Assembly: GCA_964016885.1 (NCBI GenBank)
Contig: OZ024756.1
Coordinates: forward strand, 34,906,001-34,970,000
Length of the DNA stretch: 64,000 nucleotides
Reading direction: 5' to 3'
DNA from: Eledone cirrhosa
Lineage: Eukaryota
A program made the position numbers and the translations under genes. The notes beneath the pieces are model-generated. The model did no database searches. It was not told the DNA's origin and was given only the letters and a program-made list of their open reading frames with translations. Below are positions 1-64,000 of this stretch, piece after piece (the stretch's first letter is position 1; every line of letters begins with the position of its first letter).

Positions 1-1160
1 TTATATTAATTAGAAAGTAATTAATATGTAAGTAAATATACTTATTTCTGGAAAGTACCGATTTCCTTATTAAGTGTCTCAGAGTACAAGACTCTCGTTG
101 GATATGTCACCAGTCTATCACAGGATTAACTCCCTAGCTACCGAGAAGGATACACAGGAAGAATTGTCCCCAGTACTTGACTGGTACTTTTTTTTTTATT
201 GACCTCAAATAGATGAAAGGCTAAGTTGAACTCAGAGAGAGGCAGAAGGAATACTGCAAGGCATTCTATCAACTCTTTCAATTATACACCAGCCAAATTC
301 TAGATGTCAGTTATCCATGAGATATATGCCTTGGGCCGAGTCACTTGACCTGTTCAATGTGTAGGGTGTAATGTGATCTCAGGCTAGCAAAGAACGTACA
401 TGTGGCTGATGCACAGGAGTAGCAAACACTCACAGGAAACAAGCTCTATCAAATTCTTAGAGGGTTCCGAAGAATAAGTTGACAGCTTCTGTTACCTGGG
501 TGATAAAATCAGCAGTAGAACAAGAGTTATTAATGCTGCTAGCTAGAAAAGTTTGGTTTTCCTCAAAATGAAAGCCAAATTCTATGATGCGTGTATATAA
601 ACAGCAATACTGCATGGTAGTGAAATGTGGGTGGTGTGTGCAGTGGACTGAAGATTGCATGCTGATATAGATTCCACGAGAAGGAGAGAGAGCAGAAAGA
701 GAAGCTTGTACCTGAACCAGCTTCTACACCAATGAACAACAGTCAAGAATACAACAACCATGTTAATATTTACCAGAAATCTTTTATTAAAACAGCAGAC
801 ATTATATTCGTTTCAATAGATTTTTTTTTTTATTTTTCCATATTTTTTCTTCTTTTCATTCTTTCAACAACAAATGTTTTTTTTTTTTTGAAACTTTGAA
901 AATAAAAAAAAAAAATGGTTATTTTTATATATTTATTTTTTTTAGGGAGAAGATCTGATTGTTTTCTCTTTTATTAATTATGATTCATCAACTTGTTAGG
1001 ATGACGAGAAGGTATCTGGTTTGGCTCTACCTAACCAGCACAAACAGAACAACTGGTTACTAACATTTGGAATAGTTTTTAAAGGGGACAGGGTTAACAA
1101 CTACAGTTCCCTGCTTTTAGCTAGCCTCAACAGTTTTCTATTAAGGACAGGGAGCACTCG

Positions 1161-1237
<77 letters not shown>

Positions 1238-1491
1238 TACATCTATATATATAAGATGGATTATAGTTATTTGAACATATAAGTTTCAGCACAGAATCTC
1301 TGCTTTCACCTTTTCATGGGATGTTCAGAAACTGAGTTAATTTAAAATCTGTGGACACAGATATAAACATTTCAAAATATTGCAGGCAACATGAATATGT
1401 ATTTATATATATATATATATGTGTGTGTGTGTTTATATATATATGTGTATGTATGTATGTATATATATATATGTATGTATATATATATGTG

Positions 1492-1526
<35 letters not shown>

Positions 1527-1734
1527 ATGTATATATATATATATATATATATAGTAATGAATGTTGCTCCCTGTTACATATTGGTTTAACTTTCAAACTA
1601 CTCACAACATTATATTTCTGTCTAATAACATTATTACATCACGTCAATGGAAATTTGAGAGAAATTTGGAAAAAAAAAAAAGGAAAACCAAAATCAACAA
1701 TATTGATTCAATGGAAGAAATGAAATGATTTATT

Positions 1735-1768
<34 letters not shown>

Positions 1769-1785
1769 AATATATATAGATAGAT

Positions 1786-1824
<39 letters not shown>

Positions 1825-1953
1825 ATCTCTGGTAAAACAGAGAAAACATTTGGTTTAGATTTCACAAATATACATTTTAAACAATGCGTGAAGAGAATGG
1901 AAGGGAAGAACAGCGGAATCTTCTACTGGCATTGACTGTGTGTGTGTATATAT

Positions 1954-2037
1954 TATATTATAAAGAGTTGGGACCCGACAGCTGAGCTCTTGCTGTTTCA
2001 ACAGCTCGGCCGTCAGCTCCTTACTCTTTATAATATA
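1954..2037 (-). ncRNA. Degenerate hammerhead-like motif closed by a 15-bp perfect inverted repeat
   Basis: CTGACGG..GAAAC-AGC..GCT-GTC; flanks TATATTATAAAGAGT / ACTCTTTATAATATA. Confidence 0.4.
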
Positions 2038-2288
2038 GCCATACTCTACTGCCTCAAGTATAGTGAACTCTATTGAGTAATGGTCGAAACAGTTTTAAAC
2101 TGGTTCTATCTGGATATATATATAATTTAAGTAAGTAAGTTAATTTTTTTTAAAGAAATTTTCTTATTTTACGTCTTATATATTATTGTTCTGCATTCTC
2201 CTGCATTGAACCACCTAGGTACTATGACATAACCTGTGTATTTGCTGGCATTAGCGTACATCTGTGCGCTTATGTTAGTAGATATATT

Positions 2289-2337
<49 letters not shown>

Positions 2338-3544
2338 AAGTAATAATAATAAATTTGAAGACTAAAATCCAAAGAGGGCTCAATAAGGATAAATATATAT
2401 CAAATATATAAGAACCGTAGAGCAAATATTTATTAAAATAACAGATTAAAGTTTAAGCAAAGAAACGCTGCTTTCACCCTTAACGGGATCTTCTAATAAA
2501 TATATATATATTATATATATATATATTATATATATATATATTTGGATTAATTGATATTGTAGGAATTGCTTTTGTACATACCTGATGGGATTTTGTGAAA
2601 ATGAGAAAATAATCTCAGGTTATTAAAGTTTTCTTTTCACTCACCATATTGAACACCAGAAAATACTGCGTGTGTGTGTGTGTGTGTACATATATGTATA
2701 TATACACACATACACATATATATTATTCATATAAATACACACAGGTAAGTCAATGCCACCAATCTATAAGACACATTTCCACTGATTAATTAATTAATAA
2801 AAGACCCCATAATGAAATATACAACCAATTTTAATCAGTAGAAAACAGAAACTGGAAGGGGAGGGGGGTTATAAGGAAGCAGGAACTAAAACTGTTTAAG
2901 TAGCTACTATAGGTTGGGAAATAAAACAGGTAATAGACCCAGCTGCTAGAGGTTACAAAAAAGGACACAAAGAGCCATTTAACCCAGCTACAATAGGTGA
3001 AATGGGACACACAGCGAGCCACTGGATGGGAATGAGGTGGGGGTTGCTTTAGTGCCATAGTAGACAGCTTCATCATATCTTTGCATTATTCTCAGCAAGA
3101 GAGGGGAATGTATGCCTGTGAGAATATATATATATATACACATACATGTGTGTATGTATATGTACAGACACAGTAAATCTTGACCATGATTCACCAAATA
3201 TAAGATTGTTATTAAAGAGATGAAGGTTTCCAGAAGAATCCTTTGCACAGCCTATTTGTCAGCATCTTGTGATGAATTGTAGAATAATGGGAGTTTCAGG
3301 GATGGATGGGGGCAAGAGAAGGATAGAAAGGGGGGGGAAAGAAGGATTTGGAGATAACAATTGCAGCTCTACAACATCAGTGTACAATGATACACTACAA
3401 CACAGACTGCAATGATACTCTGGGTGGAGACAAGAAGACAGAAGTTAAGGGGAGGCCAGAAATAGCACTGATATACACCATACAGCTAAGTTAGAATCAA
3501 AATCTGTACAAAAGATGGAAAAGTGACACTAACAAGATCTTAAT

Positions 3545-15787
<12,243 letters not shown>

Positions 15788-18034
15788 GATTGATTACCTC
15801 TCTAGAATAAAATATAGAAAGCCAACAGGTCAGTGGTCAAAATATATTGGGCAATATATTGGGCAATTTTGGCCATAAACAAATTATATAAGGTGTTCCA
15901 GTACTACAACAAAACATTGTATCCAAATGGATAAGAAGAATTTACACCCTAACGACATGCAAATGAAATACTCATATTTAACTCAATGAAATAATCATAT
16001 TTAAGTCAAACTTTACATTGTTTTTTTTATATTGTACATTTTTTACATGTATATGTGCACGCAAACCCACATGACCATGTACATATTCATCTAAGACTGC
16101 TCAATTTATGTCAATTAATTATGCCACTAGCAATAACATTATTCAACTTAGTACTTCAGACTAAAGAAAGTGAAGTGTAGATGCAATTTAAAACATGTGA
16201 GACTCCAGTCAGGCTTAAAGTATGTGTGTGTGTGTGTGTGTGTGCGTGAAAAGAAGTGGTATATTTAGCTAAAATTACTGAAGTACATAAAAATATATTC
16301 AGCTGTGCTGTGTAAATCTGAAAGTGCCTGTATTAAACAACAATTTGATAGTAATTTTATCGTTGATTCCAGAGTAAATAGCCTGAAATATGTCTGCAAC
16401 AGCTGTTGGAATTATAAACCATTACCAAGCTTTATTGACAGTAGAATAAATTAGTGAATTGGATGGTAAGTATTGAAATCACAAAACAATGCTTTCAGCT
16501 ATCAGCCAGGTTTATATTAATAAATGAATTGTAGACACTAGGATGAAATTATAATGAGGTAGCAGTGAAGAAGATTTGACAAAAGCTGGAGAAATAATAG
16601 AGGAATGTTCTAGTGCAAATATCTAATTTAAAACAATGTCTAGTTTACACAGAATCTAAATTTATCTGGATTCAGCTTGGCTAAATGATTAAAAGATTTG
16701 CTGTATCACCAATAGATTCCAAGTTTGATCCCACTGCAGGATATCTTGGATAAGTAAATGTCTTTTACTATAGCCATTGGTCAACACAAGCTTATAGGCA
16801 CAGTGTGGCAGAATGGTTAAGAAGTTCACTTAAAGCCACACGAAACTGAGATATACTCCAACCTGATGACTACCTAGGCTCAAGAAATACTATTTTTGAT
16901 ATCCAAATTGTCCGTCAATTTTTGAAGATGATAATTTCAATTTTTCATTATGTCATGTTTGAGCCGGTGTTTTAAGAAGTCATCCATGAAATAGTAGTGG
17001 TGCTTACAGAGCTGGTGACTGGGTATTTAACACCCTGGTCTAGCCCTACAATGTGTACCCTATCTTCTTCCAGTTATGCATCAAATTCTCCCAAATAAAA
17101 TAATTTCAATTTACAGTTTAGCAAGCTGAAAAACCTAGATTTTGACACTTCTTGCTCTGACTCTACTGAAAAAAAGAAAAGAAATATGCCTACATTTCCC
17201 ATTACACAATCCACACTCACCATTGCTAAATAATGTGACAGGTCATAATATCACCCAACCCTCTACATCCACAGCTTTGGATATTTCCACAATGCAGCTA
17301 CACATCAAAAATGTTTCATGATTTCATTATTGATTGCAAGAAATTATTATACAGAGTGCGACAGAAAAATCTCTCGTATCTTACACATTATACCCCCAAA
17401 TTGTGGGAGGTATTTTTGGCACACCCTGTATATCTAATTTATACAAATATATAAAACTGTGAGCCTCTGAGGTCTGCATTCTATATGGTTGCTTAGTTGG
17501 CTCAATGGGGTGCCAGCCCTGGGTATATATATTTATGTGAATGAACTAAAGAGATTATAGCTAATTATTGTAATAATCTAGTCAGATTTAATCCTTAATG
17601 TGTAACTGAGGAAGATGGAATAGTAATGATAGTAAACACACATACAATGTGTGTGTGAGTGTGTTTATATGTATATATAACATTGTTTAATGTTTATTTT
17701 CCCTGATAGTAAGGGTCAAATAGGTCGCCACAGACAGGTCCGTAATCAAGCAGAGCAACTAAGATTCAATCCTACACTCTACCGAGTGCATTTTATTATA
17801 GCATCAACTCTAGAAAAATTGTCATTCATATATATATCTTGCTAAATTATGTTTCTAAATTAGTTGTAAACCATAGGCAGTGTCTTGCACAAGAAGTATG
17901 ATAAAAGGGTTAATAGAACATTGTTAGAACTCAATGTGTCCTTGAAAAGATTGTTGCAGCGAAGTTAGACAGTGTGCCCAGTTGTTTTTGTGGAGGTTTC
18001 CTTGAAGAAGATCCATCCAGGTTACAGAGTCATA

Positions 18035-18331
18035 TAGAACAATGAAAAAAAGAAGACAGAAGTCTGACATAGTTAATTAGTTCATTGTTTTACGATTGTT
18101 TCAGCGGGTCGACTGATTGTGGAAGATCAATGTATTGATTAACACAGTAGTGTTTCTGAAGAAAATGGTTGATTGAACAGGAATTTCCAGACCAGAAATA
18201 GGTAGTAGCCTAACCACTACCATGCCAGTCAATACATTGATCTTCCATGACCAGTTGACCCTCTGAAACGATCGTAAAATAATGAACTAATTAACAACCT
18301 ACATCTGACTTCTGTCTTTTTCATTGCTCTA
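18035..18331. mobile_element. Fold-back element, ~115-bp arms, Penelope-like terminal-repeat remnant
   Basis: 18035-18152 is an imperfect reverse complement of 18213-18331; hammerhead motif; adjacent (TA)n. Confidence 0.55.
18151..18281 (+). ncRNA. Type I hammerhead ribozyme motif with extended stem II
   Basis: TGTTT-CTGAAGA (18156-62), imperfect 13-bp stem II closing a ~75-nt loop, GAAAC-GATC-GTA (18265-76), AAATA. Confidence 0.55.
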
Positions 18332-18343
18332 AGCACAAACACA

Positions 18344-18387
<44 letters not shown>

Positions 18388-19091
18388 TGAATGTGTGTAT
18401 ATATATATGAATGTGTATATATATATGAATGTGTATATATATATATGAATGTGTATATATATATATATATGAATGTGTATATATATATATGAATGTGTAT
18501 ATATATATATATATGAATGTGTATATATATATATATATATATATGAATGTGTATATATATATTTATATATATATATATCATCATCATCGTTTAATGTCCA
18601 TCTTCCATGCTAGCATGGGTCTGGACGGGAATTGTCCCACTTGAGGCAAGATTGGTTGTCTTGCTCAGGACTGTCTGGCGGGTTTTCTATGGCTGGATGC
18701 CCTTCCTAACACCAACCACGTTTACAGTGTGGACTGGCAGGTTTTTACCATGTTACCTACACGGCCACATTACAGCGTGGACTGTGTGTTTTTTTGTCGT
18801 GACACCTACACAACCTCATTTATTTAGGACTGGATGTTGTGGTACCAACATAGCTTTACATTGAAAGGGGTGGTGTAGATGGTGGTGGGGGTAGGGTTAG
18901 TGGGACGGGGGTGTATTTTGGTTAAGAGGTGCCTACTGACTAGGTTTTGCTTTGTACTTAGGCAAGGCGGGTCTTCTGTATTGCTACGTAGCACCAAAGA
19001 TCTCGGTCCAGTGACATTGTCTTGGAGAGGTGTAAGTGTGTGAGGTCGGATTTTATCAAGTCGTCCCAGGTTTTTCTGGGTCTGCCTATGA

Positions 19092-19135
<44 letters not shown>

Positions 19136-19200
19136 CTCAGTATGCAGGCTGGAGCACTCGACGAAGTACGCAGGTTGGCTTGTTTACTCCGGAGTAATGT

Positions 19201-19745
19201 AAAATAAAATAAGTCAAATATGTAAAATTTGGCTTCGTTTATTATAAATTATAATTTACAGCCAATAATGGCTGTCCCTGAAATATATATAGCAGTAAAT
19301 TATAATTTATAATAAACGAAGGAGGAATATGGCTTAGTGGTTAGAGCATTGGGCTTGCAATCGAAAGGTTGTGAGTTCAATTCTCAGACCGGGTGGTGTG
19401 TTGTTTCCTTGAGCAAGACACTTTATTTCACAGTTTACTCAGCTATAAAAATGAGATGATAGGGACTGGGGTCCCTATCATTCCACTGCAAAGTTGTCGT
19501 GGAGGTGCCACAGCAAAAAAAAAAAAGCACCCAGCCCACACTGTAAAGTGAACGTGTAGGCGCCACAGAAAAAAGCACCCACCACTCACTGTAAATGAGG
19601 TTGGTGTCAGAAAGGGCATCCAGCTGTAGAAATCAAGCCAGAATCAGTTCCCGTCCCACCCTTGCAAGCAGGGAAAAGCGGATGAAAAATGATGATGATG
19701 AAGCCAAATTTTACATATTTTACTTACTAATTTTATTTTATTTTA
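19201..19745. mobile_element. Fold-back element interrupted by SINE sequence (19321-19700)
   Basis: Left arm AAATATGTAAAATTTGGCTTCGTTTATTATAAATTATAATTTAC; right arm split into 19295-19321 and 19701-19745. Confidence 0.55.
19321..19700 (+). mobile_element. tRNA-derived SINE head plus RTE-tailed SINE fragment
   Basis: A box TGGCTTAGTGG, B box GAGTTCAATTC, CCTTGAGCAAGACAC core; 3' end ...AAAAATGATGATGAT. Confidence 0.7.
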
Positions 19746-20154
19746 TATATATATATATGAATGTGTATATATATGTGTGTGCATGTAAACATGTAGATAC
19801 AAGTGTATAAATTATGTTGCAAGATAATGACCGATTTAAAAATTTCAGTGTTAGTGTTAACCCTATCAGTGGCCATACATAATGATGTGCATGCATGTAT
19901 GTGTGTATACATACTCTGTGTGTTTGTGAAGACCTACTTTAACAATAGATTCTATGACATTCTTTACATTGAAATGTGATGCCATGTTTGTCACAGAGAA
20001 AGATCTAGAACAACGGGTGTCTACAGAAAAACTTAAGACAGTTAGCAATATATATATCGCTACAATGTCAAGTTCAGGGTCTCCATGATTGATAAGAGGG
20101 GGATAAGATATCCTCAAACTAGAAACCTGGTCTGAATGCTTATAACAGAAATCC

Positions 20155-20490
20155 TGCCATGGTCAACATAGCCTTTCATCCTTCTGGAGTCAATAAAATA
20201 AAGTACCAGTCAAATACTAGGGTTGATATAATCAACTTTTCCCCACCCCCTAAATTGCTGGCTGTGTGCCTAAATTAGGAACAGCATCATCGATTGTTTC
20301 CTGTAATGCAAACTAAGCAGTGCTTCTCACCTGTGTGTGAGTAGGAACACAAAATATTTTTATTTTCTGAGTTCAAATCCCGCCGAGGTTAGCTTTGACT
20401 TTCATCCTTACAGGGTCGATAAAATAAAGTACCAGTAACGTACTGGGTCGATTTAATTGACTTTCTCCTCCCCCAAAATTTGTCAGAAAC
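20155..20490 (+). mobile_element. Two partial SINE copies, dominant family, plus orientation
   Basis: GAGTTCAAATCC..TTTCATCCTTACAGGGTCGATAAAATAAAGTACCAGT. Confidence 0.75.
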
Positions 20491-21401
20491 CATTATTATT
20501 ATTATTTGTAGTAGTATTTTAGTGATTACAATAGATATGACTTAAAATGCTGTGTAATAAGTTATTTTATCAGTTGTTAAGGACACAGGTACACACTGAG
20601 TCACAGAATGGGGTAGGGAGAAGTTAATTTCCATGTCTATCAGAGATATTCTAATTTTAAACCAGATAAATATTTAAATATTTATCATTTGAATAATCAT
20701 TTCAGCAATGTAATACCACACAGTGTGTGTGTGTGTAGGTATATATGTATGGATATGTGTGTGGCCAGGTAGGTATGGGGACATCTATGTGAGTGTGTAT
20801 AGCCTGACAAATTTGTTAAGGTAACTAGTCTTCAACATTTTTTGCACTGACCACACTAAGAAAAATACTAGGCCTGCATTTTCCACTACACAGTCCACGC
20901 TCAGACACTCCAAATTATGTTACTATGTAACCCCCTCCACCACTTTGGATATTTCCATTATTTCCATAACGCTGCTACATGGCAAAGATGTTTAATGATT
21001 TATTTACTGGTCACAGTAAATTATTATATATTTCATATAAATTTCTATAAAATTCAGTAATGCCTTCATTACTCCATTACGTTTATTTGAGGTCTTTGCT
21101 CTAGGTGGTTACCCAGTTAGCTTTAATGGTAGCACTGCTCTTGACTACATTTACCAATAAAGTTACAAAAGCCTATTTAGGACATGAATTTAATGTAGTG
21201 TTAAATCAACACAGAATTTTGATCGGAATATCAAGTAGAAGGATGTAGACAAATAATTAGTTAGTCATAATTTTATCAAACTATGTAACCAAAATATAAC
21301 ACAGTAAAAACATTAGGATGTGGAGGGAAAATATTAAATAAGCAGTTAGAGACAAAACAGAAATTAACACTGGCTTGGTTAAACAATAAAATCCATTTTA
21401 A

Positions 21402-21611
21402 CCCTTTATCATTTACATTACTCTATATTTACTATTGTATTTTCCCAGTAAAGGCTTTATCTCACATAATATAATATTGAATCTATGAGATTTTGATATT
21501 TATTTTGAGAACAATATCTTAACATCAGTATGAGTGGCCGGGTACAGCCGGTTTGAACAGAAAGAGGTGAGAGAATTCTGACCGGATACAGCCGGTTTAA
21601 GGGTTAAAGGG
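21402..21611. mobile_element. piggyBac-like MITE
   Basis: Same family, right end slightly degenerate. Confidence 0.8.
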
Positions 21612-21988
21612 TTCCTATTAAAATTTAAATCTTCCAAAACTATTTTATATAAGAACCAAATGTTAAGTTACTATTTTACTAATGAAATAATAATTTTAGT
21701 AAATCCATCAAAATTCTTCTCCGATTAATTAAAGTAGAATATACGAGTATTTCATCAGAAATATGGTCATGAAAAGGTAAAACTGTGTGCTGAAGTTCTG
21801 TTGTTATAATTTATGTAAGAATCTTTGTTAAGTTATATTCCAAATACCAATTAAATAACAAGAAAGATAATTTACTAAATACTAAATATTTTCAGTCATG
21901 ATTACTTTAAAAATTAACTGAAAATTACAAACAGTGTTTTTCATTAGACATTTGATAACGAAAGGGGTAAAGGTTAGGATTAGTGTAC

Positions 21989-22061
<73 letters not shown>

Positions 22062-22146
22062 GTGTGAGTGTGTAGGTAGGTAGAGTGTTTTAATGGGAGA
22101 ATAAATATTTATATAGAAGTTAAATAAACATAAGACAATGACAGAA

Positions 22147-22292
22147 GGTGGTGAGAAGAGAGAGCGGTGGTGGCAGTGGTGAGAAGAGAGAGCGGTGGTG
22201 GCAGTGGTGAGAAGAGAGGGCGGTGGTGGCAGTGGTGAGAAGAGAGGGCGGTGGTGGCAGTGGTGAGAAGAGAGGGCGGTGGTGGCAGTGGT
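22147..22292. repeat. 28-bp minisatellite, 5 copies
   Basis: GGTGAGAAGAGAGGGCGGTGGTGGCAGT. Confidence 0.9.
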
Positions 22293-22350
22293 AAACAATG
22301 TTAGATATAAACAGTTTTTATAAAAGAATCAAAAGTCAAGTAGATTAATT

Positions 22351-22530
22351 GTTTCTACTTTAGGCACAAGGCCAGCAATTACCCAGTGCATTACTGGTAC
22401 TTTATTTTATCGACCCCGTAAGGATGAAAGACAAAGTCAACCTCGGTGGGATTTGAACTCAGATCGTAAAGGGACGTAACTATGCTGGAAAGCATGGCGT
22501 CCGACCCTCTACCGATACTGCCAATCCACC
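22351..22530 (-). mobile_element. SINE, dominant family
   Basis: Near-consensus copy. Confidence 0.8.
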
Positions 22531-23984
22531 GTAGATTAATATCTTAACATAAGGTAACAGTGGTAACAATGTGACGAGGAAGCTTAGTGCGGTGATGTTG
22601 CTGGTGAGGACATGTACTGTAGAGCAGTGTAGTATAGCAGGGAGGACAGGTGGTTTGGTCTAGTATGGTAGTGAGGATATGTGATGTTGTGTAGTGTAAT
22701 AGTGAGGAAACAGTGTGGTGTAGTGTGATTGTGATGACATGGTGTGGTGTAGTGTGACATGTGGCGTAATACGGTAGTAAGGATGTAGTGTGTTAGTGAA
22801 GTGCTTTGATACTGTTGGTTCCAGGCCTTCCATTCCTTAACCCCTCTAGAACTAATGTACCAATAATACATGGAGGTTAAATCATTTTCGTCAATCTTGT
22901 GTCTAGTTAAAGCTCTAGTTAGTAACAGAAAGATTGAGAAATTCAGTTTTAGTTACATGCTCGTGAGGGTGCCTGGTTGTTTCAGCACCTTAGCCTCGCC
23001 ATCACCAGTGGCAATGCTGCCAGCTTATTGGCTTGCCTCAAAGTATTTAGTTAACCCCTAAGATGTGATGTGTGGCCGATTGTCGCACTTGGTGGTGAAC
23101 TGACGGTCGTTTTTGTTTTTGTTACATGTTGGAACATTAGGAAATCATGAACACCACAACATCCTCCATATTTTTCCCTACTATAAATTCTCAGGTTCAA
23201 ATGTTGAAGTTTCTAACACCAAACAACAACAGTAATGAAGCAAACGAAGAAATCTATACGTGATCATTCCCCATGCTAGAAATAGCAGTCAACTGCCTCT
23301 TGAATCACATGCCACTGCCTAGTATATAAATACAGTGTGGGGTGGGCGGGGAGACAAGAAAGGGCTAAACAGTACTACCGCTAGCAATATAACACCATCA
23401 ATAACCACAACAATAGCAACACCAACAACACCACCAACAACAATAGCAACACCACCACAACACCAACAACAACAATAGCAACACCACCACAACACCAACA
23501 CCAATGTTAAAAGGAGATATCGATTGCAATTTTGGATTAGAGTGAAAAATATAATTTAGGGCAGATATAAGAAGAAGTAGAACAATAACAATTAGTAGGT
23601 AGGAAAACATGATTTAAAACTGGGAGTTGCTGACCTAGTGTTGGTAGTGGTGGTGATAGTGGTAGTAGTAACGGTGGTGGTGGTAGAGGTAGTAGTAATG
23701 GTAGAGGTAGTAGTAATGGTGGTGGTAGTAGTAATGGTGGTAATGGTGATAGTGGTAGTAGAATGAGGAGAAGGGGACTAACAACCGACACACAGTAGTG
23801 AGAAATATTATGAATGCTGACCAAAACATTTACAGAACAAACAGAAACCACCAAGCTCTTTCCCCTGCTACACACACACTCGGGGGGGGGGGGGGGGGTT
23901 AGTTGCCATATACACTACTATAAAAAGGAAGAGTTGACCTTTGTCAGTGTCTAAATGAAAATGAGCAACCAGAGACACACACAC

Positions 23985-24210
23985 GCATATATACACATAT
24001 GTATATACACACGCATATATACACATATGTATATACACACACATATATACACATGTATATACACACACATATATACACATATGTATATACACACACATAT
24101 ATACACATATGTATATACACACACATATATACACATATGTATATACACACACATATATACACATATGTATATACACACACATATATACACATATGTATAT
24201 ACACACATAT
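23985..24210. repeat. 26-bp TA/CA compound minisatellite
   Basis: ATATATACACATATGTATATACACAC-type units. Confidence 0.85.
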
Positions 24211-24739
24211 CCCATGTAATATGAAGCAGCACCTGATACACAGAAGCTAAAAACTAGCAAAAAGAACAGTATAGCAGTGAGGGAGGTTAAACTACATCAA
24301 CACCACCACTACCATCACCCCTACTATCAACACCACCACTACCATCATCTAGTACTATTATCACCACCACTCCCTTTAGCCCCCCCCCCCTCCCCCGCCA
24401 CTGCAGTCCAACACTATAATCATCACCACCTATCACCATCAATCGATCCTTCCACCACCAAACGATCCCACAACAGCACCAACACTACCACCACCCTTTA
24501 CAACAACCACCAAACAATACCTGCACCATCACCATCATCATATCATATCAATCTAACCATTGACTATTAAAATACTGCAACCAGATAATTTTCAACAAAT
24601 CAAATTCAATCCAATGATATGTTTAAAAAACAAACATTTCAGTCAACATTGACTTTATTACACATGCAGAGCTTTATTAACCCATGTTCCGGCGAGCATC
24701 TAGGCTTTCATGTATATCAGGGGGCCACTCTGGCACCTC

Positions 24740-25015
24740 AATCTTTCACCAATATAACCCTAGATGGGACAACACTTGAGATTGATGAGGATTTTTAGTA
24801 TCTAGGGACCTTTGTCAATGATACCATGATGGACTTCAAATAAAGGCCAAAAGTCTGGACATCCTTTTGGAAACTGAGAAATATCTGGAAGTCAAGTACC
24901 ACTAAAAATCAAAAGTTTTAAGGGATCAGTGCTGTCTGTTCTCCTCTATGTAACTGAGTTGTACACCATCACAGAGACATTAAAGAGAATTAATGCCTTT
25001 TAAACTCACTGCTTG
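24740..25015 (+). mobile_element. RTE-like LINE reverse transcriptase remnant
   Basis: ITLDGTTLEIDEDF*YLG...FWKLRNIWKS...SVLSVLLY, with stops and frameshifts. Confidence 0.6.
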
Positions 25016-26743
25016 TTACCAACCACTACATGCACCTGTCCACTAGTAAAGAAGAATAGTCAAAGTTAAACTGATAGTCTCAGATTCTGTGTGGTTCCTA
25101 GACTTCAGCCTACTCAGGCTTATGAATAATATGGCCCTGTATATTTACACACATAACTACCAGGTTTTTCAAAATATAAAATGTGCCATTGTATAAGATA
25201 CATCCTTGGTTTTGAAAAAAGTCATTGTATCTAGTATTTCTATTTAGTGTATAGGACGCAAGAGGCTCTTGATATCAAATTAAAAAGTAGGGAATGTCAA
25301 ACTGTCAGTGACCAGGCTGCAAACAGTGGGATGAAAATAAAAAAAAACTAAATATATATCAAATGAAATACCAATATTCTGCTTCAGACTTAATCTTGTT
25401 TGGGACTATACAATTATTCAGGTTTGAAAAGCTTGTTCATGTTAATATGGTGCTCAGGTGAAACATTACCAGATGACAATTCGAAATGAGTGAGGAATTG
25501 AATGAATATGGGATTGCATGGGTCTCTGAGAATCACTGGACTATACAGTGATTGAGGTTTGAAAAGGTGGCTCAGGTGAAAAATTACTGGATGACTATTT
25601 AGAAAGAGGGATGAATTGAGGAAACCAGGGATTGTAAATAGAAGGAATGGGACCTGGGTGTTGGCAAACTACTGCTTTAGTTTCAACACATGGTCTCAGA
25701 TCAAGTCACTTGCCAGACAAGTACAACTACAAAATAATTATATATCTAATGTTATATATTGTATTGCTGAAAACTGGGTCTTTGGATTCAATTGTTTCAT
25801 TCCTTAACAGCAACTGTTAACCCTTGCCTGTCTAGACATATCTCTTATGCTTTGAAGTTATATTTTCAAGATTGTGTGTATAAAAGCAAATAGATTGATT
25901 CATCTGTTTCTTTTGTAAATTATATTTATTATATAAATTGTGTTTATATGTTAATATTTTTTATAATTTACAAAAAGACCAAATCAATTAAAAAAAAAAT
26001 CAAACCTTCAAGCGAAAACATGAAAATACCCCCAGGAGATACATTCAATGGTGGTAATGTCTTCTCAACCTATCGGAGGCAAACCATTCAAATTATGCTA
26101 AGGTCTCACTTTCAGAGATCAATAAAGAAAGTAGCAGACCAGTGTTGGTATAGAACCATCTCAGCCCCTTCCTCAGCCAGCTGTCATATCTTGGATGTTC
26201 TGCTGGATTAAAGTTGACAAGGTGGTATGTCACTTGCTATTACAGACTACATGGACATCATGCTCGATTGCTAAAGGACAACTGTAGTTGACATTATCTA
26301 CTCCAGGGGAGGGGGGAATGTGTGAACCAAGAACAACCCCTCTCCACACTTGCTCTCACTGGTATAATTTATATATATAATAGTAGTGAACCAAGAACAA
26401 CCCCTCTCCACACTTGCTCTCACTGGTATAATTTATATATATAATAGTATATATATAATTTATATATGAGAGTACAATAATACAATTTATCTGGGACTGA
26501 CTGGAGGAACGGAATACGGTTAAATGTAGGGTGGAGGGGGGACTGACAGAAGAGAAGCCTTAGGGTCTAGATATAGCGTGGGTTGGGACTAACTGATCTG
26601 ATATAGACAGAGGAATAGAGCTAGATATAGGTGGTGAGGGGGGAATATGAGAGAAGTAGTAGAGTGCAATAGACTTCACAAGTGGTTCTATCCCAGTCAT
26701 TATAAACTAGAGTAACGTTTGGCTTGTCTACAGTAAAAATGAA

Positions 26744-26780
<37 letters not shown>

Positions 26781-26784
<4 letters not shown>

Positions 26785-27040
26785 ATGATATTAATAAATG
26801 GAAACTATATTTATAAAACCATATTCTATTATATATATTTCAAGGGTACAAAAACTTTGGTACGATTTCATCAGATAAAATACAAAGTTTGCTTTATAAA
26901 TATTGACATATCCAGGAATGAGACCTTAACGGTTCAAGTTTTACCTGGATAGCGTACCAAAGTTTTGGTTCCCTTGAAATATATATAATAGAATAAATAT
27001 GGTTTTACAAATATAGTTTCCATTTATTAATATCATTGAT
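26781..27040. mobile_element. Fold-back element, ~105-bp arms, Penelope-like terminal-repeat remnant
   Basis: ATCAATGATATTAATAAATGGAAAC... / ...GTTTCCATTTATTAATATCATTGAT; hammerhead motif in each arm; begins in (TA)n. Confidence 0.6.
26822..26880 (-). ncRNA. Type I minimal hammerhead ribozyme motif
   Basis: Minus strand TTTTAT-CTGATGA-AATCGTAC..GTACCCTT-GAAA-T-ATAT-A-TA-ATAGAA; two mismatches in stem II. Confidence 0.55.
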
Positions 27041-27129
27041 ATTATACTCCAGAAATCTGTTGAGTGCCTCGAATCTGTTATAAATATATATATTTGTTGA
27101 ATAACCAACAAATTAAATATCCCTTTGCT

Positions 27130-27183
<54 letters not shown>

Positions 27184-27489
27184 TATAGTGTTAAGTATGG
27201 ATGAAATATATATTTAAGAAAATCGATTCTCTCTCTCTCTGTATGTATACACACACACACACACGATTTGAGTTCCGTAGACGATACTGTCATTTTTTCC
27301 CAGTAATGTTTTCCTGTGTATAAATGGTTGAAGTTTATTATTGAAAAATCTTAACCACACACACACATAATATACTAGGAAAGTAGTAGCATTTGTGTGG
27401 TGCTATAGTTGCAGTAGCGGTTTCACTCCACAAGATATGCGTGGGTGGGCACACATTTTAGAAAATACTACACTTGAATGACAAAGACC

Positions 27490-27551
<62 letters not shown>

Positions 27552-28383
27552 GTGTGTGTAGCAGCATTAATGAATCAAATCTTATATAAGTAAAACCGCA
27601 ACAACAACGACAACCACATTCATTCACACGTGGAAACATCTACATGGTCAATGGAAATGCTGCAAATAGCAGCCAAATCTTTCAAAGCACAGTCTTAAAA
27701 GGAAGGGGTGGATACTGGATAATGTAGTCCTAGATGCATTCCAAAAAGAAATGCGATGGTCACGACTGGAATGACATCGATCATAGATTTGCTCGATCAG
27801 TGTTGACCTGGGACCAGTCCGGTGCAAAGCTGGTGACAGACCCAGGCCAAATGTAAAAATGTATCCCCCTCCCCCCGCGCTCTCAAAATGTTCATTGAAT
27901 AATTTCAGAAATCGATGCTAACTACATAATTTATGAAGAAGATATTTACATATAACAGAACAATATATATTTAAAAACAACTAGAATACGAGAAAAAATT
28001 CGTCGGACCCATGCCAATTAGTACACATGTCCCCACCCTTGGTTTTAACCTGTCTGGGGGTGGGGCTAAAACCACGGCAATATACAAAAGGCGACATGTA
28101 TGTGACTCTCGTATTTCTAGTTTGTGTTCCCTTTAGAAAATGATAGAGGACCTTAATTGGATAGAATTATTAACTAGTTCCTTATCCCCAATAACCAAGA
28201 CCCCGTGTACACTGTCACTAATCCTGATAACAGTGATACCAGTAATACAACCGTCGGTATTTAAGAAGGAAGTATCTATCTGACATTGGGACAATGGATG
28301 ATAATATAATTAACATTTATCTTCTGTGGTAAACACCTCCAACATCACATAACAGTCGTACACACACATCTATGTACGTGTGC

Positions 28384-28433
<50 letters not shown>

Positions 28434-28626
28434 GAAAAGTATAGAAATTATTGTAGCAAGAAGCCAACAGTATTCCATAATATATATATATACACACACA
28501 CTATGTCAAAGCATAAATGCACATACACGTAGTATAAACATCAACATAAATGATATATATACCGTTTCTATTCTCTCTAAGCACACACACACACATTATA
28601 TATACATATATATATATATACACACA

Positions 28627-28703
28627 TAGGGTGTCCCAAAAAATGTATGCACATATTTATTAGAATACTGTTTAAGTGCGTATATATTTTTGGGACACCT
28701 TGT
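28627..28703. mobile_element. Tc1/mariner-type MITE
   Basis: TIR AGGGTGTCCCAAAAA / TTTTTGGGACACCTTG followed by TA; relatives at 17350-17430, 56575-56636, 62306-62406. Confidence 0.7.
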
Positions 28704-29085
28704 ATATGTATATATATACATACACACATAAAAGTAGACAATGTCCATTTTTTTTTACTGGTTTCTTTGATTTTTATACCACGGGTTTCGAGACTAATCT
28801 CTCTACCATATACATTGGGGGTTATATAACAAACACTGCTTGATGGGGGTTGAGGGAGAGAGAAGTAGTGGTACCGTTTCAAAAACCTAGTAATGGGGGG
28901 GGGGGGGTCTGTCAATAATAACCCCAGGAAAAACCTAATAACAACAAGGTCCTATATTTTTCTGTAAGATAATCGGACACTGTTGTCGTGTGTTCGTCAC
29001 CCACTCCCTCGTCCTTTTAGTCAGGAAAAATATTTCTGGATTCGAACATACTCCAGTGCAACAGTTGGTGACGTTAACAAGGGGT

Positions 29086-29139
<54 letters not shown>

Positions 29140-29461
29140 CAATCATATGAGGCAAAGCGATAGTCAAAGCTAGAATGTGATTTTATTATCCACAGTAAGA
29201 TTAGCAAAAGACAGTTCAGGGTTTAATCCAATTTTCCAATTTGTAAATTTCCAGTTATAGTTTTACATCGCAGAACATATATAAAATGAATTTTTTAAAA
29301 TAACCAGGGTTTAATTTACATTATTTAATCTATTAAATAATGTAATTAATATATATGTGTGTGTGTGCGTGTGTATTAAACTATACACATATATGCATGT
29401 GGTGGTGGATGGCTACATAAAAAGGATATATAAAACATCAATGAAATGCTAATACCGATTA

Positions 29462-29509
<48 letters not shown>

Positions 29510-29510
29510 C

Positions 29511-29545
<35 letters not shown>

Positions 29546-29670
29546 AACAAGAAAGGGGCGGCAGGAGAAGGGTTACATAGCGAGACAGGTAACATATACA
29601 CACACATATATATATATTTCACATACGATATGTATAATACATACAGATTAAAAAAATATGCATACACAAG

Positions 29671-29725
<55 letters not shown>

Positions 29726-30012
29726 TACAGAGGAGTGTATATAATTATATAACACACACACGATGACAATTATAAAGTGGTGTATAGAATATGAGGGAGT
29801 TTCTATTCAAACAAATTATTGTTAGCCGATGTCATTGTGTATATATATATATATACATATATATATATACATATATATATATACATATATATATATATGC
29901 AATCAATCAATTGTCTCCTCCCTCTACTGCAACCATTTAAGTGTTCGATAGATGACACAAGAGAGGGAGAGACAGACATTACACTGATTTCGTTTGAACA
30001 TTTTAAAATTTA

Positions 30013-30045
<33 letters not shown>

Positions 30046-30218
30046 GTTACATATATTATTTGCGGCACAAAACAAATGACTGACTCAGATTTTCGAATTT
30101 TGCTTTCTAGAAGCTAGGAGTGGACATAGAATGTTGTAAATGGAAGAGTTGGGACAACTATAATGACAGTAACACATAGTAATAATAATACAGAGAGAGA
30201 ATATCGGCTGCTTCTTAC

Positions 30219-30430
30219 CTGTGGTGTGTAATGGAGGTAGTGTGAGGTATCGTATAGAGGAAGTGGTGGAGGGGAGAGTGTAGTAGAGAGTGAGAGTGAA
30301 GTTAACTGCAGGTAGAGGAAGAAGAAGAAGTAGTAGGGTGTGTAAGACGGGGGAGATGGTAACTTAGTGCTAGAGTGAAGAGCCGAGTGTAGCTTAGTGA
30401 TACAGAGAGAAAGTAGCGGGAGAGAGGGAG
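30219..30430 (-). other. ATP6V1A: Putative non-coding first exon of ATP6V1A (5' end approximate)
   Basis: Strong donor CAG|GTAAGA at 30219/30218 beside a CpG-enriched patch; coding exon 1 has an acceptor 14 nt before its ATG. Confidence 0.5.
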
Positions 30431-30600
30431 GAGAGAATCACGTGAACTACAGAGCATGCGTATCAACAACTGTTCGGATCCACGTCGATAAATGTCTCGT
30501 GCGGTTCGCTTAATCATGTCTCGCATACATCTCTCTACCTTTCTTTCATTGCCCCCCCCCCCCACCTCTCTGTCTTGTCATCATCACATGATGGAAGTGC
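30430..30600 (-). promoter_or_regulatory. Putative ATP6V1A promoter with CLEAR E-box and M-box
   Basis: TCACGTGA at 30438-30445 and TCACATGA at 30584-30591 in a locally CpG-rich stretch. Confidence 0.5.
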
Positions 30601-30825
30601 TGCAGGTTGGGGGTGTGTTTAGTCTCATGTCACTGTTATTGTTGTCTATATTTATGTTTTAATTGTTTCGTCCCGTGGTCTTCCTAGTCCGGTGTGAAAG
30701 TAGCCTCCCATCGTCACCTTATCTCCTTGAGATAATGTGTCACAGTAATAGGATGATCATTGTTCGAATGACTTTCATCAAGGATCTGCTCGACAATGGC
30801 TGACCTAGGGCTGGACATGAATAAT

Positions 30826-31010
30826 TGTTTCTACTTTTTGCTCAAGGCCAGCAATTTGAAGGGAAGGGGGAAAGTCAATTAAATCGAACCCAGTGCGTTA
30901 CTGGTACTTTATTTTATCGATCAATCCCGTAAGAATGAAAAGCAAAGCTAAGGGATTTGAACTCAGAACATAAAGGGCCGTAACTCTATGCCACAAAGCA
31001 TGTCCAACGC
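30826..31010 (-). mobile_element. SINE, dominant family
   Basis: Similarity to other copies. Confidence 0.75.
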
Positions 31011-32130
31011 TCCCCTGCGCTACTTTTCTTCAGCTCTGTCAATGATAATCATAACCAGTGGCACTACATACACTCTGTTTCTGTAAATCTATCTATCTAT
31101 CATCATCTTTTAATGTACTTCCCTGACATTTGTGTATTATTCTATGTACTATATTGACGAGTTGTAGTGCACCTGAGCACTTTACACAATAATTTCATTA
31201 TTATTATTTTTAATGTCCATTTTCCATGCTGGCATAGGTTAGACAGGTTGCCCTGTTGTGAGAAAAGCCAGATCTGTGACCATGCCCTGCTCATATAGAA
31301 ATGGTTTTGGCTTGGTTTCTACGACCGGATGCCCTTCCTAACACCAACCACATTTACAGTGTGTGCTATCACATGATACAAGGCAGGTCAAGTGACCATA
31401 TCTTACATGGGTTACACAATATCATGTTATGTAACAAGGCAGGTGATGTGACCATGTCTTACTCATATGGTCTGTTTTTTAGCTTCATTTTCTACAGATG
31501 GGTGCCCTTCTTAATGCCAACCATCTTACAGTGTGTGTGATTAGAGATTTTTTCGTGGCACCAGTACTACCACATTGCAGGGTAGACTGTGTGCTCTTTA
31601 TATGTGTGTGTGAGAGAGAGAGAGAGAGAATGTACATATTTAGGCCTAGATTCTGTTATATTTCCATATTATGACTTATCTATGTTATTTATGTTTAACT
31701 GTTTTATCTTCTGTATGTAAATGTTTAGTTCTATGAAGACAAATCATTATGTATGTATGTGTGACACTATAACACATAATAATTAAAATAATGACATCTT
31801 TATTAGCAACACAGGGTTGACATTAAGAAAACATTAATGATGGAACAGAACAAAACAATGTGGGTTTTATTTTCATGTATAAAGTGTGATAACAAGAAAA
31901 GACCCACCCCCCAAAAAACAAGCATGTAAAACAAATTCAAACAAAAGAAAATTCCCCAATAGAGGGGAAATTCTGAGGGTCACTTGTAGAGAAAACCCAC
32001 AAAAAGCCACGGCCACACTGACTTCTAGGACAAATACTCCCTCCCAGGTGTCATTCTCCAGTCTATAGGTGCATAACTAAGAGTACGCTTGTTCACCTGG
32101 ACCACACTTGCCACTCTCTTCCACCTTTAA

Positions 32131-32351
32131 CCCTTTAGCATTTAAACTGGCTGTATCTGGCCAGAATTCTCTCATCTCATTCTGTTCAAACCAGCTGTAA
32201 CTGGCCACTCACACTGATGTTAAAGTATTGTTCTCAAAATAAATAATGTCAAAATCTCATAGATTCAATATTATGTGAAATAATTATGTAAGGTAAAGCC
32301 TTTTCCGTGAAAATATAATAGTATGTATAGAGTAATGTAAATGCTAAAGGG
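32131..32351. mobile_element. piggyBac-like MITE, opposite orientation
   Basis: TTAA|CCCTTTAGCATTTA...TAAATGCTAAAGGG|TTGA. Confidence 0.85.
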
Positions 32352-33061
32352 TTGAACAATCAAACTGAAAGGCAACACTTCCCTCTCTTCTTTTGTTCTA
32401 TAATACAAAACTATTCATTTTAAGATGTTTATATTTATCTAAAAATATTCTGTCATAATTTTATCTAAGAACATTTGCAGTCTAAACACAAGCTTGATAA
32501 TGAGAAAGTTATTTTACTAAATCTTTTCAAATTTTGGATTATTTTAAAAATGATTTCAAAAATCATAGGCTGAGATTTTCTTTTTTTGAGAAATATAATA
32601 AGGAAAATATAACCTCAGTGTGATTTGAACTCAAAGAGCAGAGAACCAGAACAAGTATTGAAGGTTATTTCATCCTCTACTGTAATGACTCTACCAATTG
32701 TTCAGGGGTTAAATAAGACAATTAAAGAAGCAAAACAAAGACATTTGAAAGCAAGGAACTTTTCATTGTTACAAATATTTAGTTTTAGAAATGGTAAGAG
32801 AATGGAAACTAATGTAGAAGCAGAATGGTAAGAAGTGGTATCTAATGGAAGAATAGATTAGTATGGAATAGTAAATAACTGATCATAAAAGGTCTGTTAT
32901 AGAACAGAACGTTTATCTTTGTTCCTCAGTTTAACGATGTAATTTACAAAAGAATTCTGTTGTAAGAATGTATCCTCATAATGTATCTAAGGTATTTAAT
33001 TTATATATATATATTATATATATATATATGTTTATATGTGTGCATATGTTTGTTTATATGT

Positions 33062-33094
<33 letters not shown>

Positions 33095-33600
33095 CATATA
33101 TGTGTGTGTGTATAAATATCCATATATATAAACACACACATGCTCACACACACACATTTATATGAAATACGCTCATACACAGATGCATGTATAGCCACAC
33201 ATTCACACATATGCAAAGAAAGAACTCAGGTACACACACAACTGGTGAGACAGACATACACACACGCACACACGCATATATATAAAGATAGACACGCATA
33301 CATATAAAGACCCAACAATCAGATTGTTAAACTTAGAAAGATCAATATTTTGTGTCATATTAAAGAATTGGTATTTGGTATCAGTGATAGGAACCAGATA
33401 AAAGAGTATGCAATCTTGTAACAAAATAAATTCCGATCAATAAACTGTATTTAACTCTTTTGATACAGTTCCACTCAACACTGGCGTTGGTTCTATGGAA
33501 TAAAACAGTTTAAAGGACTCCTGTTTAAATTAAATTCTTCCAACATAATTTGATATAAGAACTCTTTTTTCAAGTTGTGTTACAAATATCATTTTAATAA

Positions 33601-33781
33601 TTGTTTCTACTTTTGGCACAAGGCCAGCAATTAGCCAGTGCATTACTGGTACTTTATTTTATCGACCCCGTAAGGATGAAAGGCAAAGTCAACCTCGGCT
33701 GGATTTGAACTCAGAATGGCAAGGGCCGTAACTCTGTGCGTCAAAGCATGGTGTCCGACCCTCTACCTATACCGCCAATCC
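33601..33781 (-). mobile_element. SINE, dominant family
   Basis: Near-consensus copy. Confidence 0.8.
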
Positions 33782-33789
33782 ATAGTCCT

Positions 33790-34105
33790 CAAACTCTCCT
33801 TCCTTTCGGTCATGACCATAGGTAAGGGTTGGCATGAATGCCAAACTGAAGATTACGAGTTTCAGGTTTACACCTACCTCTTCTTCACCAGTTCCTGCAA
33901 TTCTTGCACTTAATTCAGCCTCCTGCCCTCAATCACCTGTGAACATGGTTCAGAGATAACTGAACTTCTCCCTCTGCTTCAGTGAATCTCCATTCACGTG
34001 TAGAGAGCACTGCACAAACTTTCGTGAGAGGACGAGTGTCTCATTTTTCACAACACCTATTTTCATTCTAGCCATGCAGCACTCAGCATCAAACCTATCA
34101 ACTGT
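33790..34105 (-). mobile_element. RTE-like LINE reverse transcriptase remnant
   Basis: Minus strand DRFDAECCMARMKIGVVKNETLVLSRK..SLHVNGDSLKQREKFSYL...PTLTYGH. Confidence 0.6.
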
Positions 34106-34319
34106 AAGTCAGAATTCTTTATTGATTTAGATGCAGTGTAGCTCATTAGAAATAGGATAACTCTAGTATTCTAATATTTCGCCTATTTCCTTACAAACCA
34201 ACAGAAATTAGTCAGGAAAAAATCTAACAAAAAACAAAACAAAATAAACGGAAGATTGGCACCCTTAATTTCACACTATAACAGGGAATGTTGGCGTTTC
34301 CTTCTAAAATATGTTTGAG

Positions 34320-34606
34320 ACAAGCCAAAACAAAGTACTGCAGCCGGTGATAGCGCGTTAAGGCACTGGAATAGAGAAGTACCTTCACCAGGAGCATCAC
34401 CCGTTCGCTAAGATCGGATGATAGGAAGGCCAACAATCTGAATAGCTAAGTTCCCTCGCCAGGAATATCACCTGATACTTCTGTAACAACCATATATTCA
34501 CAGGAGACTGTTGTCACTGTAAACCGTAACCAGTTACTTCCCTTTAATATGATTTTAGGAGAAAAAACAAAAGATTCGAACACAATTTCCGTGTTGTTTT
34601 AATCAG
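34320..34606 (+). other. AAR2: Putative promoter and non-coding first exon of AAR2 (5' end approximate)
   Basis: CpG-enriched patch around 34320-34460 followed by consensus donor CAG|GTAAGT at 34606/34607. Confidence 0.45.
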
Positions 34607-35646
34607 GTAAGTTATCATTACTTCACTAAATGGTGCATCTTGTGACAATGATGTGGTATACAGTGAACCCCAATATATTACTGCTTATATATCTCATGAA
34701 CCCTGCAAAGCATAGAATACAAAAGTTCATGCCGTTGAGATTTGAACTCAGAGCATAGTTGAAGGACCAAATGGAGAGTATTGACAATACATCTCGAATG
34801 TCTGCATACTCCGCTCATATATATATATATATATGTGCGCACACACATACACGAGCTGGTAACGAAACCCTCACATGCATATACTTATTGAATCCGGTGA
34901 ATCGAACGAGATATTTTCAAGATCTATTGTCAATGATACCCGACTAATGATATAATAAAACATTTTCTCTAACGTTCTACTGTTGTTGTTGTTATCTTGC
35001 TGTGAGCTCCGATCAAGCAGAACTATGATGTAAGGCATTCCACCCGTAACCATCCTGTCTTCCTGGGCATCATACATCACGTTATCGGATGTTTTTCTTT
35101 CTTTCCTAATACACAAGGAAGCGTCTATTGAAGACAGATGATAATCCTGAAATACATGTATACACCGGTACTGAGCTGGCTATGATAGAATCATATCTTA
35201 CACGCACATTTCCTCACAAACAGATTTCATTTATCTGTTTTAGCTCGCTCCCTACCTCCACGTACGGGTCCGTGCACCCCTTTTAATTGCCCATCCGATG
35301 GCAAATATAACAGCAAGACAATATCTATGTTTATTAAATATAAACATATTGCATAGTGGTCTATATAAGCCTTTATTGTTTTTCTTTCTTTCCTAATACG
35401 CAAGGGAGCGTCTGTTGAAGACGAATGATAATCCTGAAATACATGTATACACCGGTACTGAGCTGGCTGTGATAGAATCGTATCTTAGAATAATTACAGC
35501 AAGACAATATCTATGTTTATTAAACATAAACATATTGCATACTTGTCTATATAAGTCTTTATCGTTATTTTTTCACAGCCTGAGGATGCAGTCCCATTAT
35601 TGTTAATCCACCGTGAAGACGAAAGAAACTTAAGGCTTTTTGGAAC

Positions 35647-35813
35647 ATGGATCAGCAAACAGCTCAATTGTTGTTTAAAGAAGGGGCTATTTTAATCTTT
35701 CTCGATGTTCCCCTGGGCACAGAGTTCGGTATTGATTACAACTGTTGGGATGTGGGACCCAAATTTAAGGGTGTCAAAATGATTCCGCCTGGAGTACATT
35801 TCATATATTACAG
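35647..35813 (+). CDS. AAR2: AAR2 coding exon 1
   Basis: [55 protein letters not shown]; donor AG|GTAGGT; acceptor at 35578. Confidence 0.93.
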
Positions 35814-38234
35814 GTAGGTAACCTCTTTAACTCTTTCATTACCAAACTGCCTGAAATCACCCCTTATTCTATGATACTAAGCTGTTTATATATTTTTTTT
35901 TTTTTAAACTATCAGAATGTTAAGTTATGTTCCAAACATTGGCTCTTTCCAAATTCTTGATTATTTTCATAACATGCAATACCACTCCCCTACCACACCA
36001 AAATACTACCATGCCATCTCACTATCATACCAACCTACTACCATACAATACTACAACAATACAGTACCACTATCATACCGTTCCACTATCAAACCAAACT
36101 GCTACCATACCATTCCATTATCACACCAAACTACCATGCCATACAAATGTCACATCAAACCACTACCTGTACCACCACCAACCGATATCACTACTATATT
36201 ATTCCACTATCACCAAACTATTTGCAGTGCCAAAAACAAAGAAGGACAAGTAGCACCCCGCACTGGGTTTTTTCACGAGTTCAAACAACGAGAAATTTTC
36301 TTGAGAAAATGGGACCCTCATACAGAAGGTAAGCTTTAAAGGTCTGCTTTATACCCTTCTGCCTGCTCCTGTTTTGGAATAAGTCAGGTGAAGCATGCCT
36401 TGTCTCCCAACCTTTCTCACTGTATTTTCTGTCTTTTTACCAATTCATCTATTTTTTTGTCTTATATATATCCGTCTGCCCATCTCCCTCTGCATATATA
36501 TATATATATATATATTATTCATTTTATTAAGGCTAAATATAGTGAGTCTTGTTACTCTGGAGTTTTGCCTGCTTATCACAAACATATATATAGCTGTCTT
36601 TTTTTCTCACTATGTAGATACACATATGTAATAAGACAAATATGCTATCTGTAAGACATCAAGTTCACACTAGTGTATACATATACATACACACACACAT
36701 GTATGTATGTGTCAATATTTGTCATGTCTTAACTTGTTTCCTATTGCAGACATTAAAGTGGAAGAAACCAACCCAGATGTTATGGAATGTTATGAAATAA
36801 ACAAGAAAGAATTAGACCAGTATTTAGCTCCTTATCCATATGACAAGTAAGTATTATAGAACTATATATGCTTTACCATTATATATATTATACACTCTTC
36901 TATATATACACTAACAAACTCCACCATTTCATACCTTACACACACCACACACTAATCTTCTATACACACATCCCAGTACTTCAATCTAACCCTCCTCCTG
37001 TCTATTTCCAGCTATATACAGGTTCTATTACCTTTGTCATGTTTCACTTTAACACATCTTGTACACACATGTACTCTTCTATATACGCTATTATACACAA
37101 TCAGACAGACCAGTGTGTATATATGCTACCGCACACCGCCATTACATATTTTATGCAGGCCATATAGAGTTCTTTATATATACACTACTAATACCTATCT
37201 TAGGCATTCTACATATAGTCTTCTAATTATACACTACATTACACATGATAGTCCTCTATATATACACTCCCATCACATATCTTACACACACCACACATTA
37301 TCCTCTAAATATGCTCTAACATTACATATATTACACACTTCACATACAGTCTTATATATATATATACTAACATACTCCACCATCACATACTCACCATGCA
37401 CTAATCTTCTATAAGCACACCCCACTATTTCAACCACCCAATACTTTAATCTGTCCGTCTATTTCCAGCTACAAGAAATGGGTGTCTCTAACAAACTACA
37501 TCACATGTGATTTACTTACCTTGCTACATGTAGAGGGAGTGAAGATATCATCTGTAACAGCCTTCTGTTCGGAGAAGAGTGACACTGTGTCGAGGGCAGC
37601 TGATCGGTTGAAGAACTCAGAACCAACCCGAGATGTGAGTCAAGAATGTCAGTCAGTGAAAGAAGCAGAATCCCACCTACCCAAACTACAGTTTGCCCCA
37701 CAGTCCAATGTTCAATACCACACTGTTCCTAAGAAGTACCCAACTGGAGCAAGTCCTGCAGAGGTCACTAAGTACAGCCTAGACTCCAGCTATGCTCTCA
37801 GCACAATGATTGAGTCCTGCTACAATCACAAGGAACTGTTACTGTTGGGGGAATTGCAGTTGTCATTTGTGTGTTTTATTGTTGGACAGGTTTATGATGG
37901 ATTCGAGCAATGGAAGAAGCTTGTCAGTGTTCTGTCGGCGGCACAGAGGGCCGTCATCACCTACTCAGACCTTTACATGCAGTATATTAAAGTTCTTCAT
38001 TTTCAGTTAAAGGAGATACCTGAAGACTTCTTTGTGGACATTATATCTCAACAAAATTTCCTCATTGATACACTTTATGAATTTTTCCTGAACATTGACA
38101 GCGAGGGCGTCAACGATGAGCTCAGGAAAAGGGGGGCAAAATTTAAGGCAAATTTAACAGAAACATTTAAGTGGGACTTCAGCACGGAACCTGATGAATA
38201 CGCCCCTGTTGTCGTTGAAATTGGGGCCACATAG
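35647..38234 (+). CDS. AAR2: AAR2 splicing factor (U5 snRNP assembly factor), spliced CDS span (4 coding exons, 376 aa)
   Basis: Exons 35647-35813, 36228-36328, 36750-36846, 37469-38234 join in phase (1131 nt). Motifs [62 protein letters not shown]. Confidence 0.95.
36228..36328 (+). CDS. AAR2: AAR2 coding exon 2
   Basis: [34 protein letters not shown]. Confidence 0.92.
36750..36846 (+). CDS. AAR2: AAR2 coding exon 3
   Basis: [32 protein letters not shown]. Confidence 0.92.
37469..38234 (+). CDS. AAR2: AAR2 last coding exon
   Basis: [13 protein letters not shown]...[29 protein letters not shown]...[13 protein letters not shown], stop TAG. Confidence 0.95.
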
Positions 38235-38439
38235 TGAGTGGTAACCCAACATCCAATTTGACCCCACAAAGTCCAGTGTAAAATGACACTAGAAAAGTAA
38301 CTGTCCAATTAGAAAGTCTGTTTATCCACAAGTGAACATGTACAAAAGTTTCTGGTGTATATATACTCAGACACATAGACACATCATATATTTGCCTACA
38401 TCCTATGTACTGAAGGTATGAATATGATAGTAAAATACA

Positions 38440-38695
38440 CAAACCATGTATATGTATGACTGTATTATACTGAACACAAACCATGTATATATATATATAT
38501 AGCTGTATTATACTATAAACAAGCCATGTATATATATAGCTGTATTATACTATAAACAAATCATATATTTATGAATAGCTGCATTATACTGAACACAGGC
38601 CATGTATATATAGCTGTATTATAATATACACAAGCCATGTATATATAGCTGTATTATACAACATACAAACCATATATATAAGTATAGCTGCATAT
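38440..38695. repeat. Tandem repeat downstream of the AAR2 stop
   Basis: CCATGTATATA(TA)nGCTGTATTATACT units. Confidence 0.75.
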
Positions 38696-40156
38696 TTAAA
38701 TAGACACAGTTTAGTTAATTTTGATACCTAATTACTTTGAGGATATTTTTTCTTCTAATTAAGACTCAAATTAATTACAGATAATAGACACAGATGAAAA
38801 TATTTGTAACTACATGTAACAGACACGAGAGGAAGCATTTGTAAATATATAGTAATTGTGGGTGATAGTAAACATACACAAAGTACTGTTCAACACTAAA
38901 AAATAAAACTTGGAACAATACACTTGATTTGAATTTTAGTTCAATAAAAATCTTTTCAATATTCCTGTAATTATTTTCTTTCAAACAAAGCAGTGCCTAT
39001 ACTAGAAATTATAGCAGGAGAGGTTTTGGAGGTAACATCTATACAATCTGGATGTTTTTAACTTACCATCAAATTGTTACTACAAACTCATTTTTCTGTT
39101 TTATTTCCCTTCCAACTCGGAAGTTAACATTGCCCTTTGTCTCTTCAGGACAGGGTTCAATTAAATACCAGATCAATGTTTTCCCCTCTCTTTCCATACT
39201 GCTGTCACTCTCTGAAAGAAATCAAAGCTGAAAAGAGATTGGCTCCGTCAGATTTAATATACCCCAAGTCACAAAAGAGTGGCTCCACTAAATTCAATAT
39301 GCCCAAGACACGCCACGGTGATCCAAAGATTCAGAGTTGAAGGAAGGACTATAAAACAAGAGCAATATATCAAATCTTCATTTCCTTATATTGTTCCATT
39401 TCATCGAGTAATTTTAGAATTTATAAGGGACGTAATCCCTTTAATTTGTCAGTTATCTCCCTTCGTCGATAACCACTACGTGCCTCAGTTGTTTTGAATG
39501 TTCCAAACGATAGTAAATATAACTTCGTGTGAACAATGAGTCAAATTCTTCACCAACCAAACATATGTTGACAGACTAATTTACATATATCTATATATAT
39601 ATATATATTGGTGCCACAACAAAAAAAACCACTCACTCCACCCTGTAAGGCAGTCGTATTAGTGCCACAACAAAAAAAAAAAGCACCCAGTCCACCCTAT
39701 TAGATGGTCGTTCTGGTACTACACCAAAAAGCAACCAGTCAATCCTGTAAAGTAGTGGTGGTGATATGAAAAATCCCCCAGTACATGCTTCCACTCCTAT
39801 TATGAATCTTTTCATTGTCAGCTGATGTTTCATGTACAAATAAGCCATATAAGCTTTAGATTATTCTTGCCTCAGTACCAGGTGAGCAAATGTTACTAAA
39901 CATGGATAAAAATTCAGAAACAGCTGTCTGACATTCTCATCAGTTACTGAGATATTTGTGACATGATCACAGCTTAAAACACTCATAGCTATAAATATAT
40001 CATATATATTTTCATATATGTATGTGGCCTTTATACAATACTTAGTTTAATTGCTACATCTAGTAGAAGACACTTGCTCAAGGTACCAAACGAACTTCTT
40101 AACCACACAACCATGTCTGTCTCTCGGACAATGTCAGAAAAAATAAAATAAAATAA

Positions 40157-40335
40157 TTGTTTCTACAATAGGCACAAGGCCAGCAGTGTATTACTGGTAC
40201 TGTATTTTATCGACCCCCATTAGGATGAAAGGCAAAGTTAACCTCGACGGGATTTGAACTCAGAATGGCAAGGGCCGTAACTATGCGTCTAAGCATGGCG
40301 TCCGACCCTCTACCGATACTGCCAATTCACCGCCC
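40157..40335 (-). mobile_element. SINE, dominant family, full length
   Basis: Near-consensus copy flanked by AAATAAAATAAAATAAT-like direct repeats (probable TSD). Confidence 0.82.
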
Positions 40336-41351
40336 TTATAAATAAAATAAAATAATGATCCCAAAAGTGGAACAGATTTTTTTTTATCATTCTTCTTTTT
40401 ATTTATACATCATTTTTAAAATTTTTTAATTATTATTTTTTTATATATCGTCTCTAGCGTCTTCTGTTATGGAGTTTTTCTGTATATCTTTTGTTTGCTT
40501 TTTTTTGTTTTGTTTTGTTTTCGTTTATCCCAAATCTCATTAACGAAATGATGTGAGAGAAAAAAATAAATGAACAATCAATCAAAACGTGGAATTAGAA
40601 AGAATTAGGAAGAAATAGCGAGAGAAGAATACCAAGCAGACATCTCTTTCTTTTTTTGTTGTTGTTGAAGTTTCTAAAATAAATAAGAAATTTTTAAAAA
40701 ATAATTAAACTTTCTTCTTCATCTTAACTTTGACAAAAAATTCATTGGTTTCTTTGTTCCATTCAAAGATTTAAAATTATTAATTTTAATGTATTTTTTT
40801 TTGATTGGAAGATTATTTTTTAAGAAATTGGAAAATTAAAAAAAAAGTGAATAAAATTTGAGAAAAATGAGTGAATTTTGTGTGATTTGATCAGCTTTTG
40901 TTTGTTTTTTAAAAGCCCCCCCCCCCCCCCCCCCCAAAAAAACATTTTCGACAAGCTTTTGTTTTTAAAACAATTTTGTTGGTGGGGTTGGGTCTAATGG
41001 GGCGTGGGAGAGGGAGTGATAAAGCTTCTTCAGTTCTTTTTTTTTGTGAGGACACAAGGAAGACTTGATATATTACGAGGAGACAGAGAGAGAGGAGGAG
41101 GATCATGGAAGAAGAGACAGACAGACATAGAGAGAGAGACACAGAGAACGATAGTCATGGAAGGAGAGATGGGGACTGATAAAAGAAAGAACAGAAATAA
41201 GAAGGAGAAGTAGTTTAAAAAAATAACTGATATTATATTTGAAAGTGAAAAAATAGAGTTAAAATCTTGAAAAGGAGATGTAAGGATGTTTAAACGATCT
41301 AAATCAGTTGAATGTGTGGATGGCAAAGGTAGGAATAATATTAATAATAAT

Positions 41352-41580
41352 GATTTCTGATTTAGGCACAAGGCCAGCAATTTTGGGGGAGAGGAAAGTC
41401 AATTAAATTGACCCCAGTGTATTACTGGTACTTTATTTTATCGATTCCCCCATCCCTCCCAGAAGGATACGAGGCAAAGTTGACCTCGGTGGCGTGATTT
41501 GAACTCAGAATGTAAAGAGCTAGAACAAAATATTGCAAAACATTTTATCTATAGCTCTAAGAATTCTGCCAATCCACCAC
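41352..41580 (-). mobile_element. SINE, dominant family (older variant)
   Basis: Similarity to other copies. Confidence 0.75.
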
Positions 41581-41801
41581 AATAATAATAATAATAATAA
41601 AATAATAATAATAACAGTCTGAAGACATTGACTTCACCCAGAGTGGGTTGATGGCTTGTTAATTCTTTTATGCCAACTAGTTTGTCCATTTGTGCTTTCA
41701 CAGGATGAGAAGAAGGTATGAAATAAATAGTAAATTACTAGAACTCATTATAATGTAACTAAGATTTGTTGTAGTCAGTGAGCAAGGTTTAACTCCTTTA
41801 A

Positions 41802-42022
41802 CCCTTTAGCATTTACATTATTCTATATTTACTCTTGTATTTTCATGGTAAACACTTTATCTTACATAATTATCTCACATAATATGGAATCTATGAGATG
41901 TTGATGTTATTTATTTCGAGAACAGTATCTTAATATAGGTATGAGTGACCACTTACAACCAGTTTGAACAGAACGGGGTGAGACAGTTCTGGCCGGATAT
42001 GGTCGGTTTAAATGCTAAAGGG
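41802..42022. mobile_element. piggyBac-like MITE
   Basis: Perfect TIRs and TTAA on both sides. Confidence 0.85.
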
Positions 42023-43599
42023 TTAAAACACCAAAAAGCCTGCATGCCTGAAACTGCCTGTTGCAAAGAATTAAAATTTGAAATTCAAACCTTCAACTGA
42101 AATCACATTATTATACAGCATAAATTATATTTCAGTTGTTAAATATATTTGTCTTATTATTAAGTTAAAAGTTACTTATTTCACTCAATCTCTTATAATT
42201 CTTGATTATTTTAATAATTAAAACACAAAGATAGTATATTCTTGTTAGAAATATGCTAGAAGAGAAGACAGTCTAAGGCAGGGTTGGTGAACCTGTCTAA
42301 CAATCTAATAAAGGGGTTTTTGGAACAGCAAGTTATTATTTTTACTGTAGTTGCATTTTACAAATTATTTTATGAAGAGAACAAAAATATTTAAAAGTAT
42401 TCTTAAAGAGGTCTGTTCACACCACAGTGTTAATGGCAGACAATACCTGTAAAGTAATATATATATTGTTACCTTGATCACTGTTTAAAGTCTGTGATAC
42501 AGTGTTAATGACAGACAATACCTGTAAACTGAGAGATCAAAGTAATACATATATTGTCATCTTGATCACCAGATGGTCAATATTTAACTCCTGTGATGAT
42601 ACAGGGTTAATGATAGGCAATACCTGTAATCACAGAGATGAACGCAATACATATATATTGTTACTTTCATCACTAGATAACCAGTTTACAAATGAACATT
42701 TTTATTCATTTTTGAAGCAATTTACACCTGAGGAGACAGCTGATAACTTAAAGGTTGCCAATATAATTATCTCCAATGTGACAATAAGATGTCTTCATGT
42801 ACCACCTTGATGGAGAGTGGAAAGGAGAAGACAACTGTACCATAGGTTCATCATCCCTTGTCTAAGAAGTTCAATTAGTAACATTACTGAGAATAAATTA
42901 AATGTAACTGAATTATTAAAAAAAATAAGGAAAGAATCAATGAAATTTAAGAGTAACAAAAAGTTTTAAAGGAGGAGAGAAGGAAAAGTTTACATTAGTA
43001 TTATAAATGTAGAAATATTTGTAAGGTCACGTGTAGAAGATATTTTCTTGTGACAAAGAAAGATTTATTTTGAAATAAAGTCATTTTATACAGAATTGAT
43101 TGAAGACTGGGTGTATGGGGCGAAGGGTTGATTATTGTTGATTGCAGATAGGGTGTGTGGCGCAATGGCTTTGAAGACTGGGTGTGTGGGGGTCAGGGAC
43201 TGGATTATTGTTGATTGAAGACAAGGTGTGTGGGGTCAAGGGGTAGATTTTTGTTGATTGAAGACAAGTTATGTGGTGTTAAGACTGTATTATTAGATGA
43301 GAAACAGAATGAAGAGACAGAAAGGTTGGGGGAGGAGGAGGGAATAAAATAAAAGGATTTGTATTTATTTGTTCTTTTTTTTTTTTGCATTCAATGTTTT
43401 CCCTTTCGTTGATGAAAAAACCAAAAACTAAGTTCAACAACAATTCGGTTACAATTTTATCAAATTGAAAACTCCCATATTTATTTCATGTCCATCATCT
43501 AAATGCAATAATATATTGCAATCCTCCTTTGTTGATAAATATAAATGACTATACAATCGTGTTTTCTTTCTTAGTTTGTGTTTCAGTGTTCAAATGACT

Positions 43600-43854
43600 C
43601 TTCATTACACACACAATTAACACAGCTGTATGAAGTGAGTGTGTGTGTGTGTGTGTGGAAAACCTCACCTCACTACACGCACAATTAAAACAGCTGTATG
43701 GAGTGAGTGTGTGGTGTGTGTGTGTGTGTGTGTGCGTGTGTGTGTGGAAAACCTCGCCTTCACTACGCACACAAGTAACACAGCTGTATGAAGTGAGTGT
43801 ATGTGTGTGGAAAACCTCGCCTTCACTATTACACACAAGTATTGTATGAAGTGA

Positions 43855-43885
<31 letters not shown>

Positions 43886-43950
43886 GAAAACCTCGCCCTC
43901 ATTACACACACAATTAACATAGCTGTATGAAGTGTGTGAAAAACCTCACC
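43600..43950. repeat. Tandem repeat with variable (GT)n core, about 5 copies
   Basis: CAGCTGTATGAAGTGAGT(GT)nGGAAAACCTCGCC..ACACAATTAA. Confidence 0.85.
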
Positions 43951-44308
43951 TTCTCACCAAGGAACTAACTTTACTCCCTATATTTCTTCTCCATTGGCAG
44001 CAGTGATATGTAGAGGTTTTATTTTTAGCAAGACCTGGAGGGCTTTCTCTTAATACGAGAGAAACATTCTGAAAACTGCTCGTAACATTTTGTTGTTTGT
44101 TAGAAGCTAAAGGACAAAACACAGGGCATTTTCTGGGGGAGGGAAGATGAAACAACAGCCAACTAGTGAGAGGAGGCTGGACATTTCTTCATTCAATAAG
44201 CTATTACTTCAAGTAAAACTGTGGCACACTTGAAACTGTGTCACATCTTTTCAAGACAGCTTCCACCTAGATTAGCCTCATATCTTGCTGAAAATAGCAA
44301 GAGAAAAG

Positions 44309-44552
44309 CTCAAGACATGGAATACTCCACCAAGTACTGAGCTCAAGAGATGGAATACTCCACCAAGCATTGAGCTCAAGAGGTGGAATACTCCACCAAG
44401 TAGTGAGCTCAAGAGATGGAATACTCCACCAAGCATTGAGCTCAAGAGATGGAATACTCCAAGTAGTGAGCTCAAGAGATGGAATACTCCACCAAGCATT
44501 GAGCTCAAGTGATGTAATACTCCACCAAGTACTGGGCTCAAGAGATGGAATA
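44309..44552. repeat. 33-bp minisatellite, about 7 copies
   Basis: GAGCTCAAGAGATGGAATACTCCACCAAGCATT and variants. Confidence 0.9.
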
Positions 44553-45334
44553 CCGTTCCATTACAAAGGCAACACATTCAACATACAGAATTACAGCCAC
44601 AAAATCAACACATGACCAACTAATTTATAAATGTGCTTAGATCATTCCATAATGACCTCAAAGCATTCCAGTGACTTTTCTGACAAGGAAAAAAAAAAAA
44701 AGAATTACAAATATTTAAAACATACTTTTCTTAGTAAAATTCTGAAAATTAATTTTCATCATCACCACCATCACGATCAAGATCAAGATAATCATCATCA
44801 CCACCACAACCATCATCATCATCATCATCATCTACAGTACCAGTATCAATCATCATAGTCATCATGAAATAAGGATCCACATCACTTTAATGACCACTTG
44901 AAACTGATCCTGAAACATCATATCTGAGATAAAATCTTTCCAAGGATATTGAATCCTTCAAAATAAAGGCTAGGCTGTGTGCTTAAGAAGTTCATTTCCA
45001 GAACAATGAAGTTTCAAGGTCAGTCCCACTGTGTGGCAACCTGGGCAAGTGTCTTCTACTATAGCATCTTGCCAACTAATGCATTGTAAGTGAATTTGGT
45101 AGACAGAAACTGTAAGTAAGCCCATAGTGCATGTTTGTGTGTGAGTGTGTGTATATCTATGTATATATGCATGTATGTGAATGCCAGTTGCTACAAACAC
45201 CATATCAATGATACAGCTTACAAAATCCTGCAGTGACAGTTATATATACTCTCCATAAACACAATACTCCTGACAGTGTAGAAGGCCAACAAAGCTCAGT
45301 GTTTGTGTGTATATATGTATATACATATGTACAC

Positions 45335-45715
45335 CTACCAAGAAGTCTCTGTGCCGTCCCAAGAATGGATGAGTCACAACCTCCATGATCAAGCCATCCC
45401 AAATATATGGCCGCCTAGCTCTCCAGACCTGAATCTATTGGACTATTATGTATGGCATGTAGTCAAAATGGAAGTCAATCACCCCGCCTTAACACCATAA
45501 ATTTCTGAGGTCTACCATATCTGGCACAAAATAGATAAAGATCATTTGATTTGAGCATGTCGACATTTCAGATCTCATATTGAAGCAGACATCAATGCTA
45601 ATGGCAGATTCACTGAGTAGATACGCCGAGAAGAGTCTCAAAATTATTCATGCCAATTTTTTCTCAAATAAAGTTCTTCTTTCTTGATTTATTCTCAAAG
45701 GACTGAGAAACCCTG
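45335..45715 (+). mobile_element. Tc1/mariner-superfamily transposase 3' remnant
   Basis: IWPPSSPDLNLLDYYVW matches the WPPxSPDLNPxD catalytic motif; ends ...AAACCCTG, TIR-like. Confidence 0.75.
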
Positions 45716-45781
45716 TGTATATAAGTCTATATGTATATATATATGTCTATATGTATAAACGTTCATGTATATATGTATATA

Positions 45782-45817
<36 letters not shown>

Positions 45818-45991
45818 CGTATGTATTGGCATCAGAAAGGACAATAGCCAGAGGTAAAAAAAAGGAAATGGACCTAAAAATGATGATGATGAAGTACAGT
45901 AGATGTAAAACCAACCATCAACCCCCACCCACAACAGGTTAAGGGATTCATTAAGTAAGAATTTTATTTTCCTATTTAAAAAAAAAAAAAA

Positions 45992-46343
<352 letters not shown>

Positions 46344-46919
46344 AGTATTCATTTTAGAAGTTTTATTTTATTTTTTATTTATATTTTATTTTAGATTTCA
46401 GAATTTCTGACAATCTGACAAATTGAAAAGAGAGGAAGAAGGGCCAATGTGGTTGTAGCAGAGGTCAACATTTGACCTTTGTAGGGTGGGGGAAATCACA
46501 CAATATTACAATCAACACCAGTCCACACAGTTGTTACCTCAGGGACTGACATTGAAATTAAGACCACAATGACAGTGTCTGTCCATTGCTGGCCCAATTC
46601 TTATCATCTATGGCCTTAATATTAATAATTAGAGTGATTAGCAGGATGATGGCTGTTACCATCATAATTATGATGATTATGGTGATGACAGTGATGATGA
46701 TTACGATGATAGTGATGTCGGTGGTACACATTTGTTTGGGAAATTACAGTGGATTGTATCAAGTCTCAGTATATGACTGGTACTTAGTTTATTGGGCAAT
46801 AATGAGGATGGTGATGATTATGACATTCAAAGTTTCAGAGAATAATGTGTTGGGCTCAGGTTTGGGAAGAGAGGGCGGGACAGAGAAATTATTTACAAAG
46901 GCAGTCACTTGAAAAACTG

Positions 46920-46990
<71 letters not shown>

Positions 46991-47495
46991 AAAGGGGTGG
47001 GGAAGTAAATGTCATCAAAAGTAGAAACAACTTTTCTTTAATTTTGCTCCTCATGTAATTGTTGTTAGCTTTGCTATTCATGACTCTAAACAGACCCTCC
47101 CTATCCATATGTCCCATTTAACAATGAACTGACCACCACCCCAGAACACTGTGTTGGTGGGAGGGAGGGAGGGCATGATGAGGTTCACCCCACACACACA
47201 CACACAATACATACACACATATCACATCATAATAGTGTTTACAAGCAGCCAGCAAACCAAATGAGACTGTAACGCCACATCACCCCAGTAACTAATTTTC
47301 CGGCCTCCACCCTCTCACCCCCACCATATCCTACTTAGCCACCTTCACACACACACACACACACAAAGCCATTGATAGCATATGTACCAGTAATACAATG
47401 TGGGTTGGTCCAATACATGTATTTGCTTTGAGAAACAGCAAGAGTCAGAGACCAGGAATATATATATATATATATTTAAAATAGCATCAACATTT

Positions 47496-47595
<100 letters not shown>

Positions 47596-47742
47596 TATAC
47601 ACACACACACACGCACACATCATCATTTTTATACACATACACATATAATCAGTCTTTGATTAATTTCTGTCAGTAAATAGGTGTCTGTTTTTATATGTAT
47701 TTATATTTTTAAAAAAGTTTGCCTTATGAGCGGTCAAATATA

Positions 47743-47790
<48 letters not shown>

Positions 47791-48447
47791 CATCATCATC
47801 ATCATCGTAATGTATATTGCACCTCCATCAGTTGTAACAACAAATATTCCAGCTGTTCAAACAAAGGAACAATCCACAGACATGTGTGCCTTTAACATTG
47901 TTCCCAGGGAGATTCAGCATGAGACTGTGTGTCCTTATGATCTAAAGATCATGAGTGCAACACTCTAACCACTAGGCCACATGCCTTCATTGTAGTCGAA
48001 GTGCTAGCCTAATGAGAGGGTCTAATGTTCAAGACCCTCTCACTTCTGATGCAGTCTCTGGCTCAGTATTGTGGATATATAAAAATAGGTACCATGATGA
48101 AGTACAGTGCAAATCTTTTCTTAGCTTGCAGTAGTGAGTTCAAATCAAGGTATAGGCTAATGCAGATATATGGGACATGTCCCACCATCACAATGTCTGT
48201 GGAAACAACAGTTATACCAATAGCTATACTGTTATATACATAACAAGATACAGCATCAGCTATACTGTTGTAACGATAGTAACAGTCATGTCACTGTATC
48301 TAAGGTAGCAATTTTAAGATATATCTTAGTAACCATGGTAACTAATGATTGTCATACAGAGTGGAATTTGTCTATGTTAACATCTTTTGAGAGATATTGC
48401 TGTAGCCATAGTAACACACATGTATATTGTCACTATGGCAAGAACAG

Positions 48448-48499
<52 letters not shown>

Positions 48500-48781
48500 G
48501 AAGATATTCTACATCCAGTTTTACTGTCTACAGGAGAGTGAGGGGAGAGTAGTGAATCTGTAATCAACTATATATGTGTGTGAGGATATATATACATATA
48601 TACACACATATACATAGTTTATTTACACACACATCTATATGAAGGGAAGAGAGAATGGGAGATAAGTGTGACAATACCCAGGGTTTATACTCAGTATACC
48701 TTTTGGTTCCTTCATTAAGGAATCATGTAACTAAAACCTAACAAGAACAATGGTGAATGGAAGGGTATAAATAGTAATAAC

Positions 48782-50078
48782 TGTTTCTACATTTGGCACA
48801 AGGCCAGCAATTTTGAAGACAAGGGTAAAGTCGATTAAATCGACCCCAGTGCGTCGTTACTGGTACTTTATCTCATCAACCCTGTAAGGATGAAAGGCAA
48901 AGCTAGCCTTGTTGGGATTTGAACTCATATAATAATCTGAACCCAGTACATCACTGGTACTTATTTTAACAACCCCACACCCTCCCCCATGTGTCAACCT
49001 CGGTGGGATTTGAAACAAGGAAATTTCGGACACTTGCCAAGCATCCAGAGCATAGCCCCCTCCCCACCCCTGACACCTACACAGATGTAAGGAAAATATT
49101 CATAATGCTTATAATAAAAATAATTGTTTCAAATTTAGGCACAGGCCAGCAATTATCCAGTACATTACTGGTACTTTATTTTATCGACCCCCGTAAGGAT
49201 GAAAGGCAAAGTTAACCTCGGCCGGATTTGAACTCAGATCGTAAAGGGACGTAACTCTATGCTGGAAAGCATGTTCGACCCTCTACCGATACTGCCAATT
49301 CACCGCCCTTCTCCACTTATATAATAATGGTTTCTGGTTTAGGTAGAACGCCAACCCCAACAAGATTTGAACTCAGAATGTAGAAAATCGTAACTAAAAA
49401 CTCAAATACTCTACCAATACTGGTACCATTAAAAATAATGATAAAAATAATAATAATGACTATTATGAAAATGGTAATTTATGATGGTTTCTGCATATGA
49501 TCGGGTGACATTCATACCTATCTCTCAAACTGAATGGAGAGGAGAGGGGTAGAAGGTTTGGAGGAGGTCTGGGGATGTCACACCTAACAAGAGGTGAGAT
49601 GGAGATGATGATGATGATGATGAGGATTTCTCACATTGGCACATGGCCAGAATTTATGGATGGTTGTGGTGGAGAAGGAAAGTGGTAGAGTTGATTACAT
49701 CAACACACCACCATTCAACCAACCAGCCAGCCCTTACTCCAGTTCATGACTGTTAAGTACACCTATATATATTAAGGACAGCTCCAGCTCCCTACACACC
49801 ACTCCCCCTCTCACCAGAACTATGACAGAGTGGGGAGTATTCTCTGCCTTTCATTCTTTGAGGATAATAATGGTTTCTGATTTAGGCAGAAGGCCATCAA
49901 TTTTGAAAGGAAGGGGAAAGTCGATTAAATTGACACCAGTGCATTACTGGTACTTTATTTTATCGACCCTGTAAGGATGAAATTCAAAGCTAACCTCGGT
50001 GGGATTTGAACTCAGAACGTAAAGGGTCACAACAACATGCCGCAAAGCATGTGGTCCGATGCTCTACCAATTCTGTCA
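48782..50078 (-). mobile_element. Cluster of SINE copies (48782-48928, 49125-49308, 49872-50078 and fragments)
   Basis: Repeated GGCACAAGGCCAGCAA..TACTGGTACTTTATTTTATCGACCC..GGATGAAAGGCAAAG..GGATTTGAACTCAG. Confidence 0.75.
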
Positions 50079-50748
50079 AGTGGCACAAGGCCAGGAAAAG
50101 AAGGATGGGGGTAGGGGTGTAATGACGCCTTTCCTTAAAAAGGGGAGGGGGCGGAGGGTGTAGGAAGAAAGGCTATCGCCATGACAACCGGGGCCATTTC
50201 TTAGGGTTTTTTTTGTTTTTACATTTGGAAAAAAAATGCCAGCTCCAAAGTACTCGGCTTTTTTCTTTTGTTATCATTATTGTTATAGTTGTATTGTTGA
50301 TTTATTATGATATCTATATATATATAGAGTCTGTATATACTCTCGTTAATGCATACACACTCATGCATACACACACATGCACATACACACATATACTTGC
50401 ATGCAGGCCCACACCTGCCAAAGTGCAGGGCGCTCTATGTACAGCTACACATGCAGGTGTGAATGTATGTCTGTGTGCACACACAGACATATACACACAC
50501 GTTCTCGACACAAATGAACAACGGCACCCACACACTTTTATATATAACTATATGCATATTATATATATATAAACACATATACAAATATACATACACACAC
50601 ACATACATATGTATATATATATACACACATATATATATATATACATATATAACATACATACATATATATATATATATCATCATGAAATATAATATACATA
50701 TATATATATAACATAGATATATATATATAGATATACATATATATACTC

Positions 50749-50780
<32 letters not shown>

Positions 50781-50906
50781 CTACATATATATAGATACAG
50801 GAGCTGTGTGATTGTGTGGGCATGTAAACATCATTTAATTGTTTTTGTTGTGTCCCAGCCGTCCTGCCGTAACGCATGCGTAAGTGCAAACACTGCAACA
50901 GTTGCA

Positions 50907-51150
50907 CTAGTTTCGTTTGACAAAAGTCTCTAGGATTTCCTCGGCCATCTTGAGATCGTTGCGTGCTACTCGGAGTGCATCAACGACTCGAACTTTGTCG
51001 TAGCCACGCGATACTAGGTCTTCCACAAACTCCTGGTTGATACTGTTGTATGAAGAACTCTCTGTGTTTTCCTTGTTGTTGTCCTGTCTTTCCCGCAATC
51101 GTTCTCGTTGGATCGGAACAGCTCCGGCCTTGTGATGGCACTCAGACTTT
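50907..51150 (-). CDS. CBL: Cbl last exon (UBA domain)
   Basis: ...[44 protein letters not shown]-stop resembles the Cbl UBA. Confidence 0.9.
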
Positions 51151-54100
51151 CTGTAACAACAACAACAACAACAACATTAGACGTGGTGGTGATGGTGGTG
51201 ATGATGATCATATAGATTTGGTGAAACAAAAAAACACCCATTTTAACCCTTTAGCATTTACATTGCTTTATATATACTATTATATTTTCAGGGTAAAGGC
51301 TTTACCTCACATAATATCAAATGATATTTATTTTGAGAGCAATACCGTAACATCAGTATTAGCAGCCAGTTACAGCTGGTTTGAGCAGAAAGAGGTGAGA
51401 GAATCTTGGTCGGATATGGCCAGTTTAAATGCTAAAGGGCTAAACAGCCATATCTTTCTGTTCAAACCGGCTGTAACTGGTCACTCATACTGATGTTAAG
51501 ATATTGTTCTCAAAATAAATAATATCAAATCTCATAGATTCAATATTATGTGAGATAAAACCTTTACTGTGAAAATATAATAGTATATATAGAGTAATGT
51601 AAATGTTAAGGAGTTAATGTACCAACTGCATTGTTATAACTATAACACATTTCAATGTTACTTACATTTTTGCTGGGACTTCCTCTGGTTTCGGTCTATG
51701 TTGTGGAATTGGTGGAGGGCATTCCATCTCCCCAGCCCTTAGTGGGGTCTTTTTAGAATTTCCTGCAATAGACAGGCACAGTGAATAACATTGTAGCTTA
51801 AACAATGACAGGGCCAGTGTCAATAGTGTGTGGTGGTGTGGCTGTGTGGTGAGGTGGTGGTATAGTGATGTGGTGTGGTTGGTGATGTGATAGTGTGGTG
51901 ATGTGGTTGTGTGATAGTGTGATGTGGTTGTGTGATAGTGTGGTAATGTGGTTGTGTGGTGTGGTTGTGTAAGAATGTATGGTGTGTCAGTACCGTTGTA
52001 TGGTAGTGAAGGTAGAGGCCCTGTAATGACAGGAGAGAATGTATGATGTGTTTGAACACCATGACATATGTTTGAAATGGTAAAGAGAATGTGTAATGAA
52101 GTTGTATTAAGGACCTTAGACAAGCTGAGTGTAAGTGAGAGGAGATGGCGTTACTATATAAGTCAGTTAGTGTATAAAGGACTGCACTGGTATCAACATG
52201 TAACACTATTTTAAGATTGGTAGGTGTGCAGCAGAGGTAGAGAGAATAACAAAAGATAAGACAGTAAAGATAAAACAACAGAGGATGTCAAGCCTCCAAT
52301 TTACTGCGACATGCAGAGAAGCTGCTGCTAGTATTGAGTGAATGTGCAGTTATATGCAGCATGCATGTAAGGAGACAGATCAAAGTATAGTTAGGTGAAC
52401 TGTTTTTCACAATGACAATAATAACTGTTTCTATTTTAGGCACAAGGCCAGCAATTTGAAGGGGAAAGGAAAGTCGATTAAATCGACCCCAGTATGTTAC
52501 TGGTGCTTTATTTTATCGGCCCTGATACTGCCAATCAAGTGTAAAACAAGAGATTAGGTAGATTGTCCTAAATATCTTTGAAAATTAGAAAATACACATC
52601 TTTTTATATGCATTCTATTAAAATTTTTTAATAAATACAAAATACACCTTTTAATTTGCATGCTATTAGTATTTTTTAATTAACACAAAATACAGTCCTT
52701 TCATATACGTGCTATTAAGTATTTTTTAATTAATACAAATTTATTTTTCTAGTTATAATTAGTATTTTTCATTGCAAAGGATTCTGCCATTATACATTAC
52801 ATCTCCCAGTCAACATTAAAAAGTGCAAGATTCCATGAAGGGGTTGATGGTCTATTGTAGTATACTGTTATCCCACTGTAACATGGGCTAACACATCTTT
52901 ATCATGCTGCAAGGATAATGTTACCACGGTAAGCCATCCCTATACTGGCTCACAATGCATTTGAGACAAACATACTTAGTAGTAGTAGTAGTAGTAGAAG
53001 CAGCAGCAGTAGTGGTAGTAGTAGCAGTTAAGACCGACACTATCTAGATCATATAGTCCAGACCTATACTAACTCTACATGCTGTGAAGATAGTAGTAGT
53101 GGTAGTAGAGTAGCAGTAGTGGTGGTGGTAGTAGAGTAGCAGTAGTGGTGGTGGTAGTAGTATCTAAGATTTATATCATGCTGTGAAAGAAATATACCAG
53201 CAGTTCCCAACCTATGCTCCAAAGAAATTAGTCCATGTGGAACTTGTTACACAGATCTCCCAAAAGTCTGTGATCCATGGGAAAAAAATCCTTTAAATAA
53301 ACAGGAGAGGGAGGGTATCCTTGGTGAAAATGGTTGGGAACCGCTGCAAAATATTATACAATACTACCATACCATGTGAGGGAAGCGGGGAAGACCAGGT
53401 CAGATCTATATGAGCTCTATCATGCTGATAAGCTAAGCCATGCCACATGTGATTATTGCTACACTAATTATACTTAACCCTAGCTTCTAGTGACCAATGT
53501 TACTACTACTACTACAACCACTACTACTACTAGGTAAGTCTCTAGTGACCAGTGGTATTACTACAGCCACTAATACTACTGGAACTACTACTACTACTAC
53601 ATAAGCTAAGCCTCCGGTGGTAAGTGGTGGTACTACCACCACCACTACTACTACTACTACCAGACATCACTACTGCTACTACTATGAGATAAGTCAAGCC
53701 TCAAATGACCATCATGACCACCACCACAACCGATACTACTACCACTACGGTAAGCCAACCTTCTCCTTAAGCAAACACTGCCAGTGTCCTCTTTTACAAA
53801 AGAGACAAAAAAAGGAACATGACAAGGACTGTGCTACAGTGATGTGACAGCGGCGGCAGCAGCAGTGGTTGGTGGTAGCGGTGGTGGTGGGGTTGGAATG
53901 GTGTGGTGGGAGTGGCTGAATGGATGGTGAAGCCTAGAGCCAATCGAAGCTGACGAAGAAGAAGTCTTACCTCCGGACATTGGGAAATTTATATAACTTG
54001 AACAGCCATCAGGGGCACCTCTTGCTATTGTGCAATGAGGTTTGTCATAGTTGTAGTCATGGTTGAGGTCAACAGAGAGTTCGTAACACAGCTGAGCATA

Positions 54101-57072
54101 GGAAATCCCTGAATTGCTGCCTAGTTACAGAAAGAAACGACACAGCTGAGTTAGTAATTTAGGACAGCATAGGAGTTAGAAAGGTGGTGGTGGGAGTGGC
54201 AGTCTACTCCAGAGTGGGAGGAGGTAGTAATGGTGGGAGTGGCAGTCTACTCCAAAATGGGAGGAAGAACAAGCTGGGATGGGGAGCAGGGAGGGCGGTT
54301 CACCCAGAGGTGGAAGTGAGAGGGAAAAGAGGGACAAGCAGATGTGGTCTGCCCATAAGTAGGGGTGATAGGGAGAGGAGCAACAAGAAGGTGGTCCACC
54401 TAGAAGTGGGTGTGCGAGGGAGAGGAGGTGCACCCAGAAATAGAAACAGGTCTACTCCTAATGGATAATTTTCCATTATAATTCCCAAGAGTTGGTCAAT
54501 TGGTGGACATTCCAAGGAATTGTTCTAGAGGCAGAGGGGAATATATGATGTTCATGCCTTTACCGAGAGTATTAGTGATGATGGAAATTAAGTTCATTGT
54601 CTGTGAACTAAACTGAGTTACACAGAGGCACAGCAAGTGGGGCACAAAATCACTTCTGGCTTATTGTGCAGGTTAATAAAGTTGGTAATGGAAGGGGCAC
54701 ACATACCAAAGGGCCCTGTATACCCTTGTTATACCCCTGGTCGCTGATTCAGCTCACAGCAAAGTTACCCCTACTCCATGGCTCTTGTTGCTAATGATGA
54801 TGACTGTGATGATAATGATGGTGATGGCAATGATGATAATGAGGATGACAATGATGGATAAACCACCAAGTAAGCTCAATATATAATCAGGTTTCCGTCC
54901 CCAGATGTAGCCTTTTCACTTTACTCCTGCTCCTAATATCTTCAAGAAAGGCATGAATGCCCTCACCTCTCATTGTTCAAACCCTATAAATCTTTGGTAT
55001 AAATAGGAACTTCATTACTTTCTCCTTAATGTTACCTGATGGCAGTAAAGATTGTTGTGGCACATTTTAGTTTAATGTGTGAGGCACAGATCCACACACA
55101 AAATAAATGGAAGTAATCTTTATCAAAATATTTTTTTAAATGCAAAAAATAAAAAATAATAATGTTCAACTTTTTATGTCCTGTACCACATAAAATAGCA
55201 TCAAAAATTGACATCATTAATACTACAAATTTTCATAAAGATCTGTCCACTAGTAGAGATACTATAAACATTTAAATTAACAAACCCATTTTTAGATATT
55301 ATCTACTAAAATAATTACAGGTCATTAAGAGTTAATTAATAAACTTACATATGTAACATTTAGAAAAAATGACTGCATCATATTAAAAATTCAAGACTTT
55401 ACTCTAATACTGCAAATATCCACAACAATCTGTCCACCAGTAAAGATACTATAAACATTTGAATAAACCAATTTTTAGATATTTTCTGCTCAATTATTGC
55501 AGGTTTGTTAAGAGTTAATTCACATTAGAGATAGTAAAATATCAAAAAATGCACTGGCACTCAAAGAGTTAATTTTCATTTTGGTGTTGGTTACATGAGA
55601 ACAGGTGCTGGATAGAGGTGGACATAGCAAGGGTTTCCTGCTCTCCAACTCTGGGTAGGAGGTCACTGCAGTTGGGGAACCGAGAAATTTCAAAGCACAC
55701 CAGGTGAGAGAAAATGTTTAATAAGTTTTTTTTAGATTATCAACCCTTTTGTTACTATATATATTTCTCATAAAAGACATTGACTATGGTTTTGAAATAA
55801 TTTTGAAAATAATCGAGAATCTACAAAGGTTCTTACATAGCATTATAATGGAAAGTTTTTAGATGAATATAAACACTTTAAAATATAGTTTTGTAATATA
55901 AAACCAGGGACAGTTCCAGGGGGTTTGATATCAAAAGGGTTAATATTGTTATCAACAGAGAGAGAGACAAGTGTGAAAGTTATATTTTGTATCATTAGGA
56001 AAACAGAAAAAAAAAAAAATCATGCGAAACGAGAGCGACAGATAACCTGAAATAGATAGATAGTAGGGGCGGGGGTCAGATGAAGCTTTAGTAAAACTAT
56101 GTGTGGTGTGTTCTGAGATGGTATGAATACAAGGATAGAAAGCTGGAGAAAATGAATAAATCTTCCTGAAATATAGGGCAGGTAAAGCATAGTTCAGCCA
56201 ATCCATACCCTATTAAGAGAGGTAAAGTAAAATCATTCCTGCCCAGAATTAAGACAGCTAAAACAAGGTTAAGCCAACCCTTACACTCTATTTTGATCTA
56301 AACATACTCAGTCTTGCTGAAACATAAGTGTTTTTTTGGTGCTTTACCTGGCAGTTTACATTTTACTGACTGATAACCCTGGCCACAGGTATACAACAAC
56401 ACAGGTGATAACATCAACACACAACAACAGAAAAGATACGTGTATATGTATGTGACTATTCAGTTATGTATGTACCAATAACGATTATATAGCAACCATG
56501 GGAGATAACTCAAATATGACTGGAGTTATCTCTTCTTTTTGTCATGACACGAAATATAAAAACACACAAAATATATGTATACACATATTTATTAGAATGC
56601 TGTTGAAGTGTGTATACATTTTTGGGATACCCTGTGTATGTATGTATGTGTGTGTGTATAAATATAAATATATATATACACACACACAGATAAATCTACC
56701 AATCAATGGTATGGTCTAACCGTATGTAGAAGATGTTGTGAAGCAAAGTTTAAAATACAAAATTTTCAACGATACAGAGTCAAAAATAGAAATATTAAAA
56801 CAATGAAATTAAACAAAAAACGGTTAATTCATAGTAAAAACATTGTAGAAATGTACCATAACTTTAATTTTCAGCTAATTATGATTATATATATATTTTT
56901 GCGAGCAATGAACCTTGATGTGGATTTAACCCCCAAAACTCTTTCCGAGCAATATAAGGAACACTTTTCATTATTTATGCCCTTGAGAAGCCCAACTGGG
57001 CGAAACGTACGTAGGTGCTGTTTTAAATAAACATGTTTTAACGGTCTATTCTCCGATTTTTTACTTTCCCAC

Positions 57073-57113
<41 letters not shown>

Positions 57114-60100
57114 CATAATTAGCTGAAAATTAAAGTTATGGTATATTTCTAGAATGTTTATATTGAATTACATTTAATTGATGTTCGTTCAATAAAACTT
57201 CTCTAAGTTTGGAAAATGTAGTGGAACTAATTAATATGTGTGTGTGTGTGTGTGTATTTGGGAAGTTTGCAAAAAATATTTGACTCAATATGAACATGAA
57301 CAGCACGAAACCTTTGGGTATGAAGAAATAATCTGGTTTACTAAAAGAAAATTAAACCAAACTCTTCACATCTTTAACAGCTTTTTTTACACCAAGTGTG
57401 TTACACGGAACATCACACACTAACTGGGTGTAAAAAAAGTTGAATGTGATTACATATGTGTGTGTGTGGTATGTGGATACCCATGTATGTATGTGTTTGT
57501 GAGGTTAAAGAAGGTGAAAAAAACAAAAAAAATCGAAAAGTGCGGTGAGAGTGTGACAGGCTTACCCGTAGTGTCGACTGTAGTGGCCAGCCGTTGTATG
57601 TTGTTGTGTAGAGAGTGTGGAGCTTTGTAGACTACAAGTGTGACATCATCCTCATCATCACGGGAGGGAGTTGGAGGAAGCTGGCGACGACTGAAATACA
57701 ACAGAACAGATTGACCACCATGTTGAATGTTGGACAGATGGAAGAGATATCGACTTGGCACACACATATGTAAGAAAGCCCATCATATATGTGCATGTGA
57801 AAACCCCCGTCCAAACCCATGCAAGCGTGGAACACGGACGTTAAACGTTGATGACATGACATGATGACATACATCACACATATGTGTGTGTGTATAATCA
57901 TCATCACCATTTTATGTCTGCTGTTCCATGCTTACAGGGGTTAGACGAGTCTTTCTCAGCACAATATCTCTCCACTCATTGCGTTCCTTCATCATCTCTT
58001 CTGTGAGCTTCAACAATTTGAAATCAGCTTTCATAACCTCCACCTAGGTCTTCTACAGCGGCTTCCTTGGTATTTCTTCACCCAACGATCATCCATGCAA
58101 ATCATATGTCTATACCATCAGTCTTCTCTCACACACTACATCTGATTCCTCTTATATCCAGTTTCTCTCTCAGTTCATCCATGCCTTGACATTCACACAC
58201 ATTAACACTGCACATCCATCAAAGCAGGCTTGCTTCATTTTCTCCAGCCTTCACATGTACGTTGCATTCAATATAACTAACTTTCTCATTATTAAGTTGG
58301 TATTTGGAACATAGCAGTGATTCTTACATAAAATTATGATGGAAGGTTTTTAGATAAATATAAATACTTAAAAATAAACAGCTTTTTATCATAAAACCAG
58401 TTTCAGGTGGATTGGCATCAAAGGGGTTGTTTTAGTGAAGGAGTGTTGCGGACAAACGATGGTTTAAACTTTTCATTGCTGAAAGTAAAGACAGGGCAAA
58501 GTGTGAGGGAAATGTTACCTGGGAGGTTTTGGTGAAGAATTTGGTGAATGTAAAGGAGATGATAGAGGTGATGGTCGGCGTGGCGGTACTGGAGGTGGTG
58601 CTACTTCTTTCTGGGAGGCATTAGGAGAGCCAAATGGGGATTTATCTCGATACTGGAACACAGAGAAACATAGAACAGGATTAGAACTGGAAACACATTA
58701 CCAGAAGTAAAGCAGTATTTAAACATGTTTTATATTGGAAATACTGATAAACTTGAGGGACACATCCTAGTTTTACCTTCTCTTTCACTCTCTCTCAATT
58801 TTTTCTTCCTTTTACTTTCTCAGTTATGTGAGAGTGTGTTTGTGTATAGTAATGTAAACATTTATTCTACACACACATAGGAAGATACAAATACATGTAC
58901 ATACATACATACAAAGGTGCGTGTGTGCACACACAGACACAGCTATGCACACATAAACATCCAGACATAGACAATAAGATTGTGAAACATTTACCTGGTC
59001 CTTTGGATGAACAACTAGAGCCTGTAAGTTAGATGTGCTCTGACAGGGGTCCTATAAATAGAGAAGATAAACAGTGTTTAATTTTGTTTTATTAAAATAG
59101 GGCGCAGCTACCTCTTGATATATCAAAGTGTATTCAAACAGGGCAGGGCTATCTTGATACTTATGACAGTGTTAATATTTTAAAACTGAGCCCACATTTT
59201 TAGGTCAGGGGACATTGAATAAATATAAGATTACACAAATACACATATCAGCTGTGTAGTGTTGTATTCCCTGTTGCTAGCCTTGTTAACAGTAAAGTGT
59301 GTAGAGTGTCACTTATTGTCAGCCAAGCTGACTGAGGTTGAAGACCAACAGACAAGAACTTAGAACACAATGTCAGTCAGAAATCTTTGAACCCATGACT
59401 TTGGCAAATAGTAATACAGCACTCTGACCTCAAACAATGGATTGTACATCACAACCAATGTCGCTACAATTAATATTATCACTATCACTGCCATCACCAC
59501 AAACACTACCATCATTACCATCACCACAAATAACCACCACCATCATCACAACCATAACTATTATCTTACCATTAACACAAACACCACCATCCCATCCATC
59601 AAAACCACCACCACCGCCACCACCACAACCATCACCACCACCACCACCATCATCACCACAACCATCATCACCACCACAGCCATCACCCCACCACCACACC
59701 AACCATCACCACCATCACCATCACAACAAACAGCACCACCATCATCATGTGACATTACTCCATAAGTCAAGATGTGTTCAATAACAAAATATCCATAATT
59801 AACACAAAATTAATTAGAAGACTTCCTTAATTGACGAGTCACCAAGTTAAGTGTTTATGTTGTATTCATCATCATCATTGATTAACATCTATCTTCCACG
59901 CTAGCATATATATGTGTATGTGTGAGTGTGTGAGTACGTAGTGTATGTATATATGTATGTGTATGTGCAGATATGTGAAATATATATGTGGTATTACATA
60001 CATGTGTACATAGGTATGTGTACATAGGTATGTATGTATATATGTGTACATAGTACATAAGAATATGGGATGAGTTGTGTGTGTAAATATATGTGTTTGT

Positions 60101-60181
60101 GTTTTTATATATATATGTGGTATTACATACATGTATGTGTACATATATTTGTGTATGTAGTATATATGAATATGGAATCAG

Positions 60182-60234
<53 letters not shown>

Positions 60235-61861
60235 ATGTATAGATATGTGAAATGTATGTATGTATATGTAGTATATATATGCATTATGGGATGAATATGT
60301 ATATGTGTGTACATAGTATATATATATGGGATGGGTTGTGTATGTATATATATGTATATGTGGTATTATATACATGTATGTGTACATATGTATGTATATG
60401 TGTAAATGTAGTAAATATGCATATGGGATGAGTTGTGTGTATATATGTGTGTGTGTGTGTGTGTTTGTACATATGTGTGTATGTGTACATGGTAAAAAAG
60501 GAATTCAGGTCAAATAAACAAATATAATGTTTGGCTTGTTTTAATTAAGACCCCCACCCCATATAATGTGGATGTGAAGGCTATCATTCATCAGTTGCTG
60601 GGCAACAGGGTTGAGAACAACAGGGTGTCGGTCGATATCCCATCACTGGCAAAGATGGACACTTCACATTCACTGGATCAAGGCACATAGCTATAGGTGA
60701 TGGTGGTGGTAGTGGCAGTGGTGGTGGTGGTGATGTCGTTGGTGGTGGTGGTGATGGTTAGGATGATGGTGATGTCGTTGGTGGTAATGATAGTGGCAGT
60801 GGTGGTGGTGATGGTTAGGATGATGGTGATAGTGGTGGTGGTGGTAATGGAGGTGGTGGCGGTAATAGTGGCGGTAGTGGCAGTGGTGATGGTTAGGATG
60901 ATGGTGATAGAGATGATGGTGATAGAGGTGGTGGCGGTAGTGGCAGTGGTGATGGTTAGGATGATGGTGATAGTGGTGGTGGTGGTGGTAATGGAGGTGG
61001 TGGCGGTTATGGCAGTGGTGATGGTTAGGATGATGGTGATAGTGGTGGTGGTGATGTTGCTGATGGTAATAGTGGTGGTGGTGATAGTGATGGTCATGAT
61101 GGTGATAGTGGTGGTGAAGATGGTCATGTGAATGTGTGGGTTGGGGGGATTAAAGCTAGCCAGACTGTTGAAACAGAAGAGAAAAAGAAGAAAAACTATC
61201 TACACTTACCTCATCATCTTCATCATCCTGGATGAGATTTTCTCTGCATTCATTCAACTTACACAAAGACTTTGGATCAAAAGGATCGACCACAACCTGT
61301 TCTGTCCCTTTGATTTCACAGCGACAGAACGGACAGCCTTGACCACCTTCAACGTCCTGAAAATGACATGCACATAGAGAAAAACGTAAAGACAAAACTT
61401 TAAAGGGTCGTTGGACACGCATTTATTACAGGTGCGATTAATTAGTGTGAGTGTAGCTGAGGTGTTAGCATTGGCTGACAAAATCCTTATTAATATTAAT
61501 GTTATTATCATTATTATTATTATTATTATTGTTGTTATTAGCATTATTATTATTATTAGCATCGTTATTTATTATTATTACTTAAAGCTGGTGGAATGAC
61601 AAAATCGGTAGAGTGTCGATTAAATGCTATGGCTCTTTATGTTCTGAGTTCAAATCCTACCAGATTCAACTCCACCTTTCATCCTTCTGGGATTGATAAA
61701 AATAAAGTACCAGTCATGTACTGGAGTCTGTTAAATCGACTTTCACCTTTCACCTGATGATGATGATGAAGCAGAATATAAATTGCTTCTGTGTTTTGTT
61801 TTCTTACAAGAAACACTTTAGCTGGGAAAGAAAAGGGGAGGGAGGGAGAGAGAGAGAGAGA

Positions 61862-61910
<49 letters not shown>

Positions 61911-62946
61911 GACACAAAATACTGCTTTCAAGTGTGACTAGAGTGGGAGAGAAGATATGAGTGAGAGGTTGAGTGATGAGGTATAAAAATCTTTGAAAGG
62001 AGACAGCTGACAGGCAGCAACAACTTCACTGCATCTCTTCAGTTGCTATGGACAATGGCAACAACAACAACAGCAGCAACAGTAGAATCAAACACAACAA
62101 CCTCCTTAGAATCCATATGATTTCATTCTGGACAACAAGAGAAAGAAAGGAGGCTATAGTTCCATTCCTCCTCTTATGTTGCTAATCAAGAGGCTGTCCT
62201 CTCTTGTAAGAAAACTTTCTACTCCAGTAGTTTCTTTCTTTAAACATCTGTCTTATGGAACTCTCTTCCTAACGGTTTCCCTCACATGCACTAATATACA
62301 TACACACAGGGTGTCCCAAAAATGCATACATACTTTGATTACCTGTACAGGCAATATTTATTAGAATGCTGCTGAAGTGTGTATACATTTTTGGGGGACA
62401 CTCTGTATACACACACACTGGAGTAGCTACAACATCATCCAGCTTCTTCTGATGGCTGTATGGATAATGAAAAGAAAGACTGTGCTACAAAATAGGCCAT
62501 GACACTTGGACCTTCTTGAGTAGAATCAATGCTACATGGAGGGTGGGATACTGTTCAAGTGTGTGAGTGTGTCAAAATCATTTAGATTTCTAGCTAACAG
62601 CTGATGAAGGGATGTCTCACAGTGCAAGCTGTATGTAAAATATGTATGCATGTGTGTTGATTAAATTTACCCCAGTACTTATTTTATCAACCCCGGAAGG
62701 CAGAAAGGCATACTTGATATCAAAAACATTTGAAATCAGAATGTAAAGAGTACAAACAAATATTGCAAGACATTTTGTCTGACACCCTAACAATACTGTC
62801 AATCCATCAATCCCAGTTCATGACTGGTATTTTATATCAACCATAGAAGACTGAAACACAATGTCAAAGTCAAGATATTGACAGGAATTGAACTCAGAAT
62901 CTAATAAACCCATAAATGTAACCAGTGTTAAATGAATTGGAGAAGG

Positions 62947-62984
<38 letters not shown>

Positions 62985-63642
62985 AACCATATTGATATTA
63001 ACCCACCCTAGACTAGCCTCTGGTTCTGAGGTGACTAAGATCTATTATAATTTCAAGTAAGAAACCTTTATTAAGTTATGCTCCAAACACCAGCTAAAAT
63101 AAATTTTTATATTTTATGAAATTCTTCATTAACTGTTGATTATCTTCAAATTTAATAGAAACACAACAGGTGGTTACTTTTGGTAGAAATATGGTCTTGA
63201 AAACATTAAGTTATTAATTCCACTGCAATGTAAATAGTGTTAAGTGAACTTGTGAGGTTTTAGAGTAATATTTTAGGTTATGTTGCAATGTAACTAGTGT
63301 TAGGTGAACTTGTGAGGTTTTAGAGTAATATTTTAGGTTATGTTGCAATGTAACTAGTGTTAGGTGAATTTGTGAGGTTTTAGAGTAAGTAATAAAACAA
63401 TTATAATACATGCCTGCCCTACCTGCCACTGGTTAAGACAAGGGGTACAAAGTAGGTGACCACAAGGTTCAATGCGGATGTCCTTATCATTTTCAGCACA
63501 TATTTTGCACAGCTGGAAAGTAGAGCCCATCTCACAGTAGAGTTCGTATTGCTCCTGAGTAACTTTTATATGGTCCTCCTGACAGTCCTGTACGAGGAAA
63601 CTTAAGTCTGGATTGATACTCCGACCATCGGGATAGAGGAAG
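50907..63642 (-). CDS. CBL: E3 ubiquitin ligase Cbl (CBL/CBL-B-like), 3' part; TKB-encoding exons lie beyond the window end
   Basis: Exons 63642-63423, 61356-61210, 59051-58995, 58652-58519, 57690-57566, 54120-53971, 51762-51666, 51150-50907 join in phase; linker [38 protein letters not shown]...[18 protein letters not shown]-terminal UBA. Confidence 0.93.
51247..51615. mobile_element. Two abutting piggyBac-like MITEs in inverted orientation
   Basis: 51247-51439 forward copy, 51440-51615 reverse copy. Confidence 0.8.
51666..51762 (-). CDS. CBL: Cbl penultimate exon
   Basis: [32 protein letters not shown]; phase 1-2. Confidence 0.82.
53198..53346. mobile_element. hAT-like MITE
   Basis: TIR CAGCAGTTCCCAACC / GGTTGGGAACCGCTG; 8-bp TSD not preserved. 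Confidence 0.55.
53971..54120 (-). CDS. CBL: Cbl tyrosine-motif exon
   Basis: 150 nt, phase 1-1; [50 protein letters not shown]. Confidence 0.78.
55743..55943. mobile_element. Second, older TTAA/CCC-terminated MITE family
   Basis: ACCCTTTTG...CAAAAGGGTTAA; related decayed copies near 7100-7330, 21620-21975, 32360-32600, 58270-58430, 63000-63215. Confidence 0.5.
56826..57169. mobile_element. Fold-back element, ~70-bp arms, enclosing a hammerhead motif
   Basis: CCATAACTTTAATTTTCAGCTAATTATGATTATATA / TATATAATCATAATTAGCTGAAAATTAAAGTTATGG. Confidence 0.6.
56971..57030 (+). ncRNA. Type I minimal hammerhead ribozyme motif (U3-A8 core variant)
   Basis: TTGAGAA (56983-89), stem II GCCC-AACT-GGGC, GAAA, stem III C-GTAC-G, GTA triplet ending at 57013, stem I GCCC/GG(T)GC plus TTATTTA/TAAATAA. 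Confidence 0.65.
57566..57690 (-). CDS. CBL: Cbl exon
   Basis: [42 protein letters not shown]; phase 2-1. Confidence 0.85.
57900..58270 (-). mobile_element. RTE LINE 3' remnant
   Basis: Decayed RTE C-terminal region and ATG-repeat tail; a related fragment VEGSRGRGRPRKTWAETVKVDIK is at 10930-11070 (+). Confidence 0.5.
58519..58652 (-). CDS. CBL: Cbl proline-rich exon
   Basis: [44 protein letters not shown]. Confidence 0.88.
58995..59051 (-). CDS. CBL: Cbl small internal exon
   Basis: 57 nt, phase 0-0, good acceptor and CAG|GTAAAT donor; [19 protein letters not shown]. Confidence 0.7.
60696..61128. repeat. (GGT/GAT)n trinucleotide-derived repeat
   Basis: Higher-order unit GGTGATGGTTAGGATGATGGTGAT; produces spurious poly-T/V ORFs. 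Confidence 0.9.
61210..61356 (-). CDS. CBL: Cbl exon: end of RING and acidic tail
   Basis: [49 protein letters not shown]. Confidence 0.95.
61588..61745 (+). mobile_element. SINE, dominant family, plus orientation
   Basis: GAGTTCAAATCC B box and central domain. Confidence 0.7.
62306..62406. mobile_element. Tc1/mariner-type MITE
   Basis: CAGGGTGTCCCAAAAAT...ATTTTTGGGGGACACTCTG|TA. Confidence 0.7.
63224..63387. repeat. 60-bp tandem repeat, about 2.7 copies
   Basis: TGCAATGTAACTAGTGTTAGGTGAACTTGTGAGGTTTTAGAGTAATATTTTAGGTTATGT. Confidence 0.9.
63423..63642 (-). CDS. CBL: Cbl exon: linker helix and first part of RING
   Basis: [73 protein letters not shown]. Confidence 0.96.
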
Positions 63643-64000
63643 CTACAATGTTAAACAGAAGTACTGTGGTTGTTAAGTGGTACCCTAATTAATTACAGAT
63701 ATATTAATTACACATATACATGGAGGATGTAAAGTTGAGCTCAGCAGCAGGTGCGCAATTGAGGTTTTCTATACGGGCCTCAGACCATTTAAAATGTTTA
63801 TATCTAAAATATATAATATAAATGTTGACCATTTAGGTGTTCTCTGTGGATTTCAGGCCTTTTCACATGTTTATTTGTAAGATATAATATACATGTGGGC
63901 CATTGAGGAGCTCTCTGTGGGCCTCAATATTTTTAAAAGTTTAAATGTAAGATATGATACAATATATAAGAGGTTATCTTGTCCTTGACACATACACACA

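What the first reader, a model, noticed from the sequence alone, without database searches (positions are those of the whole stretch)
56911..57030. Complete-looking hammerhead with compensatory U3-A8 core in a Cbl intron (antisense)
TTGAGAA replaces CTGANGA: positions 3 and 8 form a Watson-Crick tertiary pair in hammerheads, and both are changed together (C-G to U-A), which argues for selection on function. Stem II GCCC/GGGC, GAAA, palindromic ACGTACGT stem III, GUA site and a two-part stem I are present. A decayed second motif (CCTTGATGTGG-ATTTAA-CC..CAAAAC) lies just upstream at 56912-56940, compatible with a tandem arrangement. Scans requiring CTGA would miss it.
Basis: partly seen in the sequence, partly recalled or inferred. 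Interest (0 to 1): 0.75.

Follow-up and report, generated by a model that had tools for sequence, protein, structure and literature searches.

The report
Penelope retrotransposon stub with U-A hammerhead
This is a short, truncated copy of a young, abundant Penelope-type jumping gene whose tail carries a predicted self-cutting RNA motif with an already published U-A swap in its core; it likely does nothing for the Cbl gene, but a modest excess of genomic copies starting exactly at the predicted cut site hints that the RNA does sometimes cut in the cell.

Summary
The motif is real: a type I hammerhead at 56971-57030 (+) with core UUGAGAA (U3-A8), a 4-bp stem II, a palindromic stem III and a GUA site. 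It sits in a 181-nt stub (56894-57074) of a ~3.35-kb Penelope-like element of the Hydra clade, inserted at (TA)n antisense in a probable Cbl intron; 1,158 genomic places carry the same 33-mer. Natural U3-A8 cores are published (Perreault 2011; Cervera and de la Pena 2014). In this family 28 copies change position 3 or 8 alone and none both, so the swap is one inherited event; support for selection comes from other families (C3-G8 in 26 of 26 published Hydra rows; a second U3-A8 family here, 12,164 copies). The upstream 'decayed motif' is chance-level and gives no tandem partner. The best lead is 16 arms in 14 loci whose 5' end is exactly the predicted cut, including two head-to-head pairs, against about 4 loci per upstream position; downstream positions with microhomology reach similar counts, so this is suggestive only. 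The scan noted U3-A8 Penelope hammerheads in other genomes, and such cut-site copies in this genome, before. Cleavage is untested.

The parts
56894..57074 (+). 5'-truncated 181-nt stub of the pseudo-LTR (3' UTR) of a Hydra-clade Penelope-like element, ending at the family's short 3' end
   Evidence: 98-100% identical to the 40 best genomic matches; in L033 the hammerhead starts 300 nt after the stop of a GIY-YIG ORF; unit of ~3.35 kb in L032
56971..56982 (+). Hammerhead stem I, 5' strand (distal 56971-77, proximal 56979-82)
   Evidence: sequence; pair probabilities under 0.06 in the monomer ensemble
56983..56989 (+). Core U3 U4 G5 A6 G7 A8 A9 (U3-A8 in place of C3-G8)
56990..57001 (+). Stem II GCCC/GGGC with 4-nt loop
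   Evidence: pair probability 0.91; loop letters vary among diverged copies while the core stays
57002..57013 (+). G12 A13 A14, self-complementary stem III (57005-57012) and cleavage nucleotide A17 (57013)
   Evidence: palindrome duplex -9.8 kcal/mol, monomer stem III probability about 0
57013..57014 (+). Predicted cleavage bond; other genomic copies begin at 57014
   Evidence: 16 arms in 14 loci
57014..57030 (+). Hammerhead stem I, 3' strand
57075..57111 (.). (AT)n tract at the 3' junction, the family's target
56825..56896 (.). Host DNA left of the insertion, arm 1 of an inverted duplication
   Evidence: 92% over 72 columns with 57101-57170
57101..57170 (.). Inverted copy of the left flank, arm 2
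   Evidence: seen in 1 of 45 loci with both flanks
56913..56939 (+).
63363..63650 (-). Cbl RING-finger exon (open frame), upstream of the insertion
50910..51176 (-). UBA-like exon (open frame), probable Cbl 3' end, downstream of the insertion

Best explanation
The stretch is a 5'-truncated tail of a young Hydra-clade Penelope-like retrotransposon inserted at a TA repeat, and its U3-A8 hammerhead likely serves the parent element, predicted to cut tandem element transcripts slowly, as a dimer or with help from the element's protein, while this lone antisense copy is likely inert for Cbl. Shown: the motif, its place between a GIY-YIG stop codon and the next RT ORF, copy number, two fixed 3' ends (61 and about 225 nt after the cut site), head-to-head pairs, and copies starting at the cut site. 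Inferred: reverse transcription starts at those two ends and runs back towards the hammerhead; on an uncut or re-ligated RNA it passes through it (most copies, including this one); on a cut RNA it runs off at G1.1 (about 1-2% of copies). Identity as a PLE hammerhead about 0.95; catalytic activity in some context about 0.7; cut-site copies being true run-off products about 0.55.
For: Element; Hydra motifs RWK, DKT, CxCX5C, no CCHH, CxxC/CxH; RT and GIY-YIG look-alikes as leads. 1,158 exact 33-mers, control 0. One short and one long end in 19 of 21 distinct complete inverted pairs (hand count; ends), as in the two RT start sites of the anole element. U3-A8 kept in 22 of 26 copies under 88% identity while loop II matches at 35%. 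C3-G8 in 26 of 26 Hydra rows of Craig File S2; second U3-A8 family with other stems, 12,164 copies. 5' ends at 57014: 16 arms, 14 loci, plus 8 at 57013; upstream positions 56993-57008 average about 4 loci, maximum 9 in the fetched loci; negative-binomial P about 0.013 on hand-adjusted counts. L171 and L174 have both arms ending at 57014 with no shared letters; L152 and L178 within 1 nt.
Against: No cleavage or expression data. The active fold is not the lowest-energy fold as monomer (-8.1 to -9.3 against -16.0 kcal/mol) or dimer (-30.8 against -38.4). Downstream controls are denser: about 65 junctions in the 100 listed of 208 matches over 57015-57030, with about 6 at 57016 and 12 at 57021 before scaling by two (hand count), so 57014 is not an outlier on that side. 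Position 57005 has 12 arms in 9 loci. The partner-arm test was not significant: partner at or after the cut in 7 of 8 cut-site pairs against 13 of about 25 control pairs (hand count). In the anole element hammerhead mutants still insert in vitro and no reads ended at the cut. Pfam, NCBIfam and PDB gave no hit for the element's proteins, so clade assignment rests on motifs read by eye.
Confidence: 0.8

Rival explanations
1. The motif no longer cuts, or cutting is irrelevant: it is kept as a folded protein-binding or RT-pausing element, and copies start at 57014 because the RT stalls at the stem I/III junction or by ordinary truncation.
For: Active fold disfavoured; about 98% of copies read through the site; anole hammerhead mutants still insert; neighbouring positions have comparable junction counts.
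Against: All unpaired core letters and a Watson-Crick 3-8 pair are kept across diverged copies and families; U3-A8 ribozymes are reported active in vitro (passage); two pairs end at G1.1 on both arms without shared letters.
Confidence: 0.25
2. The hammerhead cuts efficiently, the unit RNA is re-ligated to a circle, and the circle is the main template; read-through copies come from circles and cut-site copies from unligated monomers.
For: Proposed by Cervera and de la Pena; more-than-unit partial tandems occur (L031, L032); a 124-nt tandem restarts at G1.1 in L180/L242.
Against: Uncut tandem transcripts explain the same copies; no RNA evidence; no copy ends at the cut site followed by (TA)n (0 matches).
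Confidence: 0.3
3. The motif is a host-adopted ribozyme acting on Cbl RNA, or works with the upstream 'decayed' motif as a local tandem.
For: It lies between Cbl exons.
Against: It is on the strand opposite to Cbl; the copy is 98-100% identical to its family, so recent; the upstream motif is chance-level; no second copy in the window.
Confidence: 0.03

Closest known systems
U3-A8 minimal hammerheads of Schistosoma mansoni Cercyon Penelope-like elements (Cervera and de la Pena 2014, PMC4209133; parts 1-2 of 4 read)
   Same: Same core swap, type I, in a pseudo-LTR, mostly single truncated copies, palindromic stem III for dimer folding.
   Different: Here stem II is 4 bp with no extra base after A9, stem III is an 8-nt palindrome, the family is young and uniform, and the element is Hydra-clade.
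Hydra-clade PLEs, e.g. Hydra-1_Obim (Craig et al. 2021, PMC8557442; passages, section 11, supplement parts 2 and 59 and searches read)
   Same: C-terminal GIY-YIG, RWK, DKT, CxCX5C, CxxC/CxH, no CCHH, (TA)n targets, hammerhead near the 3' end, A17 common, inverted 5'-truncated partners.
   Different: All 26 Hydra rows of File S2 have C3-G8; this unit is ~3.35 kb (published: generally under 3 kb) and its extension between the two 3' ends is ~164 nt (published tail 30-40 bp). Its hammerhead differs from that of Hydra-1_Obim.
Poseidon of Anolis (PAc) (Frangieh et al. 2024, PMC11167929; parts 1-2 of 4 read)
   Same: Two RT start sites giving two 3' ends; AT-rich targets; 3-8 pair needed for cutting.
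   Different: C3-G8 core; hammerhead overlaps the start codon there, while here it lies about 280 nt upstream of the first Met; the paper found no reads ending at the cut.
Natural U3-A8 hammerheads (Perreault et al. 2011, PMC3088659; passages read)
   Same: Covariation C3-G8 to U3-A8 seen in several natural examples and stated to be active in vitro.
   Different: The passages seen do not tie them to this element family.

Membership tests
Type I hammerhead ribozyme | Core letters with a Watson-Crick 3-8 pair, GAAA and NUH site | tested here: met
   U3-A8, G5, A6, A9, G12-A14, A15.1, U16.1, A17
Type I hammerhead ribozyme | Stem II with G10.1-C11.1 | tested here: met
   4 bp, probability 0.91
Type I hammerhead ribozyme | Stems I and III form in the active arrangement | tested here: inconclusive
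   Possible by pairing, but 7-8 kcal/mol above the lowest fold as monomer and as dimer
Type I hammerhead ribozyme | Match to an Rfam hammerhead model | tested here: not met
   No hit at gathering or E<=10; the models are built mainly on C3-G8 motifs (recalled)
Type I hammerhead ribozyme | Site-specific self-cleavage | not testable with these tools
   Only indirect: copies starting at G1.1
Penelope-like element | Single ORF with RT then GIY-YIG, flanked by pseudo-LTRs in partial tandems | tested here: met
   L031, L032, L037, all with stops or frameshifts; no intact copy was seen among 11 long loci
Penelope-like element | 5' truncation, inverted partner copies, two 3' ends | tested here: met
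Hydra clade | RWK and DKT motifs; CxCX5C linker; no CCHH; CxxC and CxH round the E and N residues | tested here: met
   Read by eye in translations
Hydra clade | (TA)n insertion preference | tested here: met
Hydra clade | Placement inside the clade in an RT tree | not tested
   Reference sequences were seen only in a supplement and were not brought into a computation
Naiad/Chlamys | N-terminal GIY-YIG | tested here: not met
   Endonuclease is C-terminal
Non-LTR retrozyme | Non-coding tandem monomers of a few hundred bases | tested here: not met
   Motif belongs to a coding 3.35-kb unit; window copy is single

The most novel reading that the evidence does not exclude
Copies of this element that begin exactly at the hammerhead cut site, on both arms in some head-to-head pairs, are fossils of germ-line self-cleavage by a natural U3-A8 hammerhead, giving a genome-only read-out of how often Penelope RNAs are cut before insertion (about 1-2% here) and direct access to the open question of what these ribozymes do.
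Probability: 0.5. Interest if true: 0.55.

Novelty: new member of a known kind. Interest (0 to 1): 0.33.

Why it matters
The motif itself is ordinary for its class. It does show that CUGA-based and Rfam scans miss at least 13,000 hammerhead copies in this one genome. The role of hammerheads in Penelope-like elements is called unclear in the papers read; if the excess of 5' ends at the cut site holds in a full count, any assembled genome could report on cleavage in vivo, and this young family with both pair types across its clade is a clean test case.

Tried and rejected
Rfam: no hammerhead hit. One search was a mis-specified pattern (it altered position 9, not 8) and is ignored; replace it. 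An early reading as Naiad or Nematis was dropped once the endonuclease proved C-terminal with Hydra motifs. A note that both 3' ends finish in the same four letters was wrong and is corrected. The idea that inverted duplication of host flanks is a family signature failed: 1 of 45 loci, plus one weak 19-nt match. 3' ends at the cut site followed by (TA)n: 0. Partner-arm test not significant. A second Hydra-type family (30 loci) showed no hammerhead in the 520 nt after its stop codon in the 14 rows printed; it shares a 10-letter word with the 'decayed motif', which chance can give. No RNA holder listed. Laying contigs and RAD reads gave no empty-site allele and no loose end at 57014 among the rows shown; 151 and 50 rows were not shown. 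Pfam, NCBIfam, PDB: no hits for element proteins. Przybilski and Hammann 2007 and Lunse et al. 2017 were not held; they are known only through citations and may bear on U3-A8 activity. Cervera 2014 supplements were not read and may list mollusc U3-A8 motifs.

Full report
Observation. The window reads, on the + strand, a stem I 5' strand (56971-56982), TTGAGAA (56983-89), GCCC-AACT-GGGC (56990-57001), GAAA, the palindrome ACGTACGT (57005-12), A17 (57013) and a stem I 3' strand. A full descriptor hits once in the window and never in 20 shuffles. Rfam misses it. The upstream 'decayed motif' lacks A9 and G12; a descriptor loose enough to take it hits 147 times in the window and 113-181 times in shuffles. 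Cbl lies on the minus strand, RING exon above and UBA-like exon below, so Cbl pre-mRNA would carry the reverse complement, which is no hammerhead.

What it belongs to. Bases 56894-57074 match a dispersed repeat at 98-100% (40 scored of 1,981 candidates); the 33-mer spanning the core occurs 1,158 times, reversed control 0. Longer copies place the motif 300 nt after the stop of a GIY-YIG ORF and about 280 nt before the first Met of an RT ORF; L032 has two hammerheads 3,335 nt apart. The proteins carry RWK, DKT, CxCX5C, no CCHH, and CxxC/CxH, the marks that Craig et al. give for the Hydra clade (compared by eye, no tree). Profile libraries gave no hit; the Atlas gave RT and GIY-YIG look-alikes as leads. 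None of the 11 long loci held an intact ORF. Copies end at two sites, 61 and about 225 nt after the predicted cut, followed by (TA)n; 19 of 21 distinct complete inverted pairs use one of each (hand count, 75 loci examined, 45 with both flanks, 2 duplicates). This matches the two RT start sites shown for the anole element. The window copy has the short end and no partner.

The 3-8 pair. In the family, 23 copies differ at position 3 (17 C, 4 A, 2 G) and all keep A8; 5 differ at position 8 and all keep U3; none is C3-G8. These are decay after insertion and say nothing on covariation. Among 26 fetched copies under 88% identity (some low only through deletions), 22 keep U3-A8, 3 are gapped and 1 is C3-A8; identity is 89% in the core, 35% in loop II and 74% in the 5' flank (stem III and 3' classes are inflated by my search anchors). 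Across families: 26 of 26 Hydra rows in Craig File S2 are C3-G8; several other motifs in the fetched loci are C3-G8; an unrelated-looking motif with the same two-ended, TA-targeted layout is U3-A8 in 12,164 exact copies, with 68 position-3 variants, all A8 (its ORF was not found). Natural U3-A8 is in print: Perreault 2011 (passages) and about 1,300 Schistosoma hits.

Folding. Stem II is stable (0.91), but the monomer prefers a hairpin that buries GAAA and the cut site (-16.0 against -8.1 to -9.3 kcal/mol); the palindrome gives an 8-bp duplex (-9.8), yet the double hammerhead (-30.8) is still above the best co-fold (-38.4). Slow, dimeric or protein-assisted cutting is therefore the expectation, in line.

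Copies that start at the cut. A pattern for copies lacking the sequence upstream of G1.1 gave 41 matches, 38 distinct rows after fetching. Sixteen arms in 14 loci begin at 57014 (13 events if L180 and L242 are one duplication), 8 at 57013 and 2 at 57012; the rest are mutated or deleted full copies. L171 and L174 are head-to-head pairs with both arms at 57014 and no shared letters; L152 and L178 are within 1 nt; L155, L165, L177 and L247 run from (TA)n straight into G1.1. Upstream control: 107 matches, 100 listed, 82 loci examined by script; 66 arms over 16 positions, maximum 12 arms in 9 loci at 57005, where the palindrome offers microhomology. I left out 18 listed rows: 4 were the second arm of a fetched locus, and the others I judged by eye; those that were junctions I added back by hand, and 7 matches were never listed. 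On these adjusted counts (mean 4.25) the negative-binomial P for 13 or more is 0.013. Against this, the downstream control (208 matches, 100 listed, 30 fetched) holds about 65 junctions per 100, with clusters at 57016 and 57021 as large as 57014 after scaling, though its anchor admits older subfamilies and those clusters have microhomology (hand count). The partner-arm test was not significant. I rate the excess as suggestive. If real it concerns 1-2% of copies; most, including the window copy, were made from uncut or re-ligated RNA. Searches for a printed report of such copies listed none by title or abstract start; Frangieh et al. looked in RNA reads and found none. The scan's own note e1-10310393 reports the same in this genome; I had noted the lead before seeing it and do not count it as support.

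Mechanism. Shown: anatomy, copy classes, junctions. Inferred: the endonuclease nicks (TA)n; RT primes at the two internal sites, once per DNA strand, and copies backwards; arms truncate and join; the hammerhead, paired with a second copy through its palindrome in a tandem transcript or an RNP, cuts a minority of RNAs. The window copy is one short arm. Its 70-nt inverted flank duplication could come from a template switch during repair, but it is rare (1 of 45) and its timing is unknown.

Verdict. A real hammerhead motif of a published variant in a new Hydra-clade family; no link to Cbl function; one testable lead on cleavage in vivo. Interest 0.33. The host species was not identified; runs coded as organisms B and C also hold the family. 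The bioRxiv paper (part 1 of 5 read) was used only as background on retrozymes.

Noticed in passing
window 56825-56896 and 57101-57170: Inverted duplication of about 70 nt of host DNA round the insertion, 92% alike; would form a hairpin in Cbl pre-mRNA. Found in 1 of 45 loci.
   Followed up: partly
L117-L151 (e.g. L122 centre): Second U3-A8 hammerhead family, 12,164 exact copies, short inverted pairs with two fixed 3' ends at (TA)n; parent ORF not found.
   Followed up: partly
L180, L242 (G000 C18): Three 124-nt tandem units each restarting at the predicted cut site (plus or minus 1 nt), present at two places.
   Followed up: partly
L033:339-2095 (-), L087-L116: Another abundant Hydra-type family (37% identity in the endonuclease) with no hammerhead seen in 520 nt after its stop codon.
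   Followed up: partly
L003, L038, L047, L057, L072, L077, L081: Further hammerhead-like motifs with C3-G8 cores from other repeat families, some with an (AT)n palindromic stem III.
   Followed up: no
window 19330-19387 (+): tRNA-like hit (Rfam 31 bits), probably a SINE head.
   Followed up: no
window 4797-7832 (-) and 35617-36336 (+): Exons of a V-ATPase A-like gene (Pfam ATP-synt_ab) and of AAR2 (Pfam AAR2_1st).
   Followed up: no
window 57361-57443: Short palindromic repeat (TTTTTTACACCAAGTG ... CTGGGTGTAAAAAA type), possibly a MITE; also laid by contigs of organisms B and C.
   Followed up: no
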